Assembly: GCA_043775315.1 (NCBI GenBank) | Contig: JAYVSO010000069.1 | Span: 748 to 64,747, forward strand | Direction of reading: 5' to 3' | Source: Verrucomicrobiota bacterium | GTDB taxonomy: Bacteria; Verrucomicrobiota; Verrucomicrobiia; Limisphaerales; CANJSG01 | Length of the DNA stretch: 64,000 nt | Shown here: in pieces, positions 1 through 64,000 of the stretch | How the letters are laid out: each line of letters begins with the position of its first letter | How positions within the stretch are numbered: position 1 is the first letter of the stretch | Made by a program: the position numbers and the translations under genes | The notes under the pieces: model-generated | Told to the model about the DNA's origin: nothing | What the model saw: only the letters and a program-made list of their open reading frames with translations | Database searches by the model: none

Positions 1-1073
1 TGATAATGCTTCGCATCGCCTCCCGTCCCGCCGCCCTGGTCGATCTCCGCGCCCTTGAAATCGAACACCTTGTAGTTCGCGCCATCGATCACCAGCGTCC
101 CCTTCTCGCCGTAGAACGCGATGCCGAAGGCTGAACCCTCGAAGCCGCGCGGATGCCAGCTCCGTCCCTCCCAGGTGATGGATTTGTCGCCGAAGTCGAA
201 CGTGACCGTCTGCGTGTCGGGCGTCTCCTGATCGTCGTCGAAGCGATATTTCCCGCCGCCGGACGTGACGCGCATCGGGTAATCCACGCCCAGCCCCCAA
301 CGGCAGACATCCAGCGCGTGGATGCCGTTGTTCCCCAGTTCGCCCGTGCCCCAGTGCCAGAACCAGTGCCAGTTGTAGTGAACGAGGTTATCCTGGAACG
401 GTCGCTCCGGCGCCGGCCCCTGCCAGAGTTCGTAATCGAGCCACTCCGGTGCCGGCGCCGCCTTGCCGTGGCCGATGCTGGCGCGCGTATTGTTGTACCA
501 GCCGCGCGAGAAGAGCACCCGCCCCACTGCGCCGCCCTTCAACTTCTCGATGGCCTCGATGATGGCGGGATAGCTCCGGCGCTGCGTGCCGAGCTGGACG
601 ATGCGCTTGTTCTTTCGCGCCGCCGCGACCATTAACTCGCCTTCGCGGGCGTTGTGGCTCGCGGGCTTTTCCACATACACATGTTTGCCGGCCGCACACG
701 CAAGGATGGTCGCCGGCGCATGCCAGTGATCCGGCGTGGCCACGATGAGCGCGTCGACATGCTTGTCGTCGAGGATGCGCCGGAAATCCTTCACCCCCTG
801 AGGCACGCGATCCTGCTTGTCCGAGACCGCCTTGACCGCGCGCGTCATCGCGCGTTCATCCACGTCGCAGAGATACGCGATCTCCGCGCCGCCGACGCTG
901 GTGAACCCTTGAGCCAACTGCATCCCGCGACCGTTCACGCCCATGACGCCGAGGACAATCTTCTCCCCCGGAGAATCCGCCGAGCGAAGAAGGGCGGGAG
1001 CCGCCAGCGCGGAAACCGCAGCCGCCGAGGAAACACGACGAAGGAACGAGCGCCGGGGAATGGGTGAGTTCAT
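1..1073 (-). CDS. Gfo/Idh/MocA family oxidoreductase with Tat signal peptide (3' end outside window)
   Basis: Not in ORF track; manual translation from ATG 1073: MNSPIPRRSFLRR... (twin-Arg), VLGVMGVNGRG, ATPDHWHAP, GKHVYVEKP, QLGTQRRS motifs; open to window edge. Confidence 0.9.
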   Translation of the reverse strand, partial: MNSPIPRRSFLRRVSSAAAVSALAAPALLRSADSPGEKIVLGVMGVNGRGMQLAQGFTSVGGAEIAYLCDVDERAMTRAVKAVSDKQDRVPQGVKDFRRILDDKHVDALIVATPDHWHAPATILACAAGKHVYVEKPASHNAREGELMVAAARKNKRIVQLGTQRRSYPAIIEAIEKLKGGAVGRVLFSRGWYNNTRASIGHGKAAPAPEWLDYELWQGPAPERPFQDNLVHYNWHWFWHWGTGELGNNGIHALDVCRWGLGVDYPMRVTSGGGKYRFDDDQETPDTQTVTFDFGDKSITWEGRSWHPRGFEGSAFGIAFYGEKGTLVIDGANYKVFDFKGAEIDQGGGTGGDAKHY

Positions 1074-1251
1074 GGAAGGGGAGGTTAGACCCGCCGCTAA
1101 CTTGGGCGACAAGAAAGATTCAAGTCAGATCCAAAGTCGAGGTTGAGGAGGTGAAGCAGCAAGCACCCATCAACCCCGCGCCGCTCCAGCCTCCGGTGGC
1201 GCGGTTTTGGCCTTTGAGCCTGAACTCCGAAGTCGCTCGCGGCGTGCGGTC

Positions 1252-1380
1252 GTGGGTCAGGCTTCCAGCCTGACGGTGGACGGGGCTTCCCAGCCCCGTC
1301 GTGCGGTGGGAGGAAAAGTGCCGCGTCGGATCACCGGGCTGGGAAGCCCGGTGAACCGTCAGGCTGGAAGCCTGACCCAC
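1252..1380. repeat. REP-doublet (REPIN-like) palindromic element, GTGG-type
   Basis: GTGGGTCAGGCTTCCAGCCTGACGGT at left and exact reverse complement ACCGTCAGGCTGGAAGCCTGACCCAC at right; two further internal hairpins with related GGCTTCCCAGCC cores; intergenic, downstream of purH. Confidence 0.85.
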
Positions 1381-1435
1381 ATCGGCTTTCACACCGTCCC
1401 ATTCAACTTCGGTTGTCGGATTGAGCTTTCCCAAC

Positions 1436-3013
1436 TCAGTGCCGGAAATGTCGGACGCCGGTGAACACCATTGCGAGGCCATGTTCGTCGGCCGCGGCGA
1501 TGACATCCGGATCTTTCACCGAACCGCCGGGTTGGATAGCCGCGGTCGCGCCCGCCTTGGCTGCGGCGATGAGCCCGTCGGGAAAAGGGAAGAAGGCGTC
1601 ACTGCACACGACGCTGCCGACGAGATCCAGCCTGGCTTCGCCCGCCTTCCACACCGCGATGCGGCTGGAGTCCACGCGGCTCATTTGTCCGGCGCCGATG
1701 CCGACGGTGCGGCCGGGCGCGGCGTAGACGATGGCGTTGCTCTTGACGTGTTTCACGATGCGCCAGCCGAAGAGCATGGCCTGCATCTCGGCGTCAGTCG
1801 GCGCGCGTTTGGTCACGACCCTCACGTCGTCGCGCGTGATGCGGCGCTGGTCGCGCTCCTGGAGCAGCCAGCTTTCGGCTCCGACACTGCGGGCGTCAAA
1901 GGGGCTGGAGGCGGCGAGGGGCCGGAGTGTTTTCAGGAGACGCAGGTTCTTCTTCTTCTGCAACAGGGCCGCGGCCTCGGGCGTGAAGTCCGGCGCGATG
2001 ATCACTTCGCTGAAAATCTCGGCAATGGCCTCGGCGCACGCCAGGTCGAGCGGGCGATTGACGGCAATGATGCCGCCGAAGGGCGCCTGCTTGTCCGTGG
2101 CGAAGGCCTTATCCCAGGCTTCGCGAAGACTCGCGCCCTGGCCGACGCCGCAGGGATTGGTGTGCTTGAGGATAGCGAGGGTGGGCGCGTCGGCATCGAA
2201 TTCGCCGATGAGCGCGGCGGCCGCGGTGAGGTCGAGAATGTTATTGTAGGAAAGTTCCTTGCCCTGGAGCTGCTGGAAGTATTCCGCGAAGTTGCCGTAG
2301 AGCGCGGCTTTCTGGTGCGGATTCTCCCCGTAACGGAGCGGCTGGGCGAGCGGGGCGTCCACGGTGAGGCGGGCGGGCATCGCGGCGGGCGCAGGAGCAG
2401 CGGACGCAGGAGCAGCGGGCCCGGCGAAGACCTTCGCGAGGTGCGCGGCAATGGCGCCGTCGTAGGCGCTGGTGCGCGCATAGACACGCGCGGCGAGCTG
2501 GCGGCGGAGGGCAAGCGTGGTGTTGCCCGCGGCGGAGATTTGCCCGGCGACTTCCGCGTAGTCGGCGGGGTCCACGATCACGGTGACGGAATCATGATTC
2601 TTCGCGGCGCTGCGGAGCATGGAGGGGCCGCCGATGTCGATGTTCTCGATCGCGTCGTGCAGCGTGACGCCGGGCTTCGCGATGGTCTGCTCGAAGGGAT
2701 ACAGATTCACGACCACGAGATCGATCGGGGGGATGTGGTGCTGCGCGACCGCGGCTTCGTGCGCCGCGTTGCCGCGGATGTAAAGCAATCCTCCGTGGAC
2801 GCGCGGATGCAGCGTCTTCACGCGGCCATCGAGCATCTCGGGGAACCCGGTGTGGTCGCTGAGGTCGGTGACTTTCAATCCGGCGTCGCGCAGCGCCTTG
2901 GCGGTGCCGCCGGTGGAGATGAGCTCGACGTTGGCCTGCGCAAGAATTTGCGCGAAGGCGACGAGGCCGGTCTTGTCGAAGACGGAAAGGAGGGCGCGCT
3001 GGATTCGGGACAT
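1436..3013 (-). CDS. purH: Bifunctional AICAR transformylase/IMP cyclohydrolase
   Basis: [50 protein letters not shown] terminus. Confidence 0.98.
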
Positions 3014-3093
3014 AAATTAAGGGCGGTAAAAATCCCCGGCGGGCGCGGACGCGTCAATCCGGGAATGGAAAAACTGCGGAAGGCGGGAAACGC

Positions 3094-6000
3094 TCAGGGG
3101 CGTTTGAGCCGGAAGAAACGCGAGGCGGTCGAAGCGGGCAGGACGACGGTATTCCAGCCCGCGCGGACCTCCGGTAAAGGACGGACACTCTGCCAGGTTC
3201 CACCCGATTCATCCCGCGCCTCGAGCTGGTACTCCACCGGGGGCGCGGGCCAGCGCAACGTCCACTGCGACGAGGAGGTCTCGATCGTCAACTGGGGCAC
3301 GCCCTCCAGCTTGGTGATGAAGGCGTCGGAGCCGCCCGCCCGGTTGAGCTGAATCGGTCCGAGCGTGGGGAAATCCAACGACGAGGTGAAGCCCGCCACG
3401 TAAACACCGCCATCGGCATCGACCGCGACGGCCTCGCCGAAGTCATCTAGTTTGCCGCCGAGATAGAACGAGAACTCAAGCGTCGAACCGGTGGGGTCGA
3501 TCTTCGCCACCCAGGCATCGGAGCGTCCCGAGTTGGTCGATTGCCCCGCGGAGGGCGCATCAACAATCGGGAAGTTCTTGGACGCCGTCGCCCCCGCAAA
3601 GACCACGCTGCCATCCGCGGCCACGGCGGCGCTGAAGCCCTCGTCACCCTTCGAGCCGCCAAGCACGACGGAGTAGAGGACGTTCGAGCCGTCGGCGGAA
3701 AACTTCGTGAGGAAGGCGTCGTTGGTGCCGCCGAAAGAATTGGTGCCGGAGAGTCCGGCATAAACCAGTCCCGGAGGTGCGGCGAGCGACGCGACGGCCG
3801 GGATGTTCAACCAGGCGGCGTTGGTGGTGAAGGTGGAACCGGCATCCACGCTGCGGAACACACCGTTGGTGGTGCCGACGTAAAGATTGCTGGTGGCGGA
3901 ATCGAGGGCGAGCGCGGTGATGTTGGAGGCAACAACCCCGGCGCCGATGAGCGACCAGTTATCCGCGCCATCGGTGCTCTTGAAGAGTCCCCTGGCGGTG
4001 CCGGCGTACAGGGTGGATGGCGCAGATGCATCAAGCAGGAGGGCCTGGGCGCGCTTGCTCGGAGTGAGTCCGGTGTTGCGGGAGAACCATTGCGTGCCGG
4101 AGTTGGTGCTCTTGTAAACGCCGCCATCGGTGGCGGCATAGAGAATTGCGGGCGTGGCCGGGTCCACCGCGAGCGCGTTCACGGAAAGATTGCCCAGGCC
4201 GGAAGAGATACGCGTCCACGAGGCGGCGCTGTTGCTGCTGACATAGATTCCACCACCGCGGGAGCCTGCGTAAAGGGTGGAGGAAAGCCCGGGCTGCAGG
4301 GCGAGCGCGCGGATGTTTCCCACCGGGAGGCCGGCATCATTCGTGGTCCAATGGAGGCCGCCGTTGGTGCTCTTCTGCACGGTCGCCGCGGTACCAAGGT
4401 AGATCAGGTTCGCATCCGCAGGGTCGAGCGCGATGGCCGTCACGTCCTGCGATTCAAGGTCCGAGTTGCGGGAAACCCAGGTGACGCCGCCATCGGCGGT
4501 GGCGAAGAGTCCGCGCAGCGTTCCCGCGAACGCCTGCAAGGGCTGCCCCTCGGGAGAAGCGAGCGCCTGGATGTAATTGTGCGCGAGGCCGGTGCTCCGG
4601 ATCGTCCAGTTGCTGCCGCCGTCCGTGCTGGTGAAGACGCCGCCATTGTTGATGCCGGGGCTGGTGGGGAAATCCCTGGACGCCTTGCTTCCAGAAACGT
4701 AGATGTCGCCAGCGTCGTCGAAATGAACGCTGTAGCCCTGATCGAAACTAGTGCCGCCAAAGTAGGTGGAAAAGATCACCGAGCCGGCCGGGGAATACTT
4801 GGTGAGGAACGCGTCGCGTCCGCCGCCGCCGAACAGGGGCTGGAAGGCATTCGTGGTCGGGAACGCGTTCTTGGCCGGGAAACTCGGGGTTTGCGTGAAG
4901 CCGACGACCGCGGCGTTGCCATCGGCATCGACCGCGATGCCATTGGCACTCTCGCCCGAGACACCGCCAAGATAGGTGCCGTAGAGCAGCGCGGTGCCGT
5001 CAGGACTGAACTTCGCCACGAACGCATCATTGCCTCCCTTGAGCTTCGGCTGCGCGGCATTGTTGGTGGGCAAATCCTTGGAGTCGGTGAAACCGCAGAT
5101 CAGGGCGTTGCCGTCCGCATCCACGGCGACGCCAAGGGCGCTTTCGGTCCCAGCACAGCCGTAGAAGGTGGAGTAAATGAGCGTGTCGCCCGCAGGATTC
5201 AACTTCGCGAGAAAAGCGTCCGCGCGATAGACGGTGAAACCGCCGCTGTTGCTGCTCCTGATCTTCCTCTGGAACGCGCCGGGCGTAATCGGAAAGTTGG
5301 GCGAGGTGGTGTAGCCCGCGAGATAGGCGTTGTTCCCCGCGTCCAGCGCGAGGGCGAGGACACCATCGATGTCTTTGCCACCGATGTAGGTGAGGTAATC
5401 GAAGCCCGAGCCACCCGCATTGAGTTTAGCCACGAAGCCATCGCCGCTGGAGCTGCCGCGGTTGGTCTGAATCCCGGAGAGAGGGAGGGCCTTGAGGATA
5501 GACCTCGTGTCACCGGCCACGTAGGCGCTGCCGGAAGCATCCACCGCCACCGTCCAGGCGCGGTCGCGTCCGCTGCCGCCAATGTAAGTCGAGTAGCTGA
5601 TCACCGGGTCGATGATCAGTTCGCGGGCGTGGTCGTAAGCGCCGAGCGTGAACGTGACCGTCCGCGCATCCTTGAAGGCGTAGCGCACCGGCACCGCGAC
5701 CGGGAACCCGCCGGACTTCTGCCAGGCCTTGGGCGCATGCTGTCGGAATTGCTGCTTGCCGACGTGGATGAGCAGGTCGCCCTGCGCGTCGAGCTGGAGA
5801 CGATCCGCGCCGTCGAAGTGAATCGTGATGACGCCGGCATCCGCTCCGGGCGCGACGATGAAATCGTATTCCAACTGCTGCTGCCGTCCGTGAAAAACGA
5901 GGTCCACGCCCGGATACAACTGCGGGTATTCCACCTTGCCGTAGGCAGGAATGCCCGTGTGCCAGCCGGCGGGATCGTTGCCCAGGAGGTAATTCACCCG

Positions 6001-6291
6001 GCCCGCGAATTTCTCGACGCCAGTGCCGACCGTGGTCGGATTCGCACCGGGAAAACTCAGGCGCACCGTGCGGGTGGCATGGCTGCTTTCATCCAGGGTG
6101 ATGAAGGCTTCGCCGCGCCCAAGATAAACGACGTGCTCACCAGCGCGGGCGATGAATTGCACGCGCGGATCGGTCTGGCCCTGGTTCGCCTCGAAGTGCA
6201 GCGGGAGGACGGCCCGCGTCGGCGACGGCGTGGCGGCTGAAGCCGCGCACGCCACGACTGCGGACAGGAACGTTGCGAGTGGACGTGTCAC
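3094..6291 (-). CDS. Secreted SBBP-repeat beta-propeller protein with inserted BNR/Asp-box propeller and C-terminal RFFRL domain
   Basis: Signal peptide, FEANQGQTD and LEYDFIVAPGAD N-domain, IDPVISYSTYIGGSG SBBP repeats, repeated S-x-D/N-G-G-x-x-W boxes; GTGA overlap with skp stop. Confidence 0.85.
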   Translation of the reverse strand: MTRPLATFLSAVVACAASAATPSPTRAVLPLHFEANQGQTDPRVQFIARAGEHVVYLGRGEAFITLDESSHATRTVRLSFPGANPTTVGTGVEKFAGRVNYLLGNDPAGWHTGIPAYGKVEYPQLYPGVDLVFHGRQQQLEYDFIVAPGADAGVITIHFDGADRLQLDAQGDLLIHVGKQQFRQHAPKAWQKSGGFPVAVPVRYAFKDARTVTFTLGAYDHARELIIDPVISYSTYIGGSGRDRAWTVAVDASGSAYVAGDTRSILKALPLSGIQTNRGSSSGDGFVAKLNAGGSGFDYLTYIGGKDIDGVLALALDAGNNAYLAGYTTSPNFPITPGAFQRKIRSSNSGGFTVYRADAFLAKLNPAGDTLIYSTFYGCAGTESALGVAVDADGNALICGFTDSKDLPTNNAAQPKLKGGNDAFVAKFSPDGTALLYGTYLGGVSGESANGIAVDADGNAAVVGFTQTPSFPAKNAFPTTNAFQPLFGGGGRDAFLTKYSPAGSVIFSTYFGGTSFDQGYSVHFDDAGDIYVSGSKASRDFPTSPGINNGGVFTSTDGGSNWTIRSTGLAHNYIQALASPEGQPLQAFAGTLRGLFATADGGVTWVSRNSDLESQDVTAIALDPADANLIYLGTAATVQKSTNGGLHWTTNDAGLPVGNIRALALQPGLSSTLYAGSRGGGIYVSSNSAASWTRISSGLGNLSVNALAVDPATPAILYAATDGGVYKSTNSGTQWFSRNTGLTPSKRAQALLLDASAPSTLYAGTARGLFKSTDGADNWSLIGAGVVASNITALALDSATSNLYVGTTNGVFRSVDAGSTFTTNAAWLNIPAVASLAAPPGLVYAGLSGTNSFGGTNDAFLTKFSADGSNVLYSVVLGGSKGDEGFSAAVAADGSVVFAGATASKNFPIVDAPSAGQSTNSGRSDAWVAKIDPTGSTLEFSFYLGGKLDDFGEAVAVDADGGVYVAGFTSSLDFPTLGPIQLNRAGGSDAFITKLEGVPQLTIETSSSQWTLRWPAPPVEYQLEARDESGGTWQSVRPLPEVRAGWNTVVLPASTASRFFRLKRP

Positions 6292-6893
6292 TTCTTGTCG
6301 GCCTTGGGCAGGTCCGCCGGGGCGTCGGCATTGAGTGCCTTGAGCACCTCGGCGGTGATGTCGTTCTCGCCGTTGTTGTAGAAGACGACGGAGGTGCGGC
6401 TGAGCCCCTCACCCGCGGTGTCGAGCACGAGGGTGTATTTGCCAGCCTGGGCCTTGGTGGCGACGACGGATTTGATCTGGGCGAGAATTTTCTCCCGGGC
6501 CATGCGCTGCTTTTCCTCGAGGTTGCCGCGGGCGGTGCGGTCGAACTGCTTGATCTGCTGTTCGAGGTCATTGATATCGATCAGCTTGCCTTCGGCGGCC
6601 TTCTTGCGCTTGTCACGCTCGTCGGCGGAGATGGCCTGGTTGCTCGCGTCCTCGAGGGCTTTTTTGTAATCCTCGGTAATCTTTTGATACTGGTCGGTGA
6701 GCGCCTTGCGGTCCTTGTCGAGCGCGCCGGCCTCGTCCCGGATGGCGGCATCGGCGATCTTGGTCTTGAAGAAGTTGGTGAACACGCCCTGCAGATCGAT
6801 GATGGCGATCTTCTGCTCGGCAGCACCGGCGGTGAATTGGAGGAGCGTCGCAAGGCCCAGGGCCAGCAGGAGGCGGTAAACGATTTTGTTCAT
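6288..6893 (-). CDS. skp: OmpH/Skp outer membrane protein chaperone
   Basis: Signal peptide, KIAIIDLQGV, coiled coil, YTLVLD, DITAEVLKALN; directly downstream of bamA. Confidence 0.9.
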   Translation of the reverse strand: MNKIVYRLLLALGLATLLQFTAGAAEQKIAIIDLQGVFTNFFKTKIADAAIRDEAGALDKDRKALTDQYQKITEDYKKALEDASNQAISADERDKRKKAAEGKLIDINDLEQQIKQFDRTARGNLEEKQRMAREKILAQIKSVVATKAQAGKYTLVLDTAGEGLSRTSVVFYNNGENDITAEVLKALNADAPADLPKADKK

Positions 6894-6905
6894 AGGCGAA
6901 AGAGA

Positions 6906-9317
6906 TCAGAATTCACGGGTGTAGCCGACACTGAACTGGAAGCGGCCGCTGCCCGCCTTGCCCACAGAATTGTGAATGGGGATACCGTAGTCAAGGCGCA
7001 GCGGCCCGATGGGCAGGTTCAACCGGATGCCCAGACCCCAGTTGTCGGCATACTGGGAGAAATTGAAGTCGTAGGCATCGCGATAGACCATGCCGATGTC
7101 GTAGAAGAACGCAAAGCGCACCCGCTCGATAATCGGGATGCTGTATTCGGCGCTGCCGAACCAATAGGTGTCGCCGCCCAACGGCTCGTCGAAAACATCC
7201 CGAGGCCCGATGTCGCGGTAGCGGTAGCCGCGCAGCGATTCCAGGCCGCCGAGAAAGTAGCGGTCGAAGATCGGGATGTCCCTCGTGCCGTTGATGCCCT
7301 CGCCCACGCCGGCGCGGGCGCCGACTTCCAGCAGGTGCCCGCTGGCCAGGCCCCGGATGTAACGGCCGTGGCGCAGCTCGATCTTGTAGTAATCCGCCTC
7401 GCCGCCAAAGACCGTGCCCGCCAGCTCGGCGCGAAACTCGGTCTTCTGCCCCTTGGTCGGCAGCAGGTAGCTGTCCCGCGTGTCCCAGGCCAGCGACACG
7501 CCGACCTTGGAGATCAAAAGTTCCTGCGCCTCGGCGGCTATCTCGGGCGAAACATTCGCCGGAATAAAGACGGGACCCTTCCCCCCGGCCACCGTGCTCG
7601 GCCCGTGCAGATCCGGGTTCAGCTCGATGTTCACGTTTTCCAGTGTGTAGCTGACGCCGCCGATGAGGAATTCGCTGCCCAGCGCCTTGCGCAAGCCGAG
7701 CTTCATGCCCGTGTTGCGCTCGCTGTAGGTGTCGCTGGAACTGACGTAATTCAGGTCGCGATGGAACAGCTCGGTGGTGAACTCCAGCTTGCGCCCGAGA
7801 AACCACGGCTCAACGAAGGTGAGCTGATAATTCTGCAGCTCCGTGCCGATGGAGGCGCGCAGCCGGATCTTCTGGCCCGCGCCTGTGAAGTTCGGCGGGT
7901 TGAACAGATCGAAGTTCGCCTGGCTCACCTCGACGAAGCCGACCAGCGACTCGATGGAGGTGAAGCCCGCGCCCAACGTCACGTTGCCGGTGTTCTTCTC
8001 CGCCACCTGCACCGTGAGGTTGCGGCGGTTGGGCACATCCGTCGGCTCGGGCTGGGTCTCCACCTTCTCGAAGAAATTCAAGCCCTCCAGGCGCGCCTTG
8101 CTGCGCTTCACCTTCACCATGTCGAAGACTTCGCCGGGCGACACCGCCAACTCGCGCCGGATGACGCGGTCCTTCGTCTTGGTGTTGCCCTTGATCTCGA
8201 TCTTTTCGATCAGGATCTTCTCGGCTTCGCGGACGACATACTCGATGTCGATCGTGCCAGTCTGGATGTTGGCCCGCTTGATCGGGGTGATCGACGCGTC
8301 GATGTGGCCTCGCGATCCGTAGGCGTCCTTGATGGCTTCAACCGTCTTGGAAAGCCCTTCGGCGGTGAAGGTGTCTCCGGACATCATCTTCGACCGCTTT
8401 TTCTTCTCGTTCAGATACTGGACTGAAGACAACTGCTCGGTCGTGAACAGCTTGTTCCCGGTGAAGGTGACCTTGCCAACTTTGTATTGGCGGCCTTCGT
8501 CCACGGAGATCCGGAGGATCATCGATTTGTCGTTCGGACGGTCGATCTTGATGTCCTTGATCCGGAAATCTACGTAGCCCTCGTTCTGGTAAAACTCCGC
8601 CAGCTTGTCCTTGTCCTCCTCGAACTGCTCATCCTTAAGCACACCGGTCCCGATAAGCCAGGAGAACATCCACCAACGCCGCGTCTTCATCTCCTTGCGG
8701 AGCTTGCGCTGGCTGAAGGCGCTTGCGCCCTCGAAGATCACGTCCTTGACCTTCACCTTCGGCGCTTCGGTGATTTCAAACGTGACTGACCCGCGGCCGG
8801 AATTTTCGTCGATGCTGGAGACGGGCTTGACGGTGGTCTTCTGGTAGCCCGCCTTCTGGTAGAGCTTCTGGATCTCGAGCGCGTCGGCGAAGAGCTTGCG
8901 TTCGCTCAGCGGCTCGCCGGTCTTGGAAGTGACCTTCTTCCGGATCTTGCTGTCGCTGTATTTCTTGTTCCCCGAAAAGGTGACCGTGGAAATCGTCGGG
9001 TTGCCCTGGACCACGTAAGTCAACTTCATGCCTTCGGGCGCGATCTCTTCGCCGACCCGGATGTTGTAGAAGTAGCCCGTGGCGTAGAGTTGCCGGATGT
9101 CGTCGTCGACGCTCGGCCGTCGGTAGTCGTCGCCTTCCTTAAGGCGGATGTTGGCGCGCACCAAAGAGTCGCTGACGGCCGGAGGACCGACGTGCCGGAC
9201 GTCGATCTTGGCGATCTTGGGGGCGATCTCGCTTTGGGCACCGGCTTGGAGGACGGCCGCGCAGAGCGCCGCCATCGTCGACCAGGCCGCACGGTTTGGC
9301 CGGATGAGCTTACGCAT
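6906..9317 (-). CDS. bamA: Outer membrane protein assembly factor BamA
   Basis: POTRA repeats (GNTKTKDRVIRREL), FLGGLESLRGY, PIGPLRLDYG, C-terminal F; start placed at ATG 9317 overlapping the dnaB stop. Confidence 0.95.
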   Translation of the reverse strand: MRKLIRPNRAAWSTMAALCAAVLQAGAQSEIAPKIAKIDVRHVGPPAVSDSLVRANIRLKEGDDYRRPSVDDDIRQLYATGYFYNIRVGEEIAPEGMKLTYVVQGNPTISTVTFSGNKKYSDSKIRKKVTSKTGEPLSERKLFADALEIQKLYQKAGYQKTTVKPVSSIDENSGRGSVTFEITEAPKVKVKDVIFEGASAFSQRKLRKEMKTRRWWMFSWLIGTGVLKDEQFEEDKDKLAEFYQNEGYVDFRIKDIKIDRPNDKSMILRISVDEGRQYKVGKVTFTGNKLFTTEQLSSVQYLNEKKKRSKMMSGDTFTAEGLSKTVEAIKDAYGSRGHIDASITPIKRANIQTGTIDIEYVVREAEKILIEKIEIKGNTKTKDRVIRRELAVSPGEVFDMVKVKRSKARLEGLNFFEKVETQPEPTDVPNRRNLTVQVAEKNTGNVTLGAGFTSIESLVGFVEVSQANFDLFNPPNFTGAGQKIRLRASIGTELQNYQLTFVEPWFLGRKLEFTTELFHRDLNYVSSSDTYSERNTGMKLGLRKALGSEFLIGGVSYTLENVNIELNPDLHGPSTVAGGKGPVFIPANVSPEIAAEAQELLISKVGVSLAWDTRDSYLLPTKGQKTEFRAELAGTVFGGEADYYKIELRHGRYIRGLASGHLLEVGARAGVGEGINGTRDIPIFDRYFLGGLESLRGYRYRDIGPRDVFDEPLGGDTYWFGSAEYSIPIIERVRFAFFYDIGMVYRDAYDFNFSQYADNWGLGIRLNLPIGPLRLDYGIPIHNSVGKAGSGRFQFSVGYTREF

Positions 9318-10812
9318 CCGGCGGGAGGTCTTCCGCATTGATCTTGGCCGCATTTTCAAACCGGGTGTATTTCTTGAAAAACGTCAGGTGAACGTCGCCC
9401 GTCGGGCCGTTTCGCTGTTTGGCGATCAACACGTTCACCGGAATGACGTCCGACTCAACCCCATCCTCGCCGTCGTCGTCACGGCTTTTTGCGCGGCCCG
9501 GGCTGCTGGGGTCCGCCTTGTAGAGCAGACCCACCAGGTCGGCGTCCTGTTCGATCGCGCCGGACTCGCGCAGATCCGAGAGCTTGGGCTTGCGGTCCTT
9601 GTCCTTCTCGAATTCGCGGTTCAACTGGCCGAGGACGATCACGGGAACCTTCAGTTCCTTAGCGATGCCTTTGATGCCGCTGGAAATGTCCGCGATCTCC
9701 TGCTGGCGGTTGTCGGCGCGCCGGTTGGTCGAGTGGAGGAGCTGGAGGTAGTCGATCACGAACAGCCGGACGCCGTGCTGCTGCCACATCCGGCGGGCCT
9801 TGGCGCGGAGCTGGAGGATTGAGAGGCCGCTGGTGTCGTCGATGTAGAGCGGAGCGGCGGCCAAACGTCCTGCCCAGCTGGTGAGTTTGGCGAAGTCGGT
9901 CTCGGCCAAAAAACCCTCGCGGATGTTCCGCATGTTGACCCGGGCACAGGAGGAGATCATGCGCATGACCAGCGATTCCGAGGTCATTTCCAGGCTGAAC
10001 ACTCCCACGGGAATCTTCTGCTCGATCGCCACATGCTCCACGATGTTCATGGCGAACGAGGTCTTGCCCATCGAAGGACGGGCCGCGATGACCACCATGT
10101 CGCCCGGTTGCAAGCCGTTGGTCATCTTGTCGAGATCGGTGAAACCGGTCGCAATGCCCGTCGGCTGGCCCTGTTGCAGGTAATACTGCTGGATCTTCTC
10201 GATGGTCTTGTTGACCAGCTCCTTCATGCCTGGAGTCGCCGTCGAGACCCGTTCCTGGCTGATCGAGAGGATGTCCTTCTCCACCTCGTCGAGCAGGCCG
10301 TCGACGGACTCCGTGTTCTCGTAGGCCTTGGCCAATCCGCCCGAACAGACCTGGATCATCCGGCGAAGGATGTATTTCTCCCAGACGGCATTGAGGTAGG
10401 TGCCGATCATCGCGGGCGACGCCACCATGTCGGGCAGCGACGCGACATAAGCCCGGCCACCGGCCGCTTCGAGGAGTCCGCGATCCTTCAGCCGCTGCGG
10501 AACGGTGATCAGATCGATGTGCTCCTTCGCGTCATACATTCCGGCCAGCAGATCGAAGAGGACCTGATGCCGCATGTCGTAGAACGCTGCGGAACCGCAC
10601 TTGAGCTTCTCCAGGCATTCCCCCATGCAATCCTGCGGCGCGAGCAGCACGCAGCCAAGGACGGCCTGCTCCGCTTCAGCGGCGTGCGGAGGCAACTGGT
10701 CGCCGGGGCGCATGTGGTTGGTCGACGAATCCTCGCTCTTCCGGCTCCGGCGTTTCCGCGCGAAGCCCTGCTCGGGCGGCTGTCCGCCGGGAATATCCGT
10801 TCCATCGATCAT
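9310..10812 (-). CDS. dnaB: Replicative DNA helicase
   Basis: PPHAAEAEQAVLG, AARPSMGKT Walker A, IDYLQL, LSDLRESGAIEQDAD, KQRNGPTG; start uncertain (ATG 10812). Confidence 0.97.
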   Translation of the reverse strand: MIDGTDIPGGQPPEQGFARKRRSRKSEDSSTNHMRPGDQLPPHAAEAEQAVLGCVLLAPQDCMGECLEKLKCGSAAFYDMRHQVLFDLLAGMYDAKEHIDLITVPQRLKDRGLLEAAGGRAYVASLPDMVASPAMIGTYLNAVWEKYILRRMIQVCSGGLAKAYENTESVDGLLDEVEKDILSISQERVSTATPGMKELVNKTIEKIQQYYLQQGQPTGIATGFTDLDKMTNGLQPGDMVVIAARPSMGKTSFAMNIVEHVAIEQKIPVGVFSLEMTSESLVMRMISSCARVNMRNIREGFLAETDFAKLTSWAGRLAAAPLYIDDTSGLSILQLRAKARRMWQQHGVRLFVIDYLQLLHSTNRRADNRQQEIADISSGIKGIAKELKVPVIVLGQLNREFEKDKDRKPKLSDLRESGAIEQDADLVGLLYKADPSSPGRAKSRDDDGEDGVESDVIPVNVLIAKQRNGPTGDVHLTFFKKYTRFENAAKINAEDLPPDA

Positions 10813-10972
10813 GAGCCGGAGAGTAAACCTCGCATCGAGCCGCGCGGGCAAAGGCTTTCAGGATTTCGGATCAATTGGTTGTTAACCCTTGCCCACCGGC
10901 TGTTCACAGCCGGGACGGCCGGCTTTTGCATAGACAAATCCCCGGCACCGCAGCGTCCTCCTTCTGAACCCG

Positions 10973-11485
10973 ATGCCCGGCCACCCTGATCTCGCCAGCC
11001 TTTACGACGCCCATGCCGGGCCGGTGTTCGCGTTCGCCTTAAACCTGACCCGCTCGGAAGCCGACGCCCGCGACGTGCTCCAGGAAGTCTTCATCCGCCT
11101 CGCCAAACAGGCGGACGCGTCGGAGCCGATCCGGGATGTGCGAGGCTTTCTCCTCCGGCTCGCCCACAACCAGATCGTCGACCTCAGCCGTCGCCGTGAC
11201 ACACGGAACCGCCGGGAAGAAGCCTTCCAGACCGATGCGCTGGAACTGTTCGCACCGTCAGCCGATCCGGACGAAGCCGCCTTTCGCGCCCAACTCACAG
11301 CCTCGCTGGCCGAACTGCCCGAAGACCAGCGCGCCGCAGTTCATCTCAAGCTGTGGGAAGGACTCACCTTCGAGCAGATCGCCGAGACACTCGACATACC
11401 TGCGAACACCGCCGCCAGTCGCTACCGCTATGGTTTAGACAAACTTCGCACGCGGCTGCGTCCCCTTTACGAAGAGATCCGCTGA
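10973..11485 (+). CDS. ECF (sigma-70 family) RNA polymerase sigma factor
   Basis: DARDVLQEVFIRL region 2, LPEDQRAAVHLKLWEGLTFEQIAETL region 4. Confidence 0.93.
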   Translation: MPGHPDLASLYDAHAGPVFAFALNLTRSEADARDVLQEVFIRLAKQADASEPIRDVRGFLLRLAHNQIVDLSRRRDTRNRREEAFQTDALELFAPSADPDEAAFRAQLTASLAELPEDQRAAVHLKLWEGLTFEQIAETLDIPANTAASRYRYGLDKLRTRLRPLYEEIR

Positions 11486-11498
11486 ACCAGTCATCGCC

Positions 11499-12023
11499 AT
11501 GAAACCGTCCGAACATCCCCTGCCAAACGGCCACGATCCGCTGGAAGATCGCCTTCGCCGGACCACCTTCCGGCCACCGGCACCCGCCTGGCGCGACGAA
11601 ATTCTCGCCGCCGCCCAAACCTCCGTAACCGCCGAGGCGACGAGGCGGAGTCCTGCCGGACGGCCACAAGTTGGTGCCGAAACCCCGTCCTGGCCGCATC
11701 TCCTCCTGCGCTGGCTCCGAGGCGTTCCCACCGAATGGTCGGCTGCCGCCGCGCTGTGGCTTCTGATCGTCGCCATCAACTCGGTGTCATCCTCCGGCAA
11801 CTCCAACACGTCGGCGGACTCGTCTTCTCTGGCCCAAGATTCGGCCGAGCAGCGCGGAGAATCCGTTCAACAAGCGTTGGCCTATCGCCGGCAACTCCTC
11901 AGCGAACTGCAAGGCAACGGTGATTCCGACGATCTGCCCCTCCGGCCTCGTCCTGAAGCCGAACGTCCGAAGCGCCAGTTGAATTTCCTCGGCACCAACG
12001 GTCCCGCCGCCACCAGCGCCTGA
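11499..12023 (+). CDS. Putative anti-sigma factor-like membrane protein
   Basis: Directly after ECF sigma; LEDRLRR...PAPAWRDEIL N-terminus then one hydrophobic segment. Confidence 0.6.
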   Translation: MKPSEHPLPNGHDPLEDRLRRTTFRPPAPAWRDEILAAAQTSVTAEATRRSPAGRPQVGAETPSWPHLLLRWLRGVPTEWSAAAALWLLIVAINSVSSSGNSNTSADSSSLAQDSAEQRGESVQQALAYRRQLLSELQGNGDSDDLPLRPRPEAERPKRQLNFLGTNGPAATSA

Positions 12024-12046
12024 CCCAAGCCTCAACACCCATTCCC

Positions 12047-13897
12047 ATGAAACTCCGCGACACCCTAAGCGCCACCCTTTTGTCCCACGCCGACGCCCCG
12101 CGCCGCTGGAATTCTCCACTCAGTCCCGAACCCGACAAACCCTACCCGCTCTGGCTGCTCGCCCTGCGCACCTTGCTGTGGGCTGCGGTCTTCACCGGGC
12201 TTTGCTGGCTATGGCTTCACGCCGCTTACGGCCAATGGGTCATCCTGTGGTGGCCCTTCTGGATGATCATCTCCATCGGTGTCGTCTGGGGAGGAATGAC
12301 CGTGCTGGCATGGAACCGCCGAGCTGCCCGCCTCCGAAACGCAGCCGCCGCCGACCAGCCTGCGCCCGTGCAGGAACGCCTGCCGCTCTGGGCCCGCTTC
12401 ACTCTCGTGCCGATCTACTACCTGCTCTTCTTCGTGCTGACCCCGTTGGTCCTGGCGTTGTCCGTCGCCAACACGATCTACCAAGCCAAATGGTCGAGCT
12501 ATCGTCAGGAACTTGTTTCGCGAAGCGTCGAACTCGATATCACGCGCATGGCTCCCAAGCCGGTTCCCGACTCCGAAAACTTCGCCAGCACGCCGTTCTT
12601 CAAAGATTGCCCCTTCACCCACGACAGCAACCGGGGGCCCAACCATCCGTTTTGGGAACGAACGAAGAAGGTAACCCTTCCAGACCGAATCCGCCCAAGC
12701 ACCCCTCCTTGGAAGCAGCAACATGCCCTCCCCCTCGGACCCGCACGGACGGCCATGACCAATGAGGCCATCTTCCCGCAAGCCCCGGCAAATTCGACCG
12801 ATGCGGCCGCCGTGCTCGCGGCCTTGAAGGGCTTGGACGACAAACTCAGGGAAATCGAAGGCGCCGCCACCCGTCCGGCCATGGTGTTTCCAATTCGCTA
12901 TCAGGACACCTTCAGCGCCCTGTTGCCGCACGTGGGTCCAATCAAAAACTTCAGCGCGATCTACAGCCTCCGTGCCTCGGCCCGCCTCGCGTCCTCGAAT
13001 GCCAGCGGTGGATTGCAGGATGTGAAGACAGGTTTTCGTTTGGGCAACTTCTCCGCCTCGGAGCCCTTGCTGATTTGCTACCTCGTCGGGGTTGCCATGG
13101 ACGCGCAGACCCTGCAACCGATTTGGGAAGGCCTTCAGGCCAAGGCTTGGAACGATTCCCAGTTGGCCGAATTGGACTCGCTCTTAGCCGCCCGGGACTA
13201 CGCCGCCCTCAGTCGCAGGGCCGTGGACGGGGAACGGGCCTTCGGCACAACGAGTATGGAGATTTGGATCGGCGACCGGGGAGAGCTGGCGAAGTCAGTC
13301 AAGCTAGTGGACCCCTTCGAAATGGCCGGCTTCATGAATACAATCACCGCAGCAAGTGGCCGTTTCTTCATCTCCCAAAACCTGATCTCCATCAACCGCT
13401 GGTATGAACAGCTCCTGCCCAGGGATGGTTCTTCGCCCGATTTCCGAACCGCCCAAGAGACGATGTCCACGCTGATCGCCCGGCCGAAACATCCTTCCGA
13501 AGCCCTCGTTCGTATGCTGTTCCCGGCCATCGGCAACTTCTTTGAGAAGAGCGTCACGGCGCAGACGCACCAGGCGCTCGCCCGCACGGCAATCGCGCTG
13601 GAGCGCCATCAGCTCGCAACCGGAAGCTACCCGGATACCTTGGCGGCACTGACACCGAAGTTCCTTCCGACCGCGCTCATTGATCCCTTCTCGAAGGCAG
13701 CCTTCCACTACACCAAGACGGCGGACGGTCGCTACCTCATCTACTCCGTCGGATCCAACGGCCACGACGACAAAGGACGGGCCGTAAAAAGGAAGCAGAG
13801 GGACGATTTCGGGTTACGTATGGACTCCAACAGCCCAACCACCGAACCCGCCGTTGCCGACGACATCGCGTGGACCTACCTGCCGCTGGAGAAGTAA
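12047..13897 (+). CDS. Membrane-anchored hypothetical protein with C-terminal pseudopilin (GspG)-like motif
   Basis: Three N-terminal TM segments, large helical domain, ALERHQLATGSYPDTL...DPF...Y...LIYSVGSNGHDD motif. Confidence 0.7.
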   Translation: MKLRDTLSATLLSHADAPRRWNSPLSPEPDKPYPLWLLALRTLLWAAVFTGLCWLWLHAAYGQWVILWWPFWMIISIGVVWGGMTVLAWNRRAARLRNAAAADQPAPVQERLPLWARFTLVPIYYLLFFVLTPLVLALSVANTIYQAKWSSYRQELVSRSVELDITRMAPKPVPDSENFASTPFFKDCPFTHDSNRGPNHPFWERTKKVTLPDRIRPSTPPWKQQHALPLGPARTAMTNEAIFPQAPANSTDAAAVLAALKGLDDKLREIEGAATRPAMVFPIRYQDTFSALLPHVGPIKNFSAIYSLRASARLASSNASGGLQDVKTGFRLGNFSASEPLLICYLVGVAMDAQTLQPIWEGLQAKAWNDSQLAELDSLLAARDYAALSRRAVDGERAFGTTSMEIWIGDRGELAKSVKLVDPFEMAGFMNTITAASGRFFISQNLISINRWYEQLLPRDGSSPDFRTAQETMSTLIARPKHPSEALVRMLFPAIGNFFEKSVTAQTHQALARTAIALERHQLATGSYPDTLAALTPKFLPTALIDPFSKAAFHYTKTADGRYLIYSVGSNGHDDKGRAVKRKQRDDFGLRMDSNSPTTEPAVADDIAWTYLPLEK

Positions 13898-13908
13898 CCG
13901 TGCCGGAA

Positions 13909-14729
13909 CTAACCGTTGGGCCATTCGGGGAGTGAATCGAGGAAATCGGCTCCAGCCCCGCGGAACCGGAGTGTCGTGCCGTCGATCTTCGTTGGTTTGA
14001 CCAGATTGCCGAAGATCGCCCCGACAATTCCCCCGCCCATCAGCAGCAGCACGCCCACAAGACCGGCGGCGCCGGAGCTCGATGCCACTGCCGAAAAAAT
14101 CAAGGCCAGGCCCAGCAGCACGGCACCCCAACAACTGCCGATCAACACCAAGCGCCGTTTCCGATGGAGATCGCAGAGATGCACCGAGACTGTCGCCTTT
14201 TTCCGGACGATCAGCGCGACGATGATGTAGATCAAAAGGGCGATCAGGATGATCAGGTAGTAGGCCGGCGGGTGCCACGAAACCTTCCGCTTCAACGGCG
14301 CCGAGTTGGTCGGCTCGTTGCACTTCAGGCAACGGCATGGAGTTCGGTGCCGTCCAGGGTCACGACATCCTTCTTGTGACGCCAGACATTGCCCAGGACG
14401 GCAACTGGAACACCCTCCTTCAGCCTCTGCAGCACGGCCGGTTTGCACCCCCCGCAGATGCGCATCCCGGACAAAGCGATGAGGTCCGACGGGCCGAACC
14501 AGCCCCCGCACGAGGAGCACTGTTCGCCACCGCCTGAAGGAGACGGCGGCGGCGACCCGGCCTGCGGCCTGACTGCCGACAAAGGTTCCCAACCAGCCAT
14601 GCCTTCGCGCCAGACCAACGCGGTTGCCGGAATCTCGCCCCGCGCGACCAGTTCATTGAAACGCTCCCCGGACACTGGACCCTGCTGAGCTCCGTCGATT
14701 GAGTAGAACCACATGCGGTCGGTTCTCAT
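13909..14729 (-). pseudogene. GYF_2/DUF4339-domain membrane protein split by a 1-nt frameshift (or sequencing error)
   Basis: WFYSIDGAQQGPVS...LVWREGMAGW in one frame; CRCLKCNEP and TM segments in another; one extra C at ~14340 (CTC CCA TGC) fuses them. Confidence 0.75.
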
Positions 14730-14829
14730 GCCCGGCCGGATCCGCAAATCCAAGCCGGAAACATCGCCCGCGCGCGCCGCACCCGACCCGGGTTACCCGA
14801 AAGGCCCACGAACCGCACGCAGCCGGGAT

Positions 14830-14879
14830 TTGACATTCAAACATCTGTTTGAAATATATCTTTCAAACAAATGTTTGAG
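14830..14879 (+). promoter_or_regulatory. TTGACA -35 box plus two TetR-type operator palindromes
   Basis: TTGACA 14830-14835; TTCAAACATCTGTTTGAA 14836-14853; TTCAAACAAATGTTTGAG 14862-14879, immediately before the TetR start. Confidence 0.85.
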
Positions 14880-15593
14880 ATGGCGGAAACCAAAGACAAT
14901 CCAACGGTCCAGCCCGGCACCCGGGAAGCCCTGCTCGAGGCGGCGGCCGAGGTGATCGCCGAAACGGGCTTCCGCAGTGCCCGCGTGCGCGACATCTGCG
15001 AGCGTGCAGGCGCGAACGTGGCCGCGGTGAACTACCACTTCGGCGACAAGGAGGGCCTCTATGCCGCGCTGATCCAGTCGGCGTTCGACCAGGTCATCGC
15101 CCGGTTCCCGCTCGACGCCGGAGTAACCGCGTCGAGCACGCCCGAGGAACGGTTCCTCGCCTTTGTCCGTGGCTACCTCCAGCGGATCCTCGCGGCCGGC
15201 GCCCAGTGCCGCCACGGCCGGATCGTGATGCGGGAGATGATCGAACCGACCTCGGCCCTAGACTTGATGGTGGAGAAGGTTGTTAAACCCACGAGCCTCC
15301 TCCTGGACGACATCCTGAGGCAACTGCTCGGGCCCGGGTTTCCCGAGGCGAGTCGACGCCAGACGGCCCTCAGCATCATCGGCCAGATCGTCTTCTACGC
15401 CCACTGCCGTCCGGTGCTCGAGCGGATGAATCCCGACTTCAAGCTGGACCAGGGCGACCTCGAATCACTGGTCAACCACGTGGCGCAGTTTTCCCTGGGC
15501 GGCATCCGGGCCCTGAAGGATGCGGACCAAACCGGGAAACGGATACGCACCCCACCCGGAAGAAGCATTCCAACGGCTCGCCGGCGAAAATAG
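14880..15593 (+). CDS. TetR/AcrR family regulator (CecR-like)
   Basis: TREALLEAAAEVIAETGF...ICERAGANVAAVNYHFGDKEGLY HTH; FSLGGI near C-terminus. Confidence 0.93.
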   Translation: MAETKDNPTVQPGTREALLEAAAEVIAETGFRSARVRDICERAGANVAAVNYHFGDKEGLYAALIQSAFDQVIARFPLDAGVTASSTPEERFLAFVRGYLQRILAAGAQCRHGRIVMREMIEPTSALDLMVEKVVKPTSLLLDDILRQLLGPGFPEASRRQTALSIIGQIVFYAHCRPVLERMNPDFKLDQGDLESLVNHVAQFSLGGIRALKDADQTGKRIRTPPGRSIPTARRRK

Positions 15594-15604
15594 GACCCAT
15601 CCGC

Positions 15605-16736
15605 ATGTATCGACTCGGACTCAAGATGCTGTTCGCCGATAGGGCCAAATACATCATGCTGCTCAGCGGCATGGCCTTCGCGGCGTTGCTCATGACGCAG
15701 CAGGCCGGCGTGTTCGTCGGCATCATCGAGTGGACCAAGGGCAACCTGAAGAACATGCGCGCGCCGATCTGGGTGGTGGACCCCAAGGTCGAGCAGGTCA
15801 ACGAGGTGAAGCCCATGCGCGATACGGATGTGAGCCGGGTGCGCAGCATTCCCGGCGTGGCCTGGGCCGTGCCGATGTATTGGGGCATCCTCCAGGCCCG
15901 CCTCACCGACGGAACCTTCAAACCAATCCAGCTCGTCGGTCTCGACAACGCGACGATGGTCGGGCGGCCGACGAAGATGTTGCAGGGCCGCGTGGAGGAC
16001 TTGCGGATCCCCAATGCCGTCATCATCGACGACCTCACGGTCAAGCGGCTGAGCGTCGGCCGGGCCAAGCCGCTTGGGATGGGGGACACCTTCGAGATGA
16101 ACGACAAGGAGGCCCGCGTCGTCGGCATCTGCCAGACGGAGAAATCGTTCTTCGGCTACCCCTACATCTTCTCCACCTACGAGCAGGCCCTGCAGTTCGC
16201 GCCGCGCACGAGGAAGATGCTCAGCTACATCCTCGCGAGCCCGTCGGAGGGATGGACGCCGGAGCAGACGGCCCAGCAGATCCGCGAGAAGACGGGCCTG
16301 GGCGCCTACACGGAGGAGGCTTTCGGCGCGTCCACGGTGAGTTGGTTCTTCAAGAACACGGGCATCCCCATCTCGTTCATGACGACGATCATCCTCGGAT
16401 TCATCGTCGGCATCGCCGTGGCCGGACAGACGTTCTACTCCTTCATCCTGGAGAACCTGCGGCACTTCGGGGCGCTCAAGGCGATGGGCGCGAGCGACGG
16501 CCTGATCACGCGAATGGTGCTGTTGCAGGCCTTCACCGTGGGGATCATCGGCTACGGCATCGGCCTCGGCCTCTCGTGTTTCATCGGTTGGAAATTCATC
16601 CAGATGGGCCAGCCGCCTTTCGCGCTGCCGTATCAATTGCCGCTCGGCTCGTTTGCAGCCGTGCTTTTCATTTGCACCTTCGCCTCGCTGCTCGGCATCC
16701 GTCAGGTGCGTAAACTTGAACCCGCCGTCGTCTTCC

Positions 16737-16744
<8 letters not shown>
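15605..16744 (+). CDS. ABC transporter permease (FtsX/MacB/DevC-like)
   Basis: N-terminal TM, periplasmic loop, FGALKAMGA motif, LEPAVVFRG end. Confidence 0.92.
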
Positions 16745-17483
<739 letters not shown>

Positions 17484-17498
17484 ACCGAGACTTCTCCC

Positions 17499-18479
17499 AT
17501 GATCTTCAAACGACTGAGCTTCTACCTGGCCATCATCGGAATCGTTGGCGGCATCGTGCTCGTGCTCAAGCAGCGTGAGAAACCGCCTTCTCCCCCGCCG
17601 CTTTCCGAGCCGACGCGTTCGCCCTACAAGGACTTCGTCGCCGCCACCGGAATCATCGAGGCCAAGCGCGAGAACGTGTCCATCGCGACGCCGCGCCCCG
17701 GGCTGGTGACGAAAGTGTTCGTCGAGGTCGGTTCCGCCGTGACCGAAGGCCAGCCGCTGCTCCATCTCGACAACCGCGAGGCGACGGCCCGCCTCGCCTC
17801 CGCCCGCGCGCAAATCGGCAGCCTCGAAGCGCAGCGCGACGTGGAAAAGGTTTCCACCGACGACTTGTCCGACCAGCTCGACCGCGTGGAGAAGCTGTTG
17901 AAGAACGAGGTCGCCACCGAGGACGAGCGCAAGCGGAAGTGGTTCACGGTCGAGGCCGCCAGGGCGCGCCAGGCCAAGATCGCGGCGGACATCGAGACGC
18001 TCCGCGCCCAGATCCGGCAGTCGGAAACCGAGCTGGAAGTGCTCACCGTCCGGGCTCCGCGTGATGGGAAGATTCTCCAGCTCAACGTGCGCGCCGGCGA
18101 ATACGCCAGCCTCGGCGTCAATGCCGCGCCGCTGATGATCCTGGGAGATGTGGCCACACTCCAGATCCGGGCCGATGTGGACGAACAGAACGCGCCGCTG
18201 GTCGTCGCCGGACAGGCCGGCACGGCGTTCCTCAAGGGCAGCAACGACAAGAAAATGCCGCTCCGCTTCATCCGAATCGAACCGTTAGTCGTGCCCAAGA
18301 AGTCCCTCACGGGCGACTCCGCGGAACGTGTCGACACGCGCGTCCTCCAGATCATCTATGACATGGAGCTTCCGGCATTTCCCATCTACGTCGGCCAGCA
18401 GGTCGACGTCTTCATCGCGCGCCCGGCCTCCGCGGGTCCGATCCAGCCCGGCACCAACACGACCGCCGACGTCCATTGA
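17499..18479 (+). CDS. Efflux periplasmic adaptor (HlyD/MFP family)
   Basis: N-terminal anchor, lipoyl-like halves (VEVGSAVTEGQPL / VRAPRDGKIL), coiled coil, ERVDTRVLQ. Confidence 0.92.
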   Translation: MIFKRLSFYLAIIGIVGGIVLVLKQREKPPSPPPLSEPTRSPYKDFVAATGIIEAKRENVSIATPRPGLVTKVFVEVGSAVTEGQPLLHLDNREATARLASARAQIGSLEAQRDVEKVSTDDLSDQLDRVEKLLKNEVATEDERKRKWFTVEAARARQAKIAADIETLRAQIRQSETELEVLTVRAPRDGKILQLNVRAGEYASLGVNAAPLMILGDVATLQIRADVDEQNAPLVVAGQAGTAFLKGSNDKKMPLRFIRIEPLVVPKKSLTGDSAERVDTRVLQIIYDMELPAFPIYVGQQVDVFIARPASAGPIQPGTNTTADVH

Positions 18480-18511
18480 CTTTGCACAAAACAATTCGAC
18501 CTATCCCGACC

Positions 18512-19858
18512 ATGAAAGTGTTCGCCTTAAGTTTCCTATCCACAGCCCTCGCGTTCGGCGTCGCCGCAGCGGAAACCACTTCGCCCGAAGTCATGGAGCT
18601 CTTCCGCCAACCGCTTACGCGCATGGAAGCGTTGGACATCGCGGCCCGCCACAACAGCGCGCTCACGAAGGCTCGCTCCGACATCGCGGCGGTCACCGGC
18701 CAGTCAAGGCAGCTTCGCTCCACGGGCATGCCACGAGTCCGCACGGATGCTTCGTTCCGCGCCAACGACCGGGGCAGCATCGAGAGCTTCGGGTTTGTCG
18801 ATTCCCCGGCGCAGAACTGGTCCGCCAACGCCCAGATCATTCAACCCCTCTACGAAGGCGGACGCATCACGGCAAACCGGGCCCAGAGCCGGATGGTCAG
18901 GGACCAGGCCGAGGCGACGCTTGGATCGACTGCCGCCAACACCGCATTGGAAGTGCTGACCGCCTACGACGACGCGCTGCTGGCCGCCGAACAGATCACC
19001 GTGCAGGAAGCGTCGATCGGGCTCCTCGGGAAGGAACTGGAAGACCAGAAGCGCCGCTTCGAGGCCGGCACCGCCCCGCGCTTCAACGTCCTCCGCGCAG
19101 AGGTTGCGGTGGCCAACGCGCAACCCCGTCTGATCCGCGCCAGAAACGCCTACCGCATCTCGAAGAACAATCTGATCAACCTGCTCGGCTACGACCTTCC
19201 GGCGGCCATGTGGAACGAGATCCCGCTGAAGCTTGCGGACAAACTGGCGGCCGAACCTCTATCGCTGACGGTCGAAGACGCGTTGACCTCCGCACGCGCC
19301 AAACGCCCCGAGCTCAAGTCGCTCACGCTTGCGGCGGACATCCAACGCGAGGCGGTCAAAGCCGCGAAGTCCGGAGCGAAACCGGTGGTCAACGGCTTTC
19401 TCGGATACGGGGCGCGCAACTCATCGTTCACCCGCGACCTTTCGGAAGAGAAGTCCGGATGGTTCGCCGGCGCCCAGTTGACCTGGGATCTTTGGGATGG
19501 CGATCTCACCAAGGGAAAAATCGCCGAAGCCCGGGCCGCACTAGAAAAGGCCGAAGAGACCATCCGCGAAACCGACCGAAGCATCTCGCTCGAAGTCCGC
19601 ACCGCGTGGTCGAACCTCGAAGAGTCCAGGGAAGTGCTCGAGTCGCAGAAGAAAGTCCTCGAGCAGGCCGAAGAAGCGCTGCGGTTGGCGAAGGCCCGCA
19701 CCGAAGCCGGCTCCGGCACCCAGCTGGAGGTCCTGGACGCCCAGACCGCCCTGACTGAATCCCGCACCACCCAGATCCAGGCTCTGCGCGACTATTCGGT
19801 CGCTCGCGCCCGCCTAGATCGTTCGACCGGGACACTGACCCTCCCGGGAATCCAATAA
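18512..19858 (+). CDS. TolC family outer membrane efflux protein
   Basis: Signal peptide, IIQPLYEGG, RFEAG...NVLRAE, LTWDLWDG, EAGSGTQLEVLDAQ. Confidence 0.92.
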   Translation: MKVFALSFLSTALAFGVAAAETTSPEVMELFRQPLTRMEALDIAARHNSALTKARSDIAAVTGQSRQLRSTGMPRVRTDASFRANDRGSIESFGFVDSPAQNWSANAQIIQPLYEGGRITANRAQSRMVRDQAEATLGSTAANTALEVLTAYDDALLAAEQITVQEASIGLLGKELEDQKRRFEAGTAPRFNVLRAEVAVANAQPRLIRARNAYRISKNNLINLLGYDLPAAMWNEIPLKLADKLAAEPLSLTVEDALTSARAKRPELKSLTLAADIQREAVKAAKSGAKPVVNGFLGYGARNSSFTRDLSEEKSGWFAGAQLTWDLWDGDLTKGKIAEARAALEKAEETIRETDRSISLEVRTAWSNLEESREVLESQKKVLEQAEEALRLAKARTEAGSGTQLEVLDAQTALTESRTTQIQALRDYSVARARLDRSTGTLTLPGIQ

Positions 19859-19914
19859 ACCTGGGAGCCTTCGGCCTTGCCTGGGCAAGGTCGATTGTTA
19901 CTGTCCGACGTCGT

Positions 19915-19950
19915 CACGACCACCTTTTGACAGGTGGTCGTGCTTTTTTT
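19915..19950 (+). terminator. Intrinsic terminator after efflux operon
   Basis: CACGACCACCT-tttgac-AGGTGGTCGTG stem followed by C and T7. Confidence 0.75.
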
Positions 19951-19976
19951 CCCAGTCATTGAAACAGCGTCGCGCA

Positions 19977-20921
19977 GTGAAAATCTTCAGCGGAAACGCC
20001 AACCGAACCTTGGCCGAAGCAGTCGCGAAGTCCATCGGACGCGAACTCGGCAGGTGCACCGTCAACTCGTTTCCCGACGGCGAAACCTTCGTGAAGATCG
20101 ATGAGAACGTCCGCGGAGAGGATGTCTTCATCATCCAGCCGTCCAGTCCGCCGACGAACCACCACTTGATGGAGCTGTTCATCATGACGGATGCCGTCCG
20201 TCGTGCCAGCGCCAACCGGATAACGGCGGTGGTTCCCTTTTACGGCTATGCCCGCCAGGATCGCAAAGACCAACCGCGTGTCCCCATCACGGCCAAGCTG
20301 GTCGCGAACCTGATCGTCTCGGCCGGAGCCAACCGCGTTCTGACGATGGATCTCCACGCCCAGCAGATCCAAGGGTTCTTCGACATCCCGGTTGACCACC
20401 TCTACGCGGCCCCGGTGATGTATCAATATCTCAAGCAGAAGAACATCCAGAACCTTGTCGTGGTCAGTCCGGACGTCGGCGGCCTGAAGATGGCCTACGC
20501 CTACGCCCAGTCGCTCAACGCCGGCATTGCCATTGTCGCCAAACGCCGGAAGAGCCCGACTGAGATCGAGTCCATGGCCGTCATCGGTGAAGTCCGCGGA
20601 AAAAACGTGCTCATGGTCGACGACCTGACCGAAACCTGCGGAACGTTGACGGCGGCGGCTGAACTCCTGAAGAAGAAGGGGGCAAAGAAGATCATCGCCT
20701 GCGTCTCGCACGCGATATTGGGAGAGCTTGGGATCCAGCGTCTGAGGAAATCTTGTATTGACGAGTTGATCACCACTGATACGGTCCTCCGCCCTGCGAT
20801 TGAGGGCGTGAAAATCACCACGCTTTCAGTTGCGGGTTTGCTCGGCGAAGCCATTGAGCGGATTCACGGAAATTCCTCAGTGACCTCGCTATTTGAATTT
20901 AAGGGTGGCCGCACCAGTTAA
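19977..20921 (+). CDS. prs: Ribose-phosphate pyrophosphokinase
   Basis: KIFSGNAN, FPDGET, YGYARQDRK, DLHAQQIQGFF, VSPDVGG, VDDLTETCGT. Confidence 0.97.
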   Translation: MKIFSGNANRTLAEAVAKSIGRELGRCTVNSFPDGETFVKIDENVRGEDVFIIQPSSPPTNHHLMELFIMTDAVRRASANRITAVVPFYGYARQDRKDQPRVPITAKLVANLIVSAGANRVLTMDLHAQQIQGFFDIPVDHLYAAPVMYQYLKQKNIQNLVVVSPDVGGLKMAYAYAQSLNAGIAIVAKRRKSPTEIESMAVIGEVRGKNVLMVDDLTETCGTLTAAAELLKKKGAKKIIACVSHAILGELGIQRLRKSCIDELITTDTVLRPAIEGVKITTLSVAGLLGEAIERIHGNSSVTSLFEFKGGRTS

Positions 20922-20943
20922 AGCGGCACGACGACTTTAGACG

Positions 20944-21648
20944 ATGAAAGCTGTAGCACTGACCGCATATCCGAGAACTCTGGTCCGCCGCGGCGGCTCC
21001 AAAAAGCTCCGTGACCAAGGCCGCATTCCCGCCGTGATCTACGGCGGCCAAGTGAAGGCCGCAAACCTCGAAGTGAACAGCCGTGAGTTGACCGACCTGA
21101 TCAACCACTCGGTCTCCGAGACCATGCTCATCGACCTGACGGTATCGGGTGAACCCTCCAAGCGCTTGGCACTGGTTCAGGAAGTGCAGCACCACCCGCT
21201 TACCCGCAAAGTGTTGCACATCGATCTCCACCAGATCCAGGAGAATGAGACAGTGACCGTGACAGTCCCCGTCGAAACCAAGGGCGAACCCGTTGGCGTC
21301 AAGAGCGGCGGCGGCGTTCTCCAGCACACGCTCCTCAAGATCAGGGTCAGCGCTCTTCCCAAAGATTTGCCCGAAGCGATCATCATTGACGTTTCTGGTC
21401 TGGAAGCCGGGAAAGCGATACACATCGGCGAGGTTGCCGCTCCGGCCGGAGTGACTATCCTCGGCAAGAAGGAAGCGGTCGTTGTCGCAGTGGCCGAACC
21501 GAAGAAAGAAGTCGAAGTGGTCCCAATCGAAGGTGCTACCCCCGCAGCCGGCGCCGTCGAGATGATCAAGGAAAAGAAGGACGGCGACGCCAAGTCCGCG
21601 CCAGCCGCCAAGGCCGACGAGAAGAAGCCGGCCGAGAAAAAGAAGTAG
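20944..21648 (+). CDS. rplY: 50S ribosomal protein L25/Ctc
   Basis: LRDQGRIPAVIYG, QHHPLTRKVLHIDL, GVKSGGGVLQ; lies between prs and pth. Confidence 0.95.
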   Translation: MKAVALTAYPRTLVRRGGSKKLRDQGRIPAVIYGGQVKAANLEVNSRELTDLINHSVSETMLIDLTVSGEPSKRLALVQEVQHHPLTRKVLHIDLHQIQENETVTVTVPVETKGEPVGVKSGGGVLQHTLLKIRVSALPKDLPEAIIIDVSGLEAGKAIHIGEVAAPAGVTILGKKEAVVVAVAEPKKEVEVVPIEGATPAAGAVEMIKEKKDGDAKSAPAAKADEKKPAEKKK

Positions 21649-21699
21649 GCTTGTAGGATTTGGCAGCCGGCAGATTCGCTGCGGGCAGCCCTCCGTCTT

Positions 21700-22311
21700 G
21701 TGGATTCGCTCTGGCTCATCGCCGGCCTCGGCAATCCCGGAAGGGAATATCTCCGGACCCGGCACAATGCCGGATTCCTCTTGGTGGAGACGTTGGCGGA
21801 ACGGTGGGGTGGATCTTGGACCGAGGCCCCGCGGCAACAGGCGAAAATTGCTCGGGCCAAGAACGGTGGACATACGGTTCTGCTGGCACAGCCGCAGACC
21901 TATATGAACGCCAGCGGAGAATCGCTCCGGGCTCTGGTCGACTTCTACAAAGTCCCCCTCGCCCGCGTGATGATCGCAGTGGACGATGCGGATCTGGAGC
22001 TGGGCAACATCCGGCTCCGGGGTGATGGAAGCTCCGGCGGCCATCACGGACTCGAATCCATCGAGAAGCATCTCGCCACCCGGGCCTACGCCCGGCAACG
22101 ACTGGGAATCGGACGGCGCAACGACGGGGTCAGGCAGATCGAGGGGTTCGTCCTTCATCCGTTCCCGGCGGACGAATGGAAAGTTTTTGAGTCGGTTCTG
22201 GAACAGGCCAGCCGCCAGCTGGAATGCTGGATGGCGGACGGAATCCAGCCGGCCATGAGTCGGTTTAACGGTGCGGCACCAAGTGCCCGCGAAAACAGGA
22301 AGACAACGTGA
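21700..22311 (+). CDS. pth: Peptidyl-tRNA hydrolase
   Basis: AGLGNPG, TRHNAGF, PQTYMNASG, GGHHGL. Confidence 0.97.
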   Translation: MDSLWLIAGLGNPGREYLRTRHNAGFLLVETLAERWGGSWTEAPRQQAKIARAKNGGHTVLLAQPQTYMNASGESLRALVDFYKVPLARVMIAVDDADLELGNIRLRGDGSSGGHHGLESIEKHLATRAYARQRLGIGRRNDGVRQIEGFVLHPFPADEWKVFESVLEQASRQLECWMADGIQPAMSRFNGAAPSARENRKTT

Positions 22312-22640
22312 AGAAATACGAAGGCTTGTTCATCTTGAACATCGTCGGCAAAGAAGACGGCGTGAAGGACATCATCGACCGCGTTTCGGCCGACATCATC
22401 GCCGCAGGCGGCAAGATCGAAACCGTGCAGAAGATGGACAAGAAGTCCTTCTCCCGCGTGGCCAACAAGAAGCACTCCTCGGGCTTCTACGTGAACATGA
22501 TTTTCGAGCTCGCACCCGCGGCGCTGACCGGCCTCCGGAACAAATTCGCTTCGAACGCCGACGTCTTCCGTGTTCTGCTCCATATCGCGGGCAAGAATCC
22601 GGTCCCTACCACGGCTCCGATCGCCGTCGCCGCCAAGTAA
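22308..22640 (+). CDS. rpsF: 30S ribosomal protein S6
   Basis: MKKYEGLFIL, GFYVNMIF; position before ssb. Confidence 0.9.
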   Translation: MKKYEGLFILNIVGKEDGVKDIIDRVSADIIAAGGKIETVQKMDKKSFSRVANKKHSSGFYVNMIFELAPAALTGLRNKFASNADVFRVLLHIAGKNPVPTTAPIAVAAK

Positions 22641-22655
22641 TTTCCCAACCCGGAC

Positions 22656-23126
22656 ATGGCGGCGAACTTCAACAAAGTGATCCTCGCGGGAAATCTTACC
22701 CGCGATCCCGAGCTGCGCTACACGCCGCAGGGAACCGCCATCGCCAAGATCGGTCTCGCCATCAACCGCCGTTACACGGGGCAGGACGGCCAGACCAAGG
22801 ACGAGACGACGTTCGTCGACGTCGACGCCTTCGGCAAACAGGCCGAAGTCATCGGCCAGTATCTGAAGAAAGGGCGCCCGGTCCTGATCGAAGGCCGTCT
22901 CAAGCTCGACCAGTGGGACGACAAGACCACCGGACAGAAGCGCAGTCGTCTTGGAGTGATTCTGGAGTCGTTCCAGTTCATCGATTCCAAAGCGGGGGGA
23001 GCCGAAGGCTCTTCAGCCCCGTCTGCACCCGCCCCGAATCGCCCTGCGCGTCCCGCGGCCCAGCCCGCGAGTCCGGCATCCGAGTCCGACGTTCCTCCGA
23101 TCGAGGACGACGACGTTCCATTCTGA
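22656..23126 (+). CDS. ssb: Single-stranded DNA-binding protein
   Basis: NKVILAGNLTRDPELRYTP, acidic DDDVPF tail. Confidence 0.98.
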   Translation: MAANFNKVILAGNLTRDPELRYTPQGTAIAKIGLAINRRYTGQDGQTKDETTFVDVDAFGKQAEVIGQYLKKGRPVLIEGRLKLDQWDDKTTGQKRSRLGVILESFQFIDSKAGGAEGSSAPSAPAPNRPARPAAQPASPASESDVPPIEDDDVPF

Positions 23127-23158
23127 TTCCCTCCGCGTTCAACTAACTCCCACGCTTT

Positions 23159-23743
23159 ATGGCAAAGATCGAAGTCATCCTGACCCACAACATTGTGGGA
23201 TTGGGCGGTGAATCCGACCAGGTCAAGGTCGCCGCCGGCTACGCCCGCAACTACCTCCTTCCCCAGGGACTCGCAGTTCCGGTGAACCAGGCTAACAAGA
23301 AACGCCTTGAAGCCCTGCAGCGACGGCGCGCTGATCGTGAGGCCCACGACTTGAACTCGATGACCGAGCTCGCCAAGAGCATCGGCAAGCTGCTCACCGT
23401 GATCACTGTCAAGACGGGCGACGACGGCAAGCTGTTCGGTTCCGTCACCAGCGGTTCCATCGCGGACGCCCTGAAGACCCAGTTCGACATCTCGCTCGAC
23501 AAAAAGAAGATCCACCTCAAGGAACCCCTCAAGACTTTGGGCGACCACGAAGTCGATCTGCGACTGCACGCCGAAGTGCATGCCACCCTCAAGGTGCGCC
23601 TCGAAAGCTCCACGCCGATCGTCGTCGCGGCAGCTCCCTCCCCGGTTGAAGCGGAGAAGACCGAGAAGCGAGGCAAGCGTTCCGAAACCCCGAAGGCGGA
23701 GGCCGCTCCAGCCAAGCCCGAAGGCAAGTCCAAGAAGGCCTAA
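23159..23743 (+). CDS. rplI: 50S ribosomal protein L9
   Basis: VKVAAGYARNYLLPQG, GKLFGSVT. Confidence 0.97.
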   Translation: MAKIEVILTHNIVGLGGESDQVKVAAGYARNYLLPQGLAVPVNQANKKRLEALQRRRADREAHDLNSMTELAKSIGKLLTVITVKTGDDGKLFGSVTSGSIADALKTQFDISLDKKKIHLKEPLKTLGDHEVDLRLHAEVHATLKVRLESSTPIVVAAAPSPVEAEKTEKRGKRSETPKAEAAPAKPEGKSKKA

Positions 23744-23766
23744 TCCCCGGTTCCATCAGTCATTTC

Positions 23767-23800
23767 AAAGCCCGACAGTTCGCTGTCGGGCTTTTTTCTT
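23767..23800 (+). terminator. Intrinsic terminator of prs-rplI operon
   Basis: AAAGCCCGACAG-ttcg-CTGTCGGGCTTT followed by TTTCTT. Confidence 0.9.
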
Positions 23801-23850
23801 GCGCGCACCGCCCCACAAAATCGCAACGAACACCGGCTAGCCAATCAACG

Positions 23851-23888
23851 AAAAACCGGCTGACCACCGCGGGGCGATCAGCCGGTTT
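23851..23888 (-). terminator. Intrinsic terminator after gyrA
   Basis: AAACCGGCTGA...TCAGCCGGTTT inverted repeat with A-run on the left (U-tract on minus strand). Confidence 0.7.
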
Positions 23889-23906
23889 GGGTTCTTGAAC
23901 CGCGAC

Positions 23907-26537
23907 TCAGGACAGAGCGAGCGCGCCTTCACCGGCGGCTTCGTCTTCGGCCTTCTCGGAGATGACCGGAGCGATGGCCTGGAGACGGGCTTTGCCGTCG
24001 AGGTTGATGAGCTTAACGCCCTGCGTGTTTCGACCAGCCTCGCGGATGCCCTGAACAGGGATGCGGACCATCTGACCAGCGCTCGTGATGAGCATGATCT
24101 CGTCGGTGTCGCGCACGGTCAGGGCCCCGACCACGTTGCCGGTCTTGTCGCCGGTCTTCATGGTGATGATTCCTTTGCCGCCGCGGCTCTGGACGCGGTA
24201 TTCCTCGAAGTCCGTCCGCTTGCCGATGCCGTGTTCGCCGGCAACGAGCAAAGTCGAACCTGGATCGACCAGGGCGCATGCAACAACCGCGTCGGTCTTC
24301 TCCAGCTCGATCCCCTTCACGCCGGCCGCGCTGCGGCCCATTGAACGCACCTGGTCTTCGACGAACCGGATGCTCATGCCCTCGCGGGTGATGAGAACGA
24401 TCTCGTCCTTGCCGCTGGTCAGCCGCACTTCGACGAGGTCGTCGCCCTGTTCAAGCGTGATGGCGATGATGCCGCCCTTGCGGACGTTCTGGAAATCGAT
24501 CAACGCCGTGCGCTTCACCGTGCCCTTGCGGGTGACGAAGAAGAGCTCGTTGGTCTGTTGCCACGTCTGGTCTTCCTTGTTGGCCCCATACTTGGCGACA
24601 ACGCGGACGAGGGTCTGGATCTTCTCCTCGGCGCGGAGCTCGAGCATGTTGGCGATCGACCGGCCCTTGGCGGCCCGGCCCATGTCGGGAATCTCGTGGA
24701 CCCGCTCCACGTAGACACGTCCGAGGTTCGTGAAGAACATCAGATAGTCGTGCGTGCTGCAGGTGAAGAGGTGCTCGATGAAGTCGGCGTCTTCCGGCTT
24801 CTCGGCTTCACGCGTGGACATGCCGATGACTCCCTTGCCACCCCGGCGCTGCGCCCGGTAGCTGGAGACGTTGGTGCGTTTGATCAGGCCATTGTGGGTC
24901 AAGGTGACGATGACGCCTTCGTTGGCGATGAGGTCCTCGATGGCGATCTCGCCTTCGTCGGGAACGATCTCGGACATGCGCGGCGTGGCGTGCTTGTCCT
25001 TAATCGCCTTCAATTCGGTCTTGATGATCGACATAACGCGCGACTCCTTCGCGAGGATGTCGAGCAGGTCGGCGATGGTCTTGAGAAGCTCAGTGTATTC
25101 GGCGATGACCTTGTCGATTTCGAGACCGGTCAGACGATAGAGCTGGAGCTCGAGGATGGCATCGACCTGACGCGCGGTCAGCGACCAGCGTCCGGCCACG
25201 AGGCGGCCTTCGCTGCGGACGAGGACACCCCACTTCTCAACCTGGGCCTTCGTCCATTCGAAGGCGAGAAGTTTGACCTTCGCTTCATCGCGGTTCTTGG
25301 AACTGCGGATAATGCGGATGAACTCGTCGAGGTTCCGCAACGCGGCGACGTAGCCTTCGAGGATCTCGGCGCGCTCCTCGGCCTTGCGGAGCTCAAACCG
25401 TGTCCGGCGCAGGATGACTTCGCGGCGGTGGTCGATATAGGCCGCGATGAGCTCCTTCAGGTTGAGCGTCTTCGGGCGGCCATGGTCGATGGCGAGGACG
25501 TTTGCGGAGAACGATTTCTCAAGCTCGGTGTGCTTGAAGAGATTGTTGATGACTACCTTCGGGATCGCATCGCGCTTGAGCTCGATGACCAGCCGGGTGT
25601 TCTCGTCCGACTCGTTCCGCATCGCGGAGATGTCGGTGATGATCTTCTGGTTCACCAAGTCGGCGATCTTCTCCTCCAAGGCGGCCCGGTTCACGTTGAA
25701 CGGAATCGCGGTGATCACGAGTTGCTCACGGCCACCCTTCATCTGCTCCACCCCCACCCTGCCCCGCTGCTTGATGCTGCCGCGGCCGGTCGTGAGATAC
25801 TGTTTGAGACCCTCGACGCCACAGATGACGCCGCCGGTCGGAAAGTCCGGGCCTTTGATGAATTTCATCAGCTGCGGGATCGTGATCTCCGGGTTGTCGA
25901 TCTGCGCGCAGATGCCGTCGACGACCTCGCCGAGGTTGTGCGGCGGGATGTTCGTGGCCATGCCGACGGCGATGCCCGTGCCCCCGTTGACGAGCAGGTT
26001 CGGGAACGCCGCGGGAAAGACGGTGGGTTCGGTGAGGCGTTCGTCGTAGTTCGGGACGAAATCCACCGTGTCCTTCTCCATGTCGTGCATCAGCGCGGCG
26101 CCGAGATGCGTGAGGCGCGCCTCGGTATAACGCATGGCCGCCGGAGGATCGTTCTCGATGGAGCCGAAGTTGCCTTTTCCGTCGACCAGCTTCTCACGCA
26201 CGGCCCACGGCTGGGCCATGTGGACGAGCGTGGGGTAGATGACGGCTTCGCCGTGCGGGTGGAAATTTCCGGAAGTGTCGCCGCAGATCTTCGCACACTT
26301 CATGTGCTTGCGGCCGGGGAACAGCGAGAGCTGCTCCATGGCGTAGAGGATGCGGCGCTGCGAGGGCTTCAACCCGTCGCGCACATCGGGCAGCGCGCGG
26401 GAGATGATGACCGACATCGAGTAGTCGAGGAACGACGCCTTGATCTCCTCGGCGACGTTGATCTTGGCGATCTTCTCGTTGAGGGCGTAGGCGGGAACAG
26501 ACGCGCCTGGCTTGGATGGTTCAGATTCTTCGGGCAT
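23907..26537 (-). CDS. gyrA: DNA gyrase subunit A
   Basis: [24 protein letters not shown], GyrA-box QRRGGKG, C-terminal pinwheel repeats. Confidence 0.98.
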
Positions 26538-26564
26538 GGCGGAAGCGGATGAAAGCTGGTGAAA

Positions 26565-29123
<2,559 letters not shown>

Positions 29124-29282
29124 TCATTCAGGACGAGTAATCCTAAGAAACGAGCCCCAGCGGCACAATGCCTTTCTGGCCCAACACCACAATGGATTGG
29201 GCGAAACGGTGGCAGTCCACCAAACGAATAGCGGCAGTCGGGTCTCCTGAACCCTTTTCGCGGTCAGCCAAACCCGACCAAC

Positions 29283-31484
29283 CTACCGGAGCTGGTTGAT
29301 CGTCCCGTAAGCCACCCCCGGAACCGGCTTCCCGGAAGCGTCTTCCACGTTCCACTTCAGCTCGAACTGGTTGACCGGCCGAAGGCCGGGAATAGCCAGG
29401 AAAACCGCCTTGCCGTCGCTGGACAACTTTGCGGCCGCAACGGGCACGTCATCCCGGCCTGCCTTGTCCGGAGAAGCGACCGACCAATCCTTGGAACCAT
29501 ACTGCGCGGCGTAGCGGTAGTTCCACCACTTGAGCCCGTAGCTGCCGACGTCTTCGGCCGTTTCCCGGCGCAACGGCGCGGAGAAGCGGACCTCAATTCC
29601 GCCCTTGGTCGCCGTCCAACCGACAGGCCAGACGACCGCTTTACCGGTCCAACGAACCCGCTGCAGCGCACCGTCCTTCACCGCACTGGTCTGCCAACCG
29701 GTGCTGCCCGCGACATAGAGCGCCTTGTCCTTGGGATTCCATGTGGCGCGGTTAGGGCCGGAGAGAAACCTGGCCGGCAAAGCCATCGCCAAACCTTGGG
29801 CCGCAGAGCCGGCCGCATCGCGGAGCACCACCATCGGGAAGCATCTACCCCAAGACAGATGGATCAACTGCCCTCCGAGCGGACCCCACTGGCCCTCGGC
29901 GATCCACGCCTGACCGCCGCTCGAATTGTCCACGCCATGAGGCAGCCAGCACATCGGCGCATCGAATCCCAACGTCCGCTGCTCCGTCTTCTTCGGCCCG
30001 CCGTAGCCGAAAAAGTCCCCCGCCCTGACCTCCGCGATGAACGACGATGGCGTCCATTCACCCTGCTGCGGCGCGACCGTGATGACTGCACCATCGGGAC
30101 GCACGCCCATGCCGTTGGGATTCCTAAAGCCAGTCGCGATCGTGTCGAGCTTCTTGCCGTCGGGCGAAATGCGATGAGCTCCCTTGGGATCGACGTAGTA
30201 GAAGTTGCCCGAGGAATCCGTCTCCAGACTCGTCACGTAGTCGTGCCCGCCGGTCGAAGTCTGAATGAGATCGCAGAAATTCTCGTAGAAGTCGGCTTCT
30301 CCGTCGCCGTTCAGATCCTTCAACCGCGTTATCCGATCGCGCCCCAGAACGTAAACCTCACCCCGGACCACCTTCAGCCCCAGCGGCTGATAGAGCCCGG
30401 TCGCAAACCGCTTCCACGTGAGCTTGTGCAGGTCCTTGTCGACGCCCGTCACGCGCCAGACGTCGCCATGGATCGTGCAGACAAAGGCCGCGCCATCCGG
30501 CGTGAAATCAACTCCCGCAAGGAACATCAGCGCCTTCCACGGATTCGCATACGGCACCGTCAATGTGTCCACCGCGAGCGGCCCGGTCGAGAGCCCGACC
30601 TCGCCCTTAGTCTCCAACGCCGGAAGCCAGCGGGGAGCACCGGGCTTGGCCAATTCGTTCGGCGAAATCGAAACCAGCTCCAAGCCCTTCAACCAAGCCG
30701 CCACTTCATCCATTGCGACCGGCTTCTCGGACCAACCGCTGTAAGCACGAATCGAAGCCGTTGCCGCCGGAACCACCGGTTCCGCCATCTTCCCCTCGAT
30801 CGCAAGGAAGCCCGTGCCTGAGCCTGCCGTTCCGGAGAAGACGGTGAACGTCCGGCTACCAAAAGCAGTTTCACTCCGGGACCAACCCGATCGAACCGCG
30901 TTCGTCATTCGGATCAACGTCGAACCCGGACCGACCTCCCAAGTTCTCAGAAAGGTGGTCCTGCCATCCGCATTGCGGATCTCGGGCACTTCGAGGACCT
31001 GCCGTCCGGAGGATTGGAACTCCAGCACAGTAGCCTTCGCGCCGGAATGGATTCCTCTAAACCGTTCGATGCCGCCGCTCCAAGCCAGACCTGCTCCGGG
31101 CTGGAGCACCGCGCCCCCCGGCTTCGGCGCTCCGATCAGTCCGAACCGGCCCGCGTCCGGGACCACGAATCCGTCCACCCAAGCGCCCGCGAGATTCATC
31201 GTCGCTGTGTCGTAGACGACCGCTCCCGCACCTGCTTTGACCGTGAGCGCCTTGGCGATGCTCACGCCGCCCGGCAGTCGCATTGCGGACGCGAGGAACG
31301 GTCCGATGTCGGTCTGCGCCCATCGGTTGTCCACCCAGTCGGCTTCCTTCTGCGCTCCCGGCTCGCGTCCGGAAACAAGCGGTTCGCCCGCCGGCCTCAC
31401 CTGCGCACCCGCCACGTTGGCGAACAGGCTGAAAGCCAATGCCGTCATGGCCACGCCTGACGCACGAGACGAATAGAGGATCAT
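29283..31484 (-). CDS. Secreted PVC-type beta-propeller protein (glucose/sorbosone dehydrogenase-like, DUF6797-like N-terminus)
   Basis: Signal peptide, WKRFATGLYQPLGL, DLNGDGEADFYE, ATGFRNPNG, QGEWTPSS; start may be ATG 31448. Confidence 0.7.
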   Translation of the reverse strand: MILYSSRASGVAMTALAFSLFANVAGAQVRPAGEPLVSGREPGAQKEADWVDNRWAQTDIGPFLASAMRLPGGVSIAKALTVKAGAGAVVYDTATMNLAGAWVDGFVVPDAGRFGLIGAPKPGGAVLQPGAGLAWSGGIERFRGIHSGAKATVLEFQSSGRQVLEVPEIRNADGRTTFLRTWEVGPGSTLIRMTNAVRSGWSRSETAFGSRTFTVFSGTAGSGTGFLAIEGKMAEPVVPAATASIRAYSGWSEKPVAMDEVAAWLKGLELVSISPNELAKPGAPRWLPALETKGEVGLSTGPLAVDTLTVPYANPWKALMFLAGVDFTPDGAAFVCTIHGDVWRVTGVDKDLHKLTWKRFATGLYQPLGLKVVRGEVYVLGRDRITRLKDLNGDGEADFYENFCDLIQTSTGGHDYVTSLETDSSGNFYYVDPKGAHRISPDGKKLDTIATGFRNPNGMGVRPDGAVITVAPQQGEWTPSSFIAEVRAGDFFGYGGPKKTEQRTLGFDAPMCWLPHGVDNSSGGQAWIAEGQWGPLGGQLIHLSWGRCFPMVVLRDAAGSAAQGLAMALPARFLSGPNRATWNPKDKALYVAGSTGWQTSAVKDGALQRVRWTGKAVVWPVGWTATKGGIEVRFSAPLRRETAEDVGSYGLKWWNYRYAAQYGSKDWSVASPDKAGRDDVPVAAAKLSSDGKAVFLAIPGLRPVNQFELKWNVEDASGKPVPGVAYGTINQLR

Positions 31485-31606
31485 GAGGGCACGATGTCAG
31501 GGATGCGTCCACGAGGAAAGGCTGCTCCGCCCAAGCGCGCACAATGAAGGTGGCAGCGCGTCCAATCGTCGCGTATCTGATTGTCCAGCCCACGACCGCT
31601 CATCGA

Positions 31607-33880
31607 ATGAACTCCCGACAACAAGTGAAGCCCCGGCTCAACTGGCTAGGCCTGTCGACGCTCCTCGCGCTGGTTCTGACCTTGATCCTGTGCGCCCCGT
31701 CGTCCGCTGCCGAAACCCGTGCCGCCGGCACCATCGAGATGGCCGCACTGCTGAAGGACGCCGCGGCGCGCAGCGACCCTCTCAAGAATCCCTTCCTCTC
31801 CCGCCAACGAATTCCGCTGCACCGCGCCGCTCTGGCTACCGCCACCGATCCTGCCGACCGAAAGCAAATCCAGTTCGATCTGGCGCTACAGTTGATGAAC
31901 TCCAACGGAGGCACGGAGGCGATCCAGCTTTTCCTCGAACTCGACAAACCCATCGAAAACGATCCGTCGCCCGACGCGAAGACCAACCGTTCGGTAATCG
32001 GCATTTGTGTGGCCGTTTGCTGGCTCCGGATCGGCGAACTGGAGAACTGCGTCACCAACCACACGACCGAATCCTGCCTCGCTCCGATCCGCGCCGGCGG
32101 CGTCCATAAGCTCACCCGCGGCTCGACCGAGGCGTCCAAAGTCCTGCTCGGCCTGTTGCAACGTGAGCCTGACAACCTGGCGGCGCGGTGGCTCTTGAAC
32201 ATCGCAGCCATGACGCTCGGCACTTATCCGGCCGGTGTGCCGGAACGCTGGCGCATTCCGGAATCGGCCTTCGCGTCCGGCTACGACATCGGCCGCTTCA
32301 CGGAGATCGCGGCAACGACCGGACTCGACGAGGAAAAGCTTTCCGGCGGAGCCATCGTGGAGGACTTCGACGGCGACGGCCTGCTCGACGTAGTCACCTC
32401 GTCCATCGGCTTCTCCGACCAACTCCGCTTCTATCGGAACAAGGGCGACGGCACGTTCGAAAACCGGACCGAAGCGGCGGGGCTCGTCGGACTCACGGGC
32501 GGGCTAAACATGATCCAGGCCGATTTCGACAACGACGGCCATCCCGACTTCCTCGTGCTGCGCGGCGGCTGGATGCGTTCCGAGGGCAAGTTCCCGAAAT
32601 CGCTCGTCCGCAATCGGGGCGACGGAACCTTCGAAGACGTCACGAAGAAGGCCGGGGTGCTTTCTTTTGCACCCTCTCAGACCGCGGTCTGGGCCGACTT
32701 CGACAACGACGGCTGGATCGATCTCTTCATCGGCAACGAATCCACCGGCAACGAAGTGAACCCCTGCCAGCTATTCCGGAACAACCACGACGGGACATTC
32801 ACGGACATCGCAGCCGCATCCGGAGTCGCCTTCACAGGATACGTGAAGGGCGTGGCCGCGGGCGACTTCAACAACGACGGCCGGACCGACATCTATCTCT
32901 CGATGCTCGGACGTGGAAATGTGCTCTTCCGCAACGAAGGCCCGGCCGGGACCAACGCCGCCGGCATACCAGTCCTGCGCTTCAACAGCATCGCCGGCGC
33001 CGCCCGCGTGGCCGAGCCGACGGACAGTTTTCCCACCTGGTTCTTCGACTACGACAACGACGGTTGGGACGACCTCTTCGTCAGCGGCTACCGGATCACC
33101 GACGTCGGCGACATCTGCGCCGATTACCTCGGCCTGCCGAACCGCGCCGAGAAAGCGCGGCTCTACCGCAACAACCACGACGGCACCTTCAAGGACGTCT
33201 CCCGCGAAACCGGCCTCTACCGTGTGCTTCACGCCATGGGCTCCAACTTTGGCGACCTCGACAACGACGGCTTCCTCGACTTCTACCTCGGCACGGGCGA
33301 CCCGGATCTTTCCACACTTATCCCGAACCGCATGTTCCGGAACGACGCCGGAAAACGCTTCCAGGACGTGACCACTTCGGGAGGCTTCGGCCACTTGCAG
33401 AAAGGCCACGCCGTCGTATTCGCCGACATCAACAATGACGGAACCGAGGACGTCTTCGAGAACATGGGCGGCGGTGTCAGCGGCGATGTCTACCGCAACG
33501 TCCTCTACAAAAATCCCGGAAGCACCAACCACTGGGTCACGCTCAAGCTCGAAGGCGTGAAGAGCAATCGCTCCGCCATCGGCGCCCGCGTCCATGTGGC
33601 CGTGAACACGTCTGAAGGTCCCCGCAGCATTCATCGGACGGTCAACTCCGGCGGAAGTTTCGGGGCGAACCCACTCCGCCGTGAAATCGGACTGGGCCAG
33701 GCCAAGTCGATTGATCGCGTGGAGATCCGTTGGCCGGCCTCGGGAACGACCCAGATCCTCACCAACATCTCGATGGATCGGTTCTATAAGGTGACCGAGG
33801 GCGCGACCTCGGCGGAAGCCACGCCCCTCAAGAGCTTCGACTACAAGTCGGCCTCGGCCGGAGCCCACCAACACCACTAG
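31607..33880 (+). CDS. CRTAC1 family protein (FG-GAP repeats plus ASPIC/UnbV domain)
   Basis: Repeated DFDNDG motifs, SNRSAIGARV, EIGLG...VEIRWP. Confidence 0.9.
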   Translation: MNSRQQVKPRLNWLGLSTLLALVLTLILCAPSSAAETRAAGTIEMAALLKDAAARSDPLKNPFLSRQRIPLHRAALATATDPADRKQIQFDLALQLMNSNGGTEAIQLFLELDKPIENDPSPDAKTNRSVIGICVAVCWLRIGELENCVTNHTTESCLAPIRAGGVHKLTRGSTEASKVLLGLLQREPDNLAARWLLNIAAMTLGTYPAGVPERWRIPESAFASGYDIGRFTEIAATTGLDEEKLSGGAIVEDFDGDGLLDVVTSSIGFSDQLRFYRNKGDGTFENRTEAAGLVGLTGGLNMIQADFDNDGHPDFLVLRGGWMRSEGKFPKSLVRNRGDGTFEDVTKKAGVLSFAPSQTAVWADFDNDGWIDLFIGNESTGNEVNPCQLFRNNHDGTFTDIAAASGVAFTGYVKGVAAGDFNNDGRTDIYLSMLGRGNVLFRNEGPAGTNAAGIPVLRFNSIAGAARVAEPTDSFPTWFFDYDNDGWDDLFVSGYRITDVGDICADYLGLPNRAEKARLYRNNHDGTFKDVSRETGLYRVLHAMGSNFGDLDNDGFLDFYLGTGDPDLSTLIPNRMFRNDAGKRFQDVTTSGGFGHLQKGHAVVFADINNDGTEDVFENMGGGVSGDVYRNVLYKNPGSTNHWVTLKLEGVKSNRSAIGARVHVAVNTSEGPRSIHRTVNSGGSFGANPLRREIGLGQAKSIDRVEIRWPASGTTQILTNISMDRFYKVTEGATSAEATPLKSFDYKSASAGAHQHH

Positions 33881-34111
33881 ATCGTCGAGGCCACCCCGAG
33901 CTCGTCGCAAGATGATCAGTTCCAGAATTTCGGACTGACCACTTGGTGGCACGCTGTGACCGCCGGATCGGCATCGGCCACCTGGGAACGTTTCATCGCG
34001 AGGGAAGATCAGTTGCTCTTCGGAGCTGGAGTCGAAGCGGCGGCCTTCTTCGCGATGTCGCGATCACGGTCGAAAGGATCCAGGCGGCCGATACTACAAA
34101 CAGCGTCCGCC

Positions 34112-35845
34112 TCAAAGGGCAGCTTCTCCCTTCTTCTTGCCGCCGGGGCCTCCCGGTCCTCGACGCTCGCCGTCGCCGCTGCCGGACCTCGTGTAGGTGA
34201 CCTTCAAGTCCGCGCTGTCGAGGACCAGCTCCTTGATCGCCGTTAGGAGCACATCACGGGTCACTTCGCGTTGCGGCCGGTCGAGCTTGGGCGCGGCGGA
34301 CAGCGCGTAGACATGGAGCGTGTAGGTCTTCAGGCCGGGGCCCTGCGAGTGGGGAGGCTCGTAGCCGAGCTGTCCCCTGAAGCCGGGTCCTACTTTGCCG
34401 ATGCCCTTCGCGTCTTTCGCAAGACCGGTCGTCTCGCCGGGAATGTCCCACATGGTCCAGTAACACTTCATGTCGTTGCCTGGCGCGAGGTGATCCATGA
34501 CGAGCGCATAACTCTTCGTGCCAACGGGTGCGCCCTTCCATTCGAGCGGAATGGTCGAGCCGTTGCCATCGCCGGTGAACTCGGCCGGCAAGGCACCGCC
34601 ATTGGTCACGGCGAAGCTTTGCAGAACGAAATTTCCGGAATGCTTCGCGGAAAGGATGAACGGCGTTGCTCCACCACCAGACTCACGAGCCGGACGGGCA
34701 TCCGCGCGGTCTCCGGGCGGACGATTTCCATCGGCGCCTTCGGGTCCAGGACGACGACCCTTCTTCTGGCCGCCGGAACCTTTCTGATCTCCTGGCGGCC
34801 GATTGCCGCCGCCGCCTTGGCGCGGCGAATAGGTCTCGGTCTTCACCTGGCCACGCCCGTCCACGAAGTCGAACTTTACGGACTTGTCGGCATTGACGAC
34901 GTAGTTGATCGAGCGGGTTTCACCGCTGACTTCATACTTCAGGCTGAAACTTTTGTTCTCCTTCGCGGTGAACCCCGTGATCTTGGCCCCACGCAACGGC
35001 GCGCCCGCCTCACGCACAGTCTGGGCCCGCGGCTGTGGATCGACCTGGCCTTCCTTCTCGACCACCACGCCATGGAATCCGCCCATGACGTAGGGATACT
35101 TCGTGCTGCCGTAGTAGGCGTATTGGCCATCAGCCCCGACCTTGCCGCGCAATGCGTCCAGCGACTTCTCATCGACCGGCTTTCCGTCCGGCCCGGTCGA
35201 ACCGTAGATCGGGTAACCGTCGAGCGCGTAGGCGATGGGCTTTCCCTTGCCGACGATTGTTTCGAGGTGAAATGGCGCGGCGTGGTAATGGTAGTCGTCC
35301 GCCCGTCCGCAGTGGCCGCCCCAATGATCGAGCTCGCCGATCTCCTGCGCGATTTCGCCCCGGTTGTTCTGCGGGTTGAAGATGGGAATTCCATTCACAG
35401 CCAGCGCGATGGCGCCGCGCAGGAACCGGCCCTTGATGGAGACGGGCGTCGCAGCCGGCACAGGACGGAGCGGAATGCGCCATGCGTTGCCGCCCGTGTA
35501 GGCCTGCGGCAACGGCACCTGCTGCTGCCACGCCGTGATGCCGATCATCATGCCGTGATCGGGCAAGCCATCGGACTCGACGAACAGGAACTGTCCATCC
35601 GTCCGTGTCCTGACTTTGCCGGGGAACGCGCCGAAGACGCCCTGGATCAAACTCGAAGGTGAGAGCGAACCAGACGCCGCTGGGACAGATGCCGCAGCCA
35701 TCAAACGAACCCGGGCCGTTTCCAAAGGATCGGGGCTCCCGTCGTGGAGGAATCCGCCATCATGCGATTCGTCGCCGATCATGTGGGCCTGGCAGAACCC
35801 GGCCAGAGCGAGGATCAACGCTCCCGTAGGAACAAGTAGTCTCAT
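34112..35845 (-). CDS. Secreted YHYH-domain protein fused to YbhB/YbcL (PEBP-like) domain
   Basis: GRADDYHYH, YALDGYPIYG; C-terminal PLEWKGAPVGTKSYALVMDH...YEPPHSQGPG...YTLHVYAL. Confidence 0.85.
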   Translation of the reverse strand: MRLLVPTGALILALAGFCQAHMIGDESHDGGFLHDGSPDPLETARVRLMAAASVPAASGSLSPSSLIQGVFGAFPGKVRTRTDGQFLFVESDGLPDHGMMIGITAWQQQVPLPQAYTGGNAWRIPLRPVPAATPVSIKGRFLRGAIALAVNGIPIFNPQNNRGEIAQEIGELDHWGGHCGRADDYHYHAAPFHLETIVGKGKPIAYALDGYPIYGSTGPDGKPVDEKSLDALRGKVGADGQYAYYGSTKYPYVMGGFHGVVVEKEGQVDPQPRAQTVREAGAPLRGAKITGFTAKENKSFSLKYEVSGETRSINYVVNADKSVKFDFVDGRGQVKTETYSPRQGGGGNRPPGDQKGSGGQKKGRRPGPEGADGNRPPGDRADARPARESGGGATPFILSAKHSGNFVLQSFAVTNGGALPAEFTGDGNGSTIPLEWKGAPVGTKSYALVMDHLAPGNDMKCYWTMWDIPGETTGLAKDAKGIGKVGPGFRGQLGYEPPHSQGPGLKTYTLHVYALSAAPKLDRPQREVTRDVLLTAIKELVLDSADLKVTYTRSGSGDGERRGPGGPGGKKKGEAAL

Positions 35846-35863
35846 GGTTTTCTCTTGTTTGGT

Positions 35864-36904
35864 TTATGGACGATCGGGACCGACTGCTCCGGGACCACCA
35901 GGGCGTCCGCCGCCTGGTCCGCCCGGAGGACCACCGCGCTTCCCGCCCTTCTTTCCCCCGGGAGGGCCGCCCTTGCGCAGAAATGTCGGATCCGGCACAC
36001 CGCGCCATTGCCGGGCGATGAAGGGGAACTCCGTCGTCAGGCAGTAGTAGTAGGTGCCTTGCGGATACTCCGGCGTGACGCCGGTGCGCCCGTTGAATTC
36101 GTCAAGGTCGCCGCTGCCTTTGATGAACTCGTAGTCCGCCGTGAACGCCCCGTCGAAACTGCCGCCGGGGCCGTCGGGGTTTCCGGGACGTTTCCCGGTC
36201 TTGAGGCGATAACTCGATTTGAGTTTCTTCACGCCGCTCGTCGCGCTGGAAGCATCCGAGTAGCCGTAGGAGGAATAGATCGGGTAGCCATCACCGGCCC
36301 AACCCACGAGAACCATCTTCTTCCCATCGTCACCCAAACGGTCCAGCAAGCCTTTCGGCAAGCCGTGGTAGTGATACGCGCCTGTCGGCTGGACATGGGC
36401 CAGATGCTGGTCGAGGCCGAGATTCATCGAGCCGCCGATCGCTTCATATCGCCAGTCGGGGCCCCACGATTCGGCGGTGCCGGCCTCGAAAGGAACTCCG
36501 TTCACCGCGATGCCGAACCAAGCAGGGCCGGTTCGCGTCGGGGCACCCGCGACGACCGGTTTTAGCGGAACCGCGAGCGAGTAGTTCTGCGCCGAGATGC
36601 GGTTGGGATTGCCGCGATTAGGAAACTGTCCGGGCGTGTGGTCGGGAATGCCGTTGGAGCGGATCACCCGTTTGTCGCCCTCGATGGTGACGCTGATCCG
36701 GTTCGAAGTTGCCGTCGCGGCTGTCGTCGCCACCACCGGGCCTGCCTGCGCCAACAGGCCGATCACGGGAAAATCCGGCTCAAGGGAGCCACCGTGGCCC
36801 TCGTGCGCCTGGATGGATCCCGCGGCGAAGAAGACGGCCGCCAATACGAAACGGAGGACCGTCGAGCACTCGCCTGGCGAAGGATTGAATCGATTCAGCT
36901 TCAT
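35864..36904 (-). CDS. Secreted YHYH-domain protein
   Basis: AHVQPTGAYHYHG, GWAGDGYPIY, GDLDEFNGR, Gly/Pro tail. Confidence 0.9.
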   Translation of the reverse strand: MKLNRFNPSPGECSTVLRFVLAAVFFAAGSIQAHEGHGGSLEPDFPVIGLLAQAGPVVATTAATATSNRISVTIEGDKRVIRSNGIPDHTPGQFPNRGNPNRISAQNYSLAVPLKPVVAGAPTRTGPAWFGIAVNGVPFEAGTAESWGPDWRYEAIGGSMNLGLDQHLAHVQPTGAYHYHGLPKGLLDRLGDDGKKMVLVGWAGDGYPIYSSYGYSDASSATSGVKKLKSSYRLKTGKRPGNPDGPGGSFDGAFTADYEFIKGSGDLDEFNGRTGVTPEYPQGTYYYCLTTEFPFIARQWRGVPDPTFLRKGGPPGGKKGGKRGGPPGGPGGGRPGGPGAVGPDRP

Positions 36905-36961
36905 GGCAGGAAGCTGCGGTGCCTGTGTTAAGGAATTATGTAGCTGCGGTAAAATACAGGA

Positions 36962-37315
36962 TCACGCGACAAATCGTTCCCATTCCTCCCGCTTGAAGCC
37001 CACCAACCCTCCATCCTTGGCCACCACGAACGGACGCTTCACCAGGTTCCCGTTCGCGGCGAGCAGGCCGAGCGCTTCGTCCTCGCCCATGGCATCGAGC
37101 TTCGGTCCAAGCCCGAGCGTTCGGTAGTCCAGCCCCGACGTGTTAAAAAGCCTTCGGATGTCACCGCCGTAGACGGCCAACATCCGCTTCAGCTCCGCCT
37201 TCGTCGGAGGCGTCTCGCGGATAGCGAGGACTTCGTGGGCAACCCTGTGTTCCTTCAGAAACTTGAGGGCGCTCTTGCAGGTGGAGCAGCCGGAGTAGGC
37301 GTAAACTTTGAGCAA
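36962..37315 (-). CDS. ArsC/Spx/MgsR family protein
   Basis: CSTCKSALKFL, FNTSG, NGNLVKRPF. Confidence 0.9.
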   Translation of the reverse strand: MLKVYAYSGCSTCKSALKFLKEHRVAHEVLAIRETPPTKAELKRMLAVYGGDIRRLFNTSGLDYRTLGLGPKLDAMGEDEALGLLAANGNLVKRPFVVAKDGGLVGFKREEWERFVA

Positions 37316-37330
37316 GGGAAGTGAGTGCGC

Positions 37331-38086
37331 TCAGTTGAACGACCGGTAGAGCGTGCGGATGCTCAGCCCGATGATAAGCAAGCCCACCAGGACCATGAAC
37401 GGCTTGTGAGGGACACGTTTGCAGGCCCATGCGCCGAACGGTGCCGCGAGCACGCCACCCTGGGCCAGTCCCACGATGATCTGCCAATGGGTCAGGCCGA
37501 GCGTGAGGATAAAAACGATGGACTAAGACAGGGTCACGAAGAACTCCACCGCATTGACGCTGCCGATGGCCTCGCGCATGGCGTTGCCGCGGGCGATGAG
37601 GTTGGATGCCACGATCGGTCCCCAGCCGCCGCCGCCGATGGCGTCGACCATCGCGCCGAAAAACGCGAGCGGCGCGAGATGGGTGGTCACCTCCTTGTTG
37701 CCGGGCTTGCGGAACGCCTTGCGGATGATGACCGCGCCCATGATCAACAGATAGCCGGCGATGTAGGGCTTGAGCTTGTCGCCGGGCAGCGAGGTCAAGA
37801 TGTAGGCGCCGATGGCCGCGCCGATGACGCCGGGGATGAGCAATCGTTTGAAGAGGGTTTTGCTGACGTTGCCGAAGGCGTGGTGCGACAGGGCGGACGC
37901 GCCGGTGGTGACGCATTCCGCCGCATGCACGGTGGCGCTGGCCGCCACGGGCGGCACGCCGGCACCGATGAGGATGCTGGTGGCGGTCACGCCGTAGGCC
38001 ATGCCCAGCGCGCCGTCGATCATCTGCGCGGCGAATCCGGCGAGGACGTAGTAGCCAAACTCGGCGGTAAAGAACTCCGCCGTCAT
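37331..38086 (-). pseudogene. TauE/SafE sulfite exporter family membrane protein with in-frame TAG
   Basis: DGALGMAYGVT, DAIGGGGWGP, GSVNAVEFFVT; TAG at 37523-37525, same frame continues SIVFILTLG...GGVLAAPFGA to TGA 37331. Confidence 0.85.
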
Positions 38087-39396
38087 ATCGCGAAGTCGTT
38101 ATACTCGGGCTTCACCGCTTCGAGCGGCGGCTGGAGCATGCCGGCGGCGACGGTGGCGTTGGTCCCCAGCTCAATGAGGATGAAGGAACCGGTCAGGCGG
38201 TTGGTGGTGTAGCCGTCGTAGATCAACGGCTTGGCGGTCTTGATGCGGATCTCGCCGATGTCGTTCAACGCGAGTTCGGCGGGCTCCGGCTGCACGTCGT
38301 AATTGTTGATGTTGATCCGGCTGTCGATGGACGTGACCACGGCCTGGACGGTCTGCGTGGCGTGCTTGAGGAAATACTTTTTCCCGCGCTGCAACGGACG
38401 CGGGTTCATCCAGCAGACCTTGGCGTGGAGTTCGGTGCCCATGCCCGGAAGCACATCCAGCCCGACGACCATGTCACCCCGGCTTATATCGAGGTCGTGC
38501 TCCAACTGGATCGTGACGCTCTGCGGGCAGAAGGCTTCCTGGAGTTTGCCGTCATAGGTCCATATCTCCTTCACCGTGCTCTTCATTCCGCTCGGGAGGA
38601 CCATGACTTTCTGGCCGACCTTGACGATCCCGCTTGCGACTTGGCCACTAAGGCCGCGGAAGTCGTGGAGCTCCTTGTTCGTCGGATTGTTCGGGCGGTT
38701 GACCCACTGCACGGGCAGGCGGAAGCCGTTCAGGTTCCAGTCGCTCGCGATGTGGACGGTCTCGAGGTGGCCGAGCAGGGTGGGGCCGACATACCAGGGC
38801 GTGTGCTTCGACGGCTCGACGACGTTGTCACCGTTGAGCGCGCTGAGGGGGATGAACTTCACGTCCTTGATGTCGAGCAGCGGGAGGAACTTCTCGAACT
38901 CGGCACGGATCTCCAGGTAGCGCTCCTCGCTCCAGTCCACAAGGTCCATCTTGTTGATGGCGATGACGAGGTGCGGAATGCGGAGCAATGACGCGATGTA
39001 GGTGTGGCGTCGGCTCTGCTCGATCACGCCCAGGCGCGCGTCCACCAGCACGATAGAGAGGTTCGCCGTGGAGGCGCCCGTGACCATGTTGCGGGTGTAT
39101 TGGACGTGCCCCGGGGTGTCCGCGACGATGAACTTCCGGCGCGGCGTGGCGAAGTAGCGGTAGGCGACGTCGATGGTGATGCCCTGCTCGCGTTCGGCGC
39201 GGAGGCCGTCGGTCAGGTTGGCGAGGTTGATCTGGCCGCCGCCGGTGATGTCGGCGGAACGTTGGAGCGCCTCGATCTGATCCTCCATGAGCGACTTCGA
39301 GTCGTAGAGAAGCCGGCCGATGAGGGTGGACTTGCCGTCGTCAACGCTGCCGCAGGTGTTGAAGCGGAGAAGTTCGATGGGGTGATTGGCGGTCAT
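38083..39396 (-). CDS. cysN: Sulfate adenylyltransferase subunit 1 (no fused APS kinase domain)
   Basis: LLRFNTCGSVDDGKSTLIGRLL, EREQGITIDVAYRYF, ADTPGH, NKMD. Confidence 0.97.
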   Translation of the reverse strand: MTANHPIELLRFNTCGSVDDGKSTLIGRLLYDSKSLMEDQIEALQRSADITGGGQINLANLTDGLRAEREQGITIDVAYRYFATPRRKFIVADTPGHVQYTRNMVTGASTANLSIVLVDARLGVIEQSRRHTYIASLLRIPHLVIAINKMDLVDWSEERYLEIRAEFEKFLPLLDIKDVKFIPLSALNGDNVVEPSKHTPWYVGPTLLGHLETVHIASDWNLNGFRLPVQWVNRPNNPTNKELHDFRGLSGQVASGIVKVGQKVMVLPSGMKSTVKEIWTYDGKLQEAFCPQSVTIQLEHDLDISRGDMVVGLDVLPGMGTELHAKVCWMNPRPLQRGKKYFLKHATQTVQAVVTSIDSRININNYDVQPEPAELALNDIGEIRIKTAKPLIYDGYTTNRLTGSFILIELGTNATVAAGMLQPPLEAVKPEYNDFAI

Positions 39397-39421
39397 GGTC
39401 GGAAAATGATTCGGCAATGGG

Positions 39422-40183
39422 CTAGCGTCTCTCGTCGCCCAACCTGGCGTGGCGCATCTGTTCGAGTTCGTTCTTCAAAGGTTTCCAATACACCTCGTCG
39501 GCGATTCGTTCTTGGCGCTCCTCTTCCGAGAGCAGGCGGGCAACTTCGGCTACGTTGCCGCTCAACGCAGCCGCGACGGCCGGACGTTTCGTGGACAACT
39601 CAACGGCAACAGCGCGGTTCCGGGCGGCATTCTCAACCAGCAGATCGGCTGTCCGCAGTTCATGGAGCCAAAAGGCGACGACTTCGGGCGAAGGCGTCTC
39701 GCGGTTGGCGAAGTAATGGACTTCAACCAACGCGCGGACCATCGGCCAGTCTTTGTCGCGCTGGGTTTTCTTGGCTTGGACCAGGTCGGGAAGAGAAAGC
39801 AGATCCCATTCGCAGCCCGTCTCGTCAGCCACGGTTGTGCGGCGTTCCCAAACCGCCTCGAAGGCGTCGACTCCGCGCATCTTGGACATCACGTCCACCC
39901 GCAGACCAGCCGCTTCGAGATGGTGGCAGCGGAAATGGATCGCGTGCCCTCGCTCCAAGAACCGGGCTTGAAATAGGGGAATCGCCACGACTTCTGCCTG
40001 AAGTTCAGCCAGCGCGGACTGGAGCCGTGCGAGATTGTCCGAATCCGCCAAAATGGCGAAATCCACGTCGCGGCTAAACTGGGCCGCGCCGTAGAACACG
40101 CAGGCCTGTCCGCCCATCAGCAGGGCGCGAACCTTGTGCGCCTGCATCGTGGAAAGGACTTTGCGTATCGGGTTCGGGATCAA
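39422..40183 (-). CDS. Nucleotidyltransferase-fold protein (TA-associated type)
   Basis: LLMGGQACVFYG...SRDVD motif, RVDVM, DLVQAKKTQRDKD. Confidence 0.8.
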   Translation of the reverse strand: MIPNPIRKVLSTMQAHKVRALLMGGQACVFYGAAQFSRDVDFAILADSDNLARLQSALAELQAEVVAIPLFQARFLERGHAIHFRCHHLEAAGLRVDVMSKMRGVDAFEAVWERRTTVADETGCEWDLLSLPDLVQAKKTQRDKDWPMVRALVEVHYFANRETPSPEVVAFWLHELRTADLLVENAARNRAVAVELSTKRPAVAAALSGNVAEVARLLSEEERQERIADEVYWKPLKNELEQMRHARLGDERR

Positions 40184-40304
40184 GCGAACCTCCGATCGAC
40201 AGATAGTGCACCCACAGCTTCTCCGTCTCGCGCAGACGCTCCAGCGGCGTGAGCCGATACCAGTCGGCCCACTCCCCAGACACGATGTCCTCGGGTTCGA
40301 TCAC
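40074..40304 (-). CDS. Small partner protein of the nucleotidyltransferase (putative antitoxin-like)
   Basis: WYRLTPLERL helix motif; overlaps NTase 5' end by 110 nt; start uncertain (GTG 40304 or TTG 40340). Confidence 0.6.
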   Translation of the reverse strand: MIEPEDIVSGEWADWYRLTPLERLRETEKLWVHYLSIGGSLDPEPDTQSPFHDAGAQGSRPADGRTGLRVLRRGPV

Positions 40305-40336
40305 AGGATGGATGGTGCGCCAGCATGGGTGGAACC

Positions 40337-40429
40337 TCAAGCCCGCCGGCCGATCAGCGTGGACTTGTCGTCGTCAACGCTGCCGCACGTGTTGAAGCGG
40401 AGAAGTTCGATGGGGTGGGAAGTCGTCAT
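40337..40429 (-). pseudogene. cysN: Truncated duplicate of the cysN 5' end (30 aa)
   Basis: MTTSHPIELLRFNTCGSVDDDKSTLIGRRA*; 40345-40417 matches 39312-39384 at 69 of 73 nt. Confidence 0.93.
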
Positions 40430-40968
40430 AGAATGTAATCTTCAGGATGGCGATGCATGTCCTCGAGGACGGGCATGAAGATGTCGTAGTTTTGCCGGGC
40501 CTCTTCAAAACGAGCATCGAACACGTCGACGGGACGGGACGCCGCTTCCAACTCCGGCTCGGTGGCATTTCCGTCTTCGAGCTCGGAAACCTTGGCGGAT
40601 ACCGACAATGAAAGCGGAACGAGTTGGTCGATCAGCGCGGCGGTTTTTGAGTCACCGAAACAGCGGAGAGCCTCGCCGGTGAGCCTGAGAATCTCCGCGT
40701 TCTCCTCCGGCGAATACTCCACGGCGACGGCCCGGATGCCGCCTTCGCCGCAAAGCGCCTCGAACCGGAAAACCAGGTAGTAAAAGCCCAGCTTGCGGGG
40801 GACTTTCTTCAGCATCGCCAGTTCCTGACTCAGATATCCGACGTCCGAATCCTCGCCCCAGGCTTCGATGCAATAGTTGTAGAGAACCATCTCGCCGTCA
40901 TAGAGATCGTCCAACTCGAGGCTCTCGACGAGCTCTCGGGTAATCTTCGGAGATGGAGTGGAATTCAT
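40426..40968 (-). CDS. Acidic hypothetical protein, DMP19/DUF4375-like
   Basis: FEALCGEGG, EALRCFG, HRHPEDY end resemble the DMP19 pattern; very acidic; ATGA overlap with cysN fragment. Confidence 0.6.
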   Translation of the reverse strand: MNSTPSPKITRELVESLELDDLYDGEMVLYNYCIEAWGEDSDVGYLSQELAMLKKVPRKLGFYYLVFRFEALCGEGGIRAVAVEYSPEENAEILRLTGEALRCFGDSKTAALIDQLVPLSLSVSAKVSELEDGNATEPELEAASRPVDVFDARFEEARQNYDIFMPVLEDMHRHPEDYIL

Positions 40969-41041
40969 GAGCGCCTATTCGGGGTGACGATCGGAGTTGA
41001 ACCTTGGAGAACCCGGGGTAATCCGTCCCGGGAAAACAGGC

Positions 41042-41980
41042 TCAAAAATACCCGGCCTTCTTCCGGTCTTCCATCGCGGCTTCGCTGGCCTTGTCGTCGG
41101 CGCGGGTGCCGCGTTCGGTCACGCGGGCGGCGGCGACTTCGCCGATGATGTCGTCCACTGTCGTGGCCGGGCTGTCGATCATGCCGGTGCTGATCATGTC
41201 GGCGATGGTGCGGACCCGGCAGACCTTGGACTGGACCGGCTCGTTCGACTTCGGACGGCCGCCCGCGAAAGGATCGGGCTTGGTCGTGTCGGTGTGCGGC
41301 GGGGGGACGGGCAGCCATTGGCCGCCGCGACGGAAGACTTCGCGGGTGTGGCTGAAGTAGATGTTCGGAACCTCCAGCTTCTCCTGCCTGATGTATTCCC
41401 AGACGTCCATCTCGGTCCAGTTGGAGAGCGGGAAGACGCGCATGTTTTCGCCGGCGTTGAGGCGGGCGTTGTAGAGGTTCCAGATCTCGGGACGCTGGTT
41501 CTTCGGATCCCATTGGCCGAACGCGTCGCGGAAGCTGAAAAAGCGCTCCTTGGCGCGGGCCTTTTCCTCGTCGCGCCGCGCACCGCCGATGGCGCAATCG
41601 AAACGGAACTCCTCGATGGCTCCGAGGAGCACGGGGATCTGGAGCTTGTTGCGGCTGACTTCGCCGGGCGCCACGGTTGCGGTGCCGTTGGCGATGGCCT
41701 GGTCCACGGTGCGGACGATGAGCTTTGCGCCGAGCTGCTTGGCGCGGCGGTCGCGAAATTCGAGCAATTCGGGAAACTCGTGGCCGGTCTCGACGTTGAG
41801 GAACGGCATCGGAATGTCGGAGGGGCGGAAGGCCTTCTCCGCGAGGCGAAGAAGGCAGATGGAGTCCTTGCCGCCGGAGAAGAGGAGCGCGGGGCGTTCG
41901 AACTCGGCCGCCACTTCACGCATGATGTGGATGGCCTCGGTCTCGAGATACTGGAGGTGATCTAGCTGGTAGGAACTCAT
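41042..41980 (-). CDS. cysD: Sulfate adenylyltransferase subunit 2
   Basis: LFSGGKDS, GGARRDEEKARAKER, WDPKNQRPE, RVFPLSNWTE, MEDRKKAGYF. Confidence 0.97.
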   Translation of the reverse strand: MSSYQLDHLQYLETEAIHIMREVAAEFERPALLFSGGKDSICLLRLAEKAFRPSDIPMPFLNVETGHEFPELLEFRDRRAKQLGAKLIVRTVDQAIANGTATVAPGEVSRNKLQIPVLLGAIEEFRFDCAIGGARRDEEKARAKERFFSFRDAFGQWDPKNQRPEIWNLYNARLNAGENMRVFPLSNWTEMDVWEYIRQEKLEVPNIYFSHTREVFRRGGQWLPVPPPHTDTTKPDPFAGGRPKSNEPVQSKVCRVRTIADMISTGMIDSPATTVDDIIGEVAAARVTERGTRADDKASEAAMEDRKKAGYF

Positions 41981-42003
41981 GGACAAATCTCCTTAACCAC
42001 GGG

Positions 42004-42669
42004 TCACGCTTGGGCCACCGCTTTACCACCCCAGGCGGCGTGCAGACCGCACTCGCGTTTTTCATCGGCTTTGGCGGGATCGAAGTAGTCCCACTCGTTC
42101 GGCAGGTTGTGCTCCTTCAAGTAGGACTCCATCTCGCCGTCGCTCCAGTGGAAGACGGGGCTGAGCTTGAGGGAATCGAAGTTGCCGTCGGTTGACACGA
42201 TGTCGAGACCGGCGCGGTTCGGGTTCTGCACCTTGCGCAGGGCGGTTATCCAGACGGTGGGCGCGAGTTCCTTCATGCCGCGCTGGAAGGGTTCCAGCTT
42301 CATGGCGGTGCTGAACGCCTTGATGCGTTCCTCATTCTCCGGCGTGGGCTCGGGCATGCCGCCGAAGACGGCGTCGTAGTGGGCGGCGGTCACTTTGGGA
42401 ATGTAGGCCTTGATGTTCAGCTTGAGCCGGGACTTCAACGCCTCGGCGTGCTTGTAGGTGGCGGGACGGTTGTAGCCGTGGTCGACCCAAAGCACCTGGA
42501 TGTCCGGCTGCACCTGGGTGACGAGGTGCAATACCACGGCCTCATAGGGACGAAAATTCGTCGAGACGATGGCGCGGCCACCGGCCTGGGCGAGCCCCCA
42601 CTTGACGATGTCGTGGGCGGACTTGTTCCGGAGATCGGCGTTGGCCTGGGCGATTTGGTCAGGAGTCAT
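42004..42669 (-). CDS. cysH: PAPS/APS reductase family protein
   Basis: VLWVDHGY, KLEPF, WITALRK, C-terminal ECGLH. Confidence 0.9.
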   Translation of the reverse strand: MTPDQIAQANADLRNKSAHDIVKWGLAQAGGRAIVSTNFRPYEAVVLHLVTQVQPDIQVLWVDHGYNRPATYKHAEALKSRLKLNIKAYIPKVTAAHYDAVFGGMPEPTPENEERIKAFSTAMKLEPFQRGMKELAPTVWITALRKVQNPNRAGLDIVSTDGNFDSLKLSPVFHWSDGEMESYLKEHNLPNEWDYFDPAKADEKRECGLHAAWGGKAVAQA

Positions 42670-42673
42670 GGCA

Positions 42674-43129
42674 TTAGGCTTCGGGCAAGTTTTCAAGATC
42701 GGCGAGATCCTTGTAGCGACCGCTGGCTTTCTTGTTGGTGCGCAGATCCGCCAGTGAAATCACTTTCACCGGGGCACCTTCGATCTCGGTTTCGATCCTG
42801 TTCGGATAAGCGGCGGAAAACGTTACGCCGGACGCGTTCTGGATCACCTCGATCTTGGTCGGGACCCGGCCGAGATACAGCGTTTCGTTGTTCTTCAAAA
42901 AATTCATGTCCAAGCCGGCGAGATCCTCGCCGAAAAAGAGCCTTACTGCCTCAAGGAGGCGCTCGAAGTTGGCGTCGGAAACCGCGATCCAGAAGTCGAT
43001 ATCCTCCGTGAAGCGGTGGTAGCCGTAGTGGTTCACGGCAAAGCCACCGACGAGGAGGTATTCAACTCCGGCTCGGTTCAGACACTCCAAAAATCCTCTG
43101 AACTCGGGCGTTAATTGCCTCTTCGCCAT
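42674..43129 (-). CDS. Nucleotidyltransferase-fold protein (DUF6036-like)
   Basis: YLLVGGFAVNHYGYHRFTEDID, DLRTNKKASGRYKDLADL. Confidence 0.85.
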   Translation of the reverse strand: MAKRQLTPEFRGFLECLNRAGVEYLLVGGFAVNHYGYHRFTEDIDFWIAVSDANFERLLEAVRLFFGEDLAGLDMNFLKNNETLYLGRVPTKIEVIQNASGVTFSAAYPNRIETEIEGAPVKVISLADLRTNKKASGRYKDLADLENLPEA

Positions 43130-43286
43130 AGATTCGGATTCGCAGTTCCTCCAATGCCTCCCAGCGTTGTTGGGGAGTCTTGGAGCGCCAGTAGTGTCGG
43201 AGTTCCGCGTCGGCGTCGGACAAGCTGCGATACGAACCGAAGGTTTGATACGCGTCGTTCAGTTTGGCCGGCTCCGAGGAGTTCAT
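43062..43286 (-). CDS. Small partner protein of the nucleotidyltransferase (putative antitoxin-like)
   Basis: YWRSKTPQQRWEALEELR helix motif; overlaps NTase 5' end by 68 nt. Confidence 0.65.
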   Translation of the reverse strand: MNSSEPAKLNDAYQTFGSYRSLSDADAELRHYWRSKTPQQRWEALEELRIRIYGEEAINARVQRIFGVSEPSRS

Positions 43287-43305
43287 CGCGGTCTTGAGCG
43301 GCCTT

Positions 43306-45018
43306 TCAATTCGCAGCCGCAGCCGCTTCTGGCTGTTCCTTCCAATACACACGCTCGACCCAGTCGCCGAAGCGTTCGCCGGCGAGGCGTTCGGCCTTGT
43401 AGCGGACGAGGAGCGGGCGCAGTTCGGCTTCGGTGTCGGGTTCCTTGAGCAGGTCTTTCCAGACCTTGTTGAGGCGCGTGCCGTTCTGGTTGCCGCCGAG
43501 CCAGACCTGGTAGCGGCCGGGGCCTTTGCCCACGAACCCGATCTCGGCCATGTAGGGACGCGCGCAGCCGTTCGGGCAGCCAGTCATGCGGATGATGATC
43601 TCCTGATCGCTCAGGCCCACGTCGGCGCAGACGGCTTCGATGCGGTCGATGAGGGTGGGCAGGAAGCGCTCGGACTCGGCGAGGCCCAGGCCGCAGGTCG
43701 GCATGGACGGGCAGGACATCGCGGCGGCGTGCAACAGGCTGGCTTGCTTCTCGGTCTTCACGCCGTGCTCATGGAGCAACGCGGTGATGGCGTCCTTCTC
43801 GTCGTCGGTCACGTTCGCGAGGAGGACGTTTTGGTTGGCGGAGAGGCGGAACTCGACGTTGCCGAACTGCTCGGCCACGCGGCGCAGGGCGGTCTTCTGC
43901 TTGGCCTTGTCGGTGTCCTTGATGCGGCCGGACTCGACGAAGAGCGTCAGGAACCAACGGCCATCAAGGCCCTTCTGCCATCCGTAGGTGTCGGAAGTGG
44001 TCGTGAACTTGACCGGCTTCGGATCTTCCAGCTTGGCATCGATGCGTTTCTCGACTTCGCCGCGGAACCAGGCGGCACCCTTCTCTTCCAGCACATACTT
44101 GAGGCGGGCGTGCTTGCGGTCGGTGCGGTCACCGAAGTCCCGGTGGATGGTCAGGACAGCCTTGGAAACGGCGATCAGTTTCTCGCGGGTGAAGAACCCG
44201 ACGACGTCCGCCAAACGCGGGTAGGTCATGGTGTTGCCGTGGCTTCGCCCCATGCCGCCGCCGGCGGTGAGGTTGTAGCCCACCAGTTTGTCGTTCTCGA
44301 TGATGGCGGTGAAGCCCATGCAGTTGGTAAAGACGTCCATGTCGTTCACCGGCGGAATGACGAAGGCGATCTTGAACTTCCGGGGCAGGTATTGCGCGCC
44401 GTAAAGGGGATCGACGAACCCCTTGTTCTCCTCGGCGTCCAGGTTGAGCTGCACGCCGTCGATCCAAATGGCGTGGTAGGCCTTGGTCTGGGGAAGGAGC
44501 GCCTCGGAGACGGCCTTGGAATCTTCATAAACCTGCTTGCGCGCCGTGGTGATGGCGGGCGCGGGCGAGGCCATGACGTTGCGGTTCACGTCGCCGCAGG
44601 CCGCCAGGGTGTCGACCATCGCCTGGTTGATCTCCTTCATCAGGGGCCCGAGGCGATCCTTGACGACGCCGTGGAACTGGATGCTTTGGCGCGTGGTGAC
44701 GCGCAGGGTATTGTTCGCGCGGTTGGTCGCAAGGTCATCCATCGCGATCCACTGCTTCGCACTGAGGACGCCGCCGGGGATGCGGCCGCGGATCATCCAG
44801 ATGTAGAGCTTGCCGGTCTTGCGGAGGTCGCGGTCATCCTGCTGATAGATTCCGTGGAACTTGAGGAACTGCTCATCATCGCCGGAAAAGCATGCCGCCG
44901 AAGGATCATGGAGAGTCGCGGCGATGTTGCCGGCCAAAGTTGGAATGGCGATCTTCAGGTGCTCGTTCTTGACGAGCGGCTTCTCGGAAACAGGTGCTTT
45001 GACAGCGACTTCGGACAT
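43306..45018 (-). CDS. cysI: Sulfite reductase hemoprotein subunit
   Basis: KFHGIYQQDDRD, TTRQSIQFHG, ACGDVNRNV, YLPRKFK, CPSMPTC and TGCPNGC siroheme/Fe-S ligands. Confidence 0.95.
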   Translation of the reverse strand: MSEVAVKAPVSEKPLVKNEHLKIAIPTLAGNIAATLHDPSAACFSGDDEQFLKFHGIYQQDDRDLRKTGKLYIWMIRGRIPGGVLSAKQWIAMDDLATNRANNTLRVTTRQSIQFHGVVKDRLGPLMKEINQAMVDTLAACGDVNRNVMASPAPAITTARKQVYEDSKAVSEALLPQTKAYHAIWIDGVQLNLDAEENKGFVDPLYGAQYLPRKFKIAFVIPPVNDMDVFTNCMGFTAIIENDKLVGYNLTAGGGMGRSHGNTMTYPRLADVVGFFTREKLIAVSKAVLTIHRDFGDRTDRKHARLKYVLEEKGAAWFRGEVEKRIDAKLEDPKPVKFTTTSDTYGWQKGLDGRWFLTLFVESGRIKDTDKAKQKTALRRVAEQFGNVEFRLSANQNVLLANVTDDEKDAITALLHEHGVKTEKQASLLHAAAMSCPSMPTCGLGLAESERFLPTLIDRIEAVCADVGLSDQEIIIRMTGCPNGCARPYMAEIGFVGKGPGRYQVWLGGNQNGTRLNKVWKDLLKEPDTEAELRPLLVRYKAERLAGERFGDWVERVYWKEQPEAAAAAN

Positions 45019-45255
45019 ATACTTAAGTTAGTTGCAGATGTTAAGTAGGTAAAAGAAAACCCACCGCTTAATAAAAGGCAAGGGAGTTTGCGGCACCCGT
45101 GCTTCGGAAGCAATTGGGGATTCAGTCCGCAGGAGGCTGCTGCAACTCGGTGGCAACGGATGATGGCCACCCCGGACTTGCGCCGAGCGGCTCCCCCTCT
45201 AAGGTTGCTGACCCGGTGGCCTTCACCCGTCCCAGGCCGCCAAGTCACAGCCGAT

Positions 45256-46506
45256 ATGAGCGCACAGCAGAAGTTCTATTATTTCGACAACAACGCCACG
45301 ACCCGCGTCGCCCCCGAGGTGGTCGACGCCATGATTCCGTTCCTGCGCGAGATGTGGGGCAACCCCTCCAGCGCCTATTCCTTCGGAGCCCAGGTCCACG
45401 GCCATGTCGAAAAAGCCCGCGAACAGGTGGCCGCGCTCATCAACGCCGATCCAAAGGAGGTCGTCTTCACCAGCTGCGGCACCGAGTCCAACAATTCGGC
45501 CATCCATAGCGCGCTGGTAACCAACCCGACGAAGAAGCACGTCATCACCACGGCCGTTGAGCATTCGGCCAACATCAACTTCGGCGAATACCTCCAGAAA
45601 CGCGGCTACGAGGTGACCTACCTGCCGGTCGATTCCGACGGCCAGCTCGACCTCGGACTGCTGGAGAAATCCATCCGGCCCGACACCGCCATCGTCTCCG
45701 TCATGTGGGCCAACAACGAGACCGGCGTCGTCTTCCCCATCGAGGAGATCGCCGCCATCTGCCGCGGCAAAGGAGTGCTTTGCCACACCGACGCCGTGCA
45801 GACGCCGGGCAAGCTCAAGATCGACGTGAAGGCCCTGGGCGTGGATTTCCTCAGCCTTTCCGCCCACAAGCTCCACGCACCGAAAGGCATCGGCCTGCTC
45901 TACGTGAAGCGCCGGACCAAGTTCCAGCCCTACGTCATCGGTGGCCATCAGGAACGCGGCAAACGCGGCGGCACCGAGAACGTGGCCAACATCGTCGGCT
46001 TCGGCCGGGCGGCCGATCTGGCCATCGCCACCCTCGACGAGGAAAACACCCGCGTCCGCGCGCTGCGCGACCGGCTCGAATCCTTCATCCTGACGGCCAT
46101 CCCCAACACCCTCCGCAACGGGGCCAAGGAACCGCGCCTGCCCAACACGACGAACATCTGTTTCGAGTTCGTCGAGGCGGAGGCCATCCTCCTGTTGTTG
46201 GACGGCGTTGGCATCTGTGCCAGCTCCGGTTCCGCCTGCACGACGGGTTCTCTCGATCCGTCCCACGTCCTGTCCGCCATGGGACTGACTCCGATGCGCG
46301 CCCGCGGTTCCGTCCGCTTCAGCCTCGGCATCTACAACACCGAGGAGGAGGTCGACTTCCTCATCAAACATTTGCCCGGGATCATCGCCAAACTTCGTTC
46401 AATCTCCCCTTTGAATCCGTCCCATCCGGACAACGACAAATACGACGTCGCAGGCGCCCGCGAGAAACACGAGAAGGACCTCGCCGAGGCCGTGGGCAAG
46501 GAGTGA
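45256..46506 (+). CDS. nifS: Cysteine desulfurase (NifS/IscS type)
   Basis: YFDNNATT, GNPSS, MWANNETG, HTDAVQ, SAHKLH, SSGSACT. Confidence 0.93.
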   Translation: MSAQQKFYYFDNNATTRVAPEVVDAMIPFLREMWGNPSSAYSFGAQVHGHVEKAREQVAALINADPKEVVFTSCGTESNNSAIHSALVTNPTKKHVITTAVEHSANINFGEYLQKRGYEVTYLPVDSDGQLDLGLLEKSIRPDTAIVSVMWANNETGVVFPIEEIAAICRGKGVLCHTDAVQTPGKLKIDVKALGVDFLSLSAHKLHAPKGIGLLYVKRRTKFQPYVIGGHQERGKRGGTENVANIVGFGRAADLAIATLDEENTRVRALRDRLESFILTAIPNTLRNGAKEPRLPNTTNICFEFVEAEAILLLLDGVGICASSGSACTTGSLDPSHVLSAMGLTPMRARGSVRFSLGIYNTEEEVDFLIKHLPGIIAKLRSISPLNPSHPDNDKYDVAGAREKHEKDLAEAVGKE

Positions 46507-46535
46507 CCGGGCTTCACTTTTCGAACTAACCTCGC

Positions 46536-46568
46536 AAGGCCGTCCAAATCGGACGGCCTTTTCATTTT
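46536..46568 (+). terminator. Intrinsic terminator
   Basis: AAGGCCGTCC-aaatc-GGACGGCCTT then TTCATTTT. Confidence 0.8.
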
Positions 46569-46680
46569 CAGCGGCAAATGCCGCCGAAGAGGGATGTAAC
46601 CGGAATCCAGAAGGATGGTCGTTAGGCCCGCAGCTCTTGAACACAAACGGTTCCTGAATAGTCTCGCCTTCGAATTTGCC

Positions 46681-48114
46681 ATGAATGTCTCAACCAAACT
46701 CACCACACTTCTCGGCTCGATGCTTCTGGGAAGCCTCAGCCTGACCGCCGCCGAACTTGATCCCGCCCAGCAATGGCCCAATTGGCGCGGGCCTCTCGCG
46801 AATGGATCGACGTCCACGGCGACCCCGCCCACCGAGTTCGGCGAGCAGAAGAACCTCAAGTGGAAGGTCGCAATTCCCGGCTCAGGCACGGCCACGCCCA
46901 TAGTTTGGGGCGACAAGATCTTTGTCCAAACCGCCATCCCGACAGGCAAGCGCGCCAATGGCACGCCCGTGGCGGCATTGACCAGTGGACCATCGGTCAT
47001 GGCCCAAGCGACTCCGCCGCCGCCAGGTGGGCCCGGCCAAGGGAAGCGTCGCCCGGGTGGTCCCGGTGGTCCGGGAGGACCGGGCGGCGGAATGCGGGGC
47101 GAACAGCCCGTTGAAGTTTTCCAATTCGCCGTCCTCTGCCTCGACCGCAACACGGGAAAGACCCTTTGGACAAAAGTCGTCCGCGAACAGGTTCCACACG
47201 AAGGCCATCATCAGACCCACGGCTATGCTTCGGGCTCGCCGGTCACCGACGGCAAGATGCTCTACGCCTACTTCGGATCCCGCGGCCTCTACGCGATGGA
47301 CTTCTCTGGAAACATCAAATGGGAGAAGGATTTTGGCGACCAGCAGACGCGGAACGGCTTCGGCGAAGGCACTTCCCCCGCACTGGCCGGCGACCGGATC
47401 ATCATCAACTGGGACCATGAGGGCGACGATGACTTCATCGTTGCCGTCGACAAAACCACCGGTAAGGAACTCTGGCGGAAGCCGCGCTCCGAAGCCACGA
47501 CGTGGTCCACGCCCTTCATCGTCGAACACAACGGAATCACCCAGGCCATCGTCAACGCCACCGGCAAGGTCCGTTCCTACGATGTGAAGAACGGCGAAAT
47601 CCTCTGGGAATGCGGCGGCCAGACGGTGAACGCCATCCCGTCGGTCGTCGCCATCGACGGACTGGCCATCGCCATGAGCGGCTTCCGTGGCAGCGCCCTG
47701 AATGCCATCAAACTTGGTTCCAAGGGCGACATCACGGGCACCGACTCCGTCGTCTGGACCCACAACAAAGGCACGCCCTATGTGCCGTCTCCCCTGCTCT
47801 ACGGAGGCAAGTTGTATTTCTTCTCCGGCAACGAGGCCCTCCTCTCGATTTTCGACGCCAAAACCGGCGAACGACATGTCGAAACCGAAAGGATCAGCGG
47901 ACTGACTGGTGTCTACGCTTCGCCCCTCGGCGCGGGCGGCAACGTCTACCTCGCCGGACGCGATGGCGGCATGGTCGTCATCAAGCAGGGCACCAAAGTT
48001 GAAACCGTCTCCAAAACCCGGCTTGATGAGCCAATCGACGCCCAGCCCGTGGCCGTGGGCAAGGAACTGATCATCCGCGGCAGCAAGAGTCTCTATTCGT
48101 TCGCAGCCAAGTGA
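46681..48114 (+). CDS. Secreted PQQ-binding-like beta-propeller repeat protein
   Basis: Signal peptide, WPNWRGP, TPIVWGDKIF, repeated D..TG..LW; Gly/Pro insert. Confidence 0.88.
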   Translation: MNVSTKLTTLLGSMLLGSLSLTAAELDPAQQWPNWRGPLANGSTSTATPPTEFGEQKNLKWKVAIPGSGTATPIVWGDKIFVQTAIPTGKRANGTPVAALTSGPSVMAQATPPPPGGPGQGKRRPGGPGGPGGPGGGMRGEQPVEVFQFAVLCLDRNTGKTLWTKVVREQVPHEGHHQTHGYASGSPVTDGKMLYAYFGSRGLYAMDFSGNIKWEKDFGDQQTRNGFGEGTSPALAGDRIIINWDHEGDDDFIVAVDKTTGKELWRKPRSEATTWSTPFIVEHNGITQAIVNATGKVRSYDVKNGEILWECGGQTVNAIPSVVAIDGLAIAMSGFRGSALNAIKLGSKGDITGTDSVVWTHNKGTPYVPSPLLYGGKLYFFSGNEALLSIFDAKTGERHVETERISGLTGVYASPLGAGGNVYLAGRDGGMVVIKQGTKVETVSKTRLDEPIDAQPVAVGKELIIRGSKSLYSFAAK

Positions 48115-48135
48115 CCCCTCCGGTTTCGCATTCGC

Positions 48136-48172
48136 AGGCGCCGGGCTTCCAACCCGGCGCCTTTCCTTTTTT
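48136..48172 (+). terminator. Intrinsic terminator
   Basis: AGGCGCCGGG-cttccaa-CCCGGCGCCT then T-rich tract. Confidence 0.75.
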
Positions 48173-48336
48173 CCTAGGGCGTTGAAGACACCCTTCACCA
48201 TCGCCCCAAACCTGCCTACGAAGCCTCCGGGACCAGATGCACATTGACGGTCCATTGGACGGCCCTTAACTCATCCCATGACGGAGCGGCTCAAGACTGC
48301 GTAGGACGTGTCCGATGCATTGCCCGTCATAAAGCC

Positions 48337-49473
48337 ATGACATCTCAGGCCAATTTTATTTCCCGCCTCGCGCTCCTCGCTTCGATCGCCGCCGCATTGG
48401 TTGCCGGCCCGTCGCATATCCACGCTGCGGAAGCTTCCGCTCCCGGCCGCAAGGCGGCCCTCCTCGTCGAAAACCGCGCGGGCGAACAATACAAGAAGCA
48501 GGCGATGCTCCTGGAGGATCTCCTGCTCAGCCGCGCGGCCGGCCAGGGACTCACCCTCATCAGCCGCCAGGTCGTGACGGATGCGATCGCAAAGGAAGGC
48601 ACGGGCGCGAACCTAGACCAACTCCTGGGCGAAGGCACTTCCGCCCTCCGGCTTTCGCAGAATCTCGGCGTCGACTTCATCTTCTTCGCGGCTCTTTCCT
48701 CCGTGGCCAAGGACTCCCGCACGTTCAACGACGGCGATCTCAACGTGAAGAGCGACGTCCACACCATGCGCGTCACCTACAAGCTGGTCGAAGCCGGTGA
48801 AGGCGCCGCGCTGGCCGGCGACACGATCCGGGTTTCCAAGAGCATGCGCGGCACCCAGACCGCCGGCCAAGAATCGACCGAGATCTTCAACGAACTCATC
48901 GACGACGCCGTGGCCGGTTTGCTGAAGGCGTTTCCGGCGAAGACCGCGCAGATCGCCAAAACAGAAGTGTCCAGGCCCGCGTTGGTTGACGTTTCCATCG
49001 CCACCGTTCCCGTCGACCTGACCCAGCAGCCTTTACGTTTGCCCGACCTCCAAGTCGGGCCTGACGGCAGGGTCATCAAGGGTTCCGAAACTGTGGAAGT
49101 GACCCTCGCCGATGCCACCGTCGAAGCGAACGGCGTCGTTCTCGGCACCACTCCGGCCACGATCAAACTCCCGCCCGGCTTCAACAAGATCCGCATCACC
49201 CGCGCGGGCTACCGCCCCGTCGAACAGACGATCAACGCCATGCCCGGCCAGAAACTCCGCTTCACCCTCCAGCTCAGCGAAGCCGGCTACGACCGGTGGA
49301 AGGACAACGTGAAGTTCCTCCAGGACCTCGAGAACGACCGCAAGCTGACCGACGCGCAGGTGAAGGCCGTCGAGGGTTTCGCCAAGATGCTCGAACAGAG
49401 CGGCTACAAGGTCGACATCAGGGGCAAGTCCCTCTACGACGGCGCCACCGTTCAGGTGAAGAACAAGAACTGA
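48337..49473 (+). CDS. Secreted PEGA-domain protein
   Basis: Signal peptide; DATVEANGVVLGTTPATIKLPPGFNKIRITRAGY PEGA motif. Confidence 0.75.
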   Translation: MTSQANFISRLALLASIAAALVAGPSHIHAAEASAPGRKAALLVENRAGEQYKKQAMLLEDLLLSRAAGQGLTLISRQVVTDAIAKEGTGANLDQLLGEGTSALRLSQNLGVDFIFFAALSSVAKDSRTFNDGDLNVKSDVHTMRVTYKLVEAGEGAALAGDTIRVSKSMRGTQTAGQESTEIFNELIDDAVAGLLKAFPAKTAQIAKTEVSRPALVDVSIATVPVDLTQQPLRLPDLQVGPDGRVIKGSETVEVTLADATVEANGVVLGTTPATIKLPPGFNKIRITRAGYRPVEQTINAMPGQKLRFTLQLSEAGYDRWKDNVKFLQDLENDRKLTDAQVKAVEGFAKMLEQSGYKVDIRGKSLYDGATVQVKNKN

Positions 49474-49503
49474 CCCGCCTTCCGCCCAATTGAACCCGCT
49501 TCC

Positions 49504-50373
49504 ATGAAGACCCTTCTCCGTTCCCTCATCGCCTTCTCCGCCGTCGCCGTCGCGACTTCGACGTTCGCCCAGCGTGAAACCCTCGGCATCGGCCCCGTGA
49601 AAGCCGTTCCGGCCATCGCCGCCAAGCTGGCGCGCTCCGGCAAATCGCTTTCCGTCGACCAGATGACCCAGTCGCTCAACGAGCAGTTCATCGACCGGCT
49701 CAACGCCACGCGGAAGTTCCAGATCGTTTCCCGCAGCGACATCAAGGATCTCGTCACCGACGACGACAAGGCCAACGCCCTCAATCCCACGAAGGCCAAG
49801 GGCTTCAACCTCGTCGACACGAAGTATCTCGCCGTCCTCACCGTCGACGACTACGAGGACCAGACCGAACGCCTCGTGCAGAAGCTGGTCAACAAGACCC
49901 TGACCAAACGCACCATCCGCCTCTCCCTCATCACCAAGATCTACGAGACCAGCTCAGGCAAGCTGCTCGAGTCCGCCGCGAATTCCATCACCACGACCGA
50001 TGCTCAACAGACCCTCAACGAAACCGGCAACGACGCCGAAGCGACCGATGCCTTGATCCGCACCGTCATCAAGGATTCCGCCGAGTGGGCCGCCACCCGC
50101 ATCGCCGACGTCATCTTCCCGGCCAAGGTCGTCGCCAAGACCGACAAGACGGTCACCCTCAACCGCGGCGAAGGTTCCGGCGTCGCCAAGGGCGAAGTCT
50201 GGCGCGTGTTCGCCGTCGGCAAGGAACTGATCGATCCCGACACCAAGGAAGTCCTCGGCAAGGAAGAGGTCGAGATCGGCAAGATCCGCATCACCGACGT
50301 GCTGCCCAGGCTCTCCAAGGGCGAAGTCATCGAGGACCGCGGCATCGCCGAAGGCGCCATCGTCCGCAAGTAG
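49504..50373 (+). CDS. CsgG/HfaB-like protein with FlgT-like C-terminal domain
   Basis: Signal peptide, RKFQIVSRSDI, TLNRGEGSG, ELIDPDTKEVLG. Confidence 0.75.
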   Translation: MKTLLRSLIAFSAVAVATSTFAQRETLGIGPVKAVPAIAAKLARSGKSLSVDQMTQSLNEQFIDRLNATRKFQIVSRSDIKDLVTDDDKANALNPTKAKGFNLVDTKYLAVLTVDDYEDQTERLVQKLVNKTLTKRTIRLSLITKIYETSSGKLLESAANSITTTDAQQTLNETGNDAEATDALIRTVIKDSAEWAATRIADVIFPAKVVAKTDKTVTLNRGEGSGVAKGEVWRVFAVGKELIDPDTKEVLGKEEVEIGKIRITDVLPRLSKGEVIEDRGIAEGAIVRK

Positions 50374-50429
50374 GTCCTCCACCCGATGCCGGGCCGCTCT
50401 TCCGTCCGAAATCCCAAATCCCAATCCTG

Positions 50430-51863
50430 ATGAGAATCCCCACGCAGCCGCTGCGTCTCGCCGCACTTGCCGTTGCGGCCGCCGCCCTGACCGGCTGCCA
50501 GACCTACGAGCAAAAGACCTCGGACACCAAGAACCTTTGGAAGAGCGGAAACTACGCCGCCGCCGCCACTGACTTCACCCAGAAGGCCGACAAGGCCAAG
50601 GCCGGCAAGGACGGCCTCATCTACCGCCTCGAACAGGCCACGGCCCTTCGTGCGGCCGGCAAGATTCCTGAAAGCATCGAGGCCTTCCAACAGGCGGACG
50701 ACGCAATCAACGCCTACGACGAGAGGGCCAAGACCAGCGTCGCCAACGAGACCGGCGCGATCCTTTCAAACCAGGCGAACCTCCCCTACACCGGCCGTGA
50801 CTACGACAAGGTCATGGTCAACACCTACAAGGCGTTGAACTACCTCCATCTCGGCCAGTCTGAAAAGGCCCGCCCCGAGATCATCCGTGCCTTCCAGCGC
50901 CAGCAGGACGCCGTGGAAAACAACAAGAAGCGCATCGAGAAGGAGGAGGAGGAGATCAAGAAGGCCGGCGACGAGAAGAAGAACGAAAGCCGGAGCGTCG
51001 AGCAGGCGAAGGCGGACCCGAAGGTCGGCGGGCTTCTCAAGGACAACTACACCGCGCTCGACACCCTCAAGGCCTACGCCGACTACGTGAACCCCTTCCC
51101 CGTCTACCTCGACGGCGTCTACTTCCTCACGTTCGCGGCCGGCGGCAGCGACCTGGAACGGGCGCGAAAATCCTTTGAGCGCGTGAAGGGGCTGTCGGGC
51201 GAGAACAAATACATCAACGCCGATCTGGCCGTGGCCGAGAAGGCCGCCAATGGCGAACCCGTGGCTCCCCGCACCTACGTCGTCTTCGAGACCGGCAGCG
51301 CCCCGTCGCGCGACCAGTTCCGCCTCGACATCCCCGTCTTCTTCATCGGTTCGGGGCGTGTGCCCTATGTCGGCGCGGCCTTCCCGAAACTCGTCTTCGA
51401 CGCCAACTACGTCGCCGCCCTCAACGTCACCGCCGGGGGTGCGATCGAGACCACCGCGCTGCTCGCGAGCATGGACGGCGTGGTCGGCCAGGCCTTCAAG
51501 GACGAGCTGCCTTCCATCATCACCAAGACCCTCCTCTCCACCACGATCAAGGCCACCGCGTCCTACTTCGTGAACAAGGCCGCCGAGGATGCGGGCGGAG
51601 CCGTTGCCGGCCTGTTTTCCATGGTCGCCACCGCCGCCTCCCAGGCAGCGGTCAACATCGCCGACACCCGCACCTGGACGACGCTTCCCAAGGAATTCCA
51701 GTATTGCTCCTTCCCCACTCCGGCCGACAGCAAGCTCGATATCGCGGCCTCCAACGGACAGAAAACCGAAGTTGCGGTGGAACCGAATTCGACGAGTCTA
51801 GTTCTCGTCAAGTCCGTCGGCCCGGGCACTCCGCTCGTGGTCAACGTCATCAAGCTGAAATGA
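50430..51863 (+). CDS. COG3014-family lipoprotein
   Basis: LTGC lipobox, Y.G..YDKVMVNTYKALNYL, ADTRTWTTLP. Confidence 0.8.
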   Translation: MRIPTQPLRLAALAVAAAALTGCQTYEQKTSDTKNLWKSGNYAAAATDFTQKADKAKAGKDGLIYRLEQATALRAAGKIPESIEAFQQADDAINAYDERAKTSVANETGAILSNQANLPYTGRDYDKVMVNTYKALNYLHLGQSEKARPEIIRAFQRQQDAVENNKKRIEKEEEEIKKAGDEKKNESRSVEQAKADPKVGGLLKDNYTALDTLKAYADYVNPFPVYLDGVYFLTFAAGGSDLERARKSFERVKGLSGENKYINADLAVAEKAANGEPVAPRTYVVFETGSAPSRDQFRLDIPVFFIGSGRVPYVGAAFPKLVFDANYVAALNVTAGGAIETTALLASMDGVVGQAFKDELPSIITKTLLSTTIKATASYFVNKAAEDAGGAVAGLFSMVATAASQAAVNIADTRTWTTLPKEFQYCSFPTPADSKLDIAASNGQKTEVAVEPNSTSLVLVKSVGPGTPLVVNVIKLK

Positions 51864-52285
51864 AGATCCAACTCCTTCCCGTCGCCCTCTGCGCGGCCGT
51901 CATCGGCCTCGCCGGCACCGGGTGCAACACCGTCAACAGCACCGAAACCGCCCAACCCGCCTACCAGCGCAACATGGTGGCCGAGAAACGGGTGATCACC
52001 GATTCCTCCCTTGCCCGCAAGGTGCAGATCCTCGGCGTCAACGCCACCGAAGGGCCCGGCGGCTTCCTCAAGGTCCAGGCCGAGCTCCAGAACAACACCC
52101 GCAGCCTCCAGCGCTTCAGCTACAAGTGGGAGTGGTTCGACCTGACCGGCAACCTGGTCGAAGGGCCGACCACCGTGGCCGTCACCCGCCAGATCGAGGG
52201 CAAGGAAACGATGTTCATCAGCGGCATCGCGCCCAATCCCGCCGCCAAGGATTTCCGCCTGAAGCTCTACGAAAACGCCAAGTAA
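51860..52285 (+). CDS. YcfL/DUF1425 family lipoprotein
   Basis: GTGC lipobox, YKWEWFD, APNPAAKDFRLKL. Confidence 0.8.
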   Translation: MKIQLLPVALCAAVIGLAGTGCNTVNSTETAQPAYQRNMVAEKRVITDSSLARKVQILGVNATEGPGGFLKVQAELQNNTRSLQRFSYKWEWFDLTGNLVEGPTTVAVTRQIEGKETMFISGIAPNPAAKDFRLKLYENAK

Positions 52286-52304
52286 CCGAATCGAAACGAA
52301 TTCC

Positions 52305-52916
52305 ATGAACCGTATCCTCTCCACCTCCCTTGTCGCCGCCTCCTGTGCGGCGCTGTTCGCCGGATGCGCCTCGTCACCTCAGGCCACCTACGTTGATCCG
52401 TCCGGCAACCGCACCCTCAGCAACGTCGGCCAGATCAACATCCAGGACTGGAACATGGCCTCCGAGACCATGATCAATTCCCTGATCGAAAAGCAGGTCA
52501 ACCAAGGCAAGCTCAAGGCCTCCGGACCCGACGGCAAATCGATCCTCGCGATCAGCCGGATCGTCAACAGCACCGGCACCCAGATCGACACCGACATGAT
52601 CGTGAAGAAGATCCGCGTCGCCCTCCTCGGCACCGGCAAGGTCGTGGCCGACATCACCGCCGGCCTCGGCGGAGCCGAAGACCCGCTCGCGGCCGAAGCC
52701 AAACGCGAACAGGAATTCCTCGGCACCAAGAAAATCGCCGCGCGCCCCGACTACACGCTCTCAGGCAAAATCATCGAAAACCGCGCCGCGCAGGGGAACC
52801 TCCGCGAGTCCACCTACGTGTTCCAGATGTCGCTCGCCAGCAGCGACGGCCTCGCCGTGTGGGAGGAGGAGAAGACCATCAGCAAACAGGGCAAAAAGTC
52901 CGCCGTCAGCTGGTAG
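52305..52916 (+). CDS. LpoB-like (PBP activator family) lipoprotein
   Basis: FAGC lipobox, IVNSTGTQIDT, DYTLSGKI, VWEEEKTISK. Confidence 0.8.
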   Translation: MNRILSTSLVAASCAALFAGCASSPQATYVDPSGNRTLSNVGQINIQDWNMASETMINSLIEKQVNQGKLKASGPDGKSILAISRIVNSTGTQIDTDMIVKKIRVALLGTGKVVADITAGLGGAEDPLAAEAKREQEFLGTKKIAARPDYTLSGKIIENRAAQGNLRESTYVFQMSLASSDGLAVWEEEKTISKQGKKSAVSW

Positions 52917-52937
52917 GCTCCCCCGGTTCGGATTCGC

Positions 52938-52972
52938 AACGCCGCCGGAAACCCCGGCGGCGTTTTTGTTTT
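52938..52972 (+). terminator. Intrinsic terminator
   Basis: AACGCCGCCGG-loop-CCGGCGGCGTT then TTTGTTTT. Confidence 0.85.
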
Positions 52973-52997
52973 CAACGAACATCCCCTACGATCCGCC

Positions 52998-53675
52998 ATG
53001 CTTGACCGGCTGTCCGACGTGTTCCGGGTCGACTACCACAACTGGTGGCTCGTCGCGTTTTATCTCCTCCTTGCGGGTGGCTTCATCTACGGAGTCCTGC
53101 GGCCCCGCACCCGGACCGAGTGGCGTTCCCTCGGGCTGGCCCAGGCGTTCGTCGTCGCCCTCTACGCCGAGATGTATGGGCTGCCACTGACGATGTATGG
53201 CGTGGCCTGGCTGACCGGAAAGACGGAATTCGCCAGCGACCACTTCCACGGCCACGCGTGGGCGTATCTCCTCGGCTGGGATGAAACCGGCGCCGTTGTG
53301 CTGACCTTCGTCGGCAACGCCCTTGTCGCACTTGGCGGCCTCATCGCCCTGCTCGGCTGGCGGCAAGTGCATCGTGCGAGGGGCGGCCTCGTCCGTGACG
53401 GGCTTTATCGCCGCATCCGCCATCCCCAATACACGGGCTTCTTCCTCTTCCTCATCGGCAGCTTGGTCAACTGGCCGACGCTGCCCACGCTCGTGATGTT
53501 TCCCATCCTGCTCTGGGTCTACTGGCGGCTGGCCTTGGCGGAGGAGCGCGATGTCGCCAACGCCTTCAGCGATGACTACCAGCGCTATCGGAGGACGACC
53601 GGGATGTTCCTCCCACGGCGGAGTGCAAAACCTGGCCCGCTGGCTCAAGGGACGGTTCAAAGCCCGCAACCTTAA
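52998..53675 (+). CDS. Isoprenylcysteine carboxylmethyltransferase (Ste14-like) family membrane protein
   Basis: ALYAEMYG, GLYRRIRHPQYTG, LALAEE, Y..Y....GMFLP. Confidence 0.88.
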   Translation: MLDRLSDVFRVDYHNWWLVAFYLLLAGGFIYGVLRPRTRTEWRSLGLAQAFVVALYAEMYGLPLTMYGVAWLTGKTEFASDHFHGHAWAYLLGWDETGAVVLTFVGNALVALGGLIALLGWRQVHRARGGLVRDGLYRRIRHPQYTGFFLFLIGSLVNWPTLPTLVMFPILLWVYWRLALAEERDVANAFSDDYQRYRRTTGMFLPRRSAKPGPLAQGTVQSPQP

Positions 53676-53718
53676 GCTGGCTGAAGGACTTCCCCGTCCT
53701 CTAGTCTTACTCTCAGAA

Positions 53719-55605
53719 ATGCTGACGTTTTCCGGATTATCAAAAACTTTGGGTGGCAGAACCTTGTTTGAAGAAGCCTCGCTCTCCATCACCGAGGGTG
53801 AACGGATCGGACTGGTCGGGCCCAACGGCGCGGGCAAGACGACGCTGATCAAGATCCTCCTCGGCCAGGAATCGCCCGACGATGGCGACATCGCCGTCAT
53901 CCGCGGCACAAGGGTCGGATTCCTTCCGCAGGAGACCGCGCCGGCGGGCGATGAGACCGTCCTAGAAGTCGCCACCGGCGTCCTGCCCGGATCCGGCCAC
54001 GACGAACACCACATGGTCGACGGCCAGATGCTCGCGAAGGCCAAACGCATCCTCGCCGGCCTTTCGTTCCGCGAATCCGACTACGACCGCCCTAGCAAGG
54101 AGCTCTCCGGCGGCTGGGTCATGCGCGCCCATCTGGCCCGGCTGCTCGCCGACGAACCGGACCTGCTGATGCTCGACGAGCCGACGAACCATCTCGATCT
54201 GGAGACGCTCATCTGGTTCCAGGACTACCTCCTCTACTATCCCGGCGCGCTCATGGTCATTTCCCATGACCGCGAATTCCTCAACCGCCTCTGCACCCAC
54301 ACGGTCGAGATTCGCCGGTCCAAGCTGAACCGCTATACCGGCAACTACGATTCCTACCTCGTCCAATGCGCGGCCAACGAACAGACCGCCCTCGCCACCC
54401 AGAAGTCCCAGCAGCGCCGCATCGACCAGCTCCAGGAATTCGTCGACCGCTTCGGCGCGAAGAACACCAAGGCCACCCAGGCCCAGAGCAAGCTCAAGCA
54501 GATCGAGCGCATCCGCGAGGAGATGACCGACATCCCTGAGAACAACGGCCCCACCATGGCCATGACGTTCCCGCAGCCCCAGCGCAGCGGACAGAAGGTC
54601 ATCACGCTCGACGACATCCACTTCGCCTACGGCACCAACCGCATCTACGACGGCATAGAAACTCGGATCGAACGCGGTGAACGCATCGTGCTCGTCGGAC
54701 CGAACGGCGCCGGCAAATCCACCCTCCTCAAGCTGCTTGCCGGAGCCATCACGGCCCAAAAGGGCGCGCGCGAACTCGGCCACAACGTCCGCGTCGGCTA
54801 CTACGCCCAATACCGCCTCGACATGCTCGACGCCTCACGGACCGTCCTCGACGAGGCCCTCGACACCCCGCAACGAGTCACCGAACAGGCCGTCCGCACG
54901 ATCCTCGGCAGCTTCCTCTTCCGCGGCGACGACGTCTTCAAGAAGGTCAAGGTCCTCAGCGGCGGCGAGAAGAGCCGGCTGGCCCTCGTCAAACTCTTGC
55001 TCGATCCGCCCAACTTCCTCCTGATGGACGAGCCCACCACCCACCTGGACATGCCCAGCATCGACGCCCTTGTCGGCGCGCTGAAGCAATACCAGGGCAC
55101 GCTTGTCTTCATCAGCCACGACGTCCATTTCATCCGCGCCCTTGCCAACCAGGTCATCCACGTCCGTGGCGGCAAGCTCACCCGCTATCCCGGCGACTAC
55201 CAATACTACCTCGACAAGACCGCCCAGACCGAACGCGCCGGGCTCACCGCCGGCGACAAGGTCATCCAGCCCAGCAGCGGCCGGCGTGATGCCGCGCCCG
55301 TCCTGCCGCCGGCCGACCGCAAGGAAGCCAAGCGCCTCGAAACCGAAAACCGCGAAGCCCGCGCCAAACAGAAGCGCGAACTCCAGAGCCGCGTGAAGCA
55401 GCTCGAAGCCGAGATCCACAAGCTCGAAGCCCGGCAGAAGGCGATCATGACCGAACTGGAAAAGCCCGACAGCTACTCCAAGGGCGGCAACGCCACCGCG
55501 CTCAACCGCGAACTCGCCGAACTCCAGGACCGCCTCCCCGTCGCCACCGCCGAATGGGAAAAGACCGCCGCCGAACTCGCCCCCTTCGACGGCGAAACCG
55601 CCTGA
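53719..55605 (+). CDS. ABC-F family ATP-binding protein
   Basis: Two NBDs (GPNGAGKT/GPNGAGKS, LSGGW/LSGGE, DEPTNHLD/DEPTTHLD), no TM segment, C-terminal coiled coil. Confidence 0.95.
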   Translation: MLTFSGLSKTLGGRTLFEEASLSITEGERIGLVGPNGAGKTTLIKILLGQESPDDGDIAVIRGTRVGFLPQETAPAGDETVLEVATGVLPGSGHDEHHMVDGQMLAKAKRILAGLSFRESDYDRPSKELSGGWVMRAHLARLLADEPDLLMLDEPTNHLDLETLIWFQDYLLYYPGALMVISHDREFLNRLCTHTVEIRRSKLNRYTGNYDSYLVQCAANEQTALATQKSQQRRIDQLQEFVDRFGAKNTKATQAQSKLKQIERIREEMTDIPENNGPTMAMTFPQPQRSGQKVITLDDIHFAYGTNRIYDGIETRIERGERIVLVGPNGAGKSTLLKLLAGAITAQKGARELGHNVRVGYYAQYRLDMLDASRTVLDEALDTPQRVTEQAVRTILGSFLFRGDDVFKKVKVLSGGEKSRLALVKLLLDPPNFLLMDEPTTHLDMPSIDALVGALKQYQGTLVFISHDVHFIRALANQVIHVRGGKLTRYPGDYQYYLDKTAQTERAGLTAGDKVIQPSSGRRDAAPVLPPADRKEAKRLETENREARAKQKRELQSRVKQLEAEIHKLEARQKAIMTELEKPDSYSKGGNATALNRELAELQDRLPVATAEWEKTAAELAPFDGETA

Positions 55606-55704
55606 CCCCGGCGGAATGACGAAGCCCGAAGGCCAAAGGCCAATCAGCCTTCCAGCGCCGGAACTCCCGCCCCTGGTAGGGCGGCGGCGGCCATGCCATC
55701 CTCG

Positions 55705-55863
55705 GTAGGGCGACGCCTCCCGGCGAGCCGCCTTGTGGGCGTCTTCCGACAAGCCGGCTCCTCGCGGGAAACCGAACGTCTCCATCGACCGTCAGACTTT
55801 GCCGCCGTGGCCCTCTAGATTCTCGGAAGCGCACCGGCGGCTCGCCGGGAGGCTTCGCCCTAC
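55705..55863. repeat. REPIN (inverted GTAG-type REP doublet), left of RAYT
   Basis: GTAGGGCGACGCCTCCCGGCGAGCCGCC ... GGCGGCTCGCCGGGAGGCTTCGCCCTAC; a truncated GGTAGGGCG copy at 55675. Confidence 0.9.
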
Positions 55864-55873
55864 CAGCCGTGGC

Positions 55874-56338
55874 CTACGGTTGCCGGTCTTGTGGGCGGAA
55901 GATGTGCGGCCAGTCGGCGGCTTCGCGGCATAGGCCGCGACGGACGGGGTTGTTCAGGATGTAGCCGGTCTTTTCCTCCGCCTGCCAGTGGTCGCGGAGA
56001 CGGTGGTCAAAGAAGTCCTGCTGCCAGCGGACGCCAAGCGTCTTCGCAACGTAGCCTTTCCAGCGCGTGATCGCCGTCTTGAGCCCGGGCTCGGCGGGAA
56101 CCGAGATCAAAGCGTGCAAATGATCGGGCATGAGGAGCATGAGGCGGCAATGCCATTTAAGCTCGTCGTGGTAGAACTTGGCTGAATCGAGAACTGGTCG
56201 GGCAATGCCGGGCTGGCAGAGCTGGTCTTCGCCCCTGAGCGCGCAGTTGATGGTGATGAAGAAGAGGCTTCCTTCGGCGACCCACACCGGTGGCGCGTGG
56301 TTCAACCGGCTTCGCTTTGGCCGCTCATCGCCGGACAT
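55874..56338 (-). mobile_element. REP-associated tyrosine transposase (RAYT, HUH Y1 family)
   Basis: FFITIN, MPDHLH (HUH), WQQDFFDHRLR, YILNNPVRRGL...DWP; flanked by REP doublets. Confidence 0.93.
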
Positions 56339-56390
56339 GCTCCATGTTTCCCAGCCAGCCACCTGGTTCAAGCTCGCAGGCAGGGCCAAG

Positions 56391-56549
56391 GTAGGGCGAA
56401 GGCTCCTGCCGAGCTGCCTCGTGGCGACCTTGTGGCGTGCAGGTTCCTCGCGGGAAGTCGGGCATCTCCATCAGCCATCTCGCGTTGCCGCCGTAACCCT
56501 GCTGTTCCGAGGAAGCGCAGCGGCGGCTCGGCGGGAGCCTTCACCCTAC
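56391..56549. repeat. REPIN (inverted GTAG-type REP doublet), right of RAYT
   Basis: GTAGGGCGAAGGCTCCTGCCGAGCTGCC ... GGCGGCTCGGCGGGAGCCTTCACCCTAC; same length as left copy with shared spacer blocks. Confidence 0.9.
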
Positions 56550-56795
56550 CTCCTAAAAGCTTCGTTACGCTTCCACGCCATCTCAACGCCATGGAGGTTT
56601 GCCAGCCGGTAGCCGGGGCCCAGCGAATGGGACCTGCTCGGCCATTGAAAGCCAATCGCCTGCGGTCATTGCCGGAGCCGTATTTCGCTTCAACTCCGTG
56701 GCTGGATGAACCCAAACCCTTCTCGACAGCCGATTTCCCCCGTCTAGCGTCGTTTTGTGGCCGCACAAACCAATCCATGCTTAACCGCAAGCTGC

Positions 56796-56815
56796 GGCCG
56801 AATACAGTGGTAGGC
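56796..56815 (+). other. attI-like integron site (degenerate)
   Basis: GGCCGAAT-ACAGT-GGTAGGC mirrors attI1 geometry (L box, 5-bp spacer, GTTRRRY); ORF starts 3 nt later. Confidence 0.45.
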
Positions 56816-56817
56816 TG

Positions 56818-57225
56818 ATGGATACGCGCATCTCAACCTGGAATGTTTTGCACGATGGCGAGATTACCGCCGTTTCACAGGATGGCGACACGCTCACGAT
56901 GTTTGTGAGCATTCCATACCTGAGACGGCGACTCAGACCGCTCGGCGATAGTTTCGTCCTGACGTTGGCTGGAGTCAGGCGCGTTGAGTTTCGTGATTTC
57001 AGCGGAAGGACCAGCCATCTCCGAGAGGAACTTGAGATTGGCACACCGGAGATTCTGAGCACGGAGTCACAGTCCATGCCGGTCACGGTCGAAACGACGA
57101 TGGGACAGTTGATTCTCGACTTCGAGAGCATCCGATTCGCGTTAGACACCGGAGAGATCACTGACTACAGCACCATCGAAAGGGTTTGCGATGAGTATTG
57201 GACAGAGTGGGAGGGCACAGAATGA
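56818..57225 (+). CDS. Hypothetical protein, cassette-like ORF 1
   Basis: 135-aa acidic ORF (WNVLHDGEI), lower GC than flanks, no room for a promoter, followed by attC-like site. Confidence 0.75.
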   Translation: MDTRISTWNVLHDGEITAVSQDGDTLTMFVSIPYLRRRLRPLGDSFVLTLAGVRRVEFRDFSGRTSHLREELEIGTPEILSTESQSMPVTVETTMGQLILDFESIRFALDTGEITDYSTIERVCDEYWTEWEGTE

Positions 57226-57238
57226 GAAACCCGCATCG

Positions 57239-57331
57239 GCCTAAACATGCTCTCCAGCGAACTGCGGCGGGCCGTCGCGGTTGCCATCGGCGCGTCTCGT
57301 GGCCGCCGTCGCTGAGCTTGGGTCGGTAGGC
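57239..57331 (+). other. attC-like recombination site (degenerate)
   Basis: GCCTAAA...CTCCAGCGAAC ... GTCGCTGAG...GGTAGGC: imperfect hairpin with R''/L''/L'/R' boxes and unpaired extra C and A on the left arm. Confidence 0.75.
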
Positions 57332-57345
57332 GAATTCAAATCACC

Positions 57346-57555
57346 ATGAAAAAGCGATTCACGATTGGAGGAGCGATAGCCGGTCTGCTCTATGGTGTCG
57401 GCAGCATGGTTTTTGTATTCATCAAAGCGCCGGGGCATCCCGGTCTCTTCGAGTTGATTTTGCAGGCTATCGTCGTCGGAGTCCTTGTCGCCGTTGGCGC
57501 GTTGCTCGGGTTGCTGGTGGGTTGGCTGGTCAGCTTGTGCGTTCGGAAGAAATGA
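57346..57555 (+). CDS. Small two-TM membrane protein, cassette-like ORF 2
   Basis: 69 aa, two hydrophobic helices, ATG 15 nt after the attC-like core. Confidence 0.6.
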   Translation: MKKRFTIGGAIAGLLYGVGSMVFVFIKAPGHPGLFELILQAIVVGVLVAVGALLGLLVGWLVSLCVRKK

Positions 57556-57725
57556 CACCCGTCCTAGATTACAGGATCACCGGGGTATCAGGTTGGAACA
57601 AGTTTCATGTTCAGGGTTTGGCCTCATCGCAAGGTTGGCCGCTGCTTCACGCCCTTCGTAGACACACTTCACCGTTTCGGATTTTCGCCGTCGCCCTTCC
57701 TCATCGCCCGCGCTAGAACCCCCGC

Positions 57726-59933
57726 GTGTCCGACGCCTCCGCCATCCATGACCTCCTGACTCCGCTCAAGGAGGTCTTCGGCTACACGGCGTTCCGGCCG
57801 TTGCAGGAGGACATCATCCGCGATTCGCTCGCGGGCAAGGACGTCTTCGCCCTGCTGCCGACCGGCGGCGGCAAGTCGCTCTGCTTCCAGCTTCCAGCAC
57901 TCGTCCGGCCCGGCCTCACCGTCGTCATCTCGCCGCTCATCGCTTTGATGAAGGACCAGGTGGACTCGCTCAAGGCCAGCGGCGTGGCTGCGACGTTCCT
58001 CAACTCCTCGTTGTCCGACGCGGAACGCAGCGAACGTTGGCGCGGGTTGAACCGCGGCGAGTTCAAGCTCCTCTATCTCGCGCCCGAGCGCCTCATGCTC
58101 GGCTCGATGATCGACGACCTGAACCGCTGGGGCGTGGCCTGCGTGGCCGTCGACGAGGCCCATTGCATCAGCGAATGGGGCCACGATTTCCGACCGGAAT
58201 ACCGCCAGATCCGCGAGCTGCGTTCGAAGATCACCGGCGTGCCGTTCATGGCCCTGACCGCCACCGCCACCGGCCGCGTGCGCGAGGACATCGTTTCCCA
58301 ACTCCAGTTCGTGGATCCGTCGGTCTACGTCGCCAGCTTCAACCGCCCCAACCTCGGTTACCGTGTCACGCCCAAGTCGGCGGGCTACCAGCAGGTGCTG
58401 GAGTTCATCCGCGAACGGAAGAAGGACTGCGGGATCATCTATTGCGCCAGCCGCGCCGGCACGGAGTCCCTCGCGAACAAGCTCGCCGAGGACAACATCC
58501 GCGCCGTGCCGTATCACGCCGGACTCTCGAAGGAGGACCGCAGCAGGCATCAGGAACAGTTTCTCCGCGACGAAGCGCGCGTCGTCTGCGCGACGGTCGC
58601 GTTCGGCATGGGCATCAACAAACCCAACGTCCGCTACGTCATCCACTACGACCTCCCGAAGAACATCGAGGGCTACTACCAGGAGACGGGACGCGCCGGA
58701 CGCGACGGGCTTCCCGCAGATTGCCTCCTGCTCTTCAGCCCAGGCGACGTGGTGAAACAACAGCGCTTCATCGACGAGAAGCCCGATCCGGAAGAGCAGC
58801 GCATCGCCCGCGAGCAGCTCCAGACGATGGTCCACTACGCGGAATGCGCCGAGTGCCGCCGCGTCATGCTGCTCGACTATTTCGGCGAGGAGTTTCCCGA
58901 GGCGAACTGCGGCGGCTGCGACAACTGCCTTGCCCCGCGCCAGAGCTTCGACGGCACCATCGCCGCGCAGAAGCTTCTCAGCTGCATCGTCCGCATCCGG
59001 CAGAAGAGCGGATACGGATGCGGACTGAACCACGTCATCGCCGTGCTCACCGGAGGCGAAACAGAGCGCGTGCGTCAATCGGGCCACCACGAACTCAGCA
59101 CCTACGGCATCGGCAAGGAACACACGCGCAACGAATGGGGCACCATCGGCCGCGAGTTGATGCGCCTCGGACTGGTCGGCCAAAGCGCGGGACAATTCCC
59201 CACCCTGGAGATCACGCACGAAGGCGTCGCCGCGCTGAAGGACCGACGGAAGATCACGCTGACCCGACCGATGGCCGCGGCGACATCCCGCTCCGACAAG
59301 GCCGGCGAAATCACCTGCGACGAACTGCTCTTCGAAAAACTCCGCCGTCTCCGCAAGGAGCTGGCCGATGCGGCCGGTGTGCCGCCCTACATCGTCTTCG
59401 GCGACACCTCCCTCCGCCTCATGGCCAGGCTCTATCCACAGACGGAGGACGACTTCCGCCGCATCTCCGGCGTGGGCGAAACGAAGCTCAAGGCCTACGG
59501 CGCGCAGTTCATCGCCGAGGTGGAGGCGCATCTCCGCGTCCAGCCGAAGCAGCTCTTCTCCGACGAATTCCAGGAAGTCGCCGCTCCGGTCCGCGCAACC
59601 AAATCACGCGGTGAACTCCTGACCGATACGGTGCGCGATTCGCTCCGATCCTTCCGCAGCGGACTCGATGTCGCCGGCGTGGCGCGCGCGCGCGGCATCA
59701 CGGAAGGCACCGTCTCGCAGCACCTCGCCTCCGCCATCGAAGCGGGTGAAGAACTCGACCCCTCGCGGCTCTTCACCACCGAGCAGGCCGCCGAGATGCG
59801 CGCCGCCTTCGACAAGGCCGGCTGGCAGACGCTCAGCGGGGCCCATTCCGTCCTCGGAGGCCGGATCGACTACGCGACGCTCCGGCTCTTCCGGGCTTTG
59901 GAGGCCAAGTCAGGAAGCATTGCGCCAAGTTGA
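57726..59933 (+). CDS. recQ: ATP-dependent DNA helicase RecQ
   Basis: PTGGGKSLCFQ, VDEAHCISEWGHDFRPEY, QETGRAGRDG, Zn/RQC, HRDC and C-terminal HTH. Confidence 0.97.
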   Translation: MSDASAIHDLLTPLKEVFGYTAFRPLQEDIIRDSLAGKDVFALLPTGGGKSLCFQLPALVRPGLTVVISPLIALMKDQVDSLKASGVAATFLNSSLSDAERSERWRGLNRGEFKLLYLAPERLMLGSMIDDLNRWGVACVAVDEAHCISEWGHDFRPEYRQIRELRSKITGVPFMALTATATGRVREDIVSQLQFVDPSVYVASFNRPNLGYRVTPKSAGYQQVLEFIRERKKDCGIIYCASRAGTESLANKLAEDNIRAVPYHAGLSKEDRSRHQEQFLRDEARVVCATVAFGMGINKPNVRYVIHYDLPKNIEGYYQETGRAGRDGLPADCLLLFSPGDVVKQQRFIDEKPDPEEQRIAREQLQTMVHYAECAECRRVMLLDYFGEEFPEANCGGCDNCLAPRQSFDGTIAAQKLLSCIVRIRQKSGYGCGLNHVIAVLTGGETERVRQSGHHELSTYGIGKEHTRNEWGTIGRELMRLGLVGQSAGQFPTLEITHEGVAALKDRRKITLTRPMAAATSRSDKAGEITCDELLFEKLRRLRKELADAAGVPPYIVFGDTSLRLMARLYPQTEDDFRRISGVGETKLKAYGAQFIAEVEAHLRVQPKQLFSDEFQEVAAPVRATKSRGELLTDTVRDSLRSFRSGLDVAGVARARGITEGTVSQHLASAIEAGEELDPSRLFTTEQAAEMRAAFDKAGWQTLSGAHSVLGGRIDYATLRLFRALEAKSGSIAPS

Positions 59934-61199
59934 TCAGCCGTTTGTCCCGACCTGCGGCGTCTTCACCAGCAGCGCGGCCACGGCCAACAATCCCATCACG
60001 ACGGCGAGGATCTGGAACGCGGGGGCGTAGGAGCCACTGCCGGTCACGCACTTCGCCAGCATCAACGGACCAACGGCCGACGAGAGCACGGTCAAGGCCT
60101 GGGCCGCGCCCTGGATTCGTCCGAGTTCCTTCCGCCCGAAGAACCGCGCCCAGACCCCGAAGAAGATCACCATGACAAATCCACCCGCGATCCCCATGGC
60201 CGCCGCCCACGCATAGACCTGCGAGAGGGTCGTCAGCATCGGCAGGCCCGCCGTCGCCAGTCCGAGCAGCAGCATCGCGATCGCCATGAGGTGGCCCTGC
60301 GACCAGCGGTCGGCCAGCCAGCCGGCGAGAAAGTTTCCGATGAGCGATGTCAACGCGGTCACGACCAGCGCCTGGTAAAACGTGCCCGCGGCGAAGCCTC
60401 GGGCGTTGAGGATCGATTCGTTGAAGAGGCCCACGCCGGAAGCGACCAGGTTGTAGGCCGCCGCGGAGAGGCCGAAGACCCAGAACGCCGGGGAACGCAG
60501 CGCCTCACCGAGCGTCGCCCCCACCAGGTCGGACTCGCGTTCGACCGCCGCCACGCCATCCGTCGGCACGCCGCACGACTCGGGGGATTGGCGGGTGAGG
60601 AACCAGGACAACGGCGCCAACCCCAGGATGAGCCAGCAGCCGAAACCCGCCCACGCCATCTTCCATCCGTGGTTCTGCACGACCCAGCCGATCAGGGGAA
60701 AGGCGATCATGAAGCCGATGCTGAGAAGCACCGTGTAGGTCGCCATCGCCGCCGTCAGCCGGCGGCGGAACCATTGCCCCACCATCGAGATGCTGACGAC
60801 GGAGAGGGCGCTTTGCCCGAAGGCGCGGCTGAGCAGGATCGCGATGAAGACCACGGCCGCGGAGTCCGCGACCGTGAGGAGCACAGCCGCCGCGCCCAGG
60901 ATCACACAGACCAGGGGAAGGGCCGTCCGCGCACCACGCCGGTCCATGAAGCGGCCGCCTGCGTAACAGCAGAGCGCGCCGAGCAAGGTCGCCCAGAGGT
61001 TGAGCTGGGCGAAGGCGACGCGGTCCATTTTCAACTCGCGCAGGAGAGGCTCGGTGATCAGCCCCAGTCCCTGCGTCCGCCCCGGCAAGGTTCCCACCAT
61101 CGCTATGGAAGCGAGGAAGACGATGACCCAGCCGTAATAGAGGCGGCTCGCGGCGAACCAGCGCGGGAGGTTTTCAGTGCGGGTGACGGACAGGGTCAT
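59934..61199 (-). CDS. MFS transporter
   Basis: About 12 TM segments, GRFMDRRG and GWLADRW motifs, FFGRKELGRIQG. Confidence 0.92.
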   Translation of the reverse strand: MTLSVTRTENLPRWFAASRLYYGWVIVFLASIAMVGTLPGRTQGLGLITEPLLRELKMDRVAFAQLNLWATLLGALCCYAGGRFMDRRGARTALPLVCVILGAAAVLLTVADSAAVVFIAILLSRAFGQSALSVVSISMVGQWFRRRLTAAMATYTVLLSIGFMIAFPLIGWVVQNHGWKMAWAGFGCWLILGLAPLSWFLTRQSPESCGVPTDGVAAVERESDLVGATLGEALRSPAFWVFGLSAAAYNLVASGVGLFNESILNARGFAAGTFYQALVVTALTSLIGNFLAGWLADRWSQGHLMAIAMLLLGLATAGLPMLTTLSQVYAWAAAMGIAGGFVMVIFFGVWARFFGRKELGRIQGAAQALTVLSSAVGPLMLAKCVTGSGSYAPAFQILAVVMGLLAVAALLVKTPQVGTNG

Positions 61200-61342
61200 G
61201 GCGCGCGAAAGCTAGCGGGAACGACAAAACCTGCAACCGCCGGGACCATCCGAAGAAGCCGCAGGCCGAGTCGCAGCGCGACTCGGCCCACCTTGCTCCA
61301 GTCCGATTGCGCCTAGGCATCGGACTGCAACTTATCCTCCGG

Positions 61343-64000
61343 TCATCGACCGTCTTCGCGACGGTTTCGCGAGTGGCTAGAACGGCCTTTCTTCGGGAAC
61401 TGGTCGAACGGATCGTGCGACGGCTTTGCCGGGGGTGTCGGACGACCCGAGCCGGAAGTCGGGAACCGGGGCGGACGCGTCGGGATGGAACGTCCGGTCG
61501 AGGACGCAATGAAGCCGGGCTTGGCGGCGGGCAAGTTCGGGCGGCCCGACTGGCTCGGCCGGCCGGACTGGTTCTGACGCGCCGGCTGGTCGGGACGGCC
61601 GGTCGTGTTCGGACGACGGTCGTCGTTACGTTTTGGCTGGCCCTGTCGTCCCCCGCGCGCTTGCGGCTGGCCTCCGGGACGCGGCCCGCCCTGCTTGGAT
61701 CCGCCCTGTGCTTGCCCGCGCTGGGGCGGGCGGCCCGGGTGGGATTTCGCCGTGGAAGGATGGGCTCCACCACTTCTCGCGGGAGCGGCGTTTTGCTGAC
61801 GACTGGAACCCTGGGAACGTCCCACGCTGACGGGCTTGCCCGGATGCGGCTCGCGGCGATTGCGGTCCGGCATCGGCTGGCTTGGACGCGCTGGCCGTTC
61901 GCGGCGATCTCCGCCGGCAGACGGACGACGGTCGCGACCGGATGAACGCTGGCCGGAGGGACGCGCTTGTTTGGAATCGCCCGCCAACTGGCCGGGGGCG
62001 AACCGGAAGTCCACCTGCTTCTTGAAGCGGTCCACCTTCGCGACCTGCACTTCGATCTTGTCGCCGAGACGGATCACCCGTCGCGTGCGGCGTCCGACGA
62101 GCTGCCGCCGGATCGGATCGAGCACGTAGAAGTCGTCGTCCACCGTCGACAACGGGACCAGGCCGCTCATGGCCAGGCCGGTCACATCGACGAAGAAGCC
62201 GAAGTTGCGGAGGTCCGTGACCAGCGCGGGATACCGCTGCGGCTCGGGCGCCGCGAGCTGGGCCTCGAGGAAGGCGTAGAGCTTCACGTCCTTGCTGTCG
62301 CGTTCGGCGTCGGCCGAGTTGCGCTCGGTGATGGAGATGTGTTCGGCCGTTTCCTTGAGCGTGTTCCTCGAACCATGGCTCTGCTCGAAAAGCGCGCGGT
62401 GCACGATGAGGTCCGCGTAGCGGCGGATCGGCGACGTGAAGTGCGTGTAGTGCTTCTTGGCGAGACCGTAGTGGCCGAGCGGCTCCAGCGCGTAGCGGGC
62501 ACGCATGAGCGACTTGAGGAAGCCGATCTTGAGCGCGGCCCCGATCGGCAACTCGCCGAGACGATGGAGGAGCTTCTGCACTTCGCCGCGGATGCTGAGG
62601 TTTCCGCAGGGCACGTTGTGGGCGAGGACTTCGTCGCGGTAGTCCTGCAGGCGGCGCATGTCGGGCTCCTCGTGGACGCGGTGGACGGCGGGGCGCTTGA
62701 GCTGGATGAGGCGGGCGGCGACGGATTCGTTGGCCAGCAGCATGCACTCCTCGATGAGCTGGTGGGACACGTCGTTCTCCATCCGCTCGATGCGGGCGAT
62801 GCGGCCCTGTTCATCGAGGCGGATCTTCATCTCGGGGAAATCCATCTCCAGCGCACCGGCCTTGAAACGAAGGCGGCGGATGCGCTGCGTCAGCGCGTTC
62901 GCATCGTGCAGCATCTGCTCGATCGGTCCGGAGGGCGCGCCTTGGATGACCGCGAAGGCTTCCTTGTAGCTGAAGCGCCGCTGCGAATGGATGACCGCCG
63001 GAAAGAAACGCGTCTTCAGCACCTCCCCCTCGTCGGAGATGAGGAACTCGACGCACTTGGTCAGGCGTTCGACGTGCGGTTTGAGAGAGCAGAGCTCGTT
63101 GCTCAAGGCCTCCGGCAACATCGGGATGACCCGGTCGACGAGGTAGGTCGAGTTGCCGCGCTTGCGGGCCTCGTCGTCAAGCGCGGTGCCGGGCTTCACA
63201 TAGTGCGAAACGTCGGCGATGTGGACCCAGAGCTTCCAGTTGCCGCCGTCGGTCCGCTGAAGGCAGATGGCGTCGTCGAAGTCCTTGGCGTCATCGGGAT
63301 CAATCGTGACGACCTGATGGCTGCGGCAATCCTCACGGCCTTCGAGTTCGTGGGGCTTCACCTCGGAACCGTTGAGCCGCGCTTCGTCCAACACTTCGCG
63401 CGGGAAGCTCAGGGGAAGGTTGTATTGGCGGAGCACGCTGAGCATGTCCACGCCCTCGGCATCGGGAGCGCCGAGCACTTCGACGATTTCGCCTTCGGGA
63501 TTGGTGTGGCGGGAGAGCCATTCGCGGAGTTCCACGACGACCTTGTCGCCGATCTGCGCGGGACGGCCGACGTCCTTCGGCTCGGAGACGTAGATGTCGT
63601 GCGGGATGCGCGGATCATCCGGGACGACGTAGAGGAACCGCGCGCTTCGCTGGAGCGTGCCGACCATCTTGGTGCGATGCCTTTCCAGCACGCGGATGAC
63701 CGTGCCGGTCGGTTGGAGTTCTTCGCCGGGCTTGGGCGGACGCAGCCGCGCATCGAGCCGGACGAGCACCCGGTCCTCGTGCAATGCGGTGCCCGTGGCG
63801 CTCTCGGGGATGGCGATCTCCTTCTGCGTGGAATCATCCGGCGCGAGAAAGCCCTTCCCGGCACGGTTCATCCGGATGCGGCCGGGGATGAGATCGGCCT
63901 CGTTGGGCAGGATGTAGCGGTTGCCCTTGATGCGGGCGATCAGCCCGGCCTGCTCCAGCTCCTGGAGGACCTGCTGGAGGGCCTGCTGCTGGTCGGGCGG
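61343..64000 (-). CDS. rnr: Ribonuclease R (5' end outside window)
   Basis: TIDPDDAKDFDDA, VHIADVS, YTHFTSPIRRYADL, S1 domain; frame stays open upstream of 63871 to the window edge. Confidence 0.96.
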   Translation of the reverse strand, partial: PPDQQQALQQVLQELEQAGLIARIKGNRYILPNEADLIPGRIRMNRAGKGFLAPDDSTQKEIAIPESATGTALHEDRVLVRLDARLRPPKPGEELQPTGTVIRVLERHRTKMVGTLQRSARFLYVVPDDPRIPHDIYVSEPKDVGRPAQIGDKVVVELREWLSRHTNPEGEIVEVLGAPDAEGVDMLSVLRQYNLPLSFPREVLDEARLNGSEVKPHELEGREDCRSHQVVTIDPDDAKDFDDAICLQRTDGGNWKLWVHIADVSHYVKPGTALDDEARKRGNSTYLVDRVIPMLPEALSNELCSLKPHVERLTKCVEFLISDEGEVLKTRFFPAVIHSQRRFSYKEAFAVIQGAPSGPIEQMLHDANALTQRIRRLRFKAGALEMDFPEMKIRLDEQGRIARIERMENDVSHQLIEECMLLANESVAARLIQLKRPAVHRVHEEPDMRRLQDYRDEVLAHNVPCGNLSIRGEVQKLLHRLGELPIGAALKIGFLKSLMRARYALEPLGHYGLAKKHYTHFTSPIRRYADLIVHRALFEQSHGSRNTLKETAEHISITERNSADAERDSKDVKLYAFLEAQLAAPEPQRYPALVTDLRNFGFFVDVTGLAMSGLVPLSTVDDDFYVLDPIRRQLVGRRTRRVIRLGDKIEVQVAKVDRFKKQVDFRFAPGQLAGDSKQARPSGQRSSGRDRRPSAGGDRRERPARPSQPMPDRNRREPHPGKPVSVGRSQGSSRQQNAAPARSGGAHPSTAKSHPGRPPQRGQAQGGSKQGGPRPGGQPQARGGRQGQPKRNDDRRPNTTGRPDQPARQNQSGRPSQSGRPNLPAAKPGFIASSTGRSIPTRPPRFPTSGSGRPTPPAKPSHDPFDQFPKKGRSSHSRNRREDGR

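Follow-up and report, generated by a model that had tools for sequence, protein, structure and literature searches.

Integrons are gene-capture platforms in which the tyrosine recombinase IntI acts on the bottom strand of a folded attC site and joins it to the core of an attI site, and to our knowledge the attI sites of most integrons are unknown. Clusters in which two or more attC sites lie together and intI is missing from the cluster distance have been defined as CALINs (Cury et al. 2016, bioRxiv 10.1101/030866), and loss of intI is among the origins proposed for CALINs and SALINs in that report and in a second one (Loot et al., bioRxiv 10.1101/2022.09.11.507474). The locus analysed here occupies the 2028-nt gap between an ABC-F gene and recQ in genome G000, within a stretch of 64 kb (hereafter the window), and comprises, in this order, a REPIN, a RAYT (REP-associated tyrosine transposase) gene, another REPIN, an attI-type site, a first cassette gene (ORF1), an attC site and a second cassette gene (ORF2). 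It shares with the CALINs and SALINs of the two reports the presence of cassette genes and attC sequence with no integrase nearby, the uncharacterised nature of the cassettes and the chromosomal location. It differs from them in having only one detected attC, which falls short of the two-attC rule for CALINs (Cury et al. 2016) and makes the locus SALIN-like by count. Unlike the majority of described cases, it has also kept an attI-type site, a promoter-like element and a leader ORF, so that an origin by loss of intI can be argued directly. Positions 56650-57620 probably represent an integron remnant of the CALIN/SALIN kind which has lost its intI, with a REPIN-RAYT unit as an independent neighbour; on this reading, the locus reflects decay of an ordinary kind rather than a new system of gene capture. 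The elements listed for it in the initial annotation (the RAYT, its REPINs, an attI-shaped site, two ORFs and a hairpin) were all found, at the positions detailed below.

The attI-type recombination site, GCTTAAC-CGCAAGCTGCGG-CCGAATACAGTG↓GTAGGC (56779..56815, plus strand; the arrow marks the joining position of the core), was delimited by a site-family pattern and by alignment. It includes the attI-shaped sequence GGCCGAATACAGTGGTAGGC at 56796-56815, which had already been pointed out together with the ORF right after it; the ATG of ORF1 indeed follows at 56818. Of 401 genomes searched in the order, 23 contained the pattern, with 36 matches in total, compared to five matches for the reversed-pattern control. 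At G120:C6 and G030:C251, the site belongs to complete sedentary chromosomal integrons, in which a divergent intI has its start codon approximately 75 nt upstream of it; the two integrases reach 398.8 and 369.6 bits, respectively, against TIGR02249 and contain the Pfam domains Phage_integrase and SAM_4. These integrons and the window have in common the attI family, the attC type (54-71 bits with the covariance model R1 described below) and the direction of the site with respect to the cassettes. They are distinguished from the window by their intact intI and canonical G↓TTAGGC core, whereas in the window intI is absent, the core is mutated and REPIN-RAYT-REPIN stands on the corresponding side. 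The site in the window thus heads a cassette array as an attI does, though with a mutated core triplet: the family consensus ...ATACCTG↓TTAGGC is replaced by ...ATACAGTG↓GTAGGC, a change from ...CTG↓TTAGGC to ...AGTG↓GTAGGC in which GTT became GGT and an extra base was acquired. At least one attC was detected downstream of the site at 13 of the 23 attI-type loci, and all 21 model matches were on the strand of the site. A BLAST search with the left region of the window against the attI regions of two integrons of the genus, G005:C26 and G003:C61, found no similarity; these integrons use another attI type.

Upstream of the site, a putative Pc-like promoter remnant (56723..56750, plus strand) consists of TCGACA and TAGCGT separated by 16 nt. 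It aligns with a -35/-10-like pair, T(T/G)GAC(A/C)-N16/17-TAnnnT, which other genomes have conserved upstream of their attI-type sites; a sigma-70 promoter scan of 55600-57800 called 0 sites, as the remnant does not satisfy its criteria. A putative leader ORF (MLNRKLRPNTVVG and a stop codon; 56777..56818, plus strand), recognised by comparison of stop codons and ATGs, runs across the attI-type site, and its TGA stop overlaps the ATG of ORF1 (TGATG). In relatives, the leader ORF ends at the TAG of G↓TTAGGC: in 17 of 24 other site copies, an ORF terminates at a TAG inside a near-canonical 7-nt core, and 14 of these 17 have an in-frame ATG. As this ATG is in many relatives located about 7 nt past the -10-like hexamer, with no Shine-Dalgarno sequence, the leader ORF may be leaderless in these genomes.

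The arrangement resembles ORF-11 of attI1, which was reported in 2002 and is described in a review (PMC8876359). Judged by that description, both are short ORFs lying over attI, the one of the relatives ending at a TAG that occupies positions 3-5 in the GTTRRRY core of cassette 1, and in both the first cassette has its start codon a few to some tens of bases downstream. The attI-type site has no sequence relation to attI1, and in the window the stop has moved to the TGA that overlaps the ORF1 start. An ORF-11-like putative leader ORF was found across the attI family.

The attC of the first cassette (57239..57331, plus strand) is degenerate. The initial annotation had described an attC-shaped hairpin here, to which an attC model was expected to match, and R1, a home-made covariance model of 12 sites from which the window was excluded, matched full length and exactly at this position with 48.6 bits (E 3.9e-10), compared to 15.6 bits for the next match in the 64 kb; part of this score is plain sequence similarity, since 4 of the 12 model sequences come from the attC family of this same genome. 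An nhmmer profile built leave-one-out from the other 17 copies in the genome yielded 81 bits (E 1.2e-24), the next match in the window having an E of 0.066. In the manual structure of R1, 89% of the cells are paired compared to 75.7% in shuffles (0 of 500 as high), and compensatory changes are present in 14 of 23 pairs. The R'' box in the window is GCCTAAAC, with one extra A, and R' is GGTAGGC, with GTT changed to GGT; the strict RYYYAAC and GTTRRRY boxes are thus each missed by one change, the crossover GTT included, and non-standard pairs were flagged in the R''/R' helix. Other members of the family carry canonical GCCTAAC and GTTAGGC, while in approximately half of the 18 copies changes of different kinds have removed the canonical R' box. 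In the window attC, the L''/L' stems have stayed intact, and the two extrahelical positions have expanded to 3 nt and 4 nt, compared to 1 nt each in canonical copies.

Folding of the single sequence was uninformative in this GC-rich background: the energy of the hairpin was no better than that of shuffles (z -1.17 on the plus and +0.16 on the minus strand), and single-strand folding of the hairpin and attI region gave z between -1.2 and +0.2. The arms of the window attC formed the best duplex with each other (-20.8 kcal/mol) when set against nine cross-pairs. Over 10 family copies, the self-versus-cross comparison did not reach significance, 699 of 5000 permutations being equally low; in this test, the 'type B' copies C151, C144 and C33 share only the right half of attC. 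RNAalifold found no structure in a mixed 13-copy alignment (A1) with misaligned left arms, which was replaced by a curated set (A3). A strict scanner for RYYYAAC...GTTRRRY plus fold missed the window attC; its sensitivity is low, with sites recovered in 5 of 11 positive loci. Neither the profile nor the covariance model detected a second attC in the 64-kb window.

The attI core and the attC R' box together delimit a putative first cassette of 516 nt between two core-equivalent G↓G positions (56810..57325, plus strand). Its gene, ORF1 (56818..57225, plus strand), encodes a conserved hypothetical protein of 135 aa, and ORF2 (57346..57555, plus strand), an ORF call with no attC of its own, encodes a hydrophobic one of 69 aa which reads like two membrane helices. 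The GC content of the two is 54-55% compared to 62.7% for the genome, in agreement with the lower-GC ORF past the attI-shaped site, and the second short ORF, that had been annotated. No Pfam or NCBIfam match was obtained for either. ORF1 belongs to a cassette-borne family with 305 homologues spread over many phyla (the best 120 of 305 at 62-100% identity, the top one being the window's own protein). At the homologue loci inspected (14 of the 21 returned), several had a canonical attC right past the stop codon or GTTRRRY just upstream, and one homologue sits in an array of at least five cassettes. Among 201 genomes of the order, 4 contain an ORF2 homologue, with a 78% identical copy in G005 on another contig.

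What is left of the 3' end of an element of the IS110 family, in degenerate form (57571..57616, minus strand; 46 nt) and recognised by repeat family comparison, stands behind ORF2, where the second attC, that of cassette 2, would be expected. The end repeat is about 100 nt long and present in nine copies in the genome, of which the copy on C93 encodes a C-terminus 69-90% identical, over the last approximately 49 residues, to full-length transposases with PF01548 and PF02371; Pfam gave nothing in the C93 frames. The same IS110 element follows the ORF2 homologue in G005. In the window, only the 46-nt remnant is present and no DEDD transposase (PF01548 and PF02371). Like the IS1111/IS110 elements that target attC sites or REPs (ISKpn4, ISPst6 and ISPa11; PMC11187229), the element has its 3' transposase end opposite the cassettes, and its copies recur beside attC at C93, C114, C105 and C144 and beside a REPIN at C18. 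It differs from them in that the genome holds only truncated ends of about 100 nt, shortened to 46 nt in the window.

The initial annotation noted no tyrosine recombinase near the array, and in the whole assembly no match to the integron-integrase profile TIGR02249 exceeded the cut-off of 265 bits; the best ones, at 85 bits, were on other contigs and skipped the middle of the profile. The tyrosine recombinase with the IntI-specific insertion that adjoins attI in a complete integron was not found here. With the assembly at 93.7% completeness in 171 contigs, sequence missing from it could still contain an intI. Of 121 genomes of the order, 41 have an integrase above the cut-off, as do 2 of 7 in the genus, G000 not being among them. 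A possible vestige of the start of intI, covering the first nine or so codons with no start codon left, is located at 56651..56684 (minus strand). It was identified by a weak DNA alignment, which is the best local alignment to the intI 5' regions of G120 and G030 (scores of 15 and 14, respectively, with a null mean of about 9; 1 of 300 mononucleotide shuffles as high for each target) and is collinear with the attI-type site. At the protein level, alignment of the intI N-terminus to this segment was no better than for shuffles. Around 30 N-terminal intI codons are kept beside the attI-type site in G023 and G204, and these remnants, together with the possible one in the window, point to deletion of a resident intI. 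Two further candidates were rejected as remnants: tblastn of three IntI proteins against 55600-57800 gave matches of 24-27 bits that ran through a REPIN and stop codons, and a recombinase fragment on C60 has no IntI features and adjoins an ORF read by eye as an IS91-like transposase.

The RAYT gene (55874..56389, minus strand; HUH/Y1, 171 aa) is transcribed leftwards with REPINs on both sides, as annotated. The protein scored 82.9 bits against the NCBIfam equivalog NF047646, 'REP-associated tyrosine transposase' (cut-off 80), and 19.1 bits against Pfam Y1_Tnp, under the cut-off of 23; the motifs DHLHAL (HUH) and GYILNNPV (Tyr) could be read in the translation. Homologues at 57-59% identity occur in four other families of the order, and because their matches begin at residue 22 or thereabouts, the true start may be an internal ATG near 56338. 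A second RAYT of G000, 44% identical, is encoded on contig C14. REPIN 1 (55704..55864) has two inverted 29-nt REP arms (GGTAGGGCGACGCCTCCCGGCGAGCCGCC) which are 97% complementary, and REPIN 2 (56390..56550), delimited by repeat search and by the alignment with G005, is 74% identical to it; in both, the inverted arms measure 29-30 nt and are 103 nt apart. According to the same alignment, REPIN 2 is orthologous to the single REPIN at this place in G005. A degenerate solo REP 5' half (GGTAGGGCGGCGGCGGC; 55675..55691, plus strand; repeat family D9) is found just past the ABC-F stop codon, and the junction CTGGTAGGGCG at this point is common to the relatives G002, G003 and G005. Allowing up to 6 mismatches, the genome contains the REP arm 110 times, and the REPIN family is dispersed in G000 as about 55-60 REPINs (61 loci when grouped with another consensus). 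A single HUH/Y1 RAYT between GTAG-headed REP doublets, with REPINs dispersed in the genome, is what is described for REPIN-RAYT systems or REPtrons such as E. coli TnpA-REP (PMC8266576), and compared to that description the unit itself shows nothing unusual, its sole peculiarity being its place beside an integron remnant. The RAYT and its two REPINs form a normal REPIN-RAYT unit, which is probably a neighbour of the remnant rather than its partner.

In G002, G003 and G005, the flanks of which are 89-96% identical, the ABC-F/recQ gap is approximately 870-990 nt, less than half of that in G000, and contains in each case other cassette genes with attC-family sites, along with a REP or a REPIN. 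Comparison of this interval had been proposed as a check, with relatives carrying intI and lacking the RAYT as a refuting outcome, of which one half was seen: there is no RAYT in the gap of these three close relatives, but intI was not seen there either. G005 has an orthologous attI-type site with a canonical G↓TTAGAC, and the sequences diverge exactly after that core. The G000-G005 alignment fits a gain of the RAYT in G000 and a loss in G005 equally well.

The position of the RAYT had led the initial annotation to consider that it might capture or mobilise cassettes, i.e. that it functionally replaced IntI and recognises the folded attC and attI hairpins. The gene does adjoin the platform, and the RAYT and IntI protein classes both act on folded single strands, as far as described in PMC8266576. 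Moreover, both cores in the window (GGTAGGC), as well as one more attC of the genome (C93, GGTAGAC), contain the GTAG motif that heads REPs, the 5' end of which reads GGTAGGG. However, GTAG, whose role in REPs is treated in the same source (PMC8266576), is located 5' of the hairpin in REPs and 3' of the attC hairpin (top strand) here, a mismatch in geometry, and the GGT variants look like decay, given the varied losses of the R' box across the family. No attC was found with the family profile or the covariance model in 11 RAYT-homologue loci (35.7 kb) or in the region of the paralogue in this genome; a strict scan of the homologue loci gave one match, inside a RAYT ORF, against a background of 16 per 510 kb. 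The recurrent association of close RAYT homologues with attC arrays, proposed as a test, was thus seen at 0 of 11 loci. Conversely, tblastn of the RAYT against 45 integrase or attI-type loci returned only two matches, both overlapping the window, which leaves it at none of the other loci in this set. REPINs are not enriched near attC either, since 2 of 15 attC loci in G000 have a REPIN within 1 kb compared to 0.87 expected (P 0.21). Finally, cassette content differs among G000, G002, G003 and G005, although only G000 has a RAYT at the locus, meaning that the relatives exchange cassettes without one. RAYT-driven cassette capture is therefore not supported, and a replacement of IntI by the RAYT is very improbable. 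It is somewhat less so, but still decidedly doubtful, that REPIN-RAYT units preferentially colonise integron platforms and displaced intI here, with orphan promoter-attI-cassette modules, which have an ORF-11-like and possibly leaderless leader ORF, being widespread in this order as integrase-less capture sites that are still usable and served in trans; in a bolder version, the RAYT itself may process GGTAG-type cores.

The absence of intI could also mean that the locus never held an integrase, being instead an orphan Pc-attI platform or a group of cassettes at a secondary site, served in trans by an IntI encoded elsewhere and perhaps still active at times when such an integrase comes into the cell. 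Both trans action and insertion at secondary sites (attG) are established according to the reports cited above (bioRxiv 10.1101/2022.09.11.507474 and 10.1101/030866). To the left of 20 scanned attI-type loci, no integrase ORF was present in 18 (one of which, L078, is too short to judge), 9 of these having an ordinary gene there, and the attI module is doubled in G307 (in tandem) and in G192 (3.1 kb apart). In addition, G005 and G003 encode an intact intI on contigs other than that of the locus, and the relatives differ in the cassettes that the locus contains. The intI 5' remnants of G023 and G204 and the possible one in the window nevertheless point to a resident intI that was deleted, the crossover triplet is altered in each of the two window cores and the genome has no detected intI, which makes a platform without an integrase of its own unlikely. 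That the resemblance to an integron is fortuitous, with ORF1 and ORF2 as ordinary genes and the hairpin as a terminator or another repeat, is scarcely credible. It would agree with the non-significant fold z-scores, with the lack of an Rfam match and with the one weak terminator-like site of the region, a count not above chance expectation. Chance is contradicted, however, by the covariance and profile matches, by the homology of the attI-type site to sites adjacent to intI, by the attC contexts of ORF1 homologues in other phyla and by the replacement of cassettes in relatives.

The preferred reading is accordingly the other one offered by the initial annotation, a decayed integron without intI beside an independent RAYT, which is supported by the attI homology to intI-adjacent sites, the attC model match, the cassette-borne ORF1 family and the short possible vestige of intI. 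In this decayed integron, the platform would have kept its promoter-like element, the attI-type site with the leader ORF across it, one complete cassette (ORF1 and its attC) and a second cassette gene (ORF2). When it was active, IntI would have joined the folded bottom strand of attC to the attI core at G↓TT, and the promoter and leader ORF would have driven expression of the newly inserted first cassette. A possible course of decay is that intI was lost, leaving the attI and attC cores that are now seen mutated, and that an insertion of the IS110 family took the place of the attC of ORF2 or destroyed it, with only its end remnant left behind. The REPIN-RAYT unit would fill the space once held by the body of intI; at most, the loss of that gene may have gone together with colonisation by REPINs. 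Since both cores are mutated, the attC bulges are enlarged and no intI was found in the genome, the platform is probably recombinationally dead or nearly so.

The locus provides a clear worked example of integron decay, at a spot where relatives still swap cassettes, and illustrates that a RAYT beside cassettes need not mean a new capture mechanism. It also leads to the description of a conserved attI family in an environmental bacterial order, most copies of which are without an adjacent integrase, and, as a useful by-product, of a putative leader ORF with the same build as ORF-11 in class 1 integrons. The attI family, the leader ORF and the scarcity of adjacent integrases could improve the annotation of integrons and give testable recombination sites.

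The window corresponds to positions 748–64747 of contig C69 of the source genome (G000; 4.86 Mb assembly, 171 contigs, 62.7% GC, 93.7% complete). Between the genes for an ABC-F ATPase (53551–55605) on the left and RecQ (57726–59933) on the right, both assigned by Pfam, is a decayed integron platform that lacks an integrase and carries one and a half cassettes, beside an ordinary unit of a REP-associated tyrosine transposase (RAYT) and its REPINs (pairs of inverted REP arms). From left to right, the interval holds a solo REP half (55675–55691), REPIN 1 (55704–55864), the leftward RAYT gene (55874–56389), REPIN 2 (56390–56550), a spacer of about 130 nt, a conserved ~130-nt stretch that recurs in other genomes (56683–56815), ORF1 (56818–57225), an attC hairpin (57239–57331) and ORF2 (57346–57555), followed by 170 nt to recQ. 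The GC content of the two ORFs is 54–55%. The arrangement listed in the initial annotation, a REPIN-flanked leftward RAYT followed by an attI-shaped site, a low-GC ORF1, an attC-shaped hairpin and ORF2, was borne out in all its parts.

The folding energy of the hairpin was by itself uninformative. The hairpin belongs to a repeat family with 18 copies on 15 contigs of the source genome, several with canonical GCCTAAC...GTTAGGC ends and three clustered at the end of contig C93 (spacing 440–530 nt), and a leave-one-out profile recovered the window copy with 81 bits (E = 1.2e-24; next match in the window, E = 0.066). An alignment of 12 attC sites, with the window copy left out, comprised five sites from the cassette array of one Verrucomicrobiae MAG, four from other contigs of the source genome and one each from Burkholderiales, Chthoniobacterales and deltaproteobacterial MAGs, the last three all beside ORF1 homologues. 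This alignment strongly supported the textbook attC structure, an R''/R' helix and two L''/L' helices with single extrahelical bases between them: paired cells reached 89% compared to 75.7% for shuffles, none of the 500 of which came as high, compensatory changes occurred in 14 of 23 pairs, and slid controls paired at 20–41%. The covariance model of the 12 sites, run with filters off, matched 57239–57331 on the plus strand, exactly the span that had been described as attC-shaped, with 48.6 bits (E = 3.9e-10; second-best match within the 64 kb, 15.6 bits). The hairpin is an attC, though a degenerate one, with an extra A in R'', GGTAGGC rather than GTTAGGC as R', and extrahelical positions of 3 and 4 nt rather than 1 nt each. 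No second attC was found in the 64 kb by either the covariance model or the profile.

Some copies of the repeat family, here called type B (contigs C151, C144, C33 and C114), have only the right half (L'-R') of attC in common, while their left half consists of another conserved sequence, GGCCGGGTTCCTCAACCCTTCATGGCATCTAAC, which shows no pairing to the right arm. Similar sites occur at the ABC-F/recQ locus of two close relatives (G002 and G003). These sites may be hybrid or rearranged.

The attI-type site (56779–56815; GCTTAACCGCAAGCTGCGGCCGAATACAGTGGTAGGC) has a core pattern with 36 matches, spread over 23 of 401 genomes in the order Limisphaerales, compared to five for the reversed control. 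Nearly all copies end ...ATACCTG|TTAGGC, and downstream of G|TT each locus differs. In two genomes (G120, contig C6, and G030, contig C251) the site lies divergent from intI, the start codon of which is about 75 nt upstream of it; the two proteins score 398.8 and 369.6 bits, respectively, against TIGR02249, have Phage_integrase and SAM_4 domains, and are accompanied by two attC each downstream of the site on the same strand, as detected with the covariance model. At least one attC follows the site in 13 of 23 loci, and all 21 attC matches are on the strand of the site. The site noted as attI-shaped is homologous to these integrase-associated copies and is a real attI type. Its core in the window, ...ATACAGTG|GTAGGC, has one base inserted and has lost GTT, while G005, a close relative, has at this locus an orthologous site that keeps G|TTAGAC and continues into a different gene.

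Several other arrangements of such sites were observed. The source genome has a second, more diverged promoter/attI-type copy after purL (C39:35618–36540; L024, 2619–3540), with two small ORFs of low GC downstream (89 aa, zinc-ribbon-like, and 120 aa, membrane) and a degenerate stretch resembling attC, in which the covariance model gave no match at E 0.01. Promoter-attI modules occur in tandem in G307 (two, 853 nt apart) and twice in G192 (3.1 kb apart). On G066:C183 (L065/L072), as judged by eye, an intact intI and a single GNAT-like cassette stand tail-to-tail; the cassette has an attI-type site at its head, directed at the 3' end of intI, whereas the canonical layout is divergent. The genus integron on G005:C26 (1–250; L055) has, directly upstream of intI, a stretch similar to the right half of the family attC (GCTGAGCTTGGGGTCGG...TCGTTAGGC), followed by what appears by eye to be the start of a Phd/YefM-like antitoxin cassette; the attI type there differs from that of the window.

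A leader ORF (56777–56818) runs across the attI-type site of the window, reading MLNRKLRPNTVVG, with its TGA stop overlapping the ATG of ORF1. In 17 of 24 copies from other genomes (L068–L091), the near-canonical 7-nt core holds the terminal TAG of the leader ORF; 14 of these 17 have an in-frame ATG, and the peptide ends ...LNR(K/N)LRSNTC. This is the same design as that described for ORF-11, a short ORF spanning attI1 of class 1 integrons (PMC8876359), and the leader is probably translated. At many loci the leader ATG lies about 7 nt past a TACACT-like -10 hexamer and lacks a Shine-Dalgarno sequence, on account of which the transcript may be leaderless there. Judged by sequence, TCGACA-16-TAGCGT upstream of the window site is a putative promoter, which the promoter scan did not call.

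No integrase was found in the assembly of the source genome; IntI scores above cut-off in 41 of 121 sampled genomes of the order and in two of seven of the genus. Among 20 attI-type loci whose left side was scanned for ORFs of at least 130 aa, an integrase was present in two and an ordinary gene (including lipase, amidase, PQQ propeller and DUF1501) in nine others, with no family match in the rest; one of the 20, L078, has a left flank of just 364 nt, without such an ORF. Within the broader set (L068–L091; 23 loci in 22 further genomes of the order), G023 and G204 still have the N-terminal part of intI, about 30 codons, beside the site according to tblastn with IntI, the E-values of which are inflated as the first ~37 residues of the query are translated intergenic and site region. 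Orphan attI platforms seem common in the order. In the window, local DNA alignment places the intI start regions of both G120 and G030 best on 56651–56684, a segment collinear with the site (scores of 15 and 14 compared to a null mean of about 9; one in 300 mononucleotide shuffles scored as high). The segment shows no intI signal at the protein level, and could tentatively be a vestige of the intI start.

Both ORFs are cassette genes. For ORF1, a large protein collection contains 305 homologues, the best 120 of which are 62–100% identical (the top one being the window's own protein), all hypothetical and without a Pfam domain. A scan of one genome per species yielded 21 loci in Planctomycetota, Burkholderiales, Deltaproteobacteria, Actinomycetota, Nitrospiraceae, Omnitrophota, Verrucomicrobiota and others; several of the 14 inspected have an attC whose first bases coincide with or fall inside the stop codon, or GTTRRRY immediately upstream of the gene; one homologue lies inside an array of at least five cassettes. 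ORF2 has copies in four of 201 genomes of the order, and that of G005, 78% identical, is on another contig.

Downstream of ORF2, 57571–57616 (46 nt) is a degenerate copy of a ~100-nt repeat present nine times in the source genome. A longer copy (C93, 14654–14756) codes, on the strand opposite to the cassettes, for a C-terminus with 69–90% identity to full-length proteins (about 460 aa) that carry PF01548 and PF02371, i.e. IS110-family transposases; Pfam gave nothing on the fragment itself. The repeat is the 3' end of such a transposase gene plus the IS end, with nine truncated copies (window, C93, C118, C18, C105, C59, C144, C57 and C114) and no intact one in the assembly, and the transposase stop codon lies within GCCTAAC, the complement of the GTTAGGC core. 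Copies adjoin attC on C93, C114, C105 and C144 and a REPIN on C18, and in G005 the same IS end follows the ORF2 homologue. IS1111-family elements targeting attC sites or REPs are on record (PMC11187229). The attC of the second cassette would have been struck by an IS110-family element and later eroded.

The RAYT could either be an independent neighbour of a decayed integron or, as the initial annotation also proposed, capture or mobilise cassettes. The unit itself is a standard REPIN-RAYT: the protein matches NCBIfam NF047646 (82.9 bits, cut-off 80), with readable HUH and Tyr motifs and a Pfam Y1_Tnp score below cut-off, and the 29-nt REP arm, with GGTAGGG at its 5' start, has 110 copies genome-wide, most of them in inverted pairs spaced by about 132 nt. 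The nearest homologues of the RAYT (57–59% identity) belong to four other families of the order, while the best match at genus level (43%) corresponds to a second paralogue of its own genome. That paralogue (C14:38247–38687; 44% identical to the window RAYT) is, unlike the latter, of the type present in same-genus relatives.

Folded single strands are recognised by both enzyme classes, the sole RAYT-integron connection drawn in the sections of the literature seen (PMC8266576); a full-text search that combined RAYT with integron and attC gave no report of RAYT-mediated cassette movement. The motifs are placed differently, the GGTAG of the mutated cores being 3' of the hairpin and the GTAG of REPs 5' of theirs. 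In the three relatives G002, G003 and G005 (flanks 89–96% identical), the ABC-F/recQ gap holds a REP or REPIN, different cassettes and attC-family sites; the RAYT is absent from it, and the intI looked for at this position is absent as well. Recurrent association of RAYT homologues with attC was not seen either, as 11 homologue loci (35.7 kb) and the C14 region contained no attC (profile, strict scan and covariance model) and no attI-type motif. The RAYT protein had no matches in 45 integrase/attI-type loci save two overlapping the window, and a REPIN lies within 1 kb of 2 of 15 attC loci of the source genome, compared to 0.87 expected (length-weighted intergenic null, P = 0.21). No sign was found that the RAYT belongs to the integron system, and with cassettes differing between relatives that lack it, capture or mobilisation by the RAYT is not supported.

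The conservative reading, a decayed integron that lost intI and has an independent RAYT beside it, is supported. By the published definitions (bioRxiv 10.1101/030866 and 10.1101/2022.09.11.507474), a CALIN requires a second attC, which this locus lacks, and by attC count it fits a SALIN. Unlike most such cases, it keeps an identifiable attI. The attI family, its leader ORF and its many integrase-less copies are worth a further look.
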